Shown: positions 1 to 64,000 of the stretch, in pieces
How positions within the stretch are numbered: the first letter of the stretch is position 1
Layout of the letters: each line of letters opens with the position of its first letter
Origin: Candidatus Poribacteria bacterium
Lineage (GTDB): Bacteria > Poribacteria > WGA-4E > WGA-3G
NCBI GenBank assembly: GCA_963663765.2
Contig: CAXXUA010000013.1
Span: forward strand, 480,001-544,000
Length of the DNA: 64,000 bases
Direction of reading: 5' to 3'
Notes under the pieces: generated by a model
The model's input: only the letters and a program-made list of their open reading frames with translations
Databases searched by the model: none
What the model was told of the DNA's origin: nothing
Position numbers and translations under genes: made by a program

Positions 1-2
1 AC

Positions 3-323
3 CCTCAAATACTAAATGCGTTGACACCTAAAAAGACAGCACTCCTCAAAAACTATCCAAACCCGTTCAATCCTGAAACATGGATACCTTACCAATTATC
101 ACAATCCGAAAATGTAAGAATAAAGATCTTTTCATCAAATGGTCAATTAATCCGATCTTTAGACTTAGGCAACAAACCTGCAGGGATATACCAAAATCAT
201 AGTAGAGCCGCACATTGGGATGGAAAAAATGAACTCGGAGAACGGGTGGCAAGTGGAATCTATTTCTATACCTTGTCTGCAGGAAACTATATAGCTACGC
301 AGCGAATGGTAATAAGAAAATAG
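3..323 (+). CDS. 3' end of secreted protein with FlgD-Ig/T9SS-type-A-like C-terminal domain (5' truncated by window)
   Basis: Frame open from position 3; TALLKNYPNPFNPETWIPYQL...GIYFYTL...TQRMVIRK, same domain as at the end of 332..2902. Confidence 0.85.
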   Translation, partial: PQILNALTPKKTALLKNYPNPFNPETWIPYQLSQSENVRIKIFSSNGQLIRSLDLGNKPAGIYQNHSRAAHWDGKNELGERVASGIYFYTLSAGNYIATQRMVIRK

Positions 324-331
324 GAGACATT

Positions 332-2902
332 ATGAGTAATAAAATACGTAACATGCTTTTAATCTTGTTTTTGTTCTCAATCTTATATCAACCTTATGCA
401 TATACTGAAGATTATACAAGGTGGGGATTGCCTAAAGGTGCAAAAATGCGGATCGGAAAAGGGGAAATATATGCAAATATAGTATTCTCACCAGATAGTT
501 CACGACTCGCTGTTTCAAGCTCAATCGGAATTTGGATTTACGATGTAAACACAGCAACGGAAATTGCACTACTTGATATACACGACAGTTTTCCAACAAG
601 TGTCGCCTTCAGTCCTGATGGACAAACAATCGCTTGTAGTAGTGCCAACAATTTTTATATCTGGGACGTAGAAACTGGTGATCTCAAACATAAAGTTCCT
701 GGAGATTCAATATTCATCACAAATTTAGCTTTTAGTCCTGATGGAGGCACACTTGCAACTGGCGGAAGAACAGAAGATCAGATCATGTTATGGGATGCAA
801 ACAGCGCTACATTGATAGATACATTCAAAGATCATAGCACTGAAATTGACTTCATAGCATTTAATCCAGATGGAAAGACACTCGCAAGTGTTAGTGACCT
901 TGAAGATGATAGGATAGACGTTTGGAATGTCAATACAGGAGAAATTCAAAACACGATAAACACAGTCAATGATATTGAATTTAATAAAATAGTATACAGT
1001 CCCAATGGCAACACAATTCTAAGTTATGATAATTGGCATGATGATAAAATACACGTGTGGAATGTGGATACAGGTACATACAACGGTGCACTTATTGGTC
1101 ACACAGAGAAAATAAAAACCGTCGTATTCAGTCACGATGGAAAAACCCTCGCAAGTGGGGGTGAAGATGATACTATCATTCTCTGGGATGCTGCTACTTG
1201 GAGCTATAAAAAAACGCTTATTGCACATACGAATTACGTTGTAAGTATCGCATTTAGTCCAGATGGGAAAACAATGGCAAGTGGTAGTCGGGATGGTACT
1301 ATCATCTTCTGGGATACAGACAGTTTTCTGCAGATTGGAAAAATAACTGGACACAATTATGGATTCAGAAGCATTGCTTTCAATCCAAGTGGAGATAAAA
1401 TTGTAACCGGCAGCCGTGACACCACCGTCCGAGTTTGGAATACAAATACTGGTGAAAACACAATTACCTTCTTAGGACATATCGCAGACATTCAAACGGT
1501 GGCGTTCAGTCCTGATGGAATAACAATCGCAAGTGGTGCTGGTTCTTCCGTGAATAACGGATGGTTCGCGGATGACTACACTGTGCGACTATGGGATGTT
1601 ACAACACAGACTCAAAAGGCAGTCTTACTTGGTCACCACGGTACTGTCTATCACATAACTTTCAGCCCTGATGGAAGTATGGTCGCAAGTTGTGGAAGTG
1701 AAGGAAAGGCAATCTTTTGGGATACCGAAACAGGGCATCCAATATGGACTATCAATGGGGATAGAGGTGAACTAAAAAAACAAAATGAAAAAAGAAAAAG
1801 TATTGGTGGGTTAACTTTTAGTCCTGATGGACAAAAAGTTGCAAATGGAAATTTTGATGGAATATATGTTTGGGATTTCGCAAGCAGACAACAGATAGGA
1901 ACATACACAGGTTTGACAATAGCAGATCCATGGAGTGTGTTTAGTCCTAACGGTAATACACTTGCTGCTATCTTGGAGGATAACGACGTGCGTCTGTGGA
2001 ATATACCTACAAGTGAGAAAAAACAGAACTTACTCCCAAACGCAACTAACTTCGTCAGTTTTGGAAACAACCCAGAAGAATACTCTCCAATTACTACCGG
2101 TTATTGGGATAACGATAAAATTAAGTTTATGGCCCCCTTCAAAGGTGGTGCCGCAATCACACTACAAGTAAAACAGGATGAAGTTGATGTGATCGCATTT
2201 AGTCCTGATGGTAAAACCCTCGCCACAGCAAGCTTCGGTGGAACAATTCTTTTATGGGACGTTAGCTCCATTTCCGATCCATCTCACCAAATTGCAGACT
2301 TAAACAACGATGGTAGAGAAGGTATACATGATCTGATGGTAATCGCAAATAATTTTGGAAAAACTGGCTTTAATACCACAGATGTAAACAACGACGGTAT
2401 AGTCAATATTGAAGACTTGATTAGAGCAATTGGTACGTTTAGAAATCCTGATGCAGTACTTAACGCTGTGCGTCAAGGCAAGGACATTGCACCCACAAGA
2501 GAAACTGCAAAAACTTGGTTGGCAGAAGCACTACATTTGGAAAAAACGGATTACATATCTCTAATAGGTGTTCAATTCCTCAAAGATCTTATCGTTGCAT
2601 TATATCCATTGCAAACTGCTTTGCTGCCGAACTATCCCAACCCCTTCAATCCAGAAACGTGGATTCCATATCAACTGGCAAGATCTGAAGACATAGCTAT
2701 CAAAATCTATTCCGCTGATGGACGTTTGATTAGAACTTTAGATATTGGACATAAACCCGTTGGACTCTACTTAGAACAAGAAAAGGCTGCGTATTGGGAC
2801 GGTGAAAACGAATTAGGTGAAACGGTCGCAAGTGGCGTATATTTTTACACGCTCACAGCAGGAAAATTCACCGCAACTCGCAAAATGTTAATACGAAAAT
2901 AA
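332..2902 (+). CDS. Secreted WD40-repeat protein with dockerin-like/EF-hand repeats and FlgD-Ig/T9SS-like C-terminal domain
   Basis: Signal peptide; many GH...AFSPDG..LASG..D.T..LWD repeats; DLNNDG/DVNNDGIVNIEDL; NYPNPFNPETWIPYQL tail; SD GGAG upstream. Confidence 0.92.
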   Translation: MSNKIRNMLLILFLFSILYQPYAYTEDYTRWGLPKGAKMRIGKGEIYANIVFSPDSSRLAVSSSIGIWIYDVNTATEIALLDIHDSFPTSVAFSPDGQTIACSSANNFYIWDVETGDLKHKVPGDSIFITNLAFSPDGGTLATGGRTEDQIMLWDANSATLIDTFKDHSTEIDFIAFNPDGKTLASVSDLEDDRIDVWNVNTGEIQNTINTVNDIEFNKIVYSPNGNTILSYDNWHDDKIHVWNVDTGTYNGALIGHTEKIKTVVFSHDGKTLASGGEDDTIILWDAATWSYKKTLIAHTNYVVSIAFSPDGKTMASGSRDGTIIFWDTDSFLQIGKITGHNYGFRSIAFNPSGDKIVTGSRDTTVRVWNTNTGENTITFLGHIADIQTVAFSPDGITIASGAGSSVNNGWFADDYTVRLWDVTTQTQKAVLLGHHGTVYHITFSPDGSMVASCGSEGKAIFWDTETGHPIWTINGDRGELKKQNEKRKSIGGLTFSPDGQKVANGNFDGIYVWDFASRQQIGTYTGLTIADPWSVFSPNGNTLAAILEDNDVRLWNIPTSEKKQNLLPNATNFVSFGNNPEEYSPITTGYWDNDKIKFMAPFKGGAAITLQVKQDEVDVIAFSPDGKTLATASFGGTILLWDVSSISDPSHQIADLNNDGREGIHDLMVIANNFGKTGFNTTDVNNDGIVNIEDLIRAIGTFRNPDAVLNAVRQGKDIAPTRETAKTWLAEALHLEKTDYISLIGVQFLKDLIVALYPLQTALLPNYPNPFNPETWIPYQLARSEDIAIKIYSADGRLIRTLDIGHKPVGLYLEQEKAAYWDGENELGETVASGVYFYTLTAGKFTATRKMLIRK

Positions 2903-3534
2903 GCAGTACTTTATATATAAAGATTTACCGAAATCTAATGTAAATCTATTGGATATATATTGTTCAACACCATTGCTGAATTACTAAAATACCGCTCATG
3001 GCATGTTATAATAGACATTATAATGTCCAATGAACACATTTCTCTCTCAAAGAAAATATAACTAACAAGTCAAAAATCAAAAACAAAAAATTACAACAAA
3101 AAAACGATAAAAATCCATTTAGTTGTTTTTTTTCAAAATTTCGCAAACCAACATAAACCTATACCACGACACGATCGACAACACTTATGAAAAAAACCCA
3201 AAAAACCCCAAAAAAACAACTATAAAATTCCACCATTTGGACAAGGATCACAACCAACGACATTCCATGCTTACAAAAGAAGGAAAAATCGGAGTTGAAA
3301 ATTCCTGCTACAAGAACTTTTCACACAGTAGAAACGTTAGATAGAATTACCGACTCAATTTATTATTCTTCATCAAAAATAAACAACAATGAAAAATCAC
3401 AAATATACAAATTAAAAACTTATCGTCAAAAAAAATCAAGAAATTACTGACAAAATATCCAAATTGCACCCTTTCAGCAACAATTAGAAATCTAACATTT
3501 GAACGCATTCAATTCCATAAAGGCTCAAAACCTC

Positions 3535-5602
3535 ATGAGTAAAAGCTTATTTTCAATTCTCTCAATTCTATTTCTCCTTTCAATACAACATTTTCAGATA
3601 ACATTTGCCCAAGATTCACCGCAATTCAGTTTGCCTGAAGGTGCTACAGCACGTTTGGGAAAAGGTTCGGTCAGACAAGTACTATACTCCCCCGATGGAA
3701 AACATCTTGCTGTTGCAAGTACCATCGGTATTTGGATATATGACGTTGAAACATACAAAGAGATCGCACTATTAGCAGGTCATACAAAGAGTATAACTTG
3801 TATAGCATTCAGTCCTGATGGAAATAAACTCGCAAGCGGGTCGAGGGACATTACAATACAACTATGGGATATGGCAACATACAAACATAAGCAGACCCTC
3901 ACAGGACATTTACACGGTATCAATAGTTTAGCATTCAGTCCTGATGGAAATATACTCGCAAGCGGAAGTACGGGTGAACGTGATGGAGAACAAATCTTTG
4001 GTGCTAAAATCCGATTATGGGATACGCCATCAGGGAAACACATGCACACGCTCGCTGCACAAGGACAAGTCGATTCTCTGGCATTCAGTCCTGATGGAAA
4101 AACAATCGCAAGTGGTGAGGGATGGCCTAAGTACGCAACCCGTATTTACGATGTAGATACGGGTATTGAGTTGAATTCAATTGCCGAACATTCCGATTGG
4201 ATAAATAGTGTCACATTTGGACAGGAAAAAAATACATTATTGAGTTCCAGTTATGATGGAAGTATCCGTATTTGGGATTATAAATCAACAAAACAGACGC
4301 GCGTTATTAGTGATACCCAATTAACGTGAGTCGTCTTGCTAAGTGTGCGGTTAGGAAACCGCACCTACCGTTGAAAAAAGATAAATTACGTTAATTTGGT
4401 ATGAGACAGTAAGGGCAATTATTGCAGCTACATATAATCCTGATGGCAACCTGATTGTAACTGGAAATTATTCTGGTATTTTTATTCTTGATGCTACTAC
4501 TGGTAAAGTTAAAAACACACTTGATACAGAAACTGTTGTAAGTCTTACTTTTAGTCCTGATGGAAAAACACTCACAAGTGCGCATCATGGCTGGAAGCAC
4601 ATAATTGTGTGGGATATTGATACTTGGAAAGAGAAACGCTCACTCACAGGTTTCACTCATCCAACTTATGACATCACATTTAGTCCTGATAACAACATAC
4701 TTGCAAGTGGAGGATTGGATCCATATATCTATCTTTGGGATGTTAATACTGCAGAAAAAACTAATCAACTCATTGGAAGTAAAGATAACGTTGGTTGTAT
4801 TGAATTCAGTTCAGATGGTCGTTCGCTTGTAAGCGGAAGTAATCATTCTACTGTTAACGAAAGTTATGCTACTGTTATTAAATGGGACGCAGTCACATAC
4901 ACGAAAAACCTTATATTATCTACAAAAAACAAGATTACTACTCCTTTAGTCTTAGTAAAAATAAGTCCTGATATGAGTAATTTCGCATGTGTGAGTTTAG
5001 AAGTAGTGCAAATGTGGGATATTCAGAACAGAAATCTCAAATATACGCTCCAACCTTATGCTGGGAATTTCTTAAGTATCGCATGGAGTCCAGATGGAAA
5101 GATCTTCGCAACAGGATCCAAAGGAGTACATATCGGAGAGGATCAGTCTGTCCGTTATAAAGGAATCAGTCTGTGGGATGTGGAAACAGGTGAACAACAT
5201 AAAGTGTTTGAAGCAGAGATAGGACCAGTTAGTAGTTTAGCTTTCAGTCCGGATGGGAAAACGCTTGCAAGTGACGGATTAGGAACAGACTACGCTGTCC
5301 TTTTGTGGGACGTGTCTACAGGGGAAGCAAAATTTATCTTAAAAGGACATACATTGATTATTATGTGTGTAGCGTTTAGTCCTAACGGTAATATACTTGC
5401 AAGTGGTAGTGCTGACAATACTATCCGTCTATGGAATGTTACAACAGGTAAACATATAAGGACATTAAACGGACATACAGAAGCAATAAAGAACATTACC
5501 TTTAGCTCAGACGGCAAAAAATTAGCCAGCTGTAGTTATGATGGAACGATATATTTATGGAACGTAGGTTCTTCCGAAAATTCTATTGATACTGCAAAAT
5601 AG
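3535..5602 (+). pseudogene. Secreted WD40-repeat protein disrupted by an 88-bp MITE (split into ORFs 3499..4329 and 4607..5602)
   Basis: Removing 4312..4402 (91 nt) joins ...RVIS to ETVRAIIAATYNPDG...VWDID in frame with the 4607 ORF; both halves are WD40 repeats. Confidence 0.88.
4314..4401. mobile_element. 88-bp MITE (family A) with internal REP-like hairpin
   Basis: TIR TACCCAATTAACGT / ACGTTAATTTGGTA (13/14); TSD TGA at 4311-4313 and 4402-4404; contains GTAGGTGCGGTTTCCTAACCGCAC on the - strand. Confidence 0.85.
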
Positions 5603-5611
5603 TCAAGTTAC

Positions 5612-6310
5612 CTATAACAACGCATCTACCAATCCCGTAAAATCACGCACTGTTACATCCGGTTGATATGACGTATCTTCATAAGGAAGGTTATATCGGT
5701 TAACAAACGCACCTCTAAACCCACAACCACGCGCACCCATAACGTCAAATGAATTCGCAGATACCATCAGGCATTCCCTAACTTCAAGTCCTAATTTGCC
5801 TGCTGCCCCACGATAGACTACTGGATGCGGTTTAAACGCCCCAAAATTAGTAACAGAAATTACATCGTCAAAATCCCACATTACACGATCTTTGACAAGA
5901 TAATCCAAAAAATCAGGATCGCCGTTAGATAACACCACTAATTTAAACTGCGATTGTAAACGAGCCAGCGCAGGTAAAACCTCCGGAAAGGCAGAGAGAT
6001 ACCGCCAACCATGCATAAACTCATCTACTGTATCAGATGTAGTATGGATACCGTTCTGTCTGAGTGTGTAATTTAACGCACGACGCACCGTTTCCAAATA
6101 ACCACTATGACCAAGCATCATCATCGTGTCCTGATACTGCTCAATACGTTGTCGGTAACGCCACTGTTCCCAAAAGTCATCAGCAGTTACACTGTCAACA
6201 TTGCGAACATCTAACGATTGCCGGATGTAAGGTACAAGACTACTACCTAAATCTAATACTGTACCAAATAGGTCAAAGGTAAGTACTTTCGTTTCAACAT
6301 AATCTGTCAT
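5612..6310 (-). CDS. HAD-superfamily hydrolase, haloacid dehalogenase type II-like
   Basis: FDLFGTVLD motif I, LSNGD motif II, FKPHP motif III, VSANSFDVMGA motif IV. Confidence 0.9.
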   Translation of the reverse strand: MTDYVETKVLTFDLFGTVLDLGSSLVPYIRQSLDVRNVDSVTADDFWEQWRYRQRIEQYQDTMMMLGHSGYLETVRRALNYTLRQNGIHTTSDTVDEFMHGWRYLSAFPEVLPALARLQSQFKLVVLSNGDPDFLDYLVKDRVMWDFDDVISVTNFGAFKPHPVVYRGAAGKLGLEVRECLMVSANSFDVMGARGCGFRGAFVNRYNLPYEDTSYQPDVTVRDFTGLVDALL

Positions 6311-6414
6311 GATATTTCCTTAGGGCCAATTGGAAGAACCCATATTATTCTCGATTCCTCTAATGGATAAAGAAATTAGGAAAGTCCATAAATCTGTGTC
6401 TATAGTCATTTGAC

Positions 6415-7440
6415 CTAACCTAATTCAACTGTTTTCCCTGTTGCCATCGCTTCAAATGCAGCATCAATCACACGCATCTGATTGACACAACTTTCCGGTG
6501 AGATACGGTGCGGTTTCCCAGTTGCTAAACATTCACACATATGCTCCAACTGCAACGCAAACTGAAAACACGGTTCAAAATCAATTACTTGATGACCATC
6601 GCGGTTCTGCAAAACGATATTCACAGCGGAGTTCTCATTGTTCCATGCCCTATCAATACGCATCATACCCCCTAAGCCAGCCATTTCAGCGTATTGACCA
6701 CCAGCACAATTAAAGCCGGTAGAAATCTGTGCAGTCCGTTCATCTGAGAATACCAATAGCAGATAGGATGCATCGTCCACCTCCATACCTGCTTGAGATG
6801 CACCTGATACGCGAACCGGTTCAGCACCAAACATAAAACGCGCATGATGAATATTGTAACACGCTAAATCGTAGATACTACCGCCACCTTTTGCTTTGTT
6901 AAATCGCCAATTCGCTTCAGGTCGGCGCGTGTCAGGACCTCCACCGCCTCCGCCAGTACAGAATGTACTACGCAACGTCTTGAACTCACCGATCGCACCA
7001 GAATCAACAAGTTCCTTTGCTTTGATGTGCATCGGATGATGACGAAACTTGAAGGCTTCTGCTACAAGGATACCGTTCGCTTGTGCTGCACCAACAAAAG
7101 CCTCCGCTTCAGCAGCTGTTGACGTAAAAGGTTTCTCACACAGAATTGCTTTCACTTGCCGAGATTCGGATATCTTTATGCCAACTTCTGCGTGAAATGC
7201 ACCCCACGTACAGATGACCGCAATATCCAAATCTTCAGATTCCAACATCCCATCTAATGAGAGATAACGATTTTCTGGTTTCACACCAAATCGTTCACCA
7301 AAACCATTTAATGCACCCTCGGACACATCACAGATCGCAGCCAATTCAGCACTTGGTGCTTGTTGGCAAGCATTACCGTGTGCATTCGCAATACCACCAG
7401 TACCAACAAGTCCAACTTGGAAAATTCCATTTTTCGGCAT
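6415..7440 (-). CDS. Gfo/Idh/MocA family oxidoreductase
   Basis: VGLVGTGGIA Rossmann motif, CEKP, GGGSIYDLACY. Confidence 0.92.
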   Translation of the reverse strand: MPKNGIFQVGLVGTGGIANAHGNACQQAPSAELAAICDVSEGALNGFGERFGVKPENRYLSLDGMLESEDLDIAVICTWGAFHAEVGIKISESRQVKAILCEKPFTSTAAEAEAFVGAAQANGILVAEAFKFRHHPMHIKAKELVDSGAIGEFKTLRSTFCTGGGGGGPDTRRPEANWRFNKAKGGGSIYDLACYNIHHARFMFGAEPVRVSGASQAGMEVDDASYLLLVFSDERTAQISTGFNCAGGQYAEMAGLGGMMRIDRAWNNENSAVNIVLQNRDGHQVIDFEPCFQFALQLEHMCECLATGKPHRISPESCVNQMRVIDAAFEAMATGKTVELG

Positions 7441-7474
7441 AATTGTACCTCTTTCAATAGATTTTATTATAGTT

Positions 7475-7596
7475 CAGGACTTACGCAGTTTTCATGATTT
7501 GATGAAGAATTATGACGAAAATGTTGTAATTTTCAGCATTTTTTCGGTTTCCAGCGCGCTTACAAAGCACGCCTACCGTTGGGTGCGTAAGTCCTA
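7475..7596. mobile_element. 122-bp MITE (family B), copy 1
   Basis: TIR CAGGACTTACGCA / TGCGTAAGTCCTA; 5-bp TSD TAGTT (7470-7474, 7597-7601); closely similar same-length copy at 53612..53733. Confidence 0.9.
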
Positions 7597-7605
7597 TAGT
7601 TTTTC

Positions 7606-8331
7606 TCAGACATAACCGTTATCTGCAATAGCTTCACCTAAAAAATCAAACGGTAGTTCACTAGGTTCATCAACACGTCTCCAACGGTTGACCGCTTCTG
7701 GACGCACAACTATCCGTCCTAAAGGAATACATAAATATTCTTCAAGACGTTTGAGTGTTTCCTCCTGTTTCAGAACAAAATCCTCAAAACGCACCTGTAA
7801 AATGTGTTTCGGTTTCGGGGTTGCTTTCATCAACTGATATTGATAGTACCATGAAATTGCGCGTCTTTCAAAAACATCATCAGTCTGCAGATAGTCTATT
7901 CCAAAATCACGTAGATTATCTGTTTTATGGCTACCGAGAATACAATCCCTTGGATCACGAATCCAATGAATAAAACGGATCTCTGGAAACATACGCACTA
8001 TCCACGGATACACTAAGGTTGTTTCAGGTATTTTCCACCCCTTATTTTCAGATTTATCACCTAAGACATCAGACAAATAATCGTTGATTAACTGCTCAAA
8101 CAATGGGTCAATCGGTAACGTGAACAAAGGTTCAAAATCCCATGATAATCCACCATTCCATTTGACATATTTTGCCATAACTCTGCATGCGTCATACATT
8201 GCATACGGTGGTATTTTATCACCAGATGGATTCAGTTGACTACCCATATATACACCACTTGCGTATAACGTATGTGAGATGGCACGAGTACCAGAATGAC
8301 CACGACCAATCACGGTAATTAAGGTTTCCAT
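7606..8331 (-). CDS. Sulfotransferase family protein
   Basis: IGRGHSGT 5'-PSB-like loop, GWKIPET, IRDPRD 3'-PB motif, VRFEDFV. Confidence 0.82.
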   Translation of the reverse strand: METLITVIGRGHSGTRAISHTLYASGVYMGSQLNPSGDKIPPYAMYDACRVMAKYVKWNGGLSWDFEPLFTLPIDPLFEQLINDYLSDVLGDKSENKGWKIPETTLVYPWIVRMFPEIRFIHWIRDPRDCILGSHKTDNLRDFGIDYLQTDDVFERRAISWYYQYQLMKATPKPKHILQVRFEDFVLKQEETLKRLEEYLCIPLGRIVVRPEAVNRWRRVDEPSELPFDFLGEAIADNGYV

Positions 8332-8535
8332 ATATTTATTAATTGACTAACGGTCAAGAAATTCCTTGCGTATTTTAAGAGAATAATGAATAATAATTTA
8401 AAGTCCATTTCTCAGGAGATTATATTATCTCTGTTGATAATATGATCTCCTTGAAAAATGTGAACTGAATATATTTCTCATTTTAACAAAATTCTTAACT
8501 AAAGAAAAGTTATTTTTTGATTAAAGGAACATTAC

Positions 8536-9693
8536 ATGCAAAAAACTTTACTCTCAATATGTTTAAGTCTAATGATATTTGCGAATATTGGATGTGATAA
8601 CGTAATAAAGGTACTAGATTCCGCTAGAACTGAACCCACTATAAAGATCGGTTTCGTCGTCGCTGGTGAACGCATTTCATATCCCAATGGAGCTGAAATG
8701 GCTGTCACAGAAATCAACGAAAAAGGCGGACTGCTTGGGATGCGTGTTGAATTAATCGGGCATATCAACAATGAAGCAATATTGGATGTCTCAGTGCAAC
8801 TCGCGGAATCGTTGATCCTTGAAGACGGTGTTGTTGCTCTAATAGGACCAAACCGTTCTTCACACGCAGCAGTCGTCGGTCCTATAGCACAGAAGCATCG
8901 GATACCAATGGTCACTACAACCGCAACAAATCCGAATGTGACAAATGCTGGTGATTTTGTATTTATGGCATCCTTCACCGATAGTTTTCAAGGCGCAGTC
9001 ATGGCACAATTCGCAAAGAATGAACTCGGTATCTCAAACGCCGCTCTCATCACACGTAGTGGTGACCTATATACTGAAGGCATATCTGAATTTTTTGAAT
9101 CCAACTTTTTATCACTCGGTGGGAACGTGGTTGCACATGTGTTCTTTGATGGCGGAACTCTTGATTATACACAACACTTGATGCAAATCGCTGACTTACT
9201 ACCTGAGGCACTCTTCACTGCAGGATTTGTTCAAGACATTGCCAGCATCACGCAACAAGCACGTGTTGTGCCATTGCTAAACGCTGTTGGGGCACCGACA
9301 ATCTTCCTCGGTGCAGATTCATGGGACAGCACATTGTTGTTTGACGACGAAAATGCTGAAATTGAAGGCAGCTTCTTTAGTGGACATTTTTCACCTGAAA
9401 CGGATGAACCGAACGCACGTGCTTTTGTTGAAACCTACGAAGCCATCTATGAATCTACGCCAACTGGTGGTGTCGCAGTCAGTTACGATGCTGTCAAATT
9501 GCTAATTGAAGCCATAGAACGTGCTGAAAGTTTGGACCCAGAGATTATACGCGATGAACTTGCTGCTACCAAAAACTATGTCGGAGCAACAAGTATCTCC
9601 AGCTATAACGAAAACCGTCATCCCACCAAAAGTGCAGTTATTTTCACTATCAAAAACGGTGAAAAAAAGTTCTATAAGCAAATTCATCCTTAG
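8536..9693 (+). CDS. LivJ-like (type 1 periplasmic binding) ABC substrate-binding lipoprotein
   Basis: Lipobox-like NIGC; GAEMAVTEINEKGGLLG; FTDSFQG; YDAVKLL. Confidence 0.88.
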   Translation: MQKTLLSICLSLMIFANIGCDNVIKVLDSARTEPTIKIGFVVAGERISYPNGAEMAVTEINEKGGLLGMRVELIGHINNEAILDVSVQLAESLILEDGVVALIGPNRSSHAAVVGPIAQKHRIPMVTTTATNPNVTNAGDFVFMASFTDSFQGAVMAQFAKNELGISNAALITRSGDLYTEGISEFFESNFLSLGGNVVAHVFFDGGTLDYTQHLMQIADLLPEALFTAGFVQDIASITQQARVVPLLNAVGAPTIFLGADSWDSTLLFDDENAEIEGSFFSGHFSPETDEPNARAFVETYEAIYESTPTGGVAVSYDAVKLLIEAIERAESLDPEIIRDELAATKNYVGATSISSYNENRHPTKSAVIFTIKNGEKKFYKQIHP

Positions 9694-9742
9694 AATTTGC
9701 TCATAGAGGTAGAGTGACAGTATCTAAATATCTACATATTTC

Positions 9743-9771
9743 TTGACATTCCTTGATATTTATGTGATACT
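9743..9771 (+). promoter_or_regulatory. Sigma70-type promoter giving a probably leaderless tnpA transcript
   Basis: TTGACA (9743-9748), 17-nt spacer, TGn-GATACT (9766-9771); tnpA ATG lies 7 nt after the -10 with no SD. Confidence 0.6.
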
Positions 9772-9777
9772 ATATAC

Positions 9778-10365
9778 ATGACTTATGTATCAGCGCGCAA
9801 AGCAATTGAGCTGCTGGATTATACACCTGACCATTTACGGAGGTTGGCAAATGAAGGAAAGATTGATATTATCCGCACAGGAGGCGGACACAGACGCTAT
9901 GATGTTGACGGATACATCAAAAGCAAATCCAAATCAATTGCAACTGTTTGCTACTGCAGAGTATCCAGCACAAAGCAAAGAGAAGACCTTGAACGACAAG
10001 TTGAATATATGCGAAGTATCTACCCCGAAGCAGAAGTTATCCGAGACATCGGAAGCGGAATCAACTTCAAAAGAAAAGGGCTTAGAACCTTATTGGAACG
10101 GCTTATGCAAGGTGATAAGCTCAAAGTTGTTATTGCCCATCGGGATAGACTCGCCCGCTTCGGTATCGACCTTATACAATACCTCATTGAACAAAACGGT
10201 GGCGAACTCGTGGTTCTCGATCAAACAGAACACAGTCCGCAAGAAGAACTCACGTCGGATCTTCTCGCAATCCTGCACGTCTTCAGTTACAGAATGCACG
10301 GACTCCGAAGTTACCGTGACAAAATCAAAGAAGATAAGAGTTTATCCGACAACAGAACAATGTGA
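9778..10365 (+). CDS. tnpA: IS607 transposase TnpA (MerR-type HTH + serine recombinase)
   Basis: RTGGGHRRYD HTH; YCRVSS catalytic Ser; DIGSGINFKRKGL; HRDRLARFG. Confidence 0.95.
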   Translation: MTYVSARKAIELLDYTPDHLRRLANEGKIDIIRTGGGHRRYDVDGYIKSKSKSIATVCYCRVSSTKQREDLERQVEYMRSIYPEAEVIRDIGSGINFKRKGLRTLLERLMQGDKLKVVIAHRDRLARFGIDLIQYLIEQNGGELVVLDQTEHSPQEELTSDLLAILHVFSYRMHGLRSYRDKIKEDKSLSDNRTM

Positions 10366-11434
10366 AACACTGCGTCAGTGGTTTGGCACAGCACGTTTTA
10401 CTTATAATAAAACAATTGCTTTGTTGAACGAAACAGACACAAAAGCGAATTGGAAAGCGATAAAAACAGGTATTCTTCACGATCTTCCTGATTGGAGCAA
10501 AGAAACACCGTATCAAGTGAAATCTGTTGCTATCCGTGACGCTTGTATTGCTGTCCGAGAAGCAAAGCGAAAATGCAAGAAAACAGGTCAATATCAGTCT
10601 GTTTTTTTCAAATCCAAACGTCATCCATCAGATAGTATTTTCATACCAAAGTCTGCTATAAAACCTCGCGGTGTTTATCACACAGTGCTTGGTGATCTCA
10701 AAATGTCAGAGATGTTACCTGATAATATCTGTGACTCACGCCTCGTGAAAGAGAATGATAAATACTATCTCTGTGTTTCCTATACTGTGACAACTCCGAA
10801 GCGAAAACCAAACGGAAGTGTTGTTGCTTTAGACCCTGGCGTGAGAACATTCCTCACATATTTCCATGAGCGTGGTTTCGGATGGCTTGGACACCATGCT
10901 ATCAATCGGATTCAAAGACTTTGTTCATACCTTGATAATCTTTTATCCCGTGCAATAAAAGCGACACAACAATCACGCAAGAATATGAGACGTGCTGCAA
11001 ATCGCATCAGAAAACGTATCAGATATCTTGTTGACGAGTTGCATCATAAAATAGCACGTTTCCTTGTGGATACCTTTGATATTATCCTACTCCCTACTTT
11101 TGAGACTTCAGATATGGTAATGCGTGGAAACCGCAAACTACACAAGAAGTCTGCCCGACAAATGTTGACACTGTCGCACTACAGATTCAAACATTTTCTA
11201 AAGCACAAAGCGAAAGAGACTGGATGTCTCGTCATTGATGTCTGTGAAGCATACACATCAAAAACAGTTTCGTGGAATGGTGAGATTAGAAAATCACTCG
11301 GTGGACGAAAGATAATAAAAGATAGCATGGGACTCAAGATGGACAGAGACTTGAATGGCGCACGCGGGATATTTTTGCGTGCTTTGGTAGATGAACCCTG
11401 GTTGCTTTCTATAAGCAACTTGCAAACCGTATAA
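9851..11434 (+). CDS. tnpB: IS607 TnpB RNA-guided nuclease, Fanzor-like RuvC arrangement; start uncertain (ATG 9851 with SD, or GTG 10316)
   Basis: KKIRVYPT..Q...LRQWFGTARFTYN; ALDPGVRTF; IILLP; CEAYTSKT; DRDLNGARGI. Confidence 0.9.
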   Translation: MKERLILSAQEADTDAMMLTDTSKANPNQLQLFATAEYPAQSKEKTLNDKLNICEVSTPKQKLSETSEAESTSKEKGLEPYWNGLCKVISSKLLLPIGIDSPASVSTLYNTSLNKTVANSWFSIKQNTVRKKNSRRIFSQSCTSSVTECTDSEVTVTKSKKIRVYPTTEQCETLRQWFGTARFTYNKTIALLNETDTKANWKAIKTGILHDLPDWSKETPYQVKSVAIRDACIAVREAKRKCKKTGQYQSVFFKSKRHPSDSIFIPKSAIKPRGVYHTVLGDLKMSEMLPDNICDSRLVKENDKYYLCVSYTVTTPKRKPNGSVVALDPGVRTFLTYFHERGFGWLGHHAINRIQRLCSYLDNLLSRAIKATQQSRKNMRRAANRIRKRIRYLVDELHHKIARFLVDTFDIILLPTFETSDMVMRGNRKLHKKSARQMLTLSHYRFKHFLKHKAKETGCLVIDVCEAYTSKTVSWNGEIRKSLGGRKIIKDSMGLKMDRDLNGARGIFLRALVDEPWLLSISNLQTV

Positions 11435-11495
11435 GATGTGAAATGCACAGCATTGCACGGAAATATACAGGTTAATATCATCGGTAGGAGTAAAC

Positions 11496-12500
11496 ATGAA
11501 TAGACCACCAGAAGAGTTTGTAAATGTAACAGAAAACCGACTGTTTAAGTTCAGCACCACATGCTTTGAAAAAGCAGGTCTCACCCATGAACACGCGGCA
11601 CTCATTAGCCGTTTGCTTGTGAATTCCGACTTACGCGGTGTCCGTAGCCACGGCACGCGCACAGTCAACGGCTACTGTAACGGATTTGAAAACGGAAGTC
11701 TCAATCCAAATCCCAATGTCACTGTCATCCATGAAACACCCACTGCTGTTGTTCTTAATGGTGATGGCACACTCGGTTACCTTCCAATGGTCCGTGCGAC
11801 TGAACGTGCTATCATAAAGGCAAAAAAGGTCGGTATCGGGATGGGACTCGTACGTTATATAGGACACTACGGTTCCGCAGGCCATTATGCACGACTCTGT
11901 AATGAAGCGGGTTGCATCGGTTTTTCAGTACAAGGCTATCAGAACCACGGCAACGCTGGAAATAGTGACAATAAACCACAACTCGGATATTATGGTAACC
12001 CACCGATATGTTTTGCAATAACATCAGGTGACGAACCTCCTGTCGTACTTGACGCAGCGACTTGCATCATGGCAGACTACCAACGCGGACCGGAATTTGA
12101 TGAACTACTTTCAATGATCCCAGCAGCATTCTTTAAGAGTATCGGTTATACCGCTGTGGCGTGCCTACTCGGCGGCGCATTAACTGGCTTCACCGAACCC
12201 GCACCAGAAGAAACCGCAAAATGGAGCGGTGTGCGTCATGGCGGCATGGTACTGGCAATTCATATTGAATCTGTTGTTCCACCGGATCTCTTCCATGCCG
12301 AAGTCGATCGCTTGGTGCGCGATGTCCGACAAACCTACGAACCCTTGCCAGGAACCGATCAAGCATTTTTACCTGGTGCAATCGAAGAGGAACGAACAAA
12401 ACTACATCGACAAAACGGTATACGTTATGGTGAAATGGAACAGTCATCCGCTCGCGCTGTAAGCAAACGCCTCGGTGTTCCATTGCCTTGGGAAGAATAA
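11496..12500 (+). CDS. Ldh_2 family (type 2 malate/L-lactate/ureidoglycolate-like) oxidoreductase
   Basis: SDLRGVRSHG, GHYGSAGHYA, GNPPIC, LPG near C-terminus; SD AGGAG. Confidence 0.85.
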   Translation: MNRPPEEFVNVTENRLFKFSTTCFEKAGLTHEHAALISRLLVNSDLRGVRSHGTRTVNGYCNGFENGSLNPNPNVTVIHETPTAVVLNGDGTLGYLPMVRATERAIIKAKKVGIGMGLVRYIGHYGSAGHYARLCNEAGCIGFSVQGYQNHGNAGNSDNKPQLGYYGNPPICFAITSGDEPPVVLDAATCIMADYQRGPEFDELLSMIPAAFFKSIGYTAVACLLGGALTGFTEPAPEETAKWSGVRHGGMVLAIHIESVVPPDLFHAEVDRLVRDVRQTYEPLPGTDQAFLPGAIEEERTKLHRQNGIRYGEMEQSSARAVSKRLGVPLPWEE

Positions 12501-12502
12501 CC

Positions 12503-13612
12503 ATGCAACTCAAGTGCAGTCAATGTAACACAACTTACAAGGTCACACCCTTACGGTACAAATGCGATTGTGGTTCTCCACTAACTTTACAAAAAGACAC
12601 TTCACATCCCAACAAATGGGATGCTTCCACAACCTCACTTTGGCGTTACCGCAATACACTACCTATTTCACCTGACACAGAAATAATCACACTTGGTGAA
12701 GGCATAACCCCTATCATTCAGTTAGACAGATCGGACGACTCAGAACACTTTGTAAAACTGGATTATCTTTGTCCATCCGGTTCCTACAAAGATCGGGGCG
12801 CATCTGTTCTTATCACATATCTCAAATCAATGGGTGTTACTGAAGTCGTTGAAGACTCTTCCGGAAATGCCGGAGCTGCAATTGCTGCTTATAGTGCAAG
12901 AGCAGGTATTCACTGCACAATCTACTGTCCAGAGTCCACTTCAAAAAGCAAACTTAAACAAATTGCTGTTTACGGTGCTGAAAAAGAACTCGTTCCCGGG
13001 AACCGCATGGCAACCACAGAAGCAGTGAAACTGGCAGCAGAAAACATTTGTTATGCCTCCCACAACTGGCATCCCGTCTTCTTGGAGGGGACAAAAACAA
13101 TTGCTTATGAAATCGTAGATCAGTTTAATGGTAGTGTACCATCACATGTGCTATGTCCTGTAGGGTTTGGAAGCATCTATCTGGGTTTATATATTGGTTT
13201 TCGGGAAATGTGCGATGAGGGTATTATTGATACTGTTCCACGTTTGCTGGGTATTCAACCTGAAACCTGTTGTCCGATATACCGTGCTTATAAGAATAGA
13301 ACTGACTCTATCTCAAGAATGCCACAAAACGGAGAAACCCTTGCAGAAGGTATTACTGCCGAACTCCCCATCCGAGACAAGATGATAATGGATGCAATAC
13401 GAGAAACTAACGGTGCTTTTACTACTGTAACCGATGTAGAAATCAAGTATGGTTTGAAATATTTAGCACAAAAAGGCATCTATGTTGAACCTACTTCTGC
13501 TGTCGTAATTAGGGGATATGAAAAGTTTCAAGAGGAGGGTACAATCAGCAAAAACGACACATCCATCTCAATACTCACGGGGAGTGGATTAAAATCAAGC
13601 GAAGTTTCCTAA
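12503..13612 (+). CDS. Threonine synthase-like PLP enzyme (fold type II)
   Basis: N-terminal CxxC..CxCG; PSGSYKDRG PLP lysine; EDSSGNAG; VEPTSA; LTGSGLK. Confidence 0.85.
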   Translation: MQLKCSQCNTTYKVTPLRYKCDCGSPLTLQKDTSHPNKWDASTTSLWRYRNTLPISPDTEIITLGEGITPIIQLDRSDDSEHFVKLDYLCPSGSYKDRGASVLITYLKSMGVTEVVEDSSGNAGAAIAAYSARAGIHCTIYCPESTSKSKLKQIAVYGAEKELVPGNRMATTEAVKLAAENICYASHNWHPVFLEGTKTIAYEIVDQFNGSVPSHVLCPVGFGSIYLGLYIGFREMCDEGIIDTVPRLLGIQPETCCPIYRAYKNRTDSISRMPQNGETLAEGITAELPIRDKMIMDAIRETNGAFTTVTDVEIKYGLKYLAQKGIYVEPTSAVVIRGYEKFQEEGTISKNDTSISILTGSGLKSSEVS

Positions 13613-13635
13613 TTCGCACTTGATGTGAAGAAAAT

Positions 13636-16161
13636 CTATCTAATTACTGCTAATTTGTGGATACTTTCACTCTTTTCATCCTCAAGATCAGCACGTATTT
13701 TATAGAAATATACACCGTTAGCAAGTGGAACACCTTCCGCATCTTCTGCTTCCCATGTCGCCTCGTTGTATCCTTCTTTAGCAGACACATCCTTTATTTC
13801 ATGAATTCGCCTACCAGATGCTGTATAAATCGTAATCTTCACCTCATCGGCATCAAGTGACAACTGATAGGTAAATGTTGTTTTCTGCTTAATCGGGTTC
13901 GGAAAGTTATAGACTTGACTGATACGAAAATCGGTCCCTTCTGGCATAAAATCACTGTCATGCTTTAGTAATAATCTGTAGTCATAATTGGATAATAATG
14001 CCACCTCTCTTTTGAGTGTATTCACCAATTCTACTTCGTTTGTCTGGTGTGAATATCCAAATAAAGGACCAAACTCCTCAAACACGGTAATTATAGGCTG
14101 CATTGACCTTGAAAACTCGGCAGCACTGGTAAGTTTAGCTTTAACAGCATTACCTTTGTTGGCTTCATAACCGAGTGCAACCGCTTCAACCAGTTTCTCG
14201 CGACTCTGAAACAACAGCACCCACAGATTCATCAAGTGCACCGCATCATTTAAGTCTTGTGCTGCTTCAACATCAACAGGTTCAGCAAGTTCACGCGCTA
14301 ACCACATCTCATTCGCTGCGCGTTGCTGCGGTGCAAGAAGTGCTGTAAATCTTTCCACAGAAGTCTGTGCTATTTTCAATTCCGGTATTGCCAAAGTATT
14401 TTCTATTGCACCTGGACCAATCAAATTCCAAAACCTTGTGGCTAATCCAGCCGAACCGGTTCCATAACTTCCACCGATTGATATAGAACTTGCATAGTCT
14501 GAAAAATAGCTTGCCAAAGTATTACCATTGACACGGAGTGAATTCAGCATCAACTCTCCTGCTTCCTTGTTCCCATAACGCGTAACTAATTCATTCTGCA
14601 TGAGTTGAAAATAGTCTGTCTGTATATCCCAATTCATACGCGCACTAACGATTCTATCAAGGTATCCCAAACCTTCCGCTGCTCCTTGCACAGTAAATCC
14701 ACTTAACCCAAGAACATCATTTGAGGTTGCAAGTTGCCTCACACCTTGTACGAACAGATCACTCTCAATCATCCAAAACGGCATTACCTCCTCAACATCA
14801 TGCGAAAGTACGATGTATCGATGTCCCATTTCTCCAAGGGCATTCATCTGTGGAATGGATATATTTGGATCTACCACAGGTTCACCGTCAGCACCCCATT
14901 TTTGTGAGAAAATCGTGCCTTTAGGCAACTGTCGCGCATAATCACCATCAGGATCATGCAACCAACTTCTATTATAACCTGAAATGTAAAACTTGAAATC
15001 GGGTCGTATCTCACGTGCTGCGTTGATTATCGTAAAGTATACTTCCCAAAGTTTGGCTTGTCCTTCGGGAGAACGATCCCCACATTCACTACAATTACAG
15101 GCTCGAGTCTCGTGTCCCCATGACCGAAGGTGAAACCCAGCTAATGCAGGATAGGTCTTAACAATCTCCTGTGTCAACTCACGTGCTAACGTATGAAATT
15201 CTGGCTTCGTCCAACAAAAGGGACGGTAAGAGACCTCGTTCCTTGATGCCCCATATAAAACCTCTGGTCCCAAAAGTTCTGGACGAGTCTGAATTAGTGC
15301 TTCTGTCGGTTCACCTGTAATATATAGGAATAGGTACGCGTCTATACCTCGATCGTTTAACGCGTTAAAGCGATTTTTAAGCGATTGTATTCTATTCAAT
15401 CGTTGTACACGCGGTTCATCTTGATACGTTGAAAAGCTAGGTGAATCAACATATTTGAATGCGGTACCGAATCCGTCTTCAATTCCGGTTCCTGTCCAAA
15501 CACCTTCTCCTCCGCTCATATTCACACGCTGCCTTGCAAGCCAATCCGGATCATCAATTTCTAATACGGCACGAACAGGAAAAAATGGACGCGATGTCTC
15601 ATCAATGAAGGGGACGTGCAATGAGGATACAGGGGTAACTACTATATTCGGATGGACAGATGTGAGTCCAGTCAATGCAGTAATACATGCTTCTATGAAC
15701 CCATAAGTACCATATATCACCCCACGTGATGTATGCGCAGCCACGATGATAACAAACTCTGTACCAAGGTCAACGGATTTTATCTGGTAACCTTCATCAC
15801 CAATTTCATTTGGTAAATCGAATTCTGTTTCAGATTGAAGTGCGCGAATTGTGGGGTTAGAATTAGGGGTACCTAAGACAATTACAGATCGTGTTGTGGT
15901 AGGTTGTTGGTTGGTGTGTAGGGGTAGACGTGCCCCCGTAAATTTTTCTATAAAGGTTTGGATTTCAGATGCAGCAAACTTTTCTTGAGGGGATGTATTC
16001 GCTCCGATCTGTACAGTTGCCATCGGTTCACCCGACATCACGATAGGCACCTCTGCAGCATTTAATTGTGGTATAAACAGCAACAGACAGAAAAATGTCA
16101 ACAGGATAAATATTATAACATTACAACATCGTATAACATAAGTATTAGTGTGCATGCTCAT
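13636..16161 (-). CDS. Secreted hypothetical protein: GH20/GH67-like N-terminal domain, C-terminal FlgD-Ig/T9SS-like domain
   Basis: Signal peptide; AASEIQTFIEKFTGARLP..DEGYQI..GVIYGTY; CNCSECG; YNFPNP...LANGVYFYKI tail. Confidence 0.7.
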   Translation of the reverse strand: MSMHTNTYVIRCCNVIIFILLTFFCLLLFIPQLNAAEVPIVMSGEPMATVQIGANTSPQEKFAASEIQTFIEKFTGARLPLHTNQQPTTTRSVIVLGTPNSNPTIRALQSETEFDLPNEIGDEGYQIKSVDLGTEFVIIVAAHTSRGVIYGTYGFIEACITALTGLTSVHPNIVVTPVSSLHVPFIDETSRPFFPVRAVLEIDDPDWLARQRVNMSGGEGVWTGTGIEDGFGTAFKYVDSPSFSTYQDEPRVQRLNRIQSLKNRFNALNDRGIDAYLFLYITGEPTEALIQTRPELLGPEVLYGASRNEVSYRPFCWTKPEFHTLARELTQEIVKTYPALAGFHLRSWGHETRACNCSECGDRSPEGQAKLWEVYFTIINAAREIRPDFKFYISGYNRSWLHDPDGDYARQLPKGTIFSQKWGADGEPVVDPNISIPQMNALGEMGHRYIVLSHDVEEVMPFWMIESDLFVQGVRQLATSNDVLGLSGFTVQGAAEGLGYLDRIVSARMNWDIQTDYFQLMQNELVTRYGNKEAGELMLNSLRVNGNTLASYFSDYASSISIGGSYGTGSAGLATRFWNLIGPGAIENTLAIPELKIAQTSVERFTALLAPQQRAANEMWLARELAEPVDVEAAQDLNDAVHLMNLWVLLFQSREKLVEAVALGYEANKGNAVKAKLTSAAEFSRSMQPIITVFEEFGPLFGYSHQTNEVELVNTLKREVALLSNYDYRLLLKHDSDFMPEGTDFRISQVYNFPNPIKQKTTFTYQLSLDADEVKITIYTASGRRIHEIKDVSAKEGYNEATWEAEDAEGVPLANGVYFYKIRADLEDEKSESIHKLAVIR

Positions 16162-16930
16162 GCCCTAACCCAGGAATAAAAAACAGTGTGCATAATGTTA
16201 GAATCAATCCAATAACAAATGAAATTTTGGTAGAATTACTCATCTTGCCATCTGATGGAATACAACCTCCCCGAAGTCCATCCATCACAACATGTATGAG
16301 TGTACCTGCAGCAAACGCAGTAAGATAGTCTGTAAACTCTATAAATATCCTTTGTTGTAAACGTTCACCCAGTATAGCACCTACAATAGGTGCTATCATA
16401 AGCGGTGATAGTTGCATCAATGTATGTGAAATACCGTACCTTGTTCTTAATGCTGCTGTTAACACTGTTGCCACAGGTAATCGGTGCAACAATACTCCAA
16501 GTGCAAGTATAATACCATCTTCATGGGCTTTTGCTGCAACACTTAGATTGAAACCATCAACAATCGCATGTATTGATAAACCTATAAGGCTAATGTGTAC
16601 TCCCCAATTGATACTCTTTTTAGACTCTTCTTGATTTTCAATACGTTCTTGTATCCGTTGCGTGATAAATTCAAGCAACCATATCAGTAGAAACCCACAC
16701 CACACTAATAAAATAGTAAGATAGTCAATCTTGATTGGGTGCAATTCTTTCAATGCAAGATGATAAATAAGTAACAAAACAAATCCAAGCACAATTCCAG
16801 CAGTAAAACCAAAAATTATTTGGAATTCAACCTGTTTATCGTTATAATAAATAGCAATTGTTGCACCAAGCAACACTGTTACAGTTGCAACTATTAAGTA
16901 GAATATAAGCATAGTAAATAATAATATCAA
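16145..16930 (-). CDS. ZIP-family divalent metal permease
   Basis: About 8 TM segments; SIHAIVDG, LLHRLP, FAAGTLIHV; His-rich tail HEHAH. Confidence 0.8.
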   Translation of the reverse strand: MILLFTMLIFYLIVATVTVLLGATIAIYYNDKQVEFQIIFGFTAGIVLGFVLLLIYHLALKELHPIKIDYLTILLVWCGFLLIWLLEFITQRIQERIENQEESKKSINWGVHISLIGLSIHAIVDGFNLSVAAKAHEDGIILALGVLLHRLPVATVLTAALRTRYGISHTLMQLSPLMIAPIVGAILGERLQQRIFIEFTDYLTAFAAGTLIHVVMDGLRGGCIPSDGKMSNSTKISFVIGLILTLCTLFFIPGLGHEHAH

Positions 16931-17099
16931 ATTTTTTGTTTTATTTCAAGATAAACTATGTTATACTTTATACATAACATTTTATATGTACATAGTTTTT
17001 ACATATAAAATTGTTCAGATTATCAGTATTTAGCGTTAATTTGTTCCTTTATGTTCAAATTTTATTTACGCTTAAACAAAACCTAAGGAGTCTGATTTT

Positions 17100-19685
17100 A
17101 TGAAAGTCAAACTTAATCGTAAACCTTTTCTGCTTGCTCTGTTATTTGCTTTAGCAGTAGGTTTAATCTTTTTACCAAACGTAATTGCACAAGAAGAAGG
17201 TGCAGAAGAGACTGAAGCAGAATCTACTGAAGATGATGCTGTTGAAGTTGAGAATGTTGTGGTTGTTGGAAACCGTCTAAAACCTCGTTCAGTTCTTGAA
17301 TCTGCAGTACCAATTGATATTGTTTCAAATGAAGATTTTCAGAAACAGGGCGGAACCGATCTACCCAATCTTTTGAGAACACTGGTTCCATCCTATAATG
17401 TTAACACACAACCTATTAGTGATGCAGGCACAATTGTACGTCCCGCGAACCTGCGTGGGTTAGCACCTGACCATACACTCGTGCTAATTAACAACAAGAG
17501 ACGGCACCGTGCTGCTGTTATTCACTGGCTCGGAAATGGATTGGCTGATGGGGCACAGGGACCCGATCTGTCTCCAATTCCATCAATTGCATTGCAGCAG
17601 GTTGAAGTGTTGCGTGATGGTGCATCCGCCCAATACGGGTCTGATGCAATTGCTGGTGTGATGAACTTCCAACTGAAAGATAATATTCAAGGTGGAAGTC
17701 TTGAATTCAAACCCGGTATCTATCAATACGGTGACGGACGACAGTTCGCTGTCGCAGGAAACATCGGTTTAGGTACGCCTGAAACATGGGCAAATCTCAG
17801 CTTAGAATATGGCGCAGCAGACCCCACTATCCGGTCAGTACAACGTCGGGACGCAACAGCATTACTCGCTGCAGGAAATATGGATGTCAGAGACCCAGCT
17901 CAAATTTGGGGACAGCCGATTGTTGATGGTGATATGAAGTTCTTTGCAAACTACGGCAGCACACTCAACGATGAACTTGAATTCTACGGATATACCAACT
18001 ACGCAAGCAAACGGGTAGAAGGTGGATTCTATTACAGAAATCCAAATACACGTAGTGGTGTGTTTAGTAAAGATAGTGGAGAAACGTTACTGGTTGGAGA
18101 TCTGAGAGGATTACCTGAAGGCGTTGATCCAACTGAAGACGATATTCCCATCGTTGATGATAAACCAGATGCAGAAGCATTAGAAATCGTCCTGAATGAT
18201 CCCAATTTATGGACCTTCCAAGAAATGTTTCCTGGTGGTTTTACGCCCCGATTCGGTGCGAATATGGTTGATAGTGCAGTACTTCTTGGTGTTAAAGGCA
18301 CTGCTCTTGAAGAGTCCTTAGGAAATCCACTTGCTTGGGATTTAAGTGCATACTTTGGAAGAAATCATGCTGATTACTTTATCTTCAATACCGTAAATGC
18401 TTCACTGGGACCGGATACACCCACTGACTTTAATCCTGGTGACTACATTCAAACCGATTATAACCTTAACTTTGATGTGACTTATCCTGTGCATGAAATG
18501 GTAGACATTGCCGCTGGATTGGAATATCGAAATGAGGGGTTTGAAATCGTAGAAGGACAAAAAGAATCCTGGGAAATCGGACCATTAGCCAAGCAAGGTT
18601 TTACGCCTGCTTCTAATGGATTCTCTGGATTTGGTCCTGATGCTGCTGACGTGTGGACCCGATATAACATCGCAGCCTATATTGAAGGTGAAATCACACC
18701 TCTCGATAACTGGCTCATAGCAGTTGCTGTTCGCGGTGAAGATTTTGAAGATTTCGGTAGTACAGTCAACTACAAAGTGGCTACCAACTACGGCATCACC
18801 GAAAACATGAAACTACGTGGTAGCTACAGTACTGGGTTCCGTGCACCAACACCGGGACAACAGAACGCATTCAACATTACCACTGAATTTGATTTTGATT
18901 TGGGAGACTTGGTGAATACATCCACTGTCCCATCAACACATGAAGCTTCGGCATTATTCGGTGGAGAAGCACTTCAGCCCGAAACTTCACAGAACTTCAC
19001 TGGTGGATTAACAGTTGAAATCCTTGACGTGAATTTCACTGTTGACTTCTTCGATATTCGGATGAAAGACCGTTTGTCACTATCTCAAGAGTTCACATTA
19101 GAAGCTGATCACAAGGCTCAACTTGATGATCCAACATTAGATAAAATCCGTTTCTTTACAAACGACTTTGATTCCATTACCCAAGGAATTGACGCCGTTG
19201 TAACAATTCCAGTTCTTGATGGTAATGTATTCGTTATCTATAACTTCACACAGACTGAGGTTGTTGAAGAATCGGTAGATGAACGGACAATCGATGCTGA
19301 CCGGATTCAAGAGTTAGAGAATAACTTGCCAAAACATCGAGCAAGTCTGACAGTTGCGCAACCGTTCTTGGACAACTTCGGTGTACTGGCTCGTGGCAGC
19401 TACTGGGGTGACTGGTATGATTCTGAAGATGATGCAACTTACACCGGCAAGTTTGTTGTAGACCTTGAGTTTACATATACTACCGAAAGTCGTGTAACTT
19501 TCTCCTTAGGTGGAACGAATATTCTTGACACCTATCCCGATGAAAATCCTGCGTATTCAGAAGATACGCCAGCGACTACAGATGAAGGTTATAATGCCCC
19601 TGACATCGGAAACCAATACGGACAATTCAGTCCTTTCGGGTTTGATGGGGCGTACTGGTATGCAAAAGTTGGATATAGTTTCTAA
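17100..19685 (+). CDS. TonB-dependent receptor (paralogue 1)
   Basis: Signal peptide; TonB box ENVVVVG; LRGLAPDHTLVLIN; VEVLRDGASAQYGSDAIAGV plug; terminal GYSF. Confidence 0.95.
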   Translation: MKVKLNRKPFLLALLFALAVGLIFLPNVIAQEEGAEETEAESTEDDAVEVENVVVVGNRLKPRSVLESAVPIDIVSNEDFQKQGGTDLPNLLRTLVPSYNVNTQPISDAGTIVRPANLRGLAPDHTLVLINNKRRHRAAVIHWLGNGLADGAQGPDLSPIPSIALQQVEVLRDGASAQYGSDAIAGVMNFQLKDNIQGGSLEFKPGIYQYGDGRQFAVAGNIGLGTPETWANLSLEYGAADPTIRSVQRRDATALLAAGNMDVRDPAQIWGQPIVDGDMKFFANYGSTLNDELEFYGYTNYASKRVEGGFYYRNPNTRSGVFSKDSGETLLVGDLRGLPEGVDPTEDDIPIVDDKPDAEALEIVLNDPNLWTFQEMFPGGFTPRFGANMVDSAVLLGVKGTALEESLGNPLAWDLSAYFGRNHADYFIFNTVNASLGPDTPTDFNPGDYIQTDYNLNFDVTYPVHEMVDIAAGLEYRNEGFEIVEGQKESWEIGPLAKQGFTPASNGFSGFGPDAADVWTRYNIAAYIEGEITPLDNWLIAVAVRGEDFEDFGSTVNYKVATNYGITENMKLRGSYSTGFRAPTPGQQNAFNITTEFDFDLGDLVNTSTVPSTHEASALFGGEALQPETSQNFTGGLTVEILDVNFTVDFFDIRMKDRLSLSQEFTLEADHKAQLDDPTLDKIRFFTNDFDSITQGIDAVVTIPVLDGNVFVIYNFTQTEVVEESVDERTIDADRIQELENNLPKHRASLTVAQPFLDNFGVLARGSYWGDWYDSEDDATYTGKFVVDLEFTYTTESRVTFSLGGTNILDTYPDENPAYSEDTPATTDEGYNAPDIGNQYGQFSPFGFDGAYWYAKVGYSF

Positions 19686-19702
19686 ATCATTATCCTAAAT
19701 TC

Positions 19703-19753
19703 TTGTAGGCGTGAATGTCTATTATCCAAAATAATAGACATTCACGCCTACAA
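19703..19753. repeat. Perfect 23-bp GTAG-REP-like inverted repeat between TBDR genes (possible terminator or mRNA stabiliser)
   Basis: TTGTAGGCGTGAATGTCTATTAT-CCAAA-ATAATAGACATTCACGCCTACAA. Confidence 0.8.
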
Positions 19754-19816
19754 TACGTTAGTTAGATCAGTTGTTAATACAAACATTTCTAATGCAAAAA
19801 GGGGGAGATTTGAACA

Positions 19817-22426
19817 ATGAAATGTACAATTAACATGACACCTATTATACTTGTTTTTCACATAGTTTTAGCATTTTCTATGGTCGTTATACCTGTCAGT
19901 GTAGCAGATAACCATGAAAGTGACAGTGAAAGCGAGATGAGCGAAGCAGAATCTGAGTCTGAAGTCGTAGAACTTGAAAAAATGGTAATTGTTGGTACGC
20001 GCGCAAAACCACGTTCCATTCTGGAATCTACCGTTCCTATAGATGTCGTTCTCAGTGATGACTTCATAAAACAGGGCGGAACAGACTTACCTGACCTATT
20101 GAGAAAGTTGGTACCATCTTATAATGTGAATGCACAGCCGATTGCTGATGCAGCGACTGTCGTACGACCTGCTAATCTCAGAGGGTTAGCACCGGATCAC
20201 ACACTTCTACTAGTGAATGGAAAACGTAGACACCGCGCCTCGGTAATCACATGGCTTGGTAACGGTTTATCTGACGGTTCTCAAGGGGCAGACTTGTCTC
20301 CAATCCCATCAATAGCTATCAAACAGATGGAAGTCCTTCGGGATGGTGCATCCGCACAATACGGTTCTGATGCAATTGCAGGAGTGATGAACCTGCAATT
20401 GAAGGATAGTTTCAAAGGCGGGTCGTTAGAAATCAAACCCGGTATATTTCAAGAGGGAGACGGTCTCACATACTCCATCGCTGGTAATATCGGTTTAGGA
20501 ACTGAAGACTATTGGGCAAATCTCAGTTTGGAATACGGAAATATGGATCAAACTGACCGTTCCATCCAAAGAGACGATGCAACCGCTCTTGTCAATGCTG
20601 GAAATAGCCATGTTGCCAACCCAGCACAGCCATGGGGACACCCTATTATTAGTGATGATGTTAAGTTCTTTGCAAACTACGGGCTTAATATTGCTAACAA
20701 TATAGAACTTTATGGCCACGGAAATTATGCACAGAAACAGGTTGAAGGTGGGTTTTATTTCCGAAACCCAAATACGCGTGGCGGTGTATTTAGTATTGAT
20801 GACGGTGCAACCTTGCTTGTCGGACGTGTGGCAGGTGAAGGTGATGTGCCAGTTGTAACGATAACGGACAATGTCCCTGACCCAGAGGCATTACAAATAG
20901 TGCTTGATGATGACGATCTTTTTACATTCCAAGAACTTTTCCCTGGCGGGTTTACCCCACGGTTTGGAGCAGACACACAAGATGCTTCTTTTGTTATTGG
21001 GTTAAAAGGATCTCTTGTTGAGAAATTAGGTTGGGATTTGAGTGCTTCTTATGGACGCCATGCATCTGATTTCTTCATCAACAATACCGTCAATGCTTCG
21101 TTGGGTCCAGAGACACCCACCGAATTTGACCCTGGTGATTATATCCAAGCTGATACAAACTTCAGCCTTGATCTGACATATCCTCTTTCCGAGCAAGTGT
21201 TCTTAGCCGTTGGCGGTGAATATCGAACAGAAACATTTGAAATTGTACAGGGTCAAGAAGAATCATGGATAATTGGACCTCTGGCAAGTCAAGGTTTTAG
21301 TTCCGGATCAAACGGTTTTCCCGGCTTCAGTGACATCGCAGAAGGCAACTGGTCACGTTCCAATTTTGGCGGATACTTGGAAACTGTATTGACACCAATA
21401 GAACCATGGACTGTCAGTGCAGCTATTCGTGGAGAAAACTTTGAGGATTTTGGTAGTACGATAAACTACAAAATCGCCACAAGTTATGCTTTCAATGAAA
21501 CAGTAATGGAATTCCTGTCTCTCGATCCAGAACTTGATATGAGAGTCCGTGGCAGCTACAGTACTGGGTTCCGGGCACCAACGCCAGGTCAACAAAATGC
21601 GTTCAACGTAACAACAGAATTTGGTGAGAACAATACATTGGTGAACAAGGGGTATATTCCTTCTACTCACGCCGCTGCGGAATTAGTGGGTGGGGCTGCT
21701 CTTGAACCGGAAAAGTCAAGAAACATATCTGTCGGATCTGTTCTCAGTGACGGTGTTGTTAGTGTTACTATAGATTATTTTAGTATACGCGTTGAAGACC
21801 GTTTAGCCCCATCAAGAGACTTCCAACGTGGAGACGACATTACTGAAGAACAAATAAAGCAACTTGTAGATGAAGGCATAACAAGTGCTGAAAACCTTCA
21901 AGAATTCCGTTTCTTCACCAACGAATTTGAGACCAGCACGCAAGGTATTGACTTAGTCCTTACTACACCTATCCCTAAAGGCACTGTGAGTCTGGCATAT
22001 AATTACACTGCTACTAAGGTTACTGAACATAATCCTGATATTTTAGATAACCAACGTGTACGCCTATTAGAGGAAGGACTGCCAAAACATCGGGGTAACA
22101 TCACAGTTACACAAAATGTTCGTGATAACTTCGGTGTATTGGGACGTGTCAATTACTATGGACCCTGGTATGAAAATGCTGTTGGTGCACAAATATTTGA
22201 CGACGTGTTCTTAGTTGATCTTGAAGTAAATTATGCATTCGCAAATAACTTGGGATTCACATTAGGTGTGAATAATGTTTTCAGTGTTGAACCAGATACA
22301 GTAAAATGGGCAGACCCAAATATTGAGAACTTTACTGGATCAATCGTTGGTAGACCGTTTGGCGAATATAGTCCCTTCGGATTTGGCGGCGCGTTCTGGT
22401 ACACCAAAATCGGTTACAACTTCTGA
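19817..22426 (+). CDS. TonB-dependent receptor (paralogue 2)
   Basis: Same plug motifs as 17100..19685; SYSTGFRAPTPGQ; terminal GYNF. Confidence 0.95.
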   Translation: MKCTINMTPIILVFHIVLAFSMVVIPVSVADNHESDSESEMSEAESESEVVELEKMVIVGTRAKPRSILESTVPIDVVLSDDFIKQGGTDLPDLLRKLVPSYNVNAQPIADAATVVRPANLRGLAPDHTLLLVNGKRRHRASVITWLGNGLSDGSQGADLSPIPSIAIKQMEVLRDGASAQYGSDAIAGVMNLQLKDSFKGGSLEIKPGIFQEGDGLTYSIAGNIGLGTEDYWANLSLEYGNMDQTDRSIQRDDATALVNAGNSHVANPAQPWGHPIISDDVKFFANYGLNIANNIELYGHGNYAQKQVEGGFYFRNPNTRGGVFSIDDGATLLVGRVAGEGDVPVVTITDNVPDPEALQIVLDDDDLFTFQELFPGGFTPRFGADTQDASFVIGLKGSLVEKLGWDLSASYGRHASDFFINNTVNASLGPETPTEFDPGDYIQADTNFSLDLTYPLSEQVFLAVGGEYRTETFEIVQGQEESWIIGPLASQGFSSGSNGFPGFSDIAEGNWSRSNFGGYLETVLTPIEPWTVSAAIRGENFEDFGSTINYKIATSYAFNETVMEFLSLDPELDMRVRGSYSTGFRAPTPGQQNAFNVTTEFGENNTLVNKGYIPSTHAAAELVGGAALEPEKSRNISVGSVLSDGVVSVTIDYFSIRVEDRLAPSRDFQRGDDITEEQIKQLVDEGITSAENLQEFRFFTNEFETSTQGIDLVLTTPIPKGTVSLAYNYTATKVTEHNPDILDNQRVRLLEEGLPKHRGNITVTQNVRDNFGVLGRVNYYGPWYENAVGAQIFDDVFLVDLEVNYAFANNLGFTLGVNNVFSVEPDTVKWADPNIENFTGSIVGRPFGEYSPFGFGGAFWYTKIGYNF

Positions 22427-22434
22427 TAATATTA

Positions 22435-22474
22435 TTTGTATTAGAGAACAGGTTTTTCTGTTCTCTAATACAAA
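22435..22474. terminator. Perfect 17-bp hairpin after TBDR2
   Basis: TTTGTATTAGAGAACAG-GTTTTT-CTGTTCTCTAATACAAA; no strong U-tract. Confidence 0.5.
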
Positions 22475-22565
22475 GCTGAGTAGGAGCGGTTTTCATTCTG
22501 CACCGAGTACAATAATCTGATTTTTCAAATTCAAGTTAGAATAAGAAGGAGTGTTATAAATTCTA

Positions 22566-23741
22566 ATGTTTAGAACTATGTTTAGGCAAATTCCATTTTT
22601 TTTCTTACTTACCACTTTCTTTTTCACATTTATGTTCTTCACAGGTTGTGAACGAATAATACAAACCATCCCACAAGAAGATTTAGATTCAACAATCAAG
22701 ATAGGATTAATCTATAGTCCTACGGACCCAGGTACTACACTAAATGGTGTGGAATTAGCAATATCACTTGCAAATGAAGCAGGTGGAATCAAGGGTAAAT
22801 CTATTGAACTTCTTCTCAAAGAAAGTAACAGAGAACCTTCACTTAGTGTACAACATGCAAATGAACTGATTGATGCAGGAGTTTTAGTTATCTTAGGTCC
22901 TGATTACAGCGACGAGGCAGTAGAGGTCGGTAGTGTTGCACAAGAACATGGCATCCCAATGATGACAACCTATCCTACAAATCCAAAAGTAACGAGCAAC
23001 GGAAATTTCTCATTTCAAGGAGCTATCCGTGACCCAGACCAAGCAAGGATAATGGCTAATTTTGCAATACAAGATTTGAACGCATTGACTGCCGCTGTCC
23101 TCACAGAAACAGGTGATTCCTATTCAGAAGAAATTTCAGAAGCATTTATTGAATACTATTCGGCACAAGATGGAAAAATTGCAACACAGCAATTCTATAA
23201 TTCAGGCGAAACAGATTTTACAGAACAATTGACCGAAATTGCTGCTGTTGATCCTGCTGTAGACGTTGTCTTTTTGGCTGGTTTGGGTTCGGAATTTCCA
23301 TTAGCAGTAAAACAAGCTAAATCTGAAACGTTCGGTATTACAGCAACTTTCCTCGGCGGTGATGGTTGGGATCGTCCTGACTTAGTGGAAATTGGTGGAA
23401 TTGCATTGGAAGGTAGTTTCTTTGCTAACCACTTCTCACCTGATGCACAATTGAGTGAACTTGGGAATCTATTTGTTAACTTATATACCGAGAAATTTGG
23501 GATTGCACCAAACGGTCCCGCTGCCCTTGGCTTTGATTCTACGAATGTTGTTATTGAAGCAATGCGGCGAACGACTGATTTGACACCCGCAGCAATCCGT
23601 GGCCAAATTGAAGAAACTCAGAACTACAACGGAGCAATGATTATATCTCATTTTGATGAAAACCGTTATGCAGTCAAGAGTTTAGTTATTAACACCGTTA
23701 AAGATGGAAAGATACAATTTCATCAAGTAATTACACCATAG
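22566..23741 (+). CDS. LivJ-like ABC substrate-binding lipoprotein
   Basis: Lipobox FTGC; paralogous to 8536..9693; FLGGDGWD; NHFSPD. Confidence 0.88.
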   Translation: MFRTMFRQIPFFFLLTTFFFTFMFFTGCERIIQTIPQEDLDSTIKIGLIYSPTDPGTTLNGVELAISLANEAGGIKGKSIELLLKESNREPSLSVQHANELIDAGVLVILGPDYSDEAVEVGSVAQEHGIPMMTTYPTNPKVTSNGNFSFQGAIRDPDQARIMANFAIQDLNALTAAVLTETGDSYSEEISEAFIEYYSAQDGKIATQQFYNSGETDFTEQLTEIAAVDPAVDVVFLAGLGSEFPLAVKQAKSETFGITATFLGGDGWDRPDLVEIGGIALEGSFFANHFSPDAQLSELGNLFVNLYTEKFGIAPNGPAALGFDSTNVVIEAMRRTTDLTPAAIRGQIEETQNYNGAMIISHFDENRYAVKSLVINTVKDGKIQFHQVITP

Positions 23742-23808
23742 TATTTCTTAAATATTATAGAGCAAGGTTTCTGCACCTTGCACACTTTGAAGGGGGAAAT
23801 TAATCGCT

Positions 23809-24645
23809 ATGAGCAATCAAAGCAGAGACGCTGAATATACCATGGGGAGAAGTGAATCCGAAACAGACCGACTGATTGAGCAGTCCGTGCTTTACGATGA
23901 TGTCACGCGACGCTTCCTATTGAGAAGCGGCATAACTAAAGGTATGAAAGTGCTTGATGTTGGTAGTGGTGCAGGAGACGTAGCACTCACGCTCGCAGAA
24001 TTTGTCGGTCCAGAAGGGAAAGTCGTTGGCGTTGATCTCAATGCAGATATTCTTGAGATCGCAAAAACTCGCGCTGACGCAGCTGGTTATGAGAACATTG
24101 AACTCATTGCTGGGGACACACGAACACTTGAACTCCCATCAGACTTTGATGCTGTTGTAGGCAGACTTGTACTGATGTATATGGCGGATCCAGCAGAAGC
24201 ACTCCAACATTTGACAACACATTTACGTCCAGGTGGTATTGCTGCTTTTCAAGAGGTAGACTTTTCACCTTATACTGCTGCTGTTCATTCAGATACACCT
24301 TTGATAAATGATTTAGTTGACTGGGGACGTACCGTGTTTGAACGATCAGGTGCACATGTTGAAATGGGAATGGAACTCTACAAAGCTTATGTTGACGCTG
24401 GTTTGCCAGAACCTTCACTCCATTTTGAAGCACCTATGGGTGGTCCTGAAAACTGGCCTGGATTTGCTTATCTTGAAAATAGTTTTCGGAGCATCTTACC
24501 ACTAATAGAAGCTTATGAAATTGCTACTGCTGAAGAGGTAGATGTAGACACACTCGCAGCACGGATACAAGCTGAAGTCTCCGCGTCTAAACGACCTATA
24601 ATGTTACCACCGCACATCACAGCACATGCAACTCTACCGTCTTAA
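23809..24645 (+). CDS. Class I SAM-dependent methyltransferase (paralogue 1)
   Basis: VLDVGSGAGDV, FDAVVGRLVLMY, LRPGG. Confidence 0.9.
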   Translation: MSNQSRDAEYTMGRSESETDRLIEQSVLYDDVTRRFLLRSGITKGMKVLDVGSGAGDVALTLAEFVGPEGKVVGVDLNADILEIAKTRADAAGYENIELIAGDTRTLELPSDFDAVVGRLVLMYMADPAEALQHLTTHLRPGGIAAFQEVDFSPYTAAVHSDTPLINDLVDWGRTVFERSGAHVEMGMELYKAYVDAGLPEPSLHFEAPMGGPENWPGFAYLENSFRSILPLIEAYEIATAEEVDVDTLAARIQAEVSASKRPIMLPPHITAHATLPS

Positions 24646-24657
24646 ATAGCACAGAAC

Positions 24658-25518
24658 ATGACGAATACTGATTCAGGTAACTCCCACACACTCAATAGTG
24701 ATGCTACCTATACCTTAGGACGCACATCACACGAAACAACTCGTCTGATCGAACAATCAAAAATCTATGGGGAGTCAACCCGACTCCTCTTAGAACGTGC
24801 TGGAATTTGTGAGGGTATGCGTGTCCTTGAAATCGGAAGCGGTGCTGGTGATGTCGCGCTTACGCTTGCTGAACTTGTCGGATCATCTGGACAAGTTGTC
24901 GGTGTAGATGTCAATCCAGCAATCCTTAGCACAGCACGGCAACGTGCTTCTGAAACAGATATAAACAACATCCAATTCATTGCAGGGGATGCCAGAACAC
25001 TTCTCTTTGAAGAGAAATTTGACGCACTAATTGGTAGGTTCGTGTTGATGTATATGTCCGATCCGGTTGTAGCATTAGCAAAACTCATTACACATTTAAA
25101 ACCATGTGGAGTTGTTGCCTTTCAGGAACCAGAGTATACACTTTATCCCGGATTTTCAGATCCAGATTCACCTCTTGTGAATAAACTGTATAAGTGGATT
25201 GTGGAGGCATTTGAAAGTTCTGGGGCACATCTTGATATGGGCATCGGACTATACCGTGCTTTTGTTGAGGTGGGTTTGCCACCACCAGAGATGCATCTGC
25301 ACGGTCCAATCGGAGCAGATGCAGATTGGTCAGGCTACCGATATATGGTCACTATCTTCCAAAGTCTACTTCCTCTCATTGAGAAATTTGGGATAGCAAC
25401 TGCAGCTGAGGTAGATATAAACACATTAGGAGAACGCTTACGACAGGAAGTAATGGCAACAAAACGTCCATTTTTCCTACCACTGCATGTAACTGCACAG
25501 GCATGTTTACCTGCATAG
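24658..25518 (+). CDS. Class I SAM-dependent methyltransferase (paralogue 2)
   Basis: VLEIGSGAGDV, FDALIGRFVLMY; collinear with upstream gene. Confidence 0.9.
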   Translation: MTNTDSGNSHTLNSDATYTLGRTSHETTRLIEQSKIYGESTRLLLERAGICEGMRVLEIGSGAGDVALTLAELVGSSGQVVGVDVNPAILSTARQRASETDINNIQFIAGDARTLLFEEKFDALIGRFVLMYMSDPVVALAKLITHLKPCGVVAFQEPEYTLYPGFSDPDSPLVNKLYKWIVEAFESSGAHLDMGIGLYRAFVEVGLPPPEMHLHGPIGADADWSGYRYMVTIFQSLLPLIEKFGIATAAEVDINTLGERLRQEVMATKRPFFLPLHVTAQACLPA

Positions 25519-25654
25519 ATCTGACATACTGTATATTAGTCAGACAGATTAAAGAAGTAGATGTAACATCAAAACACACCATAGGCGTCAATTTAAGGAC
25601 AAATCCCGTCACACATTGAAGGGAGGGTCTCCGGGGAATGCTAAAAGGCATTCA

Positions 25655-25716
25655 TACCGTTAATTTGTTACCCGCTCGTGTTCTCGGTACTAATAACAAA
25701 TCACGTCAATTTGGTA
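25655..25716. mobile_element. Degenerate family A MITE
   Basis: Right end ACGTCAATTTGGTA, left end TACC..; TSD TCA at 25652-25654 and 25717-25719. Confidence 0.5.
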
Positions 25717-25718
25717 TC

Positions 25719-25815
25719 AGTCCCGTAGGGACGAATGTTTATAGAAAAAATGCTAACCACCTCTTGAGTTCCGTAGGAACGACATATATAGAAAACATAT
25801 CGTCCCTACGGGATA
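25719..25815. repeat. REPIN-like element of GTCCCGTAGGGAC palindromes
   Basis: AGTCCCGTAGGGACGA...AGTTCCGTAGGAACGAC...ATATCGTCCCTACGGGA; reverse-complement homologue at about 49020-49125. Confidence 0.8.
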
Positions 25816-25931
25816 AAACTTATGAGGACAGACCATTATGTTACGGTTTCCTAACCACAAAATAGTGGTCTGTATAAGAAAATTGCACTGATTTTCTCTT
25901 GTAGTGAGTTTCAACCCAGATTTACACAGTC

Positions 25932-26086
25932 TTATAGTAAAATCCAAGAATATGTCTACACTCCCTGGTAGGTGCGGTTTCTAACCAATGCAGAATATCA
26001 TACGCGTATTCTGCACGATTTTATACAGGTTCGGTTAGGAAACCGAACCTACCGTCGTGTCCTAGTAATTATGGATTTTACTATAA
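25932..26086. mobile_element. MITE (family C) enclosing two inverted REPs
   Basis: Perfect 15-bp IR TTATAGTAAAATCCA / TGGATTTTACTATAA; inside GGTAGGTGCGGTTTCTAACC and GGTTCGGTTAGGAAACCGAACCTACC. Confidence 0.75.
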
Positions 26087-26105
26087 ATCTGCGTAAGTCC
26101 CGCTT

Positions 26106-26148
26106 ATAAAAGTAGTAGGTGCGTCCAAAACGCACCTACTACTTTTAT
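26106..26148. terminator. REP-derived bidirectional terminator-like hairpin between convergent genes
   Basis: ATAAAAGTAGTAGGTGCG-TCCAAAA-CGCACCTACTACTTTTAT. Confidence 0.65.
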
Positions 26149-26187
26149 TTACTTTATTGTTTTATGTTGATCATGAAATGCAAGAAA

Positions 26188-26982
26188 CTAACGTACATAA
26201 GACTTCAGGTTTCCCCAAGTCGTTGTCAATTTTCCTTGTGCGTCCACAGCAAGGTGTTCAACCATTCCATTATTCATAATGGATTGTACTTCCTCTTGTG
26301 TTAACCCACGTTTCCAGATGTTGAGTTCATCCATGAGTCCATTGAACGGACGTTTGTTGTCAATGTTATATCCTACACGTGCCCCCATATCCCAATCTCC
26401 AGCGATTTTGCCGCTTGCTCGTGCTTTTTCATTCGCAACTTCTTCACCATTGATATAGAGATATGCCATTTCTTCTTCACGGCTAAATGTGCCAGCATAA
26501 TGTATCCAATCGTTAGCCTGGTTTTTTCCAGCTTTGATATCAAACAGTGTTTGATTCTCCGCGCTTCGGTTTAACCAGCGGTAATTTCCATCACCGCGTG
26601 CTTCGGGATGAACAAGCCAAACACTATTTTCTGCGCGCGCATTGAAAATCGCCATATCCGCTATGCCTTCAACATTGATCCACGCAACAACACTCATTCC
26701 TTCTGTCGGAATATCGTCAGGATTGATATTAGGACCATTTAGGTCAAGAAAACCACCTGTTGCGAAATGGGCTGCTTTGCCAAACCTACCATCGTCTGAT
26801 TGCTTTACATTACCATTTATTTTCCCGTTGTATTCACGTCCAGATTTCTCAAAAACGGTGTCTCCATCAAACTCTTCAAAGTCAAAATAGAGCACCAAAT
26901 CCGGATCTAACACATCTGCAGACAGATCATTTATTTGAAGTATTGTAAACATACATATCAGTATCGAAACAAAGTGTTTCAT
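26188..26982 (-). CDS. Secreted LamG/concanavalin A-like domain protein
   Basis: Signal peptide; LVLYFDFEE, GRFGKA, WIHYAGT, FNGLMDELNIW; tail AVDAQGKLTTTWGNLK. Confidence 0.88.
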   Translation of the reverse strand: MKHFVSILICMFTILQINDLSADVLDPDLVLYFDFEEFDGDTVFEKSGREYNGKINGNVKQSDDGRFGKAAHFATGGFLDLNGPNINPDDIPTEGMSVVAWINVEGIADMAIFNARAENSVWLVHPEARGDGNYRWLNRSAENQTLFDIKAGKNQANDWIHYAGTFSREEEMAYLYINGEEVANEKARASGKIAGDWDMGARVGYNIDNKRPFNGLMDELNIWKRGLTQEEVQSIMNNGMVEHLAVDAQGKLTTTWGNLKSYVR

Positions 26983-27138
26983 TATTGTTTTTTCCTTTTA
27001 TTTTCATTTTAGAATTTTTTTAACCTTTATAGTTTAACACTTGTTATTGCAAACCTGCAAACAAAAATCTCAAGAGTTTTTCCTTGAAATTAACAGTGTA
27101 TTAAGATAAATTAATACGATGACTTTGGAGTAACCTAT

Positions 27139-28929
27139 ATGAAAATATCACCCATTGATTGGACAATAATTATCGGTTATATCCTGTTTGCACTTGGACT
27201 CGGCATCTATTTTTCCAAGAGAGCAGGGAAAAACATCAACGAGTTTTTTGTCTCAGGACGAAACCTCCCTTGGTGGTTAGCTGGTACCTCTATGGTAGCG
27301 ACTACCTTCGCTGCTGACACTCCCCTCGCAGTCACCGAACTTGTTGTCAAAGATGGGATCGCAGGGAATTGGTTATGGTGGAACGCCGTTCTTAGCGGTA
27401 TTTTAGCCACATATCTGTTTTCAAGACTATGGAGACGTTCTGACATCATTACAGATGTTGAGTTCACTGAACTACGATACTCTGGACCTTCAGCGAGTTT
27501 CTTAAGAGGTTTTCGCGCCCTATATATCGGATTGCCGATGAACTGCATTACGATGGGATGGGTCATCCTTGCAATGCAGAAAATCGTTGTGATAACTTTC
27601 GGCCTCCAGGATACTGCATATACAAAAGTCGTTGTGGTCTTAGTATGCCTTCTAATTGCTGGTGTTTATTGTGCGTTGTCAGGATTCTGGGGTGTTGTCA
27701 TGACAGACATCGTGCAGTTCGGCATGGCTATGATAGGTTCTATTGCTCTTGCAATCATCGCTATAAAGAAAATCGGTGGCATAGGAGTTCTGAAAGAGAA
27801 ATTGGTTGGTGTTTACGGAGTAGACAACAGTATACTAAATTTTACTCCCGACTTTAGTGCCGGCAAAATGGCAATAATTACCTTCGGAGTTTATATGGGT
27901 ATCCAGTGGTGGGCATCAAACGGCGTTGACGGTAGCGGATATATCGCACAAAGGATGTTCGCCGCCAAGAATGAACGACACACACTGCTGGCAACATTGT
28001 GGTTCAATATCGCACATTACACACTCCGTCCCTGGCCCTGGATACTCGTCGCATTAGTAGCAATGGTGGTTTATCCACACATTGGTGATCCTGACCATGT
28101 GAATCAAACACTACAAGACCCCGCTGTAGGTTACCCGTTACTCATGCTTGAGTTTCTACCTGTTGGCTTGCTTGGACTCATGCTGACTGCATTTCTGGCT
28201 GCTTTCATGTCTACGATTGATACACATCTTAACTGGGGTGCGTCCTACCTTGTCAACGACTTTTACAAGCGATTTATAAAACCGGATGAAACTCCAAAGC
28301 ATTATGTTGCTATATCAAGGCTTTTTGTAATTCTCATCATGCTAATTGCAGGAGTAACAAGCCTTTTCATGGATTCTATCGCTGGAGCATGGAAGTTTCT
28401 AATTGCATTGAATTCTGGTATCGGACTTGTGCAGATTCTGCGATGGTATTGGTGGAGAATCAACGCATGGTCAGAAATATCGGCAATGGTAGCAGCGTTA
28501 GTTGTCTCAATCTTTGTATTTTTACATCCCGCAACAAAAGATGAATTCGCATTCCAAATGCTCCTCATTGTCCCAATATCTACTATTGTTTGGATAGTAG
28601 TTACATTCATTACTGAACCTGTTTCAAATGAAACATTAATCTCCTTTTACAAAAAGGTTAGACCAAGTAAAACTGGATGGAATTGGGTTGCAAAAGCATT
28701 TGAAAACGAATCAAAAATAACAGACACTCAAAATATACAAACTGATACAAAGATACCCGCATTGGTGAATTGGATAGTCGGAGTGATTTTTATTTATTCA
28801 TTCTTATTTAGCATTGGCAAACTGCTATTAGGATTTGCCAGTTCTGGTCTGATTTTTCTATTAATCGCAATTGTTAGTGGGGTGATCATGTTTAAAAATT
28901 TACCGACAAAAAAGGGAAGTGATATTTGA
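27139..28929 (+). CDS. Sodium:solute symporter (SSS) family transporter
   Basis: FFVSGRNLPWWLAGTSMVATTF; AAFMSTIDT; 13-14 TM segments. Confidence 0.92.
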   Translation: MKISPIDWTIIIGYILFALGLGIYFSKRAGKNINEFFVSGRNLPWWLAGTSMVATTFAADTPLAVTELVVKDGIAGNWLWWNAVLSGILATYLFSRLWRRSDIITDVEFTELRYSGPSASFLRGFRALYIGLPMNCITMGWVILAMQKIVVITFGLQDTAYTKVVVVLVCLLIAGVYCALSGFWGVVMTDIVQFGMAMIGSIALAIIAIKKIGGIGVLKEKLVGVYGVDNSILNFTPDFSAGKMAIITFGVYMGIQWWASNGVDGSGYIAQRMFAAKNERHTLLATLWFNIAHYTLRPWPWILVALVAMVVYPHIGDPDHVNQTLQDPAVGYPLLMLEFLPVGLLGLMLTAFLAAFMSTIDTHLNWGASYLVNDFYKRFIKPDETPKHYVAISRLFVILIMLIAGVTSLFMDSIAGAWKFLIALNSGIGLVQILRWYWWRINAWSEISAMVAALVVSIFVFLHPATKDEFAFQMLLIVPISTIVWIVVTFITEPVSNETLISFYKKVRPSKTGWNWVAKAFENESKITDTQNIQTDTKIPALVNWIVGVIFIYSFLFSIGKLLLGFASSGLIFLLIAIVSGVIMFKNLPTKKGSDI

Positions 28930-29684
28930 AAAGTATAGGAATTATTCCAGCACGTTATGCATCAAGCCGTTTTAAGGGAAAGGCATTAGCAGACATTTTC
29001 GGAAAACCGATGGTGCAACATGTTTACGAAAATGCCTGCAAGTCAAAAATGCTAAGCCAAGTAATTGTCGCTACAGATGACCAACGAATCTACAACGCCA
29101 TGAAAAACATTGGTGGAAATGTACAAATGACAGGTGAATTTTCCACCGGATCTGACCGTGTTTCCTACGTCGCTGAAAAACTGACATGTGACATTGTAGT
29201 CAATATACAAGGTGATGAACCCTTGCTTGAACCTGAACAGATTGATTTGATGCTGCAACCTTTTGTGGACAGACCGGATGTACAAGTCTGTACTTTGAAA
29301 GAACGAATTCACACTGTAGAGGATTATCTTGATAGGAACGTCGTGAAAGTTGTTACGAATCTGAATGGCGATGCGTTGTACTTTTCAAGGGGTACAATCC
29401 CTTGCACACCAATAAACAAACAACTTAATTTTAATGAAAACATGCCCGTATATAAACATATTGGGTTATATGCATTCCGAAAGGAACAACTCCTTGCTTT
29501 CACATCTTGGGAACAAACCCCTCATGAGATTATTGAAGGATTAGAGCAGCTGCGATTTTTGGAAAACGGTATTCCTATCCATGTCGTTGAAACAGATACT
29601 TCTCTTATTGGCGTAGATGTACCAGCAGATTTGGAACGCGTAAAACAGATTTTAAAAATGAAAGGCATTGAAGGAAATGACTAA
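28926..29684 (+). CDS. kdsB: 3-deoxy-manno-octulosonate cytidylyltransferase
   Basis: IIPARYASSRFKGK, VATDD, NIQGDEP, HIGLYAF, EGLEQLR. Confidence 0.95.
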   Translation: MKSIGIIPARYASSRFKGKALADIFGKPMVQHVYENACKSKMLSQVIVATDDQRIYNAMKNIGGNVQMTGEFSTGSDRVSYVAEKLTCDIVVNIQGDEPLLEPEQIDLMLQPFVDRPDVQVCTLKERIHTVEDYLDRNVVKVVTNLNGDALYFSRGTIPCTPINKQLNFNENMPVYKHIGLYAFRKEQLLAFTSWEQTPHEIIEGLEQLRFLENGIPIHVVETDTSLIGVDVPADLERVKQILKMKGIEGND

Positions 29685-31305
29685 ATATATCTTTGTAACA
29701 GGCGGCGTCATCTCAGGAATAGGAAAAGGAATTACAACCGCTTCTTTAGGCAGATTGCTAATTAACCGGGGTTTTAGAGTAAATGTCGTGAAAATTGACC
29801 CATATCTGAATGTTGATGCAGGTGTGATGAACCCGTTTCAACATGGTGAGGTATTTGTAACGCACGATGGGGCTGAAACCGACTTAGATGTTGGAAACTA
29901 TGAGAGATTTCTGGGGGTAGACCTAAATCAACAATCAAACTTTACCACAGGGTCCGTATACCATGAAGTCATAACAAAGGAACGCCGTGGGGATTACCTC
30001 GGTCAGACTGTTCAATTAATCCCACATATTACGGATGAAATCAAACATCGCATCTTCCAGATTGGGAAAAATAGTGCCGTTGATGTTGTCATCACGGAGA
30101 TCGGCGGTACCGTTGGGGATTTTGAAATGTTTCCGTTTATTGAAGCAATTCGGCAAATAGCAGTGGAAGTTAGTCGTGAAAATACTCTGTTTCTTCACGT
30201 CTCACTCATTTATACCTTTCCAAATGGAGAAAGCAAAAGCAAACCTACTCAACACAGCATCAGGAAACTTCAAGAATTGGGAATCCAACCCGACCTACTC
30301 TTATGCCGCACAAGTCACCCTATTGATGAGAGTATCCGTAGGAAGATTTCTCTGCTATGTGGTATCAGTGAGGCTTCTATTCTTGAAAGTATGGATACAA
30401 ACTGCGTAGATGAAATTCCTCTTAATTTTGAGGTACAGGGTATGGGACATCTTGTCTCCAAAAAGTTGGGTCTTATGAGGCGCGCAACCTTGGACGCTGA
30501 ATGGATTGCGATGGTAGAAAAACTCAAGCACCCAAAGCATTCTGCTAAAATCGCAATTGTGGGAAAATACACCACTGGTAGTGACGCCTATATAAGTGTC
30601 GTTGAGGCGATAAAACACGGTGGCGTTGCGAATGAAGCACAAGTTGAAATTGAATGGATTGAAGCAGAAATGCTAACAGAACATTCGCATATAGATGAGT
30701 TTTTTGAAGGTATTGATGGAATCTTGGTTCCCGGAGGATTTGGTTATCGCGGTATTGAAGGTATGATAAAAGCAGCAAAGTATGCACGTGAAAAACGCAT
30801 CCCATATTTTGGATTGTGTCTCGGCATGCAATGCCTCGTAATAGAATTTGCTCGCAACGTCGCGAACATGCAAAATGCTAATAGCACAGAAGTAGATGAA
30901 AAAACACCTTATCCAGTCATAGATTTAATGTTTGAACAACGTTCAATCGCCGACAAAGGCGCAACAATGCGACTTGGACATTACCCTTGCGTTCTCAAAG
31001 AAAACACTAAGAGTTATGATGCCTATCAGCAACCAATTATCTTAGAACGGCATAGACATCGCTATGAATTGAATAACGATTTCCGTACGCAATTAGAGGA
31101 TGCAGGCCTCTGTTTCAGTGGTGTGTCACCTGATGAAAGTCTTGTGGAAATTGCCGAAGTTTCCAATCATCCGTGGATGGTTGGTTCACAATTTCATCCT
31201 GAATTCCAATCCAAACCACTGGTACCACACCCATTATTCAAAAACTTTATTGCAGCAGTATTAGCATACCAAAGAGAACATAGTGATATAGGAGATGAGG
31301 AATGA
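29677..31305 (+). CDS. pyrG: CTP synthase
   Basis: TKYIFVTGGVISGIGKG, KIDPYLNVDAG, GLCLGMQ, ERHRHRYE, QFHPEF. Confidence 0.98.
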   Translation: MTKYIFVTGGVISGIGKGITTASLGRLLINRGFRVNVVKIDPYLNVDAGVMNPFQHGEVFVTHDGAETDLDVGNYERFLGVDLNQQSNFTTGSVYHEVITKERRGDYLGQTVQLIPHITDEIKHRIFQIGKNSAVDVVITEIGGTVGDFEMFPFIEAIRQIAVEVSRENTLFLHVSLIYTFPNGESKSKPTQHSIRKLQELGIQPDLLLCRTSHPIDESIRRKISLLCGISEASILESMDTNCVDEIPLNFEVQGMGHLVSKKLGLMRRATLDAEWIAMVEKLKHPKHSAKIAIVGKYTTGSDAYISVVEAIKHGGVANEAQVEIEWIEAEMLTEHSHIDEFFEGIDGILVPGGFGYRGIEGMIKAAKYAREKRIPYFGLCLGMQCLVIEFARNVANMQNANSTEVDEKTPYPVIDLMFEQRSIADKGATMRLGHYPCVLKENTKSYDAYQQPIILERHRHRYELNNDFRTQLEDAGLCFSGVSPDESLVEIAEVSNHPWMVGSQFHPEFQSKPLVPHPLFKNFIAAVLAYQREHSDIGDEE

Positions 31306-32561
31306 GCAGCACGGCAACGCTCCACACTGGCGCGTGGTATGGAGATGAAGAACTAATACTAAAGTTTCCAACTGACTGGGAAGTGGAAATGTTGAACCAA
31401 ACGGATGCACCTGCACTCTCAGACACACAAATTGAGCAAGCTTTTGCAGAACCGATCGGCACAAAACGCATCGTTGAAATTGCAAGAGGCAAAAAAAGCT
31501 CAACCATCATCGTTGATGACTTGAGTCGTCCTACTCCCGCGTATCAAGTCGTTCCGTTTCTATTACGAGAACTTACCGATGCAGGTATACCGAAATCAGA
31601 AATCCGATTTGTCATAGGTGTTGGTGGACACCGACCTATCACCGAGGAGGAAATGGCAAAGAAACTTGGTGCTGATGTCGTAGCAGAATTTGAGGTCACC
31701 AATCATGATTTCTTAAGCGATGACCTACGCGCATTGGGACATCTGGACAACGGCACACCTATATATATCAATCGAACAGTCACAGATGCAGACGTCAAAA
31801 TCTGTCTCGGCGGAATCTATCCACACAGTTCTGTCGGTTTTAGTGGAGGAGCAAAACTTATCGTCCCCGGTACCGCAGGTTTTACCACCATGTATTATTT
31901 TCACACATTTCCACAAGGACGCGGACCAGCAGTGATTGAAGGAGAAAGCGAAGAGCCTGATCGTCGCGATACCATTGAAATGGCAGCAGGTGTACTTGGA
32001 TTAGATGCTATCGTGAATGTCGTACTAAATAGTCGACGCGAAATTTGTGGGTTGTTCGTAGGGGATTTTATCAAAGCACACCGCAAAGGCGCACAATTTG
32101 CCTTGGACACCTATAGAACGGAAATATCGGAAACAACCCGAACACAAAGCGATCTTGTTGTGATAAACTGCTATCCACTTGACGCAGATGCAATTCAACT
32201 TGATAAGGCACTTGCAGCTTTTTCCTACTTCGAAAATGCTTATACGATTGCACTCTATCCTGCAACTGATGGGTCATGTTTTCACGGACTATTTGACCGA
32301 CTTGATTATAAACGCTATGTACAACAGAAAATTGATAGGATACCTACAGTTCCATCACCCGCACCAAAACTTGGAAGACCCACACAACTTCATGTCTGGT
32401 CTGAACATTTTGATAGAGATGATTTCTACAAAGAGTATCCATCTTCTCTGCTATTCCGTGATATTGATCAGCTGATTCAACTGATGTCTGAGAAACTCCC
32501 CGCACGCGCGAAAGTCGCAGTTTTACCCACAGCAGGAATTCAGGTGCTAATACCGAAATAA
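31302..32561 (+). CDS. LarA-family (nickel-pincer) 2-hydroxyacid racemase/epimerase, paralogue 1
   Basis: DDLSRPTP, GGHRP, YPHSSVGFSGGAK, YFH, QLDKAL. Confidence 0.85.
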   Translation: MSSTATLHTGAWYGDEELILKFPTDWEVEMLNQTDAPALSDTQIEQAFAEPIGTKRIVEIARGKKSSTIIVDDLSRPTPAYQVVPFLLRELTDAGIPKSEIRFVIGVGGHRPITEEEMAKKLGADVVAEFEVTNHDFLSDDLRALGHLDNGTPIYINRTVTDADVKICLGGIYPHSSVGFSGGAKLIVPGTAGFTTMYYFHTFPQGRGPAVIEGESEEPDRRDTIEMAAGVLGLDAIVNVVLNSRREICGLFVGDFIKAHRKGAQFALDTYRTEISETTRTQSDLVVINCYPLDADAIQLDKALAAFSYFENAYTIALYPATDGSCFHGLFDRLDYKRYVQQKIDRIPTVPSPAPKLGRPTQLHVWSEHFDRDDFYKEYPSSLLFRDIDQLIQLMSEKLPARAKVAVLPTAGIQVLIPK

Positions 32562-32635
32562 GAGTGTGAAAATATTTTGCATAAACAGTGATATTTACAA
32601 TATTTTAGACAAAAGTAAAACTTTTCACAAATCAA

Positions 32636-32841
32636 AACCCCGCGGTAGGAACGACCTCCCAGTCACGATTTTCTTACAAAAATGAGTAAAATAGCTAAAC
32701 TAATAAACTCTGCCTAATGCTCAGGGTTATTCAGTTTTTCTAATATACGGATATTTCAATATGAAACCCAGTGGTAGGAGCGACCTCCCGGTCGCGATTT
32801 TCTCGGGAAACGTGTAAATTGGATAGAACTAAATAATTCTG
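32636..32841 (+). repeat. Two diverged ~75-bp direct repeats, each starting with a GTAG-REP (GTAGGAGCGACCTCCCGGTCGCG)
   Basis: Units at about 32636-32712 and 32765-32841, separated by CAGGGTTATTCAGTTT, whose reverse complement recurs at about 49189 and 49342. Confidence 0.65.
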
Positions 32842-32909
32842 ACACATGCTACAAATCTATTGACATGTCAACCGATTTAAGTTATCCTATTCATATATTC
32901 AAGCAATAG

Positions 32910-33712
32910 GTGAGAAAAAAATAGAAACGAATAAAGCAGAATTAGAAGAAATACGCATTCTATTCAATACGAAGATTGGACATTTTGCAGATTAAAGTGC
33001 AAGATGGTTATTCAAAAAAACAGAGAACTTACACGGATTAGAACTGATCCTTACCAGTGAACTTGCTGAAAGACTTGACTTTACACAAACAAAGGTCGAA
33101 AACAGGAGTATTGTTGACGACACATTGCGAGATTTAGTCTCTGATATGGTGTTTACAGTACCATTTCGGGACGACACCTTTAGAGACAACCTCACCATCT
33201 ATATCCTCTTAGAGCATCAGTCTACCGTTGACCACCTGATGGGTATAGGATGTTGTCCTATATGTGCCAAATATGGCATGGACAACTGCAGGAACAAAAA
33301 AGTGCGAAAATGCCTATAAATCAGTGGCGTTTATGCCCCATTCTTCCCATCGTCTTTTATACGGGGAAACAACAATGGCAACTACCCATTTTTCTGTTCG
33401 AATCTGGTTTTTTTTATACGTCCTGAAGAGGAACAAGCCCACTTATGACAACTCTTACAAACCCACACCCATGATAAGGAGGTAGAAAAGATCACTATGA
33501 CAGGTGCAGAAACTCTTATACAACAAGGTGAAAAACACGGACAAATACAAGCAGCACGGGAGGTTCTCTTGAAATTTATTGACCTCCGTTTTGGTGATAT
33601 GCCCGATACGGTTATCCGTGAAATATCAAGGATACACAGTCGTTCTCGTTTGAACACCCTTTTAGAACAGGCTGCAACCGCACAAACACTTGATGATATC
33701 AAATGGCAGTAG
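32910..33712 (+). pseudogene. Rpn/YhgA-like (PD-(D/E)XK, Transposase_31) nuclease pseudogene
   Basis: HFAD*SARWLF..LDF..DMVFTVPF..YILLEHQS; frameshift to YRMLSYMCQIW..PILPIVFYTG; internal deletion; C-terminal MTGAETLIQQG..RFG intact. Confidence 0.8.
33497..33712 (+). CDS. Intact C-terminal small ORF of the Rpn gene (RpnS/DUF4351-like)
   Basis: 71 aa, MTGAE start, LLKFIDLRFG, SD AAGGAGGT at 33476-33483. Confidence 0.45.
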   Translation: MTGAETLIQQGEKHGQIQAAREVLLKFIDLRFGDMPDTVIREISRIHSRSRLNTLLEQAATAQTLDDIKWQ

Positions 33713-33764
33713 AAAATAATAGGATGACTGAGGTATTTTCTTATCCGCAGAGCATGGAAGCTAA

Positions 33765-33799
33765 GAAACCTCCATGCTTTAGTTGGAGGAGTATATCAC
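33765..33799 (+). mobile_element. IS200/IS605 (IS1341-type) right-end-like remnant
   Basis: GAAACCTCCATGCTTTAGTTGGAGGAGTATATCAC: hairpin with CTTTAG loop, ending TCAC. Confidence 0.5.
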
Positions 33800-33839
33800 A
33801 GGTTCATCCTATTAGTACGTTATTTAATGGAGACAAACG

Positions 33840-35096
33840 ATGAACAATAGTGCAACAGTCCACTCCCGTGCATGGTACGGAGATGAAGTACTGACACTCA
33901 ATTTTCCCACGGATTGGGAAGTGGAAATGCTGGAACAAAAAGATGCACCAGTACTTTCTGACGCACAAATTGAACAGTCTTTTGCAGAACCTATTGGCAC
34001 AGAACGAATCGCTCATATCGCAACAGGCAAAAAGAGTGCTGCCATCATCGTTGATGACCTAAGCCGTCCAACTCCAGCAGCAAGAGTAATACCATATATA
34101 TTACAGGAACTTACAGCAGCGGGTGTGCCAAAATCAGAAATCCGTTTTGTCGTCGGTGGTGGATCACATCGTCCTCTAACACAAGAAGAAATCGCGAAGA
34201 AAGTGGGTACTGATATAGCAGCAGAATATCAGGTAACAAACCACAACTTTATGAGCGGCAACCTTTGTGGGTATGGAAGTCTTGACAACGGTATGCCTAT
34301 CTACATAGATAGAGTTGTTGCAGATGCGGAGTTTAAAATCTGTTTGGGTGGAATATATCCCCACGGTGCTGTTGGTTTTGGTGGGGGTGCAAAACTGATT
34401 GTTCCCGGTGTATCAGGTTTTGCAACGATGTTCTATTTCCACACATTTTCTGCCAGTCGTGGACATGCAGTCATTGAAAAAATGGATAATACTCCGGACC
34501 ATCGCGATTATGCTGAACAGGTTGCTGCTGTCATCGGTCTTGATGTCATAGCAAATGTTGTGCTTAATTCTCGTCGTGAGATATGTGGACTATTCATCGG
34601 TGACTATGTTCAGGCACACCAAGTAGGAGCACATTTTGCTTTGGAGACTTACGGGACACAGATACCGATGCAGTCCAGGAAAGAAACCGATCTGGTTGTG
34701 TTAAACTGCTATCCACTTGATAGTGATCCCATCCAAACAGGAAAAGCATTATGGGCAACACAGTATTTTGAAAAAGCATACAAAATGGCACTCAATCCAG
34801 CAAGTGATGGAATTTGTTATCACGGATTGTTTGATGAAATTGACTACAACCGCTATCTTGAACAAAGAGCAGAAAGATCACAACCTGAACTCTCGGAACC
34901 CAAAATCGGAAACCGAGACCAACTCCATGTCTGGTCTGTACATTTTAGAGTGGACGATTTTTACAAAAAACACGCAAACGGTATCCTATTCCGAAACCTT
35001 GAACAACTGATACAACTTTTTGCCGAAATACTACCAGCCAACGCAAAAATCGCTGTCCTACCTTCAGCAGGAATTCAGGTCATAGCAGAGGAATAA
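33840..35096 (+). CDS. LarA-family racemase/epimerase, paralogue 2
   Basis: DDLSRPTP, GSHRP, YPHGAVGFGGGAK, YFH, QTGKAL; collinear with 31302..32561. Confidence 0.85.
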   Translation: MNNSATVHSRAWYGDEVLTLNFPTDWEVEMLEQKDAPVLSDAQIEQSFAEPIGTERIAHIATGKKSAAIIVDDLSRPTPAARVIPYILQELTAAGVPKSEIRFVVGGGSHRPLTQEEIAKKVGTDIAAEYQVTNHNFMSGNLCGYGSLDNGMPIYIDRVVADAEFKICLGGIYPHGAVGFGGGAKLIVPGVSGFATMFYFHTFSASRGHAVIEKMDNTPDHRDYAEQVAAVIGLDVIANVVLNSRREICGLFIGDYVQAHQVGAHFALETYGTQIPMQSRKETDLVVLNCYPLDSDPIQTGKALWATQYFEKAYKMALNPASDGICYHGLFDEIDYNRYLEQRAERSQPELSEPKIGNRDQLHVWSVHFRVDDFYKKHANGILFRNLEQLIQLFAEILPANAKIAVLPSAGIQVIAEE

Positions 35097-35098
35097 GT

Positions 35099-35632
35099 TT
35101 GAAGCCAATGTTTTCTTCCTTTAGAAATTACCTACTACGCATAAATGCCTTTCTTGGAAAAATTGAAATAGGTTTGTTATGTCTAATAGTCGCAATGATG
35201 GTTGGACTTGCGGTGCTTGAAATCATCTTACGCTACTTCAATAAAAGTCTGTCATGGAAACAAGATATGCTGGAGGACTTAACGCTCTGGATGTGTTTTT
35301 TTGGCGCAGCACTTGCTTCTTCTGAAAAAAGGCATATCAGTATTGATATTCTGAGAAGAATATTACCTGAAAATGCCACGCGATATATATCATATCTCAT
35401 TGATGGGATAAGTTTGATTGTTGTGAGTATCTTAATCTATTACGGGCTTGAATTTCTGAAAATTGAACAACAAGGAAGTGAAACTTTGATTAGTTCTATC
35501 CCGCGTTGGTGGGCAAAGACAGTTATTCCAATAGGCTTCGTCCTCATTGGGATTCACCTATTGATGCAACTGATAATTAATCTAATCACACCTGCCCACA
35601 CTGAGAATGATGTTGAAGGAGAAGCAGACTGA
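35099..35632 (+). CDS. dctQ: TRAP transporter small permease (DctQ)
   Basis: 4 TM segments; FFGAALA..RHISID. Confidence 0.88.
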   Translation: MKPMFSSFRNYLLRINAFLGKIEIGLLCLIVAMMVGLAVLEIILRYFNKSLSWKQDMLEDLTLWMCFFGAALASSEKRHISIDILRRILPENATRYISYLIDGISLIVVSILIYYGLEFLKIEQQGSETLISSIPRWWAKTVIPIGFVLIGIHLLMQLIINLITPAHTENDVEGEAD

Positions 35633-36915
35633 TGGGTTTAATCATTGGAATCAGTTTGGCTACATTTGCTATTTTGGGTGGGGCCCTCTTTGTGTTACTT
35701 GGTGGCGCAACAATTATCGGATACATCTTTGCTGGTGATCAGCTTATTGGAATTATAATTGATTTCCACCAATTTATCAAAAATCCTACAATTCTAATTA
35801 TTCCACTGTTCACATTTGCTGGCTATGTAATAGCAGAAGGAAAAGCCCCCCAACGATTAGTCGCATTCGCGCGTGCAAGTGTCGGTTGGTTACCGGGCGG
35901 AATTGCTATCATTGTGCTTGTGACTTGTGCGTTCTTTACAACTTTTACGGGGGCATCAGGCGTAACAATCATCGCCCTCGGTGGGTTGGTCTATCCAATC
36001 CTACGGCAGAACTATAATGAAAGATTTTCTCTGGGATTGATTACTGCTTCAGGCAGTATCGGTCTCCTTTTCCCTCCAAGTATTCCACTTATACTCTACG
36101 CAATTATTGCAAATGTGCCAATCGGTACGATGTTTTTCGCTGGTATTATACCCGGTATCATAATTCTCTTTGTCCTAAGTGCTTATTGTTGCGGATGGAG
36201 CGTGTTCAAAAAGACTGAAAGGACAAAGTTCAGTTGGTCAACTTTCGTAAAAACCTTCTGGGAAGCAAAATGGGAAATTCTGCTACCGATTCTTGTGTTA
36301 GGAGGACTCTTTAGTGGAATTAATCTTGATGAAGTCGCTGCATTGACTGTCATATATGTCTGTATCGTAGAAATATGTATTCATCGATCAATCTCTGTGA
36401 AAACTTTACCACGTCTTGTAAAAGATAGCATGATCCTGGTAGGGGCAATCCTAATCATACTCGGTATTGCTACAGCACTAACAGGATATCTAATCAACAT
36501 TGGCGTGCCTGATCTTGTCCTTGAATGGATTCAATCATTCACTAAGAACAAAATCATTACACTTATCGGACTTAATATCTTCTTACTGATAATTGGATGC
36601 TTGATGGACATCTTTTCAGCTATCGTCATCATTGTTCCGTTGCTGATTCCGATTGCAGATGGGTTCGGAATAGACAAGATACACCTCGGCATTATTGTCT
36701 TGACAAACCTTGAAATTGGCTATCTGACACCCCCTATTGGCTTGAATCTGTTTATCTCAAGTATGAAATTTGATAAGTCCATTATCTTATTGTATAGATC
36801 TGTTCTTCTCTTTATCGGACTGTTGTTGATTGCATTGATACTGGTAACTTATATCCCAGACTTGAGTCTTTGGCTGCCACGTGTACTCGGTAAAATAACA
36901 ACTCCGTTGATGTAA
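35632..36915 (+). CDS. dctM: TRAP transporter large permease (DctM)
   Basis: IPLFTFAG, GSIGLLFPPSIP, EIGYLTPPIGLNLF. Confidence 0.92.
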   Translation: MGLIIGISLATFAILGGALFVLLGGATIIGYIFAGDQLIGIIIDFHQFIKNPTILIIPLFTFAGYVIAEGKAPQRLVAFARASVGWLPGGIAIIVLVTCAFFTTFTGASGVTIIALGGLVYPILRQNYNERFSLGLITASGSIGLLFPPSIPLILYAIIANVPIGTMFFAGIIPGIIILFVLSAYCCGWSVFKKTERTKFSWSTFVKTFWEAKWEILLPILVLGGLFSGINLDEVAALTVIYVCIVEICIHRSISVKTLPRLVKDSMILVGAILIILGIATALTGYLINIGVPDLVLEWIQSFTKNKIITLIGLNIFLLIIGCLMDIFSAIVIIVPLLIPIADGFGIDKIHLGIIVLTNLEIGYLTPPIGLNLFISSMKFDKSIILLYRSVLLFIGLLLIALILVTYIPDLSLWLPRVLGKITTPLM

Positions 36916-37213
36916 TCCATCAATAGTGTCAAATTAAGAAGTGTTGTCGGTAGGGTTGAGGGTCAGCGAAACCATAAATCAGCAGCATGATTGCTTTATA
37001 GCATTCCCCGGCTGACTTGGTTGGGTGTGGAATCTCGGATGACACCGATTTCACAGATTTCGCGGTGAAGAGTTCAGCAGTAGATCGTATTTCATAGGAA
37101 AAACTTAATCTAAGGCATACGTCTGATGTAGATGCCCACTTCGCATAATCCGCGATACTGACAACATCTTGTCTAAAACTTTACACACCCACAGAAACAC
37201 AGAAACTTTACAA

Positions 37214-37242
37214 TTTACATCAACTAACAAATGTGCTATAAT
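37214..37242 (+). promoter_or_regulatory. Sigma70-type promoter for bmp(-fdh) genes
   Basis: TTTACA, 17 nt, TGc-TATAAT; SD AGGAG before ATG 37281. Confidence 0.6.
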
Positions 37243-37280
37243 AGAATCAGTTTCAACACAAGAGAGGAGACATATTTATT

Positions 37281-38324
37281 ATGAAACAGAATCGTTGGTC
37301 AAATAGGATTAGTCTAAGAGTTTTGTTGTGTATAATTTCTATTCTTACAATCGGATCTATATTCGAAGGTTGCCAGGATGCTAAAATAGATGGTAAATTT
37401 AAGGTTGCTATGCTTCTCCCTGCTGATCATACCGACGGTGGATGGAATGCTTTAGCTTACCAAGGACTTATGTTAATTGAAAAGGAGTTGGGGGCTACAG
37501 TCAAATACGTTGTAAGTCGAACCCATACCGATCAAGAAGAACACTTCCGTTTTTATGCAGATAAGGGTTTTGACCTAATTATCGGACACGGTTTTGAATT
37601 TCAGGAACCAGCAAAAGCAGTTGCACGGGATTTCCCTGATACCATATTCATTACTTCTTCAGGTGGCACTAGAGAAAAGAACATTTCTCCTATGAACCTA
37701 CGCGTTGAACAACCTGCCTACCTATGTGGAATCATCGCTGGGATGATGACCAAAGAGAACAAAATCGGTGCTATCGGTGGAGAAGAAATCCCATCGGTTA
37801 ATAGTACATTCAAAGCATTTAAAGCAGGTGCAGAAGATGTCAATCCAGATGTAGAGTTACGTGTAGGATGGGTAGGGAACTGGATTAACGCTGGTAGAGG
37901 CAAGGAAATCGCACTCGCACAGATTAGCGAAGGTGTGGATTTTCTTTTTCCAAATGCAGATGCTGCCGGACTAGGTGCTTATGAAGCAGCGGAAGTCGCA
38001 CAAAAAGATGGTAAGACGGTATATACCTTTGGTGCCAATCTTGACAAAAGTAAAATTTCACCAACAACAGTCCTTGCAAACGCTGTCGTTACACCAAAAG
38101 TATTTGTCCAGATTGCTAAAATAGTTAAGGATGGTAAGTTTAAACCGAAAATCTATACCTTTAATATGTTAACCGACAATGCCATCTCATTCAACTATAA
38201 TCAAGAAATGAAGGACAAAATACCACAAGAAGTAATAGATGCTGTTGAGGAAGCGAAAGCAAAGATCCTTTCTGGCGAGTTTGAGGTGCCTCAAACTGAT
38301 TTTACTGCTGAAGAGCAAGAATAA
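37281..38324 (+). CDS. BMP family ABC substrate-binding lipoprotein
   Basis: Lipobox-like FEGC; DGGWNALAYQGL; IIGHGFEF; KIGAIGG. Confidence 0.9.
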   Translation: MKQNRWSNRISLRVLLCIISILTIGSIFEGCQDAKIDGKFKVAMLLPADHTDGGWNALAYQGLMLIEKELGATVKYVVSRTHTDQEEHFRFYADKGFDLIIGHGFEFQEPAKAVARDFPDTIFITSSGGTREKNISPMNLRVEQPAYLCGIIAGMMTKENKIGAIGGEEIPSVNSTFKAFKAGAEDVNPDVELRVGWVGNWINAGRGKEIALAQISEGVDFLFPNADAAGLGAYEAAEVAQKDGKTVYTFGANLDKSKISPTTVLANAVVTPKVFVQIAKIVKDGKFKPKIYTFNMLTDNAISFNYNQEMKDKIPQEVIDAVEEAKAKILSGEFEVPQTDFTAEEQE

Positions 38325-38380
38325 CTGTATAGGGCACCAACAGGACACTTGTATATCCTTCTAAGATGGAATCCTGAACT

Positions 38381-41092
38381 ATGACGCAGAAAATGTATAT
38401 TGATGGAGTTGAGGTCGCTTTTACTGAGGGTGAAACGATCCTTGAAGTAGCACAACGACACCAAAAAGAGATTCCAACACTTTGCTATGACCCGCGGTTG
38501 GAACCGTTTGGCGGCTGCCGTCTATGCATCGTTGCATTAGAAGGCGCCAGAAATCCTGTGGCAGCATGCACAACAAAAGCCACTTCTGGAATGGTTGTCA
38601 GCACAACAAATGATACGATCGAAACACTACGTAAGACACTACTTGAAATGGTAATCGGTGAGAACCGTGAAGTAGATGTCCACTCATTACGCGGTTATGC
38701 ATCAAATGAACTCGCAAACCTTAGAGACATATACGAGATAAAAGAACCAGAAATATCTGGGACAACATCAGGGACGAATAAAACTGATGATAACCCATTC
38801 ATCTTAAGAGATTACGAGTTATGTATTTCCTGTTATAGGTGTGTCCGTGTTTGTGCTGAACAGGAAGGTGACCACGCCATCAATGTCATGAACCGTGGTT
38901 TTCACACGCAAATTACGACTGAATTTGATGGGTTACTCAAAGACTCTGCCTGCACGTTTTGCGGTCAATGTATTCAAACATGTCCAACCGGCGCACTGGC
39001 TGATAAGAAGGCACTACGTGCCGTTGAAGCAGACGCTGATTCCGTACTAAACAAGACAAGAACCATTTGTCCCTATTGTGGTGTAGGTTGCTCTGTTGAC
39101 ATACTAACTACTGAAGATAAAATAGTAGGTATTCATCCCGCAATGGACGGACCTGCCAATCAAGGTGCGTTGTGTGTAAAAGGCCAGTTTGCCTATGATT
39201 TTGTGCAACATCCTGACCGATTGAAAACACCCCTTATGCGGGATAAAGATGGTAAATTCCAGGAAACAACATGGGATAAGGCACTTGATAAAGCTGCTGA
39301 AGGTTTCAAAAAAGTTCACGAGAAACATGGAAGACATAGTATTTACGGTATCGCATCTGGACGTGCACCAAGCGAAGCAGCGTATCTGATGCAGAAATTC
39401 ATTCGTGCTGGATTCGGGACGAATTATATTGACAATTGCAGCCGTGCCTGACACGCACCTACCGTTGCCGGTCTGGCAGCGACGATCGGACGTGGGGCAA
39501 TGTCTAATCCAATTGTTGACATGCAGAAACCCGATGTCATCTTCTGTATCGGCACGAATATGACCGAATGTCATCCCGTTGCAGCAACTGGTTTGAAAAA
39601 GGCTATAACAAACGGAGCGAAACTCATCGTAGCTGACCCCAGACGAATCGGGTTAGCAGAATTATCACACCTCTATATGCCACTGCGTGTAGGGTCAGAC
39701 ACTGCACTACTTCTCGGCATGGCGCATGTTATCGCCCGTGAAGGTCTGATTGATGAGGATTTCATAGAAGAACGCACCACAGGTTTTGATGACTTCTTTG
39801 AACACATTAGCCAGTGGACACCTGAATGGGCAGAAACAATTACGGGAGTACCTGCCAAGGATATTGAAACAGCAGCAATGTGGTATGGGGCATCAAGTAA
39901 AGCCGCTATCTACTACACACTCGGAATCACAGAACATATTTGCGGTGTGGAAAACGTCCAAAGTCTTTGTAACCTTGCACTGATGACAGGTAATATTGGA
40001 CGCGAAGGAACTGGCATCAACCCGATGCGCGGTCAAAACAACATTCAGGGGGCAGGTGACAGCGGGGCGTTACCAAACAATTATCCCGGTTTTCAGTCCG
40101 TTACCGACCCTAAACATCAAGAGAAATTCAAAGCAGCTTATGGTAAAGAAATTGATCTTGAAAAAGGTATCACAAAAGTCACTGCTTTAGAACTATGCGG
40201 TGATAGCATCCACGCTATGCTAATTGATGGGGAAAACACATTACTCTCCGACCCTGACCGAAAACATTGTGAACATGCACTCCGTTCTTTAGACCATCTT
40301 GTCGTCATTGACATCTTCCTGACTGAAACAGCCGAACTTGCGGATGTTGTTTTGCCAGCAACTGCATGGGGTGAAACAGATGGTATCTGCACAAATACCG
40401 AACGACGTGTGCAAAGAATGCGGGCTGCTGTGTCTCCCACTGGTGATGCAAAACCTGATTGGTGGATAATCTGTGAAATCGCTAAACGACTTGGAATTAA
40501 TGGTTTTGATTATGACACGCCGAAACCAATCTTCAATGAACTGTGTCGTCTATCCCCGATATATGCTGGATTAGATTGGGATCGCATTGAAAACGGTGTT
40601 ACGGATACCATAAATAATCAGTGGCCTGTCCCAGACAAGGAACACCCCGGAACACCTCGGCTTCACGAAAAGGAATTTGTCAACGGTAAAGGCATTTTTT
40701 CTAATGTTAACTACCGTGATCCCGCAGAGACAATCAGCGGCGATTTCCCCGTATGGTTGACAACAGGAAGACGATTACAATCTTATCATACACGCACACA
40801 AACCGGTAGAGCACACGGGATTGATTATCTATTACCAGAGGAATCGCTTGAAGTGAATCCTGCTGATATTGAAAAATGGCAATTAGTTGATGGTGAATGG
40901 TGTAAAATGAGTAGCGCGCGCGGGAGCATCAATATCAAAGTTAAAGCCACAAACCGTTCACCGCGTGGCACAGTCTTTGCAAGTTTCAGTTTCGCGGAAG
41001 TACCAGTCAATCAATTAACAGGTTCAGGTTACGATCCCATCACACACACCGCAGAATTGAAAGTGTGTCCAGTAAAATTAGAACCTTTGTAA
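38381..41092 (+). CDS. fdhF: Selenocysteine-containing formate dehydrogenase alpha subunit (Mo/W-bisPGD) with N-terminal Fe-S domains, 903 aa
   Basis: ORFs 38381..39451 and 39500..41092 are in the same frame; DNCSRA-UGA-HAPTVAGL matches the FdhF active site; CPYCGVGC, PMRGQNNIQG. Confidence 0.93.
39449..39481 (+). promoter_or_regulatory. Sec UGA codon plus bacterial SECIS hairpin
   Basis: TGA 39449-39451; 11 nt later CGTTGCC-GGTCT-GGCAGCG stem-loop (39463-39481), like the E. coli fdhF SECIS. Confidence 0.88.
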
Positions 41093-41102
41093 GGAGTGTA
41101 TT

Positions 41103-41408
41103 ATGAAATGGAAATCAAGTTGGATTGAAGAAAATGAAAATGTTGAAAAACTAACTAAGCAGTTGCAGTCCGAAGGTTTTGACGCATACCAATGGACAGG
41201 ACGTCCTGGCGGTGCTTACCTTGATTATATCCACAGCCAAGATGAGGTTGTTTGCGTGTTATCTGGCACGGCAGATGTGAAAGTGGCTGATGAAACCGAC
41301 ACCCTCAAACGAGGTGACCGTGTTGATGTTCCTGCAAACACATATCACTCGCTTACTGTAACAAGTAAGGAATCTCTTGTCGTGTTGACTGGTATGCGCA
41401 AATCTTGA
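41103..41408 (+). CDS. Small cupin-domain protein
   Basis: HSQDEVVCVLSG and GDRVDVPANTYH cupin motifs; SD AAGGAG. Confidence 0.85.
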   Translation: MKWKSSWIEENENVEKLTKQLQSEGFDAYQWTGRPGGAYLDYIHSQDEVVCVLSGTADVKVADETDTLKRGDRVDVPANTYHSLTVTSKESLVVLTGMRKS

Positions 41409-41515
41409 AAGTAATATATTCGTAAGTATATGTTGCCAGATCTATTTTACTTGATATTGTATTGAAAGTAAATGTATACTTATTGGTGGATTACTTGAAA
41501 TATGGAAGGTGCATT

Positions 41516-42130
41516 ATGGCTTATAGGAACAAATTTTATCTCAGCTTTGATAGCAACAATGACGTTCATTATTATTGGCTGATGCGTGCGTGGTTGCAGG
41601 ATGATGGAACGAAATTTGATTTTTGCGACGCTCATGATATAAACATGTCGGATAACACTAATTTAGAATTGCCTATCAGACAAGTTCTAAAAAATCAACT
41701 TCTGCAATCTAAAGCCTTCGTTATTTTGATTGGGGAAAGGACACGGTATCTACAGTTTGTACGTTGGGAGATTGAAGAAACTTTAGAATTACATTTACCG
41801 ATAATTTGTGTTAACTTGAACGGTTTCAGACATCGGGACCCTATAAGATGTCCATCCATTATCAGTGAAAAACTTTCGGTTCATATTAATTTTGATGCTG
41901 TTGTTTTACAGCATGCATTAGAAACCTGGCCAGCACGGCACACTTCTCTCAAACAAGAAGGAAATTCAAGCCCATACTATTATACACAGAATGACTATGT
42001 TAAGTTAGGTTTGGGTACAACTGATAAGGAAATGCAAAACCAAAGGTGTGCTAATAAGGAGAAGGGATTTTTGAAAAAAGTTCCACGATGGGGATCGCGC
42101 CTACGATTGCAGAATACCGAGAAACTTTAA
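41516..42130 (+). CDS. thsB: MTH538/ThsB-like TIR domain protein (Thoeris)
   Basis: MAYRNKFYLSFD..DVHYY.LMRAW, DAHD, VILIGERT, VRWEIE (catalytic Glu), LPIICVNLNG. Confidence 0.8.
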   Translation: MAYRNKFYLSFDSNNDVHYYWLMRAWLQDDGTKFDFCDAHDINMSDNTNLELPIRQVLKNQLLQSKAFVILIGERTRYLQFVRWEIEETLELHLPIICVNLNGFRHRDPIRCPSIISEKLSVHINFDAVVLQHALETWPARHTSLKQEGNSSPYYYTQNDYVKLGLGTTDKEMQNQRCANKEKGFLKKVPRWGSRLRLQNTEKL

Positions 42131-42134
42131 CTTT

Positions 42135-43076
42135 ATGAGATTGCCCATCTACCTTTCAAAACGACATTTAAAGAATTGCCGTAAGTATATAATAACGGTA
42201 ATAACAACTGCTTGTTATGTGTATAGCGGGTGTTGGTTATCAATTGAGATTTTGTCTCATTTCCGTCCTACATTTGAGCAATGGTCTCGTGGCAACCATC
42301 AAATGTTTGTGATCATTGTTTTGATAGGTTTAGTAATTGGCGTTTTTCACTTTCTTCAAAAATGTGTTAAAACGCTTGCAGTAAGTCACAAATTAGAAGG
42401 ACAAGATATTTCAATAGAAATCCGAGTCGGCAGTATTTTTAATGTTGATGGATCTTTCGTCATTAGTACAAATACAACGTTTGATACAGATATGTCGGAG
42501 GGTCCGATTACACCACGAAGTTTGCAAGGACAATTCACAAATAAATACTATAGCAATTCAGCTCACCTTGAACAAGATTTAACAAACGCCCTGAATAATG
42601 AAGAAAATGTTGTGTATAATAACGAGCAAACTGAAAAAACACAATATGAAGTCGGCACAGTGGTCAAAATATCTGTAGAAGAACAGATTGCCTATTTCGT
42701 TGCGATTGACGAAGTGAAAGAACTTTCAGGCATTGAAAGTTCACTTGATAATGTAAGAAAAGGTTTAGGAAGTCTTTGGTATTATGTTGGTAAACAAGGT
42801 GTATTAGATGCACTTGTAATACCTGTGTTAGGGACCGGGCATTCTGGAATTCCAGTGTCAAGGGAACAAATGATATTGGAAATAATTACATCGTTTATTG
42901 CGGGTTGTACTGAGAAAAAATTCTGTGAAGAACTGACAATAGTAATTTCAGAGGATGATTACCGAAAACATGATATTGCTTTAGAAGATTTAGGTTCTTA
43001 TCTTAAACTTTACTGCCGCGAAGTACATTTGAAAACGTACGACATTGTTTCCCCAGTAGATAATCCTATTTATTGA
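42135..43076 (+). CDS. thsA: Two-TM + macro-domain protein (type II Thoeris ThsA-like)
   Basis: Two N-terminal hydrophobic helices; IEIRVGSIF, VISTNTTFDT, SLQGQF, YEVGTV, IPVLGTGHSG. Confidence 0.75.
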   Translation: MRLPIYLSKRHLKNCRKYIITVITTACYVYSGCWLSIEILSHFRPTFEQWSRGNHQMFVIIVLIGLVIGVFHFLQKCVKTLAVSHKLEGQDISIEIRVGSIFNVDGSFVISTNTTFDTDMSEGPITPRSLQGQFTNKYYSNSAHLEQDLTNALNNEENVVYNNEQTEKTQYEVGTVVKISVEEQIAYFVAIDEVKELSGIESSLDNVRKGLGSLWYYVGKQGVLDALVIPVLGTGHSGIPVSREQMILEIITSFIAGCTEKKFCEELTIVISEDDYRKHDIALEDLGSYLKLYCREVHLKTYDIVSPVDNPIY

Positions 43077-43294
43077 TGAGGGGTGTGCTCAAGTAATTCA
43101 ATGTCAAAGGTGTGTCTAAAGGTAGTAGGCATGTGACTGACAAGTGCTGAAATAGATTTAGATAGGCACAATAAATTGTGCACCTATAAAATCATTTCAG
43201 AATCAATAAGATACTCGAAATACGTAATTGTTTGTATTACAGCTTAGTATAATTATGCACACCTCTTAAATGAAAGTAACAGAAAGGAATATTT

Positions 43295-44782
43295 ATGAAT
43301 ATTACTGTTGAAACTGGTGATTTTCGCCAAACAGAAACTGACGCAATACTCATCCCAATACTTGAAGATGACATGCACAATGAATTACTCTTGATAGCAG
43401 ATGCTGCTTTAGAAGGACGCATCCAAGCATTTCTAAATCTGGGCGACTTCAAAGGAAAACCCAAGACATCAAGTGTGCTTTATACAAACGGTGCTATCAA
43501 GTCACCACGTATTATTCTGATAGGTTTGGGAAATTACGCAGAAATCACCGCAGAAAAGGTGCGTCAAGTCGCAGGATATACCGCACGTCAAGCGCGTGAT
43601 ATGGGACTAAAATCACTCACAATGCCACTCCCACCAGAAACACAAGACGATTGGACACAAGCAGCTGTTGAGGCAGCTCTCCTATCACTCTATGAGTTTA
43701 AAGAACACAAAACGCAATGTGACGACAAGGATGCTGAAGACAAATCGCTTGACTCATTGACATTTCTTGTTGGTAGCGATACAGAAAAGTCGTTAATAGA
43801 ACCCATCGTAGAACGTGGACGAACCATTGCAAACGGCACTATGCTTGCTCGCGATCTCAGCAATCAACCCGGGAACCATCTGACACCGACACAACTGGCT
43901 AAGAAAGCACAAGAGGTGGCTGAGGCAACGGGACTCAACTGCACAGTTTTTGACAAAGCAACCCTTGAGGAGAAAGGATTTCGCACACTGTTGGCTGTCG
44001 CACAAGGTAGCGCAGAAGAACCCCGGTTTATCATTTTGGAATACACACCTGAAGGTGAAGAACGTGATACCGTTGCCCTTGTAGGAAAAGGCATTACCTT
44101 TGATACGGGTGGAATTTCACTAAAGTCAGGTAAGGGTATGGACGAAATGAAGCACGATATGTCCGGTGCTGCAGCAGTTCTTGGTGCAATGCAAGTTATT
44201 GGACATATAAAACCGAACGTACGGGTTATCGGTGTGATAGCAACGACCGAGAACATGCCCGGATCAACTGCGATAAAGCCTGGAGATGTTGTCACCTCCT
44301 ACAGTGGCAAGACCATTGAGATTATGAATACCGATGCTGAAGGTCGGTTGATTTTGGCAGACGCGCTTGCATGGACTGCACAGTATGAACCCAACGGTGT
44401 CATAGACTTAGCCACACTCACTGGTGCTGTCATCGCGTGTCTTGGTCACATCGCAGCGGGGGCAATGGGAACAGATGACGCACTCATGGAAAAGGTGAAG
44501 AATGCTGCCGAAAAAACACACGAACGCGTATGGGAATTACCACTTTGGGAAGACTACGATGAAGGCGTTAAAAGTAAGGTTGCCGATGTGCAGAACATTG
44601 GTGATGGCACTGCTGGCACACTTGCAGGTGGCGCATTTCTGAAGAAATTTGCTGAAGGATACCCCTGGGTACACTTGGATATTGCAGGCACTGCATGGGG
44701 TGTGAAGGGTTCAACATATATCCCTGAAACTGCTTCCGGATACGGAGTGCGGTTGTTAGTACAAATGATTGAAGACTGGTAG
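43295..44782 (+). CDS. pepA: Leucyl aminopeptidase (M17)
   Basis: VGKGITFDTGGISLK, MKHDMSGAA, NTDAEGRL, HLDIAGT. Confidence 0.97.
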   Translation: MNITVETGDFRQTETDAILIPILEDDMHNELLLIADAALEGRIQAFLNLGDFKGKPKTSSVLYTNGAIKSPRIILIGLGNYAEITAEKVRQVAGYTARQARDMGLKSLTMPLPPETQDDWTQAAVEAALLSLYEFKEHKTQCDDKDAEDKSLDSLTFLVGSDTEKSLIEPIVERGRTIANGTMLARDLSNQPGNHLTPTQLAKKAQEVAEATGLNCTVFDKATLEEKGFRTLLAVAQGSAEEPRFIILEYTPEGEERDTVALVGKGITFDTGGISLKSGKGMDEMKHDMSGAAAVLGAMQVIGHIKPNVRVIGVIATTENMPGSTAIKPGDVVTSYSGKTIEIMNTDAEGRLILADALAWTAQYEPNGVIDLATLTGAVIACLGHIAAGAMGTDDALMEKVKNAAEKTHERVWELPLWEDYDEGVKSKVADVQNIGDGTAGTLAGGAFLKKFAEGYPWVHLDIAGTAWGVKGSTYIPETASGYGVRLLVQMIEDW

Positions 44783-44831
44783 AATATTTACTTATGCAAG
44801 TATTATTCTTGAAACTCAATAGAAGACATTG

Positions 44832-45791
44832 ATGCAACTAAAAGAAAATAAAATTAAATATCTACAAACAGATATTTTCGCTTCAACTCAAAAAGATCTG
44901 TTTTTGTATTCACTCAGAAGCCAAGGTAAGTATAAATACGCGCGTTACAGAGGACTCCCACTGCGGTATGCTGGTGGGAAAAGTCTTGGGGTAGGGTATA
45001 TTTTAGAGCAAATCCCCAATAGATTGGAAAAACTTGTATCACCATTTATGGGGGGTGGTGCTGTTGAAATTGCATGTGCAAAAGAACTCAATATACCAGT
45101 TTGTGCTTATGACATCTTTGACATCCTCACCAACTATTGGCAAATTCAACTTTCTTCTGGCTGTGATTTAGCAGAGGAACTTGCACAATGGCAACCTACA
45201 AAAGAACAGTATACTGAGATAAAGAGTCACCTTAAAGCACATTGGACAGGTGAAAAACTCATCACCGATCCATTAGTATTAGCCTCACATTATTGGTTTA
45301 ATCACAATCTCTCTTACGGACCAGGTTTTCTCGGATGGATGTCAAAGATATATGAATCAGTTGAAAAATATGAACGGTCGCAGCTGATAGTGAGGAATTT
45401 CAGGTGTCCGAATTTGTCTGTCAAGACTGGACGATTTGAGGAAACGCTCCCATTACATACAGATGATTTTCTGTATTGCGACCCACCCTATTATCTTGAT
45501 GAAGGGGAAATGTTTCGTGGTATCTATCCGCAGCGAAACTTCCCTGTCCACCACAAGGGCTTTAACCATGTGTTGTTGCGTGATTTACTCCATAGTCACA
45601 ATTCAGGATTCGTCCTTTCATATAACGATTGCAATACAATCCGTAAATGGTATTCTGACTACAGAATCCTTGAAGTCGCATGGCAATACACTTTGGGACA
45701 AGGGGAAACACGGATTGGAAAAAATCGCAGCGAAAATGGCACAAACCATGTTAAGCGATCCCATGAACTATTGATTGTAAAGGATTATTAA
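44832..45791 (+). CDS. Dam-like (D12 class) DNA adenine methyltransferase, orphan
   Basis: PLRYAGGKS, SPFMGGGAV, YCDPPY, LSYN. Confidence 0.9.
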   Translation: MQLKENKIKYLQTDIFASTQKDLFLYSLRSQGKYKYARYRGLPLRYAGGKSLGVGYILEQIPNRLEKLVSPFMGGGAVEIACAKELNIPVCAYDIFDILTNYWQIQLSSGCDLAEELAQWQPTKEQYTEIKSHLKAHWTGEKLITDPLVLASHYWFNHNLSYGPGFLGWMSKIYESVEKYERSQLIVRNFRCPNLSVKTGRFEETLPLHTDDFLYCDPPYYLDEGEMFRGIYPQRNFPVHHKGFNHVLLRDLLHSHNSGFVLSYNDCNTIRKWYSDYRILEVAWQYTLGQGETRIGKNRSENGTNHVKRSHELLIVKDY

Positions 45792-45794
45792 GTC

Positions 45795-47363
45795 TTAGCC
45801 TTCTGAACGGAGTTGAATGAGTTTATTGACGGCGTGGATATACGCCTTAGCACTTGCTTCAATAATATCTGTGCTTGCACCATGACCTGTAATGATGTGT
45901 CCGTTGTCTTGTACCTTCAGCGAGACTTCACCAATCGCATCTTCACCCTCTGTTACAGACCGAATCTGATAATCAATTAGATTGAGTTTGATTTTGACAA
46001 TTTGATTAATTGCTTTGAAGGCTGCATCAACAGGACCATCACCAGTAGATGCGTTTTCAACGATTCCCTCTTCCGTGCGAATACCGATAGTGGTTGTTGG
46101 TGAAATCTTCGTCCCACTAACAACTTGGATGTAATCCAATTCAAAAACTGAAGGTATCACTCGAATCTCGTCACTCATAATTGCTTCAAGATCGGCATCA
46201 TGTATCTCTTTTTTCTTATCCGCTAAACTTAGGAATCTTTCGTATACCTTCTCTAACTGCTCTTGATCCAGTTCATAGCCGAGTTCATTAAGTTTGTGTC
46301 TCAGGGCATTTCTACCGGAACGAGGGCTGAGTATGAGTTGACTCTCTTTCCAACCAATCTCTTGCGGGTCAATGATTTCAAATGTGACACGCGACTTGAT
46401 GATCCCATCCTGATGTATCCCAGAACTGTGTGCAAATGCATTTTCCCCAACGATAGCCTTATTCGGTTGCACAATAATCCCCATAGTCCGGCTGACTCGT
46501 CGACTAATTGGCACAATTTCTTTTGCATTAATTTCGGTATAATAACCCTTATAGTAATCTCGACGGGTTCGTATCGCCATCACCACCTCTTCTAAGGAGG
46601 TGTTCCCAGCACGTTCACCAAGACCGTTGATAGTGCACTCTACTTGCCTTGCCCCGTTCTCAATTGCGATAAGACTATTTGCAACAGCTAATCCCAAATC
46701 GTTATGGCAGTGAACACTAATGACTGCATCATCTATATTTGAAACGTTTTCCTTAATTCCTGCAATGAGTCCGCCAAATTCGGAGGGTACCGTCCAACCA
46801 ACAGTTTCAGGGATATTTACGACAGTTGCACCCTCAGCGATAGTTGCTTCAACCACTTTATAGAGATACGATAATTCAGTGCGACCCGCATCCATCGGTG
46901 AAAACTCAACTGTCGCATCAGGATGATCTTTGCATAAACTTTTTGCATAAGCGACAGCATCCACTGCCATTTCCAAAGTTCTTTCTGGAGTTGTTCGCGT
47001 AATGCGTTCCATGTGAATGTTTGATGTACCAACAAAGGTATGGATTCGGGCACGTTGTGCGTCCTGAATGGCTTTCCAAGCAGCCGTAATGTCTTTTTCG
47101 ACGACGCGTGAAAGCGCACAAATTTCTGGTCCCTTGACTTCATGCGCAATGCGTTGCACAGCATCAAAATCACCCGGAGACGAAATTGGAAATCCTGCTT
47201 CTATTACATCTACATTTAATCTTGCAAGGTGCTTGGCAATTTCAAACTTTTCTTCAATACCCAATGCAGCACCGGGTGTTTGTTCAGCGTCGCGGAGTGT
47301 TGTATCAAAAATGTAGACCTTTTCTTGGTTAGATGCGAAATCTTCCACGGTTGTGTCCTCCAA
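45795..47363 (-). CDS. leuA: 2-isopropylmalate synthase
   Basis: IFDTTLRDAEQ, HCHNDLG, GERAGN, HSSGIHQDG, C-terminal regulatory GDGPVDA. Confidence 0.95.
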   Translation of the reverse strand: MEDTTVEDFASNQEKVYIFDTTLRDAEQTPGAALGIEEKFEIAKHLARLNVDVIEAGFPISSPGDFDAVQRIAHEVKGPEICALSRVVEKDITAAWKAIQDAQRARIHTFVGTSNIHMERITRTTPERTLEMAVDAVAYAKSLCKDHPDATVEFSPMDAGRTELSYLYKVVEATIAEGATVVNIPETVGWTVPSEFGGLIAGIKENVSNIDDAVISVHCHNDLGLAVANSLIAIENGARQVECTINGLGERAGNTSLEEVVMAIRTRRDYYKGYYTEINAKEIVPISRRVSRTMGIIVQPNKAIVGENAFAHSSGIHQDGIIKSRVTFEIIDPQEIGWKESQLILSPRSGRNALRHKLNELGYELDQEQLEKVYERFLSLADKKKEIHDADLEAIMSDEIRVIPSVFELDYIQVVSGTKISPTTTIGIRTEEGIVENASTGDGPVDAAFKAINQIVKIKLNLIDYQIRSVTEGEDAIGEVSLKVQDNGHIITGHGASTDIIEASAKAYIHAVNKLIQLRSEG

Positions 47364-47428
47364 AGATTAACACGTACATTGGCAATATAATATCTAAATC
47401 ATGAAAAACAATAAAAATAGTCTTTCTA

Positions 47429-48445
47429 TTATATCTCTCGTCCAACTGCAATAGCGATCGGTTTTAGTTCCTGCATGAGTTTTTGGAATTGATCTGGGAA
47501 CAGAGATTGTGCTCCGTCACCCGTCATAGAATTATCCGGGTCGTGATGCACTTCTAATAAGAGTCCATCTGCGCCGGCAGCGACCGACGCTTTTGTCATA
47601 TCACTCACGAGACCACGGATACCAGTACCGTGACTGGGATCAACGACAATCGGAAGATGACTTAATTGATGAATTACTGGCACTGCGTTAAGGTCAAGTG
47701 TATTACGTGTATGTGTTTCAAAGGTGCGGATTCCACGTTCACAGAGAATAACATCTGAATTCCCTTCAGAGAGTATATATTCTGCTGCAAGTAGCCACTC
47801 TTCAAATGTGGCAGACATGCCTCTCTTCAAGATGACTGGTTTCTTTGCGCGTCCCACTTCTCGCAACAGATAGAAATTGGTCATATTTCGTGTACCAAGT
47901 TGAAAAATATCGGTGTGTTCTCCGACCAGATCCACTTCATTCGGTGTCATTACTTCAGTGACGATGCCTAAGCCAGTTTCCTGTTTGGCGGTTACTAACA
48001 TCTTTAAAGCTTCTTCCCCAAAACCTTGGAAACTATAGGGACCGGTGCGAGGTTTAAAGGCACCACCTCTAATAAATTCTGCTCCAGCCTTTTTCACTTG
48101 TTTAGCAATAGTCACTATCTGTTCAGTACTTTCCACGGCACATGGTCCAGCCATCACTGAAAGTTTGCGTCCACCAATCTTGGTGCCATTGACAGCGATA
48201 ACCGTGGGAGTGCCTCTAAACTGACGACAGGCAAGTTTATAAGGAGCAGTGATTGGCATGGTCCTTTCAACGCCAGACATGGACTCCATCGGAATATCGC
48301 CTAACAATGTTTTGTCTCCTATTACACCGATGATGGTGCGTGTTTCGCCAATTGTTATCTGTGCTTTCAACCCTACACCTTCAATCCTCTTGACAATTGC
48401 GTTGATCTGATCAGAAGTTGCATCCGGTTTAGTAACGATTACCAT
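47429..48445 (-). CDS. aroF: DAHP synthase type I-beta with N-terminal ACT-like regulatory domain
   Basis: AGPCAVE, GGAFKPRT, LKRG, CERGIRTFE, DPSHGTG. Confidence 0.95.
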   Translation of the reverse strand: MVIVTKPDATSDQINAIVKRIEGVGLKAQITIGETRTIIGVIGDKTLLGDIPMESMSGVERTMPITAPYKLACRQFRGTPTVIAVNGTKIGGRKLSVMAGPCAVESTEQIVTIAKQVKKAGAEFIRGGAFKPRTGPYSFQGFGEEALKMLVTAKQETGLGIVTEVMTPNEVDLVGEHTDIFQLGTRNMTNFYLLREVGRAKKPVILKRGMSATFEEWLLAAEYILSEGNSDVILCERGIRTFETHTRNTLDLNAVPVIHQLSHLPIVVDPSHGTGIRGLVSDMTKASVAAGADGLLLEVHHDPDNSMTGDGAQSLFPDQFQKLMQELKPIAIAVGREI

Positions 48446-48501
48446 ATTCTTGAATTCCCTCCGACAACATCCGTTTGTAATTACAATGTTGGATAATTGA
48501 T

Positions 48502-48540
48502 AAAAAATAACCCAACATCGAAATACTCTCGACGCTGGGT
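48502..48540 (-). terminator. Intrinsic terminator of the aroF attenuator
   Basis: - strand ACCCAGCGTCGA-GAGTATT-TCGATGTTGGGT then TATTTTTT, 57 nt before the aroF start. Confidence 0.85.
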
Positions 48541-48586
48541 AGTGATGAATGAGACCAATTAATACATTTTCAATTGAACTTTAGAA

Positions 48587-48703
48587 CTAACACCACCTAC
48601 CGTCGGAGTACCTAAACGGGTACAACCGGAACGTAAACAACGTCCAAAGGTAAAATAAAAAACTAAATATTGTATAGATGGTAGTGTGTTCAAGCTTTTG
48701 CAT
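48587..48703 (-). CDS. Attenuator leader peptide, 38 aa: MQKLEHTTIYTIFSFLFYLWTLFTFRLYPFRYSDGRWC
   Basis: 6 Phe, 4 Tyr, 2 Trp, 5 Leu; AAGG upstream; 3' end overlaps the antiterminator strand; below the ORF-track length cutoff. Confidence 0.8.
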   Translation of the reverse strand: MQKLEHTTIYTIFSFLFYLWTLFTFRLYPFRYSDGRWC

Positions 48704-48971
48704 TACAGAAAAACCTTCGTACCTAATTTTAAAGTACGTTCTCTATAAACATATTAACGTTCAACTAAACGATTCGTTTAAATAAAAATGAAATTATTTT
48801 TTATATTATAACATATTTACATTGTTAAGTCAACTATTATTAATATTGCAGGCATATTCAGTTCTAAGAGTTTTCTGTTATTGAGATTTACTGAAAGTTA
48901 ATACACAGGTTCGGTTTCCTAACCGAACTTTATACATCAATTTTAGATTATTGAAACATGAACATCGCTCT

Positions 48972-49125
48972 TTAGTCCCGTAGGGACGATATGTTTTTAG
49001 AAACGAATACCCCCTAGTTCTTTAGTCTCGTAGGGACAATATGTTTATTCTTCTATGTCGTTCCTACGGAACTCAATTGGGGTTGAAAACATTTTCTATA
49101 AACATATCGTCCCTACGGGACTAAA
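48972..49125. repeat. REPIN-like cluster of GTCCCGTAGGGAC palindromes
   Basis: TTTAGTCCCGTAGGGACGATATGTTT ... AAACATATCGTCCCTACGGGACTAAA outer inverted pair plus two internal units. Confidence 0.85.
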
Positions 49126-49522
49126 GACATGGACAAGATGGTATCACATAAAATTAACGACATAGCAAAATATTATCAAAAATATTGAAAACTGAATAAC
49201 CCTGTTATCATAGCGTCTAATTTGAGAATAGAAATGACTATATCAGCAATCTGTCAGAATAATTTATATGCACAATCTGCCAGAATGTGCTACAACTACA
49301 CGCACAATCTGGCAGAATGTCTATTATTGGCGAAGGTATTGAAACTGAATAACCCTGTTAATATTGTTTCCAGGGAGTGTAAAGTTCTTCGCATGGTATT
49401 ATAGGATTCAAATTGCTATATCGGGTTGAAAACCCCTCCTACAAGAAAGTTGCTCCTTAAGTTCACACCAATAGGTATCGCAAACTTAACCCAAGCTACA
49501 TTAAATTTTTGCTGTTTCAATT

Positions 49523-50764
49523 TTATCCTACGCCAACCACAACGCGGTGATACCGTTTTTTACCAGCACGAAGAAGCAATGCATTTTCTTCCAAAAGTCT
49601 TGCATCAACGACAGTATCTATTGCTTTATACTGTTTCTCATTGATGTATGCTCCACCTTGTTGAATTAAACGGCGCGCTTCACTTTTTGATGTGGATAAA
49701 CCGACTTCATGAAACAATTCTATGATTGGAATCCCCGCATTCAGTCTTTCAATTGGGATGTTAGTAGTTGGCATCGCATCAAGATCAGGTCCACCCCCAC
49801 CGAAAGCGGCACGTGAAGTTGCTTGTGCTTTTTCTGCTTCATCTTTACCGTGAGCCAGTTTTGTCGCTTGGTATGCAAGCATCGCTTTTGCTTCTCGTAT
49901 CTCATCATGTTCTAACCTTCCAAGCCGTCTCACTTCATCCATTGGCAAAAAGGTAAAATATGCTAAGAACCGCTCAACATCCCGATCATCAACGTTGATC
50001 CAATACTGATAGAATTGATAGGGTGAAGTGCGGTTAGCATCAAGCCATATTGCCCCCCCAGCAGTTTTTCCCATTTTGGCACCACCAGCAGTTGTAAGAA
50101 GTGGAAAAGTCAACCCATGAACGCGTTCACCCTCAATCCTACGCACCAGATCGACACCTGCCAGAATATTACCCCATTGATCGTCACCACCAAGTTGAAG
50201 GACGCACTGATATTCTTGGAAAAGGGATAAATAATCGTAAGCTTGCAGCAACTGGTAATTGAATTCAAGGAATGAAAGTCCCATTTCACGTTCAAGTCTC
50301 TGTCTATATCCCTCGGCACGTATCATTTCGTTAACGCGGAAATGCTTACCAATATCTCGTAGAAACTCAATGTAATTTAGTGAAAGCAACCATTCTGCGT
50401 TGTTTAAAAAAAGTCCCGCAGTATTATCTAATTCAAGATAACGTTGTAGCTGTTTGAGGATACTTGCACCGTTTTCTTCAACTTCTGCTGCAGAGATCAT
50501 GGGACGCATTTCAGTTTTATCGGATGGGTCACCAATCAACGTAGTACCACCACCGATAATTGCTATCGGTTTATGTCCAGCGCGTTGTAAATGTGCCATC
50601 GCCATAATTGGCACAAGGCTACCAGCATGCAAACTATCTGCAGTCGGATCAAAACCTACATAATAGGTAATCTGTTTGTTTGACAGCAATTGTGAGATGT
50701 TTTCTTCATTAGTACACTGTTGAACGAATCCGCGTTCCTTTAGTGCTTCAAAGACATTTGACAT
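49523..50764 (-). CDS. tyrS: Tyrosine--tRNA ligase
   Basis: YVGFDPTADSLHAG, QLGGDDQWGNI, KMGKT, C-terminal S4 domain. Confidence 0.98.
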   Translation of the reverse strand: MSNVFEALKERGFVQQCTNEENISQLLSNKQITYYVGFDPTADSLHAGSLVPIMAMAHLQRAGHKPIAIIGGGTTLIGDPSDKTEMRPMISAAEVEENGASILKQLQRYLELDNTAGLFLNNAEWLLSLNYIEFLRDIGKHFRVNEMIRAEGYRQRLEREMGLSFLEFNYQLLQAYDYLSLFQEYQCVLQLGGDDQWGNILAGVDLVRRIEGERVHGLTFPLLTTAGGAKMGKTAGGAIWLDANRTSPYQFYQYWINVDDRDVERFLAYFTFLPMDEVRRLGRLEHDEIREAKAMLAYQATKLAHGKDEAEKAQATSRAAFGGGGPDLDAMPTTNIPIERLNAGIPIIELFHEVGLSTSKSEARRLIQQGGAYINEKQYKAIDTVVDARLLEENALLLRAGKKRYHRVVVGVG

Positions 50765-51113
50765 GGATGAATGTTCCTTCCAAGAATATAACCGTTTTTT
50801 AATAAAATACCATAGATGCGTTGGTTTGTCAAATCTGTTTGTTATGGGGTTGTGGGGAAGTGTGACGTTCTTGGCATGATGTAGCCTGTATCACGGATTA
50901 CACCAAATCAAAGACATGAAGACATTTTGGCATTCCCCAAATTACGCAGATTTCGCGGATAAAACCTCTACATCTAATCGTATTCCATAGATAACGTTTA
51001 TTCTATGCAATAAGTTATCATGCAAGTGTCTTATTGATTTTCTAACAACAATATTTGATTATATGGTAAACTACAATTCAAACACTGTGTATCAAACGAA
51101 ATGTATCATGAGA

Positions 51114-52739
51114 ATGTTTGGTTCAATGATGACTTATCCCTTGAATATCTCACAGATTTTGGAGCATGCACATCTTATTCATGCGGATAAACGCGTTTAC
51201 ACATTACTACCCAACAGTAAGGTGCATACTTATACCTACGCACAACTACACCATCGTGTTAAACAACTTGCAAATGCTATGACATCCTTGGGGATTAGCG
51301 GTGGGGATAGGGTCGCAACTTTTGCATCTAACACATTTCAGCACTTAGAACTTTACTACGCCGTCCCGCTTATGGGAGCAGTTGTGCACCCGCTTAATAT
51401 TCGCCTTTCACCAATTCAATTATCAAAGATAGTAAACGAAGCAGATGGCAAACTTATCTTTGTTGACGGTCAATTTTCAGATCAGTTTGCGAAACTTCAA
51501 CAAGAGATTGACTGCAGACATATCGTCTACTTTAATAATAATAGTGAATATTCATTGACTGACCCGTCAATTCATTATGAACAGTTTATAGCTGAAACAC
51601 ATAATGATTGCGTTTCTGAAATACAGGACGAAAATAGTGCGATAGCATTATGTTACACAAGCGGCACAGATGGTGAACCGAAAGGTGTTCTCTACACACA
51701 CCGCTCCATGTTCCTTCATACATTGGCAGTCAACCAAGCAGATGTGTTCGGTATAACCGAAGCAGATGTCGTAATGCCACTTGTTCCGATGTTTCATGCG
51801 ATGGGATGGGGGTTACCTTATGCAGCACTGTTTGCTGGAGCAGATATTGTCCTACATGGGAATAATAATCACAAAATCGTTGACTTAATTGCAGAAACGG
51901 GCGTTACTGTTGCAGCAGGTGTTCCATCTGTATGGTCAAGACTCTATCCTGAATTACAAAAAAGAAAACGTGAAATCTCATCACTACATCGTCTCATTGT
52001 CGGTGGCGAACCGATGTCGCCAACACTCATAGAAGGATACGAGAAAGAACTCGGTATTGAAGTTCGGCACGCATGGGGTATGACCGAAATGTCACCGACT
52101 GGTACGTTCTGTACACTGCGTAAAACACACCAGAATCTTCCTGATGCTGAAAAATGGAATATCAAAGCAATGCAAGGCAGACCTATTACCGGCGTTCAGA
52201 TTCGCATTGTGAATGAAAACTGTGCCGAACTACCTTGGGACGGGAAAACAATCGGGGAGTTACAGGTCAGGAGTCCGTGGACTGCAGGCAGCTACTATAA
52301 GACTAAACCTTCAACTGAGCATTTCACAGAAGATGGTTGGTTACGGACAGGTGATCTTGCTACGATCAACAAGGAAGGCTACATGCACATCGTTGATCGT
52401 GTAAAGGCTATTATCCGCAGTGGTGGTGAATCTATCTCTACTACTGCACTTCAAAGAGTCTTACTAACACACCCACAAGTTGTAGAGGCTGCTGTCATCG
52501 GTGTACCCAATAAAAATTGGGGTGAACGGCCTATTGCTGCTGTTGTTATCGCATCGGATACAAATGAGAATATATCAGAAGTGTTGAAGCGACATCTTGC
52601 TACTGAGTTTCCTAAATTCTGGATACCCGACAGATTTATTATTGTTGATGAAATACCTAAAACGAGTGTAGAAAAAATAGATAAGAATGCTATCAGGCAA
52701 TTGATTGTACCAGAGTTTAATATCGGTTCTAAGGGGTAG
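51114..52739 (+). CDS. Acyl-CoA synthetase (AlkK/DmdB-like medium/long-chain fatty acid-CoA ligase); start approximate
   Basis: YTSGTDGEPKG, PMFHAMGWG, AWGMTE, WLRTGD, PKTSVEK. Confidence 0.9.
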   Translation: MFGSMMTYPLNISQILEHAHLIHADKRVYTLLPNSKVHTYTYAQLHHRVKQLANAMTSLGISGGDRVATFASNTFQHLELYYAVPLMGAVVHPLNIRLSPIQLSKIVNEADGKLIFVDGQFSDQFAKLQQEIDCRHIVYFNNNSEYSLTDPSIHYEQFIAETHNDCVSEIQDENSAIALCYTSGTDGEPKGVLYTHRSMFLHTLAVNQADVFGITEADVVMPLVPMFHAMGWGLPYAALFAGADIVLHGNNNHKIVDLIAETGVTVAAGVPSVWSRLYPELQKRKREISSLHRLIVGGEPMSPTLIEGYEKELGIEVRHAWGMTEMSPTGTFCTLRKTHQNLPDAEKWNIKAMQGRPITGVQIRIVNENCAELPWDGKTIGELQVRSPWTAGSYYKTKPSTEHFTEDGWLRTGDLATINKEGYMHIVDRVKAIIRSGGESISTTALQRVLLTHPQVVEAAVIGVPNKNWGERPIAAVVIASDTNENISEVLKRHLATEFPKFWIPDRFIIVDEIPKTSVEKIDKNAIRQLIVPEFNIGSKG

Positions 52740-52782
52740 TACTCGTGTAATTGCAATTTACAAACTGAAAGGAGTAACCTAA

Positions 52783-53508
52783 ATGTCAAACACGAATTAT
52801 CAATTGAGTGCAGAAGAAACGAATCAATTTCGGAAACAAGGGTTTCTTGGCCCTTACACGTTATGCAGACCAGAAGAGATGCTTAGCATGCAGCCAGAAA
52901 TAGTAGAGATTCTTGAAACAGATGCACCTGACCATAAGAACAGAGTACATAACCGGCATCTTGACTTTCCGTTGATCTATAAACTTGCAACGCATCCTTC
53001 AATCGTAAACAAGATGGCATCACTTTATGGTCCAGATCTTCTTCTGTGGAGGACAAACTTTTTCGTAAAGGAACCTGGGGCAAAAGAAATTCCTTGGCAT
53101 CAAGATTTCAACTATTGGCCGCTTGAACCACCCATTATTATTTCTGCATGGATTGCAGTTGACTCTACCACTTTGGAAAACAGTTGTTTGCAGATTGTGC
53201 CAGGTTCACATCGCAAGGTAATTCCCCATGTCAAAGCTACCTCCGATATGGCGTTTGGTCAGATGGGTGACCTTGATTATATTGATACAAAAAACTATGT
53301 CAATCTTGAGATGCAACCGGGGGAATTCGTGCTATTCAATGAACGCACGTTGCACCATTCGGAGGCAAACCGTTCCGACCAAAGACGCATCGGATTGGCT
53401 GTCCGTGTGATCATACCCATTGTCAAAGTCTTTAATTGGGATTCTCCCAAACATGAGTTGATTGTCATTCACGGTGAAGACCGTGTACAATTTAACAAAA
53501 GGAGTTAA
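52783..53508 (+). CDS. PhyH-family Fe(II)/2-oxoglutarate dioxygenase, copy 1
   Basis: PWHQD, SAWIA, PGSH, LHHS..N....R. Confidence 0.92.
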   Translation: MSNTNYQLSAEETNQFRKQGFLGPYTLCRPEEMLSMQPEIVEILETDAPDHKNRVHNRHLDFPLIYKLATHPSIVNKMASLYGPDLLLWRTNFFVKEPGAKEIPWHQDFNYWPLEPPIIISAWIAVDSTTLENSCLQIVPGSHRKVIPHVKATSDMAFGQMGDLDYIDTKNYVNLEMQPGEFVLFNERTLHHSEANRSDQRRIGLAVRVIIPIVKVFNWDSPKHELIVIHGEDRVQFNKRS

Positions 53509-53509
53509 G

Positions 53510-53611
53510 ATGATTCGTCAGATAACTTTAGCAGCACATCTTATCGGTTATCCAAAGGAATCGGATTTCAAACTTGTTGAAACTTCAATTCCGAACCCAG
53601 AGGATAATTAA
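53510..53611 (+). pseudogene. Truncated 5' duplicate of the downstream NADP-dependent oxidoreductase
   Basis: MIRQITLAAHLIGYPKESDFKLVETSIPNPEDN* matches the start of 54484 (MNRQITLAVRPVGYPKESDFKLVETPIPTPEE). Confidence 0.85.
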
Positions 53612-53733
53612 CAGGACTTACGCAGTTTTCATGCTTTAGTCAAGAATTACGACGAAAATGATGTTATTTTCAGCATTTTTTGGGTTTCCAGCGCGCTTAC
53701 AAAGCACGCCTACCGTTCGGTTCGTAAGTCCTG
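53612..53733. mobile_element. 122-bp MITE (family B), copy 2
   Basis: CAGGACTTACGCA...TTCGTAAGTCCTG; TSD ATTAA (53607-53611, 53734-53738). Confidence 0.9.
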
Positions 53734-53755
53734 ATTAAGTTAAGGAGTAACCAAT

Positions 53756-54481
53756 ATGTCAAACACGAATTATCAATTGACTGTAGAAGAAACAGATCAA
53801 TTTCGGAAACAAGGGTATCTTGGTCCATATACCTTATGCAGTCCAGATGAAATGCTCAACATGCAACCGGAGATTGAAGAGATACTTGAAACAGATCCAC
53901 CTGACAATAAGAGGAGAGTGCATAACCGACATTTTGACTTTCCGTCAGTCTATAATCTCGCAACGCATCCTTCAATTGTTAACCGGATGGTATCTCTTTA
54001 TGGTCCGGATCTTCTACTCTGGCGGACACGTTTTTTTATAAAGGAACCTGGGGCAAAGGAAATTCCTTGGCATCAAGATTTCAACACTATACCGCTTGAA
54101 CCCGCTTTAATTATCTCTGCATGGATAGCAGTTGACCCTGTCACATTGGAAAATAGTTGTTTGCAGTTCGTTCCTGGGTCGCACCGCAAAATAATTCCAC
54201 ACGTTAAAGCTACACGAGACATGGAATTTGGTCATATGGCGGATCCCGATTATATAGATAAAACGGGTTATGTCAATCTTGAGATGCAACCGGGTGAATT
54301 TGTGCTGTTCAATGAACGTACTTTGCACCATTCGGAGGCAAACCGTTCCAATAAAAGACGCATCGGATTAGCTGTCCGGGTGATTATACCAATTGTAAAA
54401 GTCCTTAGATGGGATTCTCCAAAACATAAACTACTCGTCATTCACGGTGAAGACCGCGCACAATTTAACAATAGGAGTTAA
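53756..54481 (+). CDS. PhyH-family dioxygenase, copy 2
   Basis: 241 aa, same length as and highly similar to copy 1. Confidence 0.92.
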   Translation: MSNTNYQLTVEETDQFRKQGYLGPYTLCSPDEMLNMQPEIEEILETDPPDNKRRVHNRHFDFPSVYNLATHPSIVNRMVSLYGPDLLLWRTRFFIKEPGAKEIPWHQDFNTIPLEPALIISAWIAVDPVTLENSCLQFVPGSHRKIIPHVKATRDMEFGHMADPDYIDKTGYVNLEMQPGEFVLFNERTLHHSEANRSNKRRIGLAVRVIIPIVKVLRWDSPKHKLLVIHGEDRAQFNNRS

Positions 54482-54483
54482 TT

Positions 54484-55494
54484 ATGAATCGTCAGATAAC
54501 TTTAGCAGTGCGTCCTGTCGGATATCCAAAGGAATCGGATTTCAAACTTGTTGAAACCCCAATTCCAACCCCTGAGGAAGGTCAAGTACTTGTAAAGACT
54601 CTATACCTGTCCGTTGATCCATATATGCGTGGACGTATGAACCAATCCCGCTCCTACGCACCAAATGTTGAACACAACGAAGTTATGGTCGGCGGTGTGA
54701 TCGCGCAGGTGGTTGAGTCAAAACATTCCGAATTTGAGATTGGAGACATCGTTAACGCACATATCGGTTGGCAGGAATACGGTGTTGCAAAAGGAGAAGA
54801 ATTACGCAAGATAGATCCCACTCTTGCACCAATATCCACAGGTGTCGGCATTCTGGGTATGCCAGGATTGACAGCTTACTTTGGTTTGCTGGAGGTAGGT
54901 CAACTCAAAGAGAGTGAAACCGTTTTCGTATCAGGTGCAGCGGGTGCGGTTGGTTCAGTCGTTGGGCAAATTGCAAAAATCAAAGGATGTCGGGTCGTCG
55001 GTTCTGCTGGCACTGATGAAAAGATCAAATTTGTCCTTGACGACCTTGGATTTGATGCAGCGTTTAACTATAAAAACGTCACAGATTATCACGCAAAGTT
55101 AGCTGAACTCTGTCCTGATGGGATTGACGTTTATTTTGACAATGTTGGTGGTCCAATTACAGATGCGGTCTTCCCTAACCTTAGAATCAAAGGACGCGTG
55201 GTCATCTGTGGACAGATTTCACAATATAACTTGGAAAAACCTGAGACAGGTCCACGGTTTTTGTGGCATCTCATTACAAAACGCGCGAGGATAGAGGGTT
55301 TCCTCGTCTTTGATTTTGTGGAAAGACATCCACAAGCACTCAAACAGATGGCTGAATGGTTACAACAAGGCAAGTTAATATACCGTGAAACCATTACTGA
55401 AGGCGATATTGAAAAAGCACCAGCAGCATTTATCAGTATGCTGAAAGGTGGAAATATCGGGAAACAATTGGTCAAGGTTGCAGAACCAAACTGA
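54484..55494 (+). CDS. NADP-dependent alkenal/prostaglandin reductase-like oxidoreductase (CurA/YncB family)
   Basis: LSVDPYMRGRM, GMPGLTAYFGL, VSGAAGAVG, YFDNVGG, CGQISQYN. Confidence 0.92.
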   Translation: MNRQITLAVRPVGYPKESDFKLVETPIPTPEEGQVLVKTLYLSVDPYMRGRMNQSRSYAPNVEHNEVMVGGVIAQVVESKHSEFEIGDIVNAHIGWQEYGVAKGEELRKIDPTLAPISTGVGILGMPGLTAYFGLLEVGQLKESETVFVSGAAGAVGSVVGQIAKIKGCRVVGSAGTDEKIKFVLDDLGFDAAFNYKNVTDYHAKLAELCPDGIDVYFDNVGGPITDAVFPNLRIKGRVVICGQISQYNLEKPETGPRFLWHLITKRARIEGFLVFDFVERHPQALKQMAEWLQQGKLIYRETITEGDIEKAPAAFISMLKGGNIGKQLVKVAEPN

Positions 55495-55501
55495 TTTCTG
55501 T

Positions 55502-56446
55502 TTAATACCCCTTCTGTTTGTCTATCACACTCAAAAGCGGTTTACCAACGAGGAAACGTTCCAGATTATCACAGAAAAGATCAACCGTTCTATCCATCCG
55601 AATCGGTGAACCGCCTGCAACATGGGGAGTGATAATCACATTGGACATATCCCACAGTAAACTATCGGATGGTAATGGTTCAACGGGTGTGACATCTAAT
55701 CCTGCACCTCCGATACGACCTTCACTTAATGCACGCAACAGTGCTTGTTCATCTACGATTTTACCTCTTGTCACGTTTATTAACAATGCGTGCGACTGCA
55801 TCCGTTGAAATGTTTCGTCATCAAACATGCCGTGCGTGTCAGGTGTCAGAGGTGCACAGATACAAACGATATCGGACTGTGCAATTAGATCGTAAAACCT
55901 ATCCATCTTCCAAATATTATGAACGAAGGTCGGTGCGTCAACGGTTTCGGGATCAACTGCTATTACCCGCATATCAAAACCTTGTGCCCGACGCGCCACC
56001 TCAATTCCCGTTCCACCCAAACCGACAATACCGAGAGTTTTTTTGCATAACTCCCAGGTTTCAAGACGAATTGACATCTTGTTATCCCAGGTCCGTTCTC
56101 TAACTGAACGACCGATACCGCGAATTAATCCAAGAATCAATGCCCACGCTTGATCAGCCAGATGTGTTCCAACATAACCTTTAGCACTTGTTAATATTAC
56201 ATCGCTATTTACAAATTCAGGGAACAGAATGCCATCAACACCTGCTGCCCAAACTTGTACCCACTTCAGTTGCTTAGCGTTTTCAAAAAGTTTGCGGTTA
56301 AAACCTCCGAATACAATATCTGTATCAACTATCTCGTTCATCACTTCAGTTGAATTCTTAGGGGTAATAATACTAATGGATTCAGAGATACGTTGAATAT
56401 TCTGAACTTGCTGAGGTGTGATACTTGCGTTAATCATTATTTTCAT
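55502..56446 (-). CDS. D-2-hydroxyacid dehydrogenase
   Basis: GIVGLGGTG, INVTRG, LDVTPVEP, TPHVAG; start moved to MKIMIN after SD GGAGA. Confidence 0.9.
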   Translation of the reverse strand: MKIMINASITPQQVQNIQRISESISIITPKNSTEVMNEIVDTDIVFGGFNRKLFENAKQLKWVQVWAAGVDGILFPEFVNSDVILTSAKGYVGTHLADQAWALILGLIRGIGRSVRERTWDNKMSIRLETWELCKKTLGIVGLGGTGIEVARRAQGFDMRVIAVDPETVDAPTFVHNIWKMDRFYDLIAQSDIVCICAPLTPDTHGMFDDETFQRMQSHALLINVTRGKIVDEQALLRALSEGRIGGAGLDVTPVEPLPSDSLLWDMSNVIITPHVAGGSPIRMDRTVDLFCDNLERFLVGKPLLSVIDKQKGY

Positions 56447-56526
56447 GTTGACATGTTCTCCATTTGGTGTTATTCTATATGAAAACATATTATTACATAA
56501 TTTTTTCTCAGAAGGAGGAATTAATT

Positions 56527-57036
56527 TTGGCGTTTATTACTATAAATCATTTATGTTCTGTTTGTCTCACGGTTTTTGCTATCTGTCTAATAATCACAGC
56601 GAGTTTCATAATGGGTTGTGGGGATGAAGGTGATTCAGACACTGATGACAATGGTGCTTCTATGACTGACATGGTGATGGGTGATGATATGACTGATGGA
56701 GATATGTCTACTGATCCAGATCCACCGGTTGAAGAGCCCGTTTCAACAGTTTCATATCAGGATGATATTTTACCAATCCTGAGTGAAAGTTGTGCTGTTG
56801 CTGGATGTCACACCGCGCCCGTCCAAGGTGGACTCAACCTATCAAGTTATGATACCTTCCAAACCGGAGGAGTTAGTGGTGCAGCTTTTGTAGCAAACGA
56901 TGGAAAAGGCAGCCTAATAGTTAAACGAATTGACGGTTCTCAGGCACCTCAAATGCCTCCGGGCGGAAACCCTTTAAACGGGGAACAGATACAACTCTTT
57001 ATTGATTGGATTGATGAAGGTGCAGAAAACAACTAA
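56527..57036 (+). CDS. Lipoprotein with planctomycete-type cytochrome c domain
   Basis: SD AAGGAGG then TTG; lipobox IMGC; acidic linker; VSY.DILPIL..CAVAGCH, GGLNL, MPP, WIDEGA. Confidence 0.75.
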   Translation: MAFITINHLCSVCLTVFAICLIITASFIMGCGDEGDSDTDDNGASMTDMVMGDDMTDGDMSTDPDPPVEEPVSTVSYQDDILPILSESCAVAGCHTAPVQGGLNLSSYDTFQTGGVSGAAFVANDGKGSLIVKRIDGSQAPQMPPGGNPLNGEQIQLFIDWIDEGAENN

Positions 57037-57219
57037 TACTCATCTATATGCTTTTTTATAGGAAGAAATTCTTACCCCACTTTTGATCAGTCTTGATATA
57101 ACATATCACTGTCCTATATTTGTGTCAATATGGATTTTATAATCTTTAGCGTTTATGTTGTTAGAACATAATAAAATGATAATCTTACTATAAACTAACG
57201 GACATACAGGAGAATTGCA

Positions 57220-57993
57220 ATGGAAATTGTAGCACTTGGGAAAACCGGTTTAGATGTTTCACGGCTTTCAATTGGCACAGGTTCAAACGGTTGGAATGGA
57301 CGTTCAAATCAAACAGATTTGGGATTTGAAGGGTTGCGCGATTTACTACTGTTTGCTCATGAAAATGGGGTAACCTTTTGGGATTCTGCTGATCAGTATG
57401 GAAGCCATCCACACATCAAAGAAACCCTTAAACATGTTCCACGTAGCAGTGTAACTATTACCACAAAGACGGTTTCCCGTACACGTGAAACTGTTGAAGC
57501 AGATGTTAAAAGGTTCCTCAAAGAAATCGGATCTGACTATGTTGATATTGTTTTGCTTCACTGTCTTACACAGGTAGATTGGCCAAGGCGGTATCCGGAT
57601 GCGATGGAAGCCCTTACCCGTTGTAAAGAACAGGGGTTAATTCGCGCGCACGGTGTCTCATGTCACGATTTTGGTGCCTTCCAGACATCCGCTATGACCG
57701 ATTGGGTTGAGGTGGTGTTGGCACGTATAAACCACGCGGGTGTTTCTATGGACGCATCGCCTGCCGATGTCATCCGAACAATGGAACAGATGGCTCATGT
57801 TGGTAAGGGTATTTACGGTATGAAGGTCTTAGGTATGGGGAAATTGGCAAAAGATGCTGAAAGACAACGCGAGGCAATTGAATTTGTCATGGGTCTGCCG
57901 TGTGTTCATGCGATGACAATGGGAATGACCTCTCGTGCAGAAGTTGAAGCAAACGTAGCCGTTGTAAACGAATTATCGGAGAATGGTATATAA
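57220..57993 (+). CDS. Aldo/keto reductase
   Basis: LGKTGLDVSRL, WDSADQYG, DYVDIVLLH, GVSCH. Confidence 0.9.
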   Translation: MEIVALGKTGLDVSRLSIGTGSNGWNGRSNQTDLGFEGLRDLLLFAHENGVTFWDSADQYGSHPHIKETLKHVPRSSVTITTKTVSRTRETVEADVKRFLKEIGSDYVDIVLLHCLTQVDWPRRYPDAMEALTRCKEQGLIRAHGVSCHDFGAFQTSAMTDWVEVVLARINHAGVSMDASPADVIRTMEQMAHVGKGIYGMKVLGMGKLAKDAERQREAIEFVMGLPCVHAMTMGMTSRAEVEANVAVVNELSENGI

Positions 57994-58091
57994 CAAATCT
58001 GTACTTATTTTAGCGCGAGTTGTCTGTCTTGATGCTCAAGGTAGGTGCTCGCGCTGTTTATTATAGCAATCTGTTAAAATGAGAGAAATAC

Positions 58092-59537
58092 ATGGAAAAA
58101 TACGAAATAGTTATCGGTTTGGAAATCCACGCAGAACTATGCACCGAGAGCAAATTGTTTTGCAACTGTGCTTATACGTTCGGTGCATCTGCAAACGACT
58201 GCACGTGTCCAATCTGTCTGGGCATGCCCGGTACCCTGCCAGTCATCAATAAGCGTGCATTGGAATTTGCTGTACGTGCAGGTTTGGCAATGAACTGTGA
58301 AATCACTACATACAGCAAGTTTGATCGAAAAAACTATTTCTATCCCGATCTACCCAAAAATTACCAGATCTCGCAATACGACCTACCGCTTTGTAAAAAT
58401 GGTGAAGTAACGTTTGAATGTGATGGTGAACACAAAACCGTTGCTCTCCGCAGAATTCATCTTGAAGAGGATGCAGGCAAATCCATTCATGCAGAAGTTA
58501 CTGGTGATCCAACGCGTAGTTTTATGGATTTCAACCGCGCAGGTGTGCCGCTCATGGAGATTGTGAGTGAACCTGAAATACATTCTCCTGAAGAAGCGAT
58601 CGTCTATTGCCGTGCTGTCAAAGAGATTTTAGAATATATTGAGGTCAGCGATTGTAACATGGAGGAAGGCAGCCTGCGGTGTGAACCGAACATCTCCCTA
58701 CGTCTAAAAGGCAGTCAAACATTAGGCACACGCACTGAAATAAAGAATAAGAACTCATTTCAGGAACTCCTTGATGCAATGCATTACGAAGTGAAACGGC
58801 AAGCGCGTATCTTGGATTCTGGCGGTAAAGTTGTCCAAGAAACGTTGTTGTTTGATGCTAGTACAGGTAAAACGGTCGCAATGCGTAGCAAGGAAGAAGC
58901 AGACGACTACCGATATTTCCCAGAACCCGATCTTGTCCATGTCCAAATCGACGATGAATGGATCGCTGAAATTCAACCAACACTCCCTGAACTACCCGCT
59001 GCCCGTCGCAAAAGGTTTATTGCTGACTACGACATCACCCCTGAAAATGCTGAACTCCTGACTACAACCCGGCAACTTGCTGATTTTTTTGATGAAACAG
59101 CACAACTCAGCGGCGAACCCACAACCTGTGCAAACTGGATTATGGGAGACCTCACACGACTGCTCAACACAGCAGAAATTGAGATACAAGATACCAAAGT
59201 TACACCCGCACATCTCAGTGAACTCATTCAGTTGATAGGTGACAATACCATTAGTGGTAAAATTGCAAAATCTGTGTTGGATGGCGCTTTTGAAACCGGT
59301 AAGATGCCGAAACAGATTGTTGAAGAAAAAGGATTATCACAGATTACCGATACTTCCGAAATTGAGGCAATTGTCCTACAAGTCATTAAAGAAAACCCCG
59401 GACCTGCTCAAGATGTTCGGGACGGCACGAAGAAAGCCATCGGTTTTCTAGTCGGTCAAGTCATGAAGGCAACTCGCGGAAAAGCAAATCCGCAACTCGT
59501 AAATCAGATTTTGGAACGTGTTTTATCAACTGATTGA
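58092..59537 (+). CDS. gatB: Asp-tRNA(Asn)/Glu-tRNA(Gln) amidotransferase subunit B
   Basis: IGLEIHAEL, RKNYFYPDLPK, HLEEDAGKS, DYRYFPEPDL, VGQVMK.TRGKANP. Confidence 0.98.
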   Translation: MEKYEIVIGLEIHAELCTESKLFCNCAYTFGASANDCTCPICLGMPGTLPVINKRALEFAVRAGLAMNCEITTYSKFDRKNYFYPDLPKNYQISQYDLPLCKNGEVTFECDGEHKTVALRRIHLEEDAGKSIHAEVTGDPTRSFMDFNRAGVPLMEIVSEPEIHSPEEAIVYCRAVKEILEYIEVSDCNMEEGSLRCEPNISLRLKGSQTLGTRTEIKNKNSFQELLDAMHYEVKRQARILDSGGKVVQETLLFDASTGKTVAMRSKEEADDYRYFPEPDLVHVQIDDEWIAEIQPTLPELPAARRKRFIADYDITPENAELLTTTRQLADFFDETAQLSGEPTTCANWIMGDLTRLLNTAEIEIQDTKVTPAHLSELIQLIGDNTISGKIAKSVLDGAFETGKMPKQIVEEKGLSQITDTSEIEAIVLQVIKENPGPAQDVRDGTKKAIGFLVGQVMKATRGKANPQLVNQILERVLSTD

Positions 59538-59588
59538 AGATGTCTGTTAACAACTGAGACTATATTGGATAATTAGGAGGAGTTTATT

Positions 59589-60134
59589 ATGAAATTATCA
59601 GAAAATCAAGAACTTGTCCAAAAGCTTAGTGTAATACTACAGGATTTTCCAGGACTTGAGTATGATGAACTTAGTTCAGCACGAATGGAAAATATGTTGA
59701 TGGTTAAAGTATCAACTGATGCTAAATGCGATATTAGTACAGCAGGAATTATAGCAGATAAATTAAGTGAATTTACAGGCGATCAATTCAAAGCTCAACC
59801 GCCTGCTGGGTCAGAGAAATCTACTCTTGATAATTTTAGTAGGTTTGGCTTATTTCAATTTATGCCGAATAAAAATGTTCGAATAACCTATCCCGATCGT
59901 AAAGGGGGCAAGTTAGAAATTGACATTATGGAGGGTATGGAAATAGCACTTAATCTGAACGATGAGGATATATGGTATTTTGCTGAAGGAAATGAATTAA
60001 CAATACAATTTAACATATTTGCCCAACCTCATTATCATAAATATTTACGGAGTCACGTCACTCAGGTTACCCGAGATGATAAAATGTTTCATGATCGTAA
60101 TCTTTCTCAAAATCCAATTCAAAGTAAACAATAG
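59589..60134 (+). CDS. Hypothetical protein
   Basis: 181-aa ORF with strong SD AGGAGG; no motif recognised. Confidence 0.65.
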   Translation: MKLSENQELVQKLSVILQDFPGLEYDELSSARMENMLMVKVSTDAKCDISTAGIIADKLSEFTGDQFKAQPPAGSEKSTLDNFSRFGLFQFMPNKNVRITYPDRKGGKLEIDIMEGMEIALNLNDEDIWYFAEGNELTIQFNIFAQPHYHKYLRSHVTQVTRDDKMFHDRNLSQNPIQSKQ

Positions 60135-60186
60135 ACCGATAATCAGTCTTTTTCACATATATCTGAAAAACAAATGGAATTTGTAG

Positions 60187-61263
60187 ATGAAATTAACAAG
60201 GTATATGAATATAAAGAAATATAAGGACTTGCTCTCTACAAAGACTTTATTTTTTCCACGTTATGATATTTTAGGAGATCCGTATGAAGGGTGTTTAGGT
60301 CATATCCCAATAGATAAATTAATTGAGAAGCAAACCAAAAGATTTACTAGAATAACTGCTCTGCCTCTTGAGTCTGACACTCTGGCTAGAGAGTTTTTAG
60401 AAACTTTTGAACCTATACTTTACCATGATTTTTTACGTGAATTTACTTTTGTAAGTTGTTGGCATCAAAGTGATATAGAATCAATGCCTATGTGGAAAAT
60501 GTATGCAGAAAGAGGGATAATGATTAAAACTGATTTATCGTCATTATGTCGCAGTTTGGGAATAAATGCTGAAGGATATAAACATACTGATATGTTTCAG
60601 GAAAATCATGGAATTGATTCCTCTATAGGTTATGATATTTCCATTGAATCAGGGAATGTCAACTATATTTCACGAGGAGAGTATGTTGAACCTATAGGTT
60701 CAGATCGTTATTTTAAGAAACAGTTGGAGTATGCAGATGAGAGAGAATTGCGAGTTATCCTTCAATTTCATTTAGGACCAGAACAAAGGTTTAACTTTCC
60801 ATATATGTTTGATAATACTGATTCTACTTCCCAAGATAGTGCAAGTGGGGAAAAAATCATTATTCAATCTAATTTTCAATTCCATTTAGAGGCAGGACAA
60901 AGATTAGACATTCCAATAATGTTAAATAATCAGAACTTTCCACCTCAAAGAATCAGCGACATGGAAAATAGAATACTACGCTTTTGGAGAAACGCTAAAT
61001 CATCCTATGAGCAACATGCCTTGATGTTGAATAGATTCTTGGCTGAACCTGGAGTGCGTTGTCCTGTGGAAGTTGATTCATTAATTAAGGAAGTAGTTGC
61101 AAGTCCAAATAGTACAGATTCTGACATGAAAGAGATTGAAGTCTTCAATCACGAATCTGGTATTGGCGTAGAAGTCAAACGGTCAGAAATAGAAATTGAA
61201 CAATCACATGCCAAATTTAGTGTGCAGTTAACGAATGAAGAAAAGATTGAACTGGAATTATAA
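60187..61263 (+). CDS. DUF2971-like protein
   Basis: RYM...L.F....DPYEG; VSCWH...ES..MW..Y; K...Y..ERELR. Confidence 0.65.
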   Translation: MKLTRYMNIKKYKDLLSTKTLFFPRYDILGDPYEGCLGHIPIDKLIEKQTKRFTRITALPLESDTLAREFLETFEPILYHDFLREFTFVSCWHQSDIESMPMWKMYAERGIMIKTDLSSLCRSLGINAEGYKHTDMFQENHGIDSSIGYDISIESGNVNYISRGEYVEPIGSDRYFKKQLEYADERELRVILQFHLGPEQRFNFPYMFDNTDSTSQDSASGEKIIIQSNFQFHLEAGQRLDIPIMLNNQNFPPQRISDMENRILRFWRNAKSSYEQHALMLNRFLAEPGVRCPVEVDSLIKEVVASPNSTDSDMKEIEVFNHESGIGVEVKRSEIEIEQSHAKFSVQLTNEEKIELEL

Positions 61264-61321
61264 GTTTCTGTTCACAAACACAGTGTTTTTTCTTAACCGA
61301 GACATCAAACAAGGTGTATTT

Positions 61322-62089
61322 ATGAAAAAACAACCACTTATAGAAGAGAACCTTAGTCTTTTTTCTGATAAGATGGAAGATAAAAAAGGAAATGTTTTTT
61401 CCACTGAACGGACTGTGCAATCTCCGTCTATAGATTTGCCTGATGACTTGAAACCTAACACAAGGTTGAAAATGGACGGACTGACGTTTCTATCACTTCT
61501 CCCATCTGAATCTATACCGATAGCATTCCTTGACCCGCAGTATAGAGGTGTCCTTGACAAAATGAATTATGGAAATGAAGGTAAAAACCGAGAGAAACGC
61601 AGAAGTTCATTGATGCAAATGACTGAGGAACTAATTGGGAATTTCATTCATGGGATTGACAATATACTTATCCCCTCTGGACATCTGTTTCTGTGGATGG
61701 ATAAGTTTCACTTGTGCCAAGGGTTTAAATCATGGTTTGATGACACACAACTGGATATCGTTGATTTGATCGTCTGGAATAAAGACAGGTTTGGCATGGG
61801 ATATCGATCCAGACGTGTGAGTGAATATTGCGTTGTTCTACAGAAACATCCGCGAAGGGCTAAAGGGGTTTGGCAAGTACACAACATTCGTGATGTCTGG
61901 CTTGAACGCACGAAAACAAGAGAACATCCCCATCAAAAACCTATCGGTTTACAGTCTGAACTTATTGAGGCAGTTAGTAATGAAGGTGATTATGTAATTG
62001 ATCCTGCCGCAGGATCCTTTTCTGTGATGGAAGCAGCACTATCAAAAGGACGAAATTTCATCGGATGTGATTTGATTGAACATTATTGA
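61322..62089 (+). CDS. Beta-class N6/N4 DNA methyltransferase with DPQY motif IV
   Basis: AFLDPQY, IVWNK, HPHQKP, VIDPAAGSFS, GRNFIGCD. Confidence 0.88.
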   Translation: MKKQPLIEENLSLFSDKMEDKKGNVFSTERTVQSPSIDLPDDLKPNTRLKMDGLTFLSLLPSESIPIAFLDPQYRGVLDKMNYGNEGKNREKRRSSLMQMTEELIGNFIHGIDNILIPSGHLFLWMDKFHLCQGFKSWFDDTQLDIVDLIVWNKDRFGMGYRSRRVSEYCVVLQKHPRRAKGVWQVHNIRDVWLERTKTREHPHQKPIGLQSELIEAVSNEGDYVIDPAAGSFSVMEAALSKGRNFIGCDLIEHY

Positions 62090-62129
62090 TGAGTGCGTTA
62101 TCACACATACTTAACGGAAAACTGCAAGA

Positions 62130-63395
62130 ATGCATTTAGGAGAATTGAAATACAAAGATGAATCGTGGGATTTCAGAACATCAGATACAAAGGAATATAC
62201 TCACTGCTTCCACACATATCCAGCAATGATGATTCCGCAAATTGCAAGAAAACTGTTGAATAGTTATGGTGTAAAAGGTGAATGGCTTCTTGATCCTTAT
62301 TGTGGAACCGGAACTTCTCTTGTTGAGGCATCTTTGTTCGGTATGCATAGTGTGGGTTGTGACATCAATCCCCTTGTGCGATTAATTGCTACAGTTAAAC
62401 TGACCCCGATTTCCCTAAAGGCACTTGAAATAGAACTCAATAAGTTGAATGATTCCTTATTTGAAATTGAATTTGGAACGGTAAAGTTTCCAGAGATGCC
62501 CATACCTAATATTCCAAATTTGGAGTATTGGTTTTCCGTTGAGGTAAAAAAATATCTTGCTTATTTGTTAACACAGATTAACGCAGTTGAGGATCAGGTA
62601 GTTCGCAATTTCATGACTGTAGCATTTTCTGAGACGGTACGCGAGGTATCTTTTACGCGAACAAGTGGGTTCAAATTGCATCGAATGCCAGCAGAAAAAC
62701 TTGAGAATTTCAATCCTGATGTCTTTGGTATTTTTCGTAAAAAACTGTATAGGAACAGACAAGGATTAGCAGCATATCTTGAAAAACGTAGGGATGTGGA
62801 AACGTCAATTTGTAGTACCAATACTGTGTATGGAGAACTTCCAATGCCACGTCCAATCGGAGGCTATAATTTAGTTATAACATCACCACCCTATGGAGAT
62901 TCACACACAACGGTTGCGTATGGACAATTTTCTCGTCTCTCTGCAGAATGGCTCGGATTACCAAATGCCCGTAAAGTTGACAAGTTCGCAATGGGTGGAC
63001 ACCGTTCAGGAAAAATACCAGTAAATTCACCTGTGTCGGCTGCTATAGAAAAAATCCGTTCAGTTGATGAAAAGCGTGCATCTGAAGTTACTGCGTTTTA
63101 CGTTGATCTGGAAAATAGCATAAATACGGTAGTTCAGACGCTTTCACCGCGTTCTACAATTTGTTATGTTGTGGGGAATCGGCGGGTAAAAGACACTGTT
63201 TTACCGACAGACGAATTTGTTGTCTCTACGTTTGCTAAACACGGATTTTCACACAAGGAAACAATCGTTAGAAATATTCCAAATAAACGGATGCCAAAAA
63301 AGAACAGTCCTTCCAACATTGCAGGTCAAACCTCCACAACAATCCACGAAGAATACATCGTCATTTGTCAAAGAACGACTCAAACATGTCCGTAG
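62130..63395 (+). CDS. Alpha-class N4-cytosine DNA methyltransferase (M.MvaI-like)
   Basis: [22 protein letters not shown] precedes [22 protein letters not shown]. Confidence 0.85.
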
Positions 63396-64000
63396 GTCAG
63401 ATTATCTTATCATCAATAACGAAAAAGTTCGGCGACACATTTGCCGTTGACGATGTATCACTACAGATTGAGGGTGGTGAGTTTTTCTCTCTACTCGGTC
63501 CAAGCGGATGTGGCAAAACAACAACATTACGGATTATTGGTGGTTTTGTTCATCCAACCGCGGGCGAAGTTTATATCAACAATGAATTAATGCACGAAAC
63601 ACCACCTTATCGTCGTCCAGTCAATACAGTCTTTCAAAATTATGCACTATTCCCACACAAAACCGTTTCACAGAATATTGCATTTGGACTGCAAATGAAG
63701 AAAGTCTCAAAGTCAGAAATTTCAGATGCGGTTGATCGTTCACTTGATTTAATTCAATTGTCAGGATATAACGCAAGGAGACCTAACGAACTCTCTGGTG
63801 GTGAGATGCAGCGCGTCGCACTTGCTCGCGCTTTAGTCAATGAACCAACGATTTTGCTATTAGATGAACCCCTTTCTGCACTTGACCTAAAACTACGAAA
63901 GCAAATGCAGTTTGAGCTCAAAGCACTACAACGCAAAATAGGAATTACATTTGTGTATGTCACACATGATCAAGGAGAAGCATTGGCATTGTCGGATAGG
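63386..64000 (+). CDS. potA: Polyamine ABC transporter ATP-binding subunit (3' truncated by window)
   Basis: [54 protein letters not shown]; absent from the ORF track because no stop falls in the window. Confidence 0.88.

Follow-up and report, generated by a model that had tools for sequence, protein, structure and literature searches.

We consider it probable, taking the explanation as a whole, that the window (the entire stretch of 64,000 nucleotides analysed here) carries an intact and recently active insertion sequence of the IS607 family and comes from a probable Poribacteria genome, that the TnpB of this element is a nuclease with a DPG motif and an alternative catalytic Glu, made as a 527-residue protein, and that an omegaRNA is formed from the 3′ end of the same gene. 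The left part of the element, up to the end of tnpA, contains the following features.

9708–11484, + strand: whole IS607-family element, from GG at 9708–9709 to GG at 11483–11484
9706–9709, + strand: left junction GAGG, two flank purines followed by the crossover GG; putative target or TAM-like motif RRGG
9743–9771, + strand: predicted promoter-like site, TTGACA, 17 nt, TG-GATACT (10 of 12 matches in a consensus scan, with TG)
9778–10365, + strand: tnpA, IS607 serine recombinase of 195 aa (NF033518, E = 1e-51)

A BLAST comparison with strand-oriented slices finds five copies in the element's own genome, with 99.4–99.7% identity over 1,778–1,782 bp and unrelated flanks. All five have an open 550-codon tnpB frame and an intact tnpA, and the element ends at the same positions in other Poribacteria loci. 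Read by eye, the junctions of the five copies are (A/G)GG, then TAGAG, at the left end and ATCATCGG, then the flank, at the right. Both junctions share a GG dinucleotide, as defines the IS607 family; at the ends so read, no inverted repeats are seen and the shared GG is the only target duplication. Two purines followed by GG are present at 20 of 20 left junctions (the 5 own copies and 15 Poribacteria loci, excluding locus L017, in which the GG is not clear), and the promoter-like site is kept in the alignment of left ends. TnpA scores 175.1 bits against the NF033518 equivalog, for which the cut-off is 110, and matches Pfam Resolvase with E = 7.5e-19, which bears out the linkage to an IS607 tnpA proposed in a preliminary description of this DNA. 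The surroundings are bacterial, with neighbouring genes that have bacterial-type starts in a genome of 6.35 Mb that is 97.8% complete. The nearest relatives of TnpB (62–94% identity) lie in MAGs of Candidatus Poribacteria, with cyanobacterial homologues from 62% downwards, and the element is present in sponge-metagenome runs. The host is probably a sponge symbiont, in keeping with the animal-associated lineage suggested earlier.

The tnpB gene probably extends far into tnpA, in a different frame.

9851–11434, + strand: tnpB, proposed full length of 527 aa, with ATG at 9851 and GGAGG at 9840–9844; 10316–11434 encodes the C-terminal 372 aa
9851–10315, + strand: TnpB N-terminal extension (NTD), lying in the +1 frame of tnpA

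The two genes would share 515 nt (9851–10365), and the tnpB frame stays open upstream to 9785, 7 nt past the ATG of tnpA, giving a frame of 549 aa. The gene had been drawn at first as 10316–11434; the frame and the coordinates of the core stand, but not the start, as the GTG at 10316 lacks a Shine–Dalgarno motif and only 40% of 45 related loci have a start-type codon at that point. By contrast with this poorly conserved codon, an in-frame ATG occurs at +67 to +76 from the tnpA ATG, after a purine-rich stretch, in nearly all of the 48 filtered loci (those lacking the pattern include L035, L036, L054, L058 and L080). Annotated lengths of close homologues are mostly 523–533 aa.

Comparison of related loci indicates that selection acts on the second frame of tnpA. 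This +1 frame is free of stops in 45 of the 48 filtered loci and shortened in the other 3, against a mean of 5.2 stops and a probability of none averaging 0.002 in synonymous-codon shuffles; before filtering, 68 of 81 loci have at least 135 open codons upstream and 13 have a shortened frame. Seven control IS607 elements all have 7–29 stops in the tnpB frame inside tnpA, equal to the shuffled means, and their tnpA and tnpB overlap by only 7–50 nt. On the shuffles and the controls together, we reject chance openness. At the PYW, LLLP and SWF sites, the tnpA codons vary only at position 1, the wobble position of the second frame (ACC/GCC/TCC, TTA/CTA/ATA and GTG/CTG/ATG/TTG), so that TnpA varies T/A/S, L/I and V/L/M while P, Y and W are fixed. 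The tnpA genes of these loci contain 541 Val codons; 41 of them are GTG, and the Trp site accounts for 31 of these GTG codons. Four-fold-site identity is 0.597 in the overlap versus 0.326 in tnpB alone, with a modest excess, 0.374 versus 0.285, for pairs of Poribacteria and cyanobacteria. Viral loci without tnpA keep the tnpB frame open for 67–103 codons, whereas the former tnpA frame has 3–16 stops. These loci and the wobble-only changes speak against conservation of the frame as a mere shadow of TnpA.

It is unlikely, on this evidence, that the functional TnpB is the 372-residue protein started at GTG 10316, with the upstream frame left untranslated and conserved through tnpA or through a constraint on DNA or RNA signals. 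Such a protein would agree with the database entries annotated at 371–386 aa, with the AF2 model, in which most of the extension is disordered, and with the core alone, from residue 176, matching complete TnpB structures. Against it stand the start codon, the absence of a comparable open frame in the controls, the restriction of change to second-frame wobble while TnpA residues change, and the survival of the frame where tnpA is destroyed; in addition, the Fanzor2 cryo-EM structure resolves a domain with which the extension shares homology. The real TnpB is probably of 527 aa rather than 372 aa, and the ‘apparently intact compact’ nuclease of the preliminary description is probably not compact.

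Two motifs mark the NTD, both numbered here in the 549-aa frame.

10088–10096, + strand: P-Y-W motif (P102-Y103-W104), 100, 100 and 98% conserved in 45 loci
10205–10216, + strand: N-S-W-F motif (N141-S142-W143-F144), aligned with N82-S83-W84-Y85 of the mimivirus Fanzor2, ApmFz2

The tnpA codons at P-Y-W are NCC, NTA and YTG in 48, 48 and 47 of 48 loci, respectively, and W143 is invariant in both sets of aligned long forms (59 of 59 and 108 of 108). Of the 155 extra residues, only about 30 are modelled with confidence by AF2, pLDDT being below 40 for residues 1–100; the model places P-Y-W in a predicted helix, 106–114 (pLDDT about 83), and N-S-W-F in a predicted strand, 145–151 (pLDDT about 87). 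A family profile aligns the NTD with ApmFz2 (L79; chain 9b0l_P) from residue 77, bringing NSWF onto N82-S83-W84-Y85, and profile and fold matches cover residues 53–130 of the ApmFz2 NTD. Residues 100–539 of the AF2 model align with 53–518 of the 9b0l_P chain at Z 28.3, the best fold match; ordinary TnpB structures align with the model only from residue 176. The NTD match needed the family profile, since a phmmer search of the PDB with the single 549-aa frame reaches back in L79 only to residue 123, and no Pfam family was found for the NTD. Eukaryotic relatives in Naegleria lovaniensis and Lipomyces keep PFW..LW..GWF/GWG, the NLS-type clade being recognised through named relatives of one member only. 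In ApmFz2, Asn82 and Ser83 are reported to contact the omegaRNA pseudoknot. The sequence profile and the predicted fold thus point to a Fanzor2-type structured N-terminal domain, RuvC-R and thumb, in this bacterial protein.

The Fanzor2 structure paper describes this N-terminal domain as unique to Fanzor2. We see an even chance that the domain was instead born in bacteria by overprinting and was not a eukaryotic gain: the tnpB start would have shifted upstream into the transposase gene, in its +1 frame, giving rise to a dual-coding stretch of ~500 nt that is now conserved in Poribacteria, cyanobacteria, phage-like and giant-virus contigs, and eukaryotic Fanzors would have inherited the domain as ordinary coding sequence after the loss of tnpA. 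Were this true, annotated and published bacterial ‘pro-Fanzor’ TnpBs would be systematically truncated, and one mRNA would give a possibly leaderless tnpA and a Shine–Dalgarno-led tnpB, coupling the two and setting the ratio of transposase to nuclease. A word search of the NAR 2023 pro-Fanzor paper (PMC10711439) returned no mention of an N-terminal extension or overlap, and the literature searched, which lay outside subscription journals and supplements, held no description of an N-terminal domain in bacterial pro-Fanzor TnpBs or of a long tnpA/tnpB overlap.

The core of the protein is a recognisable TnpB, with 137.7 bits against NF040570 (guided_TnpB, cut-off 100) over residues 6–352 and with Pfam PF12323, PF01385 and PF07282 (HTH_OrfB_IS605, OrfB_IS605 and TNB) above their cut-offs. 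Its active site is given in 372-aa numbering.

10832–10834, + strand: RuvC-I Asp D173, GAC, in DPG; 121 of 121 homologues
11093–11095, + strand: Pro P260 at the canonical RuvC-II Glu position, CCT, in IILLP; 121 of 121
11246–11248, + strand: alternative RuvC-II Glu E311, GAA, in CEAYTSKT; 121 of 121
11348–11350, + strand: RuvC-III Asp D345, last residue of DRD; conserved in at least 90% of 45 sequences

A direct check of the letters confirms every position proposed at the outset, including the DRD motif at 11342–11350 (D343-R-D345, GAC AGA GAC) and the spacing of 51 codons from P260 to E311. The 121 sequences are the query and 120 homologues of 56–92% identity, with conservation read off the printed alignment; in the 45 sequences, R344 and N347 are invariant, and D343 is Asn in several close homologues. 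E311 lies six residues ahead of the former first zinc knuckle (E311, AYTSKT, V318) and is invariant also in 59 of 59 and 108 of 108 long forms. In HMMER alignments, the residue matched with P260 in ordinary TnpBs is the catalytic RuvC-II Glu at its canonical place; E311 matches the Glu in the NEYLTTKT of L79 (E467 of ApmFz2), and D173 matches ApmFz2 D324. The ApmFz2 mutants D324A and E467A are reported as inactive, and E467 as a member of the solved catalytic triad. Conservation and alignment argue for a RuvC triad of D173, E311 and D345, with the Glu at the alternative position.

The Glu of the PTFE motif, E263, might alone or with E311 supply the RuvC-II carboxylate, in which case the site would be slightly shifted and not Fanzor-like. 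Of 121 homologues, 114 have Glu at this site, 6 have Asp and 1 has Asn, and the residue lies in the same strand–loop region as the canonical position. The preliminary description had named its occupancy of that position as evidence against a rearranged site, but E263 falls three residues past it and is aligned with Asn both in ordinary TnpB (EDLN) and in L79 (GKLN). Active L79, which is described as using E467, the counterpart of E311, thus has Asn there, as ordinary TnpBs also do, and in wider alignments the E263 column, unlike that of E311, reaches neither invariance nor the 90% level. We regard a catalytic role for E263 as very unlikely.

Between E311 and D345 lies the segment in which other TnpBs bind zinc.

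11267–11329, + strand: former zinc-finger segment without cysteines; V318 and N321 (TVSWNGE), D336 to M338 (IKDSMG)

As claimed at first reading, zinc-finger cysteines are absent: the CxxC...CxxC of L79 faces V..N and gap/D..M in the HMMER alignment, and none of the 121 sequences has a CxxC pair at either knuckle. W320 and G322 are invariant, and AF2 models the segment at pLDDT 86–91 without metal. Among the 136 representative clusters in the tree (FastTree, best 150 representatives), 58 have no Cys, 15 have one to three and 63 have all four. A group of 71 rows, with a support of 90 that is below the 95 threshold, holds 56 Cys-free, 14 partial and 1 complete row; it is enclosed by a group of 99 rows (support 99), the other branches of which keep all four Cys, and the two remaining Cys-free rows lie elsewhere inside the 99-row group. 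By this tree, the zinc-less state is derived within the DPG/alternative-Glu (‘pro-Fanzor’) clade. Common to 58 clusters at the 50% identity level, the loss is, as judged from these homologues, a family trait in Poribacteria and cyanobacteria and not chance or decay.

A TnpB that has decayed or been exapted, for example as an RNA-guided DNA binder, and has no nuclease activity is highly improbable. The zinc finger is reported as conserved in most TnpBs and in Cas12f, and the papers found contain no nuclease, TAM or guide experiment on any zinc-less member of the clade. Moreover, one related Poribacteria lineage has Ala at the RuvC-III Asp and nevertheless six copies of the element, so the spread of the element needs no active nuclease. 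Decay is opposed by the conservation of D173, E311 and D345 described above, by the many zinc-less clusters with invariant W320 and G322 in the finger’s place, and by the gene still residing in a mobile, multi-copy element together with a covarying omegaRNA and tnpA. Absence of the finger is also reported for other large branches of TnpB.

The closest protein of known structure is the mimivirus Fanzor2. In a sequence search of the PDB, 9b0l_P is the best match (E = 1e-24; next best 2.9e-6) and ordinary TnpBs follow at 3e-6 or worse; the family profile finds 9b0l_P at 3e-69. A tree of the 136 ingroup rows, with four canonical TnpBs from this genome as the outgroup and containing no curated Fanzor1/Fanzor2 set, separates ingroup from outgroup with a support of 100 and places the window TnpB within the 99-row group. 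It does not, therefore, branch with canonical IS605/IS1341 TnpBs, and the early assignment to a DPG/alternative-Glu clade is upheld. Within that clade, the zinc-less group is in the tree a derived side branch and not the one nearest to eukaryotic Fanzor2. The protein has DPG at RuvC-I, no Glu at the canonical RuvC-II position and a Glu six residues before the knuckle, all of which mark the clade, but it lacks the CxxC...CxxC of the published clade pattern and its nearest loci are not cyanobacterial. Nor is it a Fanzor2 proper, which would have a eukaryotic or giant-virus host and an NLS; by eye, no K/R-rich NLS-like run is seen in the N-terminal extension of the window. On its sequence, we file it as a zinc-less variant of the pro-Fanzor/Fanzor2-type clade, outside the published set, because its knuckles are V..N and D..M and a CxxC pair is missing throughout its homologues.

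The right end of the element has the organisation expected of an omegaRNA.

11358–11484, + strand: predicted omegaRNA (reRNA) scaffold, covering the last 77 nt of tnpB and ending at the right end
11390–11394, + strand: pseudoknot 5′ arm GAUGA, in a hairpin loop, paired with 11478–11482 in 19 of 19 sequences
11478–11482, + strand: pseudoknot 3′ arm UCAUC, directly before the terminal GG
11485–11504, + strand: putative guide of this copy, the first ~16–20 nt of the right flank

In an alignment of 19 loci, 45 pairs are formed with 94.5% of cells paired, and 16 pairs are changed on both sides, a covariation reached by 0 of 500 shuffles and compared with 2–6 in slid controls. Two of the five pseudoknot pairs covary, from G-C to A-U in 8 sequences and from A-U to G-C in 2. 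An Rfam search of 9600–11700 in evalue mode found no omegaRNA family and gave two sub-threshold chance matches. Conservation ends exactly after the right-end GG in all copies. By analogy with known TnpB and IS607 systems, the guide would be the right flank after this GG, and RRGG may serve as the TAM, resembling the GGG/TGGG TAMs reported for ISXfa1, ApmFz2 and CboIStron.

These features suggest the following mechanism. The serine recombinase TnpA would excise and insert the element, with crossover at the GG within RRGG sites. TnpB, most likely translated from ATG 9851 with its first ~155 residues in the +1 frame of tnpA, would be an RNA-guided DNA endonuclease of the pro-Fanzor/Fanzor2 type with the triad D173-E311-D345, belonging to a large derived subgroup in which the C4 zinc finger appears to have been exchanged for a cysteine-free, Trp-containing segment. 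That the extension is instead made through a +1 shift of ribosomes initiating on tnpA, with a TnpA–TnpB fusion as the product, is scarcely credible: both frames lie on one transcript unit and the second is open in the window from 7 nt after the tnpA ATG, but openness before the conserved in-frame ATG is not conserved (in most loci a stop comes shortly before that point, leaving 156–170 open codons), and loci without tnpA keep a Met of their own 81–93 codons upstream. In the 527-aa protein, the last part of the extension would form a small structured domain made up of a PYW helix, an NSWF strand and a basic tail. Its homologue in the mimivirus Fanzor2, the RuvC-R/thumb NTD, makes the RuvC fold complete and contacts both the omegaRNA pseudoknot and TAM-adjacent DNA. 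The omegaRNA would come from the 3′ end of the tnpB transcript (about 11358–11484), with its guide from the flank past the right-end GG, and the complex would cut the emptied donor site (RRGG and flank) and so keep the element in the genome. Both the nuclease activity and this homing role are ascribed to TnpB by analogy with studied TnpBs.

Among known systems, the mimivirus Fanzor2 (ApmFz2/ApmFNuc, L79, PDB 9B0L) is the best match in sequence and fold. It shares the DPG RuvC-I motif, the alternative Glu placed six residues ahead of the first knuckle, the lack of an acidic residue at the canonical Glu position (Gly in L79, Pro in the window TnpB), an IS607-type element with a G-rich junction, an NTD with an N-S-W-aromatic motif and an omegaRNA pseudoknot built on the last nucleotides before the guide. 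In contrast to the window TnpB, L79 keeps a C4 zinc finger with bound Zn and an N-terminal NLS and has Asn in place of E263; the structurally aligned residues are only about 22% identical, and the L79 omegaRNA scaffold is reported as longer (about 205 nt versus at least 127 nt in the window). The cyanobacterial ‘pro-Fanzor’ or TnpB2 proteins of IS607 elements (PMC10711439; PMC10530073) likewise combine DPG, the alternative Glu and linkage to IS607 TnpA, and many homologues of the window TnpB occur in Moorena, Okeania, Nostoc and other cyanobacteria. The pro-Fanzor set is reported to have been gathered with a pattern requiring CxxC...CxxC and to be exclusively cyanobacterial. This search could not find zinc-less proteins because of the pattern; the window TnpB has no such cysteines and its nearest relatives are in Poribacteria.

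ISXfa1 and CboIStron, as described, resemble the element in their serine-recombinase partner, GG crossover, G-rich TAM (putative in the window) and right-end omegaRNA with a pseudoknot, and differ in having the canonical Glu and a zinc finger; in ISXfa1 the nucleotide after the right end is reported to be fixed and part of the scaffold, whereas it varies in the window element family. ISDra2 TnpB (PDB 8H1J, 8EXA, 8BF8) shares the WED–REC–RuvC core (Z 26.9, model residues 176–539) and the three Pfam domains, but belongs to an IS200/IS605 element with a Y1 transposase and has the canonical Glu, a zinc finger and no N-terminal domain; its sequence E-value to the window TnpB is only 2e-3. RIIIr-4 (PNAS 2023, PMC10691335) is described as a large conserved branch that has lost the C4 motif and has a rearranged catalytic site. 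In that branch the rearrangement reportedly concerns RuvC-III and the partners are MazE-like, unlike the rearranged RuvC-II and serine recombinase seen here. Zinc-less TnpB branches are drawn in SI Appendix Fig. S3 of PMC10691335, and the window clade may be one of them.

All eukaryotic RNA-guided nucleases are proposed to descend from bacterial relatives of Fanzor, which are also candidate compact genome editors. The present comparison indicates that the clade has a large zinc-finger-free branch extending past cyanobacteria into sponge symbionts, and that the fold can be kept without the finger. Should the long form prove real, annotated short ORFs would be missing the domain with which Fanzor2 holds its RuvC fold, the pseudoknot of the omegaRNA and TAM-adjacent DNA, and constructs made from such annotations could for this reason be inactive. 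With selection visible in both frames over 515 nt, the stretch is an unusually long and clean case of bacterial overprinting and allows the origin of the Fanzor2 N-terminal domain to be tested directly.

Contigs from RNA libraries (four runs, two studies) span 9711–11449; transcript ends, strand and level are invisible in these contigs, DNA carry-over is possible, and sets X5 and X7, which consist of identical pieces, may be one data set. Contigs end at the borders of the element, as expected for a repeat.

The tnpB gene described here is part of an intact two-gene insertion sequence whose ends are defined and which occurs in multiple fresh copies. Five copies are present in the bacterium's own genome (6.35 Mb, 15 contigs), 99.4–99.7% identical across 1778–1782 bp, with a sharp loss of similarity on both sides. 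The main features of the copy in the window are as follows:

9708–11484: IS607 element, starting GG/TAGAGTGACAG and ending ...ATATCATCGG, delimited by comparison of the copies in the own genome
9778–10365: tnpA, IS607 serine recombinase (NF033518, 175 bits against a cut-off of 110)
9851: ATG, proposed tnpB start, preceded by GGAGG at 9840–9844, at a position that recurs in related loci
10316–11434: tnpB core (short form), GTG start, 372 aa, stop-free translation
11390–11394 with 11478–11482: predicted RNA pseudoknot between GAUGA of a hairpin loop and UCAUC, paired in 19/19 loci

In all five own-genome copies (5/5), tnpA is intact and the 550-codon tnpB frame uninterrupted, and no further IS607 tnpA was found in that genome. 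Inspection of the element ends revealed neither inverted repeats nor duplication beyond the shared GG, which fits the GG crossover described for IS607. The left GG is preceded by two purines at 20/20 junctions read, a count that omits one locus without a clear GG. The base right after the right-end GG (11485, and the homologous position in the related loci L013–L037) is T, C, G or A, depending on the copy. The same genome also carries about 20 copies of a canonical, unrelated TnpB (for example, locus L009, G000:C13:577050-578093), with 401-aa frames about 25% identical to the window TnpB.

The core matches three TnpB domains in Pfam, all above cut-offs, and NCBIfam guided_TnpB at 137.7 bits (cut-off 100). 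The preliminary description assigned it to IS607 TnpBs with a rearranged, Fanzor-type active site, and translation confirms every codon that it named: D173 of DPG at 10832, P260 in IILLP at 11093, E311 in CEAYTSKT at 11246, 51 codons past P260, and DRD at 11342–11350. The claimed IS607 linkage is borne out by the adjacent upstream tnpA. The closest solved structure by sequence is that of the mimivirus ‘TnpB-like protein L79’ (Fanzor2; PDB chain 9b0l_P, E 1e-24), with the chains ranking below it at E 2.9e-6 and weaker. By manual residue count on the printed alignment, D173 corresponds to L79 D324 and E311 to L79 E467. Cleavage by the L79 enzyme is abolished by D324A and by E467A (Sci Adv 2023, PMC10530073), and the solved L79 triad comprises D324, E467 and D501 (NSMB 2024, PMC11832414). 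P260 lines up with the catalytic Glu in ordinary TnpBs; in L79 the residue there is Gly. Another candidate Glu, E263 of PTFE, falls three residues further on, opposite Asn in both ordinary TnpBs and L79, so in this alignment it does not occupy the canonical catalytic position, which supports a Fanzor-type shift of the Glu. The catalytic triad is conserved and follows the Fanzor arrangement.

Followed upstream from the core, the tnpB frame stays free of stops as far as 9785 and hence spans nearly all of tnpA in its +1 frame. Most of the close homologues found in the protein collection have annotated lengths of 523–533 aa, and at least 100 extra N-terminal residues are present in 62/151 sequences (150 representatives and the query), with the motifs P-[YF]-W, LWLPT and (N)SWF common across 32–53% identity. 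W143, in the numbering of the whole 549-aa open frame, is among just 14 columns that never vary in an alignment of 59 sequences, and among 12 such columns when 108 are aligned. The frame is open for at least 135 codons upstream of the core in 68/81 loci, and the remaining 13 resemble damaged or truncated copies. Among 48 loci with a complete, in-phase tnpA, counting from codon 25 onward, the +1 frame is stop-free in 45; when synonymous codons are permuted inside each tnpA, the mean is 5.2 stops, and the frame comes out stop-free in 0.2% of trials. In seven control IS607 elements from plasmids, the annotated tnpA/tnpB overlap is 7–50 nt (7/7), and the tnpB frame within tnpA contains 7–29 stops, the same number as shuffling yields on average, and extends open for only 1–26 codons upstream (7/7).

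At the motifs, tnpA codons vary at the first base only, the base that the second frame reads in third position: Pro arises from tnpA NCC (Thr, Ala or Ser in TnpA), Tyr from NTA (Leu or Ile) and Trp from NTG followed by a codon starting with G (Val, Leu or Met), the last in 48/48 loci. Among Val codons, these tnpA genes use GTG least (41/541), and 31 of the 41 fall at the Trp site. Identity at four-fold sites is 0.597 in the tnpA overlap versus 0.326 in tnpB outside it across 320 cyanobacterial pairs, and 0.374 versus 0.285 between Poribacteria-type and cyanobacterial loci. The second frame within tnpA is under purifying selection.

An in-frame ATG 67–76 nt past the tnpA ATG, behind GGAGG- or GAGGAAG-like stretches, is present in almost every one of the 48 loci that passed filtering, and the codon at 10316 is of start type in only 40% of 45 loci. 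The open reading frame first proposed is stop-free and correct in its codons, but its start probably lies too far downstream: stop depletion, codon pattern and the conserved ATG indicate that tnpB is probably longer than the 372-aa call, the protein very likely beginning at 9851. A search of the main texts of open-access papers turned up no account of a tnpA/tnpB overlap of this kind and none of such an N-terminal domain in bacteria. A promoter-like −10 element (in 9743–9780) ends at 9771, only 6 nt ahead of the tnpA ATG at 9778, so translation of tnpA may begin on an mRNA with little or no leader; the proposed tnpB start has a strong GGAGG.

A profile built from 59 long forms matches 9b0l_P at E 3e-69; the alignment, which begins at L79 residue 77, sets the family SWF against N82-S83-W84-Y85. 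In L79, Asn82 and Ser83 touch a base pair of the omegaRNA pseudoknot, a basic ‘thumb’ of residues 109–130 sits on the DNA adjoining the TAM, and residues 65–91 (RuvC-R) complete the RuvC fold (NSMB 2024, PMC11832414). An AlphaFold2 model of the 549-aa frame (108 sequences; mean pLDDT 76.4, pTM 0.71) has residues 1–100 disordered, a helix at 106–114 in the PYW region (pLDDT ~83), a strand at 145–151 after SWF (pLDDT ~87) and a core with pLDDT >90. Its top structural match is again 9b0l_P (Z 28.3, rmsd 4.5, 413 residues, model 100–539 on chain 53–518), and ISDra2 and other TnpB/Cas12f chains align from model residue 176 only. A Pfam scan returned no family for the extension alone. The motifs recur in eukaryotic proteins, as PFW..LW..GWF in Naegleria lovaniensis and PFW..LW..GWG in Lipomyces tetrasporus. 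The extension, in a frame overprinted on tnpA, is very likely the bacterial equivalent of the N-terminal domain of Fanzor2, in a protein that runs from 9851.

The zinc finger is absent: the CxxC...CxxC of L79 is replaced by V..N and D..M. All of the best 120 homologues (56–92% identity) share the Cys-free SKTVSW[TN]GE...IK...G..MDRD and keep D173, P260 and E311; W320 and G322 are invariant. A set of 151 sequences, made up of the query and the 150 top cluster representatives at the 50% identity level, left 136 that could be classified once 15 fragments or unparsable entries had been removed. Knuckle Cys are lacking in 58; 15 have one to three, often the first only (SKTCSW[ST]GE), and 63 have all four. 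In a FastTree phylogeny rooted on four canonical TnpBs of the own genome, 56 of the 58 Cys-free sequences fall in one 71-row group, with 14 partial and 1 four-Cys members (support 90, under the threshold of 95). This group is nested in a 99-row group (support 99) that holds the other two Cys-free sequences elsewhere and whose remaining branches keep the finger, as do deeper branches; on this tree, loss of the finger is therefore a derived state within the clade. A separate 25-row clade (support 98) contains NLS-type proteins, one of them related to named proteins of Naegleria lovaniensis and Lipomyces, and so contains true eukaryotic Fanzor2. The proposed membership of the Fanzor-related clade is supported, but by this tree the zinc-less group is a derived side branch and not the nearest neighbour of eukaryotic Fanzor2. 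‘Pro-Fanzors’ were collected in NAR 2023 by a regular expression demanding CxxC...CxxC and said there to be exclusive to cyanobacteria (PMC10711439); PNAS 2023 mentions finger loss in ‘some large TnpB branches’, named in its supplement only (PMC10691335). One control element, L183 on a Ligilactobacillus salivarius plasmid, encodes an ordinary IS607 TnpB (2799–4142) with DPG at RuvC-I, no CxxC and no open upstream frame, and may represent an independent loss.

A single Candidatus Poribacteria chromosome record carries six loci (L027–L032) of a subfamily (77–79% identity) that reads MDRALNGARG, with the RuvC-III Asp (codon aligned with 11348–11350) replaced by Ala in 6/6 copies. The long frame and tnpA are both still open in the three that pass filters (L027, L030 and L031), and this lineage seems to show the spread of a nuclease-dead variant.

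The 3′ RNA is conserved and structured. An alignment of the last 175 nt of 19 Poribacteria-type loci supports four stems, one inner variable hairpin and one pseudoknot, two pairs of which covary. The 45 pairs are paired in 94.5% of cells, and both-sided changes occur in 16 pairs, a number reached by 0/500 shuffles (slid controls, 2–6). By this conserved pairing, the predicted scaffold overlaps the tnpB 3′ end and finishes at the right-end GG; the flank, from 11485 on, should supply the guide. The next gene's ATG (11496) is only 11 nt downstream of the window copy, and its AGGAG ribosome-binding site falls within the predicted guide region (11485–11498).

By analogy with studied relatives in published work, TnpA would transfer the element between RRGG sites and a TnpB–omegaRNA complex would recognise RRGG plus the flank-derived guide. 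By cutting emptied donor sites, as its relatives suggest for this zinc-less TnpB, the complex would favour retention of the element; the N-terminal domain would brace RuvC and the RNA pseudoknot. RNA-library contigs from four runs of two studies cover 9711–11449 at ≥95% likeness but leave the flanks uncovered. Identical pieces came from two of the runs, and assemblies break where repeats end; the contigs, uninformative on ends, strand and level, establish the presence of the element sequence in those libraries and nothing more.

Relatives are encoded on 500 stretches when one genome per species is searched. Among the best 80, every locus above 62% identity has Candidatus or uncultured Poribacteria in its title, and those from 62% down are mostly cyanobacterial (Spirulina, Moorena, Okeania, Prochloron, Anabaenopsis and others), with one Lysobacterales MAG. 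The element is also present in runs labelled sponge metagenome. A further 215 stretches of IMG/VR viral contigs encode relatives, and tnpA is in the same phase at 72/80 viral loci, including one contig named GVMAG, which we take to stand for giant-virus MAG. In loci without tnpA, the extension frame is open for 67–103 codons and the former tnpA frame has 3–16 stops; SWF is kept in 5/8 loci without a tnpA match. One such relative (L158, 3001–4311 of a 174,811-bp IMG/VR contig) bears the finger and has 16 stops in the former tnpA frame; with no tnpA and a KKRKR run before PYW...SWF, it looks like a Fanzor2 of the eukaryote-virus type.

Follow-up and report, generated by a model that had tools for sequence, protein, structure and literature searches.

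Comparative evidence for dual coding by tnpA and a long pro-Fanzor tnpB in an IS607-family insertion sequence of a poribacterium-like genome

In an IS607-family insertion sequence of a poribacterium-like genome, tnpA and tnpB very likely share 515 nt in two reading frames, with frame 0 coding for the transposase TnpA and frame +1 for the first 171 or so residues of a 527-aa pro-Fanzor TnpB. Fanzor and TnpB nucleases have been intensely studied as compact genome editors and as ancestors of Cas12. The element is located in a 64,000-nt stretch of DNA (the window), and the dual-coding stretch occupies positions 9851..10365 of its forward strand. Dual coding by the two frames is supported because stops are depleted in this copy, because the open frame is kept in relatives fetched by TnpA alone, because synonymous sites of tnpA are more conserved under the extension of tnpB, because residues of this extension are near-invariant, and because the extension is kept where tnpA is broken or gone. 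The features expected of overlapping genes were therefore found, namely stop depletion beyond composition, lower synonymous divergence of the older frame, and independent conservation of the younger one, and the original prediction of dual-coding DNA is supported.

The element and its two reading frames

The insertion sequence extends from 9710 to 11484 on the + strand (1775 bp). Five intact copies, each of 1775 bp and 99-100% identical, were found in the source genome; all junctions agree, and both tnpA and tnpB are unbroken in the five of them. Assignment to the IS607 family was based on a serine recombinase with an N-terminal MerR-like helix-turn-helix (HTH) motif (that is, with inverted domain order), on a tnpB gene located downstream of tnpA in the same strand, and on the presence of an identical GG at the crossover on both junctions together with the absence of inverted repeats. 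The GG dinucleotides correspond to the left flank (9708-9709) and to the final two bases of the element (11483-11484): the left flanks of the five copies finish in RRGG and the element terminates in ...TCGG, and no terminal inverted repeats were seen at the ends of the five 1775-bp copies. The element is thus an active-looking IS607-family insertion sequence. Its right end (11435..11484, + strand) is conserved in the five copies up to ...ATCATCGG, and, by reference to published IS607 TnpB biology (bioRxiv 2023.08.09.552727, in the portion available), we assumed it to be the site of the 3' part of a putative guide (omega/re) RNA. An Rfam search over positions 9600-11600 gave no guide-RNA family match at the E-value threshold and two chance-level matches only (NsiR1, 0.18; mir-254, 0.52). 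Contigs from RNA libraries (four runs of two studies, in which runs X1 and X3 look like a single data set filed twice) covered only about 9711-11449 of positions 9500-11700, which corresponds to the multicopy element. They show the presence of the element in sponge metatranscriptome libraries and nothing more: because these data are contigs, transcript start, strand and expression level are unreadable from them, and the bare flanks carry no evidential weight.

The first gene, tnpA (9778..10365, + strand), codes for an IS607-type serine recombinase of 195 aa, with the MerR-like HTH at its N-terminus and a resolvase catalytic domain. It matched NF033518 (E 1e-51, residues 8-181) and PF00239 (E 7.5e-19, residues 57-178), and its residues 5-43 gave weak MerR/HTH_17 matches. 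By a consensus scan, a promoter-like site was located at 9743..9771 (+ strand), formed by TTGACA (9743-9748), a 17-nt spacer and a TG-extended GATACT (9766-9771). It matches the consensus at 10 of 12 positions, with the TG upstream, and ends 6 nt 5' of the tnpA ATG. This predicted promoter would start the mRNA at or beside that ATG; the earlier proposal of a leaderless tnpA thus found a site at a fitting distance, with which it is consistent, and which is no proof of it. Another promoter-like site is present at 9844-9872, and its transcript would be devoid of ATG 9851.

In the +1 frame, a TGA (9779-9781) overlaps the ATG of tnpA, and from 9785 the frame is open up to the stop codon at 11432-11434 (549 codons), running without stops through tnpA into TnpB as had been predicted. 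Homology to TnpB (PF12323, NF040570) starts at about residue 179 of this 549-codon frame (about nt 10319), and therefore the 155-177 or so codons that precede it constitute an extension, which alone gave no Pfam match. The long tnpB (9851..11434, + strand, frame +1 relative to tnpA) would code for a 527-aa pro-Fanzor-type RNA-guided nuclease, the dual-coding stretch specifying its residues 1-171. The ribosome-binding features named in the original prediction were also confirmed: a Shine-Dalgarno-like (SD) GGAGGT (9839..9844, + strand) precedes ATG 9851 by 6 nt, and no purine-rich SD-like run was seen in the 16 nt upstream of the internal GTG at 10316. In the tnpA frame, GGAGGT codes for the Arg-Arg of the HTH motif L-R-R-L.

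The position of the tnpB start was compared in 30 loci of the same bacterial family. The equivalent of ATG 9851 was the first in-frame ATG in 17 of them, preceded in 12 of these 17 by AGGAG/AGGAA-type runs, and a +1-frame stop was found at +67 to +69, just 5' of the conserved ATG at +73 of tnpA, also in 17 of the 30. Many loci of the genome_contigs set show an opening of the frame at +61 followed by a first ATG at +67 to +76 of tnpA, a start position that recurs across phyla; in deeper relatives tnpB starts at +40 to +142, often with an ATG at +121 or +124. A stop followed by a conserved ATG therefore marks independent initiation of tnpB. Judging from these sequences, ATG 9851 is the likely start, and predicted proteins of 527 aa are known among relatives. 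A 549-aa form initiated at ATG 9785 was discarded as the conserved product: an open frame with an ATG at +7 occurs in just three of the 30 relatives.

Conservation of the overlap and constraint on tnpA

In this copy, the +1 frame of tnpA contains one stop (the unavoidable one in ATGA) versus a mean of about 7.5 in 20,000 synonymous-codon shuffles; one stop or fewer was obtained in 1 of 100,000 synonymous shuffles and in 38 of 100,000 codon-order shuffles, P-values that, like the counts of loci and stops below, overstate independence because the sequences share kinship. When loci from the same bacterial family were fetched by TnpA alone (TnpA 60-100% identical), the tnpB frame was open to 142 nt or less from the tnpA start in 28 of 30, so stops in this frame are not frequent in close homologues. 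Among the genome_contigs loci fetched with TnpA alone, 67 of 79 showed an overlap of at least 350 nt, and from codon 51 to the end of tnpA only six +1 stops were observed, with 235 expected. By contrast, the open-frame overlap was only 0-148 nt in a control set taken from this bacterial family and made up of 20 canonical IS607 loci; the difference between Fanzor-like and canonical elements anticipated with the original prediction was seen in the length of the open overlap. Of the 79 loci, the 12 without a long overlap comprised eight below 150 nt (tnpB being broken or truncated in L133 and L146 and frameshifted in the six others), two of 150-349 nt, one without tnpB and one at a contig edge. 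According to their record titles, the genome_contigs loci come from Poribacteria, many cyanobacteria, Dehalococcoidia/SAR202, Pseudomonadota, Latescibacterota, Synergistales and Syntrophorhabdus, and those with the closest TnpA are titled 'Candidatus Poribacteria'.

The same arrangement was found in viral contigs, where 56 of 77 loci have an adjacent tnpA and tnpB is in frame +1 in all 56. The overlap measures 364-925 nt in 38 non-redundant viral-contig loci, with 9 stops observed versus 135 expected. Loci from giant-virus MAGs and other AT-rich loci code for Fanzor2-like proteins of 598-625 aa, whose first 200 or so residues overlap tnpA. One locus set, collected by patterns, is biased, one of its two search patterns lying inside the extension. 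With E<=1e-3 as the cut-off, a profile of the extension alone retrieved 1514 protein clusters, 1008 being left at E<=1e-10, and the translated extension is recognisable at 29-35% identity.

Selection on the second frame was apparent at synonymous sites of tnpA. In deeply diverged pairs, identity at four-fold sites was 0.54-0.57 in tnpA versus 0.34-0.35 in the non-overlapping core of tnpB. Along tnpA, it remained at a baseline of 0.42-0.45 in codons 1-45, rose mildly to 0.52-0.57 in codons 41-85, peaked at 0.86 in codons 111-125 and was 0.74-0.78 up to codon 145, a pattern that was reproduced in 39 sequences from several phyla. This constraint coincides with the +1-frame motifs P-Y-W, L-x-L-P and S-W-F. 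All 39 sequences have NTG, with G as the next base, as the tnpA Leu codon under W82 of TnpB, whereas NTG makes up 45% of Leu codons elsewhere; for the Val beneath F122, all 39 use GTT. In an alignment of 69 diverse sequences, no substitution was seen at W82 or L93, and P80, P96, S120, W121 and F122 are at least 90% conserved. Canonical tnpA genes (20 IS607 genes) were also tried as a synonymous-site control and found uninformative, because they are too alike (about 75-94% amino acid identity in most windows) and their synonymous sites are unsaturated.

The extension is also maintained independently of tnpA. Of 53 loci in which the tnpB core is complete, 11 have a broken tnpA frame and an open extension, and the reverse was seen in two only, L192 and L133, the tnpB of the latter being split by an insertion. 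Three loci without tnpA (L086, L108 and L111) and two with a decayed tnpA (L065 and L070) all keep the motifs P-F-W, L-W-L-P and S-W-F. In a set of loci with divergent tnpA, by contrast, the match of TnpB to the family profile begins only at position 131-136.

These data were weighed against the explanation that the +1 frame is open simply as a consequence of the amino acid and codon composition of TnpA, only a TnpB of about 372 aa being made, from near GTG 10316. Internal starts (GTG, TTG and others) are compatible with the sequence, canonical TnpBs of about 365-400 aa function without the extension (8h1j, 8exa and 8iaz align from residue 154-156 of the model of the window protein), and a structure prediction from a shallow alignment left the extension disordered. 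However, shuffles that preserve composition still gave a P of about 1e-5, the six stops versus 235 expected over the TnpA-fetched loci are hard to reconcile with chance, the synonymous constraint of tnpA is in register with conserved +1 residues, the motifs of the extension outlast the decay of tnpA, and GTG 10316 has no SD; we consider this explanation very improbable.

Slightly less probable still is that the conserved signal in tnpA is a nucleic acid element instead of a second coding frame, be it a promoter inside the gene, a structured RNA or binding sites for the transposase. The promoter-like site at 9844-9872 would fit it, and overlapping functions are known for the ends and guide RNAs of IS607 elements (bioRxiv 2023.11.20.567912, in its available part). 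An RNA or DNA element, however, needs no 150-250 stop-free codons in one given frame, the peaks of constraint fall on codons for invariant Trp, Pro and Phe of the +1 frame, and the segment behaves as protein, with its 1514 cluster relatives, its recognition at low identity and its alignment with a structured protein domain of ApmFz2 (see below). Equally slight are the chances that the +1 frame is reached from tnpA by programmed ribosomal frameshifting, giving a TnpA-TnpB fusion like OrfAB of IS1/IS3 without independent initiation: the two frames do overlap on one strand, tnpA contains A-rich runs and a fusion would need only a partly open frame, but the shift would have to be +1 and not the common -1, an in-frame stop lies directly 5' of the conserved ATG in 17 of 30 family loci, the frame opens only at +61 ahead of its first ATG in many genome_contigs loci, openness over nearly all of tnpA is needless for a single shift site, and the extension persists without tnpA. 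Dual coding with independent initiation of tnpB thus remains the preferred reading.

The tnpB product and its Fanzor2 counterpart

The core of TnpB (WED/REC/RuvC; 10316..11431, + strand) matched NF040570 (E 2.5e-39), PF12323, PF01385 and PF07282. The RuvC-I residue is D328, in a DPG motif (10832-10834); in the 69 sequences D328 and G330 never vary and P329 is conserved in at least 90%. The shifted RuvC-II residue is E466 (11246-11248), in C-E-A-Y-T-S-K-T, and RuvC-III is D500 (11348-11350). All 69 sequences have E466, which is aligned to the catalytic Glu of ApmFz2 (N-E-Y-L-T-T-K-T-C) and lies about six residues before the zinc-finger position, as in pro-Fanzors; a Glu is also kept at the canonical RuvC-II position (F-E-T-S), beside this predicted shifted residue. 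The zinc-finger positions of the window protein are occupied by V473, N476, D491 and M493 and not by the cysteines of a CxxC...CxxC motif, and in the 69 sequences Cys is found at the four positions in 24, 16, 16 and 15, respectively. Since the zinc finger is present in 'many' pro-Fanzor members, it is not strictly defining (Yoon et al., 2023, PMC10711439). On the basis of its DPG motif and shifted RuvC-II glutamate, the protein is a pro-Fanzor TnpB by sequence.

Ahead of this core, two regions were distinguished. Residues 1-77 (9851..10081, + strand) are variable and predicted to be disordered (pLDDT about 30), and beneath most of this region the synonymous sites of tnpA stay close to baseline (0.42-0.45 in codons 25-45, mildly raised to 0.52-0.57 in codons 41-85). 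Residues 78-153 (10082..10309, + strand) form a conserved N-terminal domain (NTD), with P80-Y-W82, L93-x-L-P96 and S120-W121-F122. A first AF2 run on a shallow alignment (29 sequences; mean pLDDT 58.9) was uninformative in this respect, with the whole extension below 50 and predicted disordered. With 69 sequences the mean pLDDT was 75.6; residues 1-77 and 139-150 stayed below 50, and the NTD reached 62-86, with helices H84-92 and H102-108 and strands E109-115 and E123-129.

Among solved structures, the best match of the window protein, by sequence and by structure, was the mimivirus Fanzor2 ApmFz2 (TnpB-like protein L79; PDB 9B0L). Searches against PDB gave 9b0l_P (E 6e-25 when queried with the single sequence, 1.1e-62 with a profile), the profile alignment beginning at profile position 116 and chain residue 78 and placing SWF on SWY. 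In the structural alignment (VIA), residues 78..517 of the AF2 model were superimposed on chain residues 53..518 (Z 27.2, rmsd 3.6, 406 residues). HMMER covers only the second half of the NTD (chain 78-130), and P-Y-W and L-L-L-P are matched by the structural-alignment range alone. In the rows inspected for ISDra2 TnpB, ISFba1 TnpB and Cas12f/Cas12-family proteins, alignments start at model residues 146-159; among the structures inspected, 9B0L is alone in covering residues 78-153 of the extension, which it does with its NTD (53-130). The expected resemblance of the extension to the N-termini of viral Fanzor2 proteins was thus recovered, NSWF falling on NSWY of the mimivirus protein and model residue 78 on chain residue 53, and it is extended by the giant-virus MAG loci, which have the same overlap. 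The protein of locus L096 gave a weaker match to PDB than the window protein (E 3e-15), its NTD segment having an i-E of 0.12. A search for the ApmFz2 WED motif in viral_contigs with a degenerate DNA pattern gave 0 matches.

In the available portions of the reports on ApmFz2, its residues 53-130 are described as a structured NTD and its NLS region (1-53) as unseen in the cryo-EM map (PMC11832414), and its gene as residing in an IS607-type element with TnpA (PMC10530073). Like ApmFz2, the window protein has the DPG RuvC-I motif, the C-terminally shifted RuvC-II glutamate and, according to the model, an NTD ahead of WED that follows a disordered stretch. Residues 78-153 would therefore be the counterpart of the Fanzor2 NTD (RuvC-R plus thumb), as judged from the model, and residues 1-77 would correspond in position to the disordered NLS region. 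The two proteins differ in that overall identity is about 22%, all four zinc-finger cysteines are replaced in the window protein, 12 residues are inserted in ApmFz2 ahead of the first WED strand, and the host of the window element is bacterial. Given this bacterial context, and Fanzor2 being defined by a eukaryotic or eukaryotic virus host, the window TnpB is a Fanzor2 relative and not a Fanzor2.

A closely related group is that of the pro-Fanzor (TnpB2) proteins of cyanobacterial IS607 elements, which share the DPG motif, the shifted glutamate and an upstream serine TnpA (PMC10711439; bioRxiv 2023.08.09.552727); a long overlap like that of the window element was also found in the cyanobacterial loci of our sample, which included those of Anabaena catenula FACHB-362, Anabaenopsis elenkinii CCIBt3563 and Nostoc sp. 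KVJ20. Hosts of pro-Fanzor/TnpB2 have been given as exclusively cyanobacterial (Yoon et al., NAR 2023, PMC10711439), whereas the window element and its relatives are titled Poribacteria, Chloroflexota and Pseudomonadota (also Dehalococcoidia, SAR202 and Latescibacterota), and in making the assignment we took the range of hosts to be descriptive, without using it to define the group. Canonical IS607 elements (IS607 of H. pylori, ISXfa1 and the second IS607 group of these genomes) resemble the window element in their HTH-bearing serine TnpA, a same-strand downstream tnpB that is usually in frame +1, GG junctions and the absence of inverted repeats, but differ in an overlap of 0-148 nt and a TnpB of 363-398 codons without the NTD (20 control loci); ISXfa1 TnpB has the typical active-site arrangement, according to the available part of bioRxiv 2023.08.09.552727. 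No paper describing the tnpA/tnpB overlap was found: the words 'overlap', 'N-terminal' and 'reading frame' do not occur in the main text of Yoon et al. (PMC10711439), and the overlap is not mentioned in the available portions of the Fanzor2 literature, including PMC11832414 and PMC10530073.

Proposed expression, origin of the domain and significance

We propose that a single transcript, starting at or beside the ATG of tnpA, would encode both proteins. TnpA would be translated from a leaderless ORF, and translation of tnpB would be initiated at ATG 9851, behind GGAGGT, and proceed through the body of tnpA. Residues 78-153 would fold onto the nuclease in the manner of the Fanzor2 NTD, the RuvC-R part completing the RuvC fold and contacting the guide RNA, and the basic thumb contacting target DNA beside the TAM. 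As a counterpart of that NTD, the extension would therefore be a working part of the RNA-guided nuclease.

Two proteins made from one DNA stretch in different frames are known from viral overprinted genes and from OrfA/OrfAB of IS1/IS3, and the younger frame is then partly disordered and compositionally odd. The window element differs in that the younger frame codes for the NTD of an enzyme that is large and conserved, and not for an accessory protein, in that tnpB would be initiated independently, without frameshifting, and in that bacteria, phages and giant viruses all retain the arrangement. Here the +1 frame is probably the younger one, because the catalytic domain of TnpA is homologous to serine recombinases without an overlapping gene. 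In canonical IS607 elements the overlap is short and mostly in frame +1, and the NTD would have been born by overprinting, as the tnpB ORF was lengthened upstream through tnpA. The domain was very probably created within tnpA in this way; this strengthens the suggestion that it arose from a second frame within the recombinase gene, the TnpA frame being homologous to recombinases that carry no overlap. More broadly, and with less assurance, we favour the view that the NTD of all pro-Fanzor and Fanzor2 proteins was born de novo in an IS607 transposase gene, that transposase and nuclease were thereby locked in co-evolution, and that the arrangement was carried unchanged from bacteria to phages and giant viruses; the first 75 or so disordered residues may afterwards have supplied the NLS. 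The origin of the Fanzor2 NTD is not discussed in the available portions of the ApmFz2 literature.

The NTD is present in bacterial pro-Fanzors of several phyla and is encoded inside a co-directional tnpA, in its second frame, wherever such a tnpA is present. Sharing about 500 nt gives a physical explanation for the co-evolution of TnpA and TnpB. Since gene callers forbid long same-strand overlaps, many database entries will contain a truncated TnpB or no TnpA, and engineers designing 'minimal' pro-Fanzor constructs should keep the extension. With about 170 codons and clear comparative evidence, this overlap is among the best-supported long same-strand overlaps in bacteria. If the NTD was indeed born de novo in tnpA, it would be a rare documented case in cellular organisms of overprinting that produced a structured, functionally important domain of an enzyme and not a small accessory protein.

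Reading frames and start sites of the element

The IS607 element (9710-11484, + strand) is 1775 bp long, and its first gene, tnpA (9778-10365, +), codes for an IS607-type serine transposase of 195 aa (NF033518, E 1e-51; PF00239) with weak MerR-type HTH matches at the N-terminus. Five copies from the same genome were compared: they are 99-100% identical, each of exactly 1775 bp, and all five carry an intact 195-aa tnpA and 527-aa tnpB. Their left flanks end in RRGG and the last bases of the element are ...TCGG, which gives the GG-at-both-junctions signature of IS607. The window copy departs from the other four at two positions, 9806 (TnpA I10, S in the others) and 10361 (TnpA M195 and TnpB C171, T and R in the others); since relatives have this R in TnpB (T-E-Q-R-E-T-L), C171 is the derived state. 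A 15-pair hairpin at 9671-9707 includes the stop codon of the substrate-binding-protein gene (8536-9693) located upstream and ends 2 nt ahead of the GG where the element inserted, so that the IS is placed directly behind a terminator-like structure. The named loci nearest by TnpA bear the record title "Candidatus Poribacteria".

The original prediction held that the +1 frame of tnpA is free of stops from 9785 through the gene and into TnpB. This was confirmed: after a TGA at 9779-9781, overlapping the tnpA start codon, the frame is open from 9785 to 11434 (549 codons). Such openness is beyond chance, as tnpA has one +1 stop against a mean of ~7.5 in synonymous-codon shuffles, and one stop or fewer was obtained in 1 of 100,000 of these shuffles and in 38 of 100,000 codon-order shuffles. 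Homology to TnpB (PF12323, PF01385, PF07282, NF040570) starts only at residue ~179 (nt ~10319), and the ~155-177 codons ahead of it, here called the extension, matched no Pfam family. The start signals were likewise found in the sequence as predicted, with GGAGGT (9839-9844) 6 nt upstream of the +1-frame ATG 9851 and no comparable purine run ahead of GTG 10316. Candidate tnpB starts are 9851 and 9899/9902; ATG 9785 is not conserved and was discarded as the start of the conserved product. A promoter-like motif, TTGACA-17-TGnGATACT, reaches to 9771 and leaves 6 nt before the tnpA ATG; this agrees with the proposed leaderless tnpA but falls short of proof. One transcript would probably carry both ORFs, tnpA being translated as a leaderless ORF and tnpB from the SD-led ATG 9851, 73 nt beyond the tnpA start.

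A second promoter-like site lies within tnpA at 9844-9872 (TTGGCA, 17 nt spacer, TG-extended TATTAT; 10 of 12 matches); a transcript from it would begin between ATG 9851 and the conserved in-frame ATG pair 9899/9902. RNA libraries containing the element are labeled as sponge metagenome. Metatranscriptome contigs from two sponge studies carry it (9711-11449) at 95-100% identity, one contig of 850 nt spanning tnpA and running into the tnpB core. These contigs hint at transcription of the element, with DNA carry-over as another possible source.

Distribution of the overlap in bacteria and viruses

In order to sample relatives by TnpA only, 101 genomes of the same family were searched; 56 gave matches and 30 loci were returned (TnpA identity 60-100%). 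In 28 of the 30, tnpB was in the +1 frame, and its open frame extended upstream to a point between -50 and +142 nt relative to the tnpA start. The two exceptions were L018, with stops in both frames, and L011, with a split tnpB. L011 is the same locus as L133, from a same-genus relative, and its insertion falls early in the core, leaving tnpA and the overlapping extension frame intact. Seventeen of the 30 loci (TnpA 64-93% identical) have a stop at +67 to +69, and 12 of these carry the equivalent of ATG 9851 at +73; in five further loci that lack this ATG, an in-frame ATG first appears at +76 to +124. This pattern at +67 to +73 accounts for the predicted 527-aa proteins of relatives.

When one genome per species was scanned with a TnpA profile, 79 loci were obtained, with titles including Poribacteria, many cyanobacteria, Dehalococcoidia/SAR202, Caldilineaceae, Pseudomonadota, Latescibacterota, Synergistales and Syntrophorhabdus. 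The overlap was at least 350 nt in 67, 150-349 nt in two and below 150 nt in eight, where tnpB was broken or truncated (L133, L146) or frameshifted (the other six); one locus lacked tnpB and one ended at a contig edge. Summed over these loci, tnpA from codon 51 to the end contained 6 +1 stops versus 235 expected from synonymous shuffles, the sequences being related, so that shuffle statistics and counts overstate independence. As a control, 20 canonical IS607 loci from the same genomes (TnpA ~40% identical) were analyzed. Their tnpB was usually +1 too, but the open-frame overlap was just 0-148 nt, and TnpB had 363-398 codons. The depletion of stops that the original prediction proposed to look for in homologous tnpA genes was found in the TnpA-fetched loci.

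Viral contigs were scanned with the long-TnpB alignment, yielding 77 loci, a set biased towards the extension because one of the two search patterns lay inside it. Wherever tnpA was adjacent, tnpB was in frame +1 (56 of 56), and in 38 non-redundant loci with full tnpA the overlap was 364-925 nt, with 9 +1 stops versus 135 expected. In the giant-virus MAG loci L088, L104 and L112 and the AT-rich L092 and L096, which encode Fanzor2-like proteins of 598-625 aa with CxxC zinc fingers, the first ~200 residues of the protein overlie the entire tnpA. In two other giant-virus MAG loci (L087, L089), tnpA is divergent on the opposite strand and TnpB aligns to the family profile from no earlier than position 131-136; it is devoid of the conserved segment of the extension, and there is no co-directional tnpA to overlap.

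Selection on the +1 frame

In deeply diverged pairs, four-fold-site identity was 0.54-0.57 in overlapped tnpA; the tnpB core of these elements, which lies outside the overlap, gave 0.34-0.35. Synonymous third-position identity along tnpA started from a baseline of 0.42-0.45 in codons 1-45, reached 0.86 in codons 111-125, stayed at 0.74-0.78 up to codon 145 and was 0.48 in codons 151-165; it was 0.72-0.91 at the start of the canonical TnpB N-terminus. The pattern was repeated in 39 sequences from several phyla (baseline 0.39-0.42, peaks 0.64-0.68), and its peak coincides with the folded part of the extension. Among 69 diverse long TnpBs, W82 and L93 of the extension are invariant and P80, P96, S120, W121 and F122 are at least 90% conserved, a level similar to that of the catalytic residues. 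In the tnpA frame, all 39 sequences have NTG and a following G for the Leu beneath W82, against a 45% share of NTG among Leu codons elsewhere; the Val beneath F122 is always GTT (39 of 39), and GCC encodes the Ala beneath P96 in 38 of 39. An extension-only profile (89 positions), run against 1.84 billion representatives, matched 1514 protein clusters at E<=1e-3, of which 1008 reach E<=1e-10.

Loci with damaged genes provided a natural experiment. Among 53 TnpA-fetched loci having a full tnpB core, both frames were intact in 39, tnpA was broken and the extension open in 11, and both were broken in one; the reverse case was scored in two, L192 and L133, the latter with its tnpB interrupted by an insertion. 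By eye, one or two internal tnpA stops or indels were seen in L136, L153, L179, L193, L202, L203 and L211. There is no tnpA in L108, L111 and the giant-virus MAG locus L086, whose tnpA frame is full of stops, and only a decayed remnant in L065 and L070; the P-F-W, L-W-L-P and S-W-F motifs persist in all five. These results make it very probable that the region is a conserved dual-coding one within a known element family.

Relationship of the extension to Fanzor2 and its origin

Yoon et al. (PMC10711439) give as pro-Fanzor signatures a DPG at RuvC-I and a Glu shifted towards the zinc-finger position. The TnpB of the window has both, the DPG (D328) and a Glu (E466) that lies six to seven residues ahead of the zinc-finger position. 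The two signatures (at 10832-10840 and 11246-11248 in the window) also occur in the genome-contig loci L133-L211, titled Poribacteria, Dehalococcoidia/SAR202, Caldilineaceae, Pseudomonadota, Latescibacterota, Synergistales and Syntrophorhabdus. The zinc-finger cysteines (residues 473-493; 11267-11331) are all replaced (V, N, D, M), and the catalytic D, E and D are kept; Cys occupies the four positions in just 24, 16, 16 and 15 of 69 relatives, and of the giant-virus-type members those examined (L088, L096, L104 and L112) retain CxxC...CxxC.

The best solved relative was the mimivirus Fanzor2 ApmFz2 (9b0l_P), with E 6e-25 for the single sequence and 3.7e-47 and 1.1e-62 for two long-TnpB profiles (A1 and A3). 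The proposed resemblance of the extension to viral Fanzor2 N-termini was borne out, as the profile alignments enter the Fanzor2 N-terminal domain (NTD) at chain residue 78-81 and place SWF on S83-W84-Y85; the HMMER alignment covers just the second half of the NTD. An AF2 model from 69 sequences (mean pLDDT 75.6, pTM 0.70) had residues 1-77 disordered and, with moderate confidence, residues 78-138 folded (pLDDT 62-86) into two helices and a beta-hairpin bearing SWF; with a shallow alignment the extension was disordered. VIA-align ranked 9b0l first (Z 27.2, rmsd 3.6, 406 residues), superposing model 78-517 on chain 53-518, and among the rows inspected those for ISDra2 and ISFba1 TnpB, Cas12f and most other Cas12-family proteins start at model 146-159. 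According to the ApmFz2 structure paper (PMC11832414), residues 1-53 are an NLS unseen in the structure; within the NTD, the RuvC fold is completed by RuvC-R (65-91), which also makes contact with guide RNA, and a basic thumb (109-130) clasps target DNA.

Full-text literature searches found no paper on a long dual-coding tnpA/tnpB overlap and none pairing "overprinting" with "TnpB". The terms "overlap" and "reading frame" are absent from the main text of both PMC10711439 and PMC11832414, and in the passages of Fanzor and IS607 papers that use it, "overlap" means guide RNAs or transposon ends. The tnpA/tnpB dual-coding region appears to be undescribed in print.

Canonical IS607 elements have a short overlap only, mostly +1. 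The catalytic domain of TnpA shares homology with serine recombinases without an overlapping gene, and two pre-existing coding sequences are not superposable by rearrangement; both points indicate that the +1 frame is the younger one. Judged from these comparisons, the NTD very probably arose by overprinting as tnpB extended upstream, and the extension would be the counterpart of RuvC-R and the thumb inside an RNA-guided nuclease.
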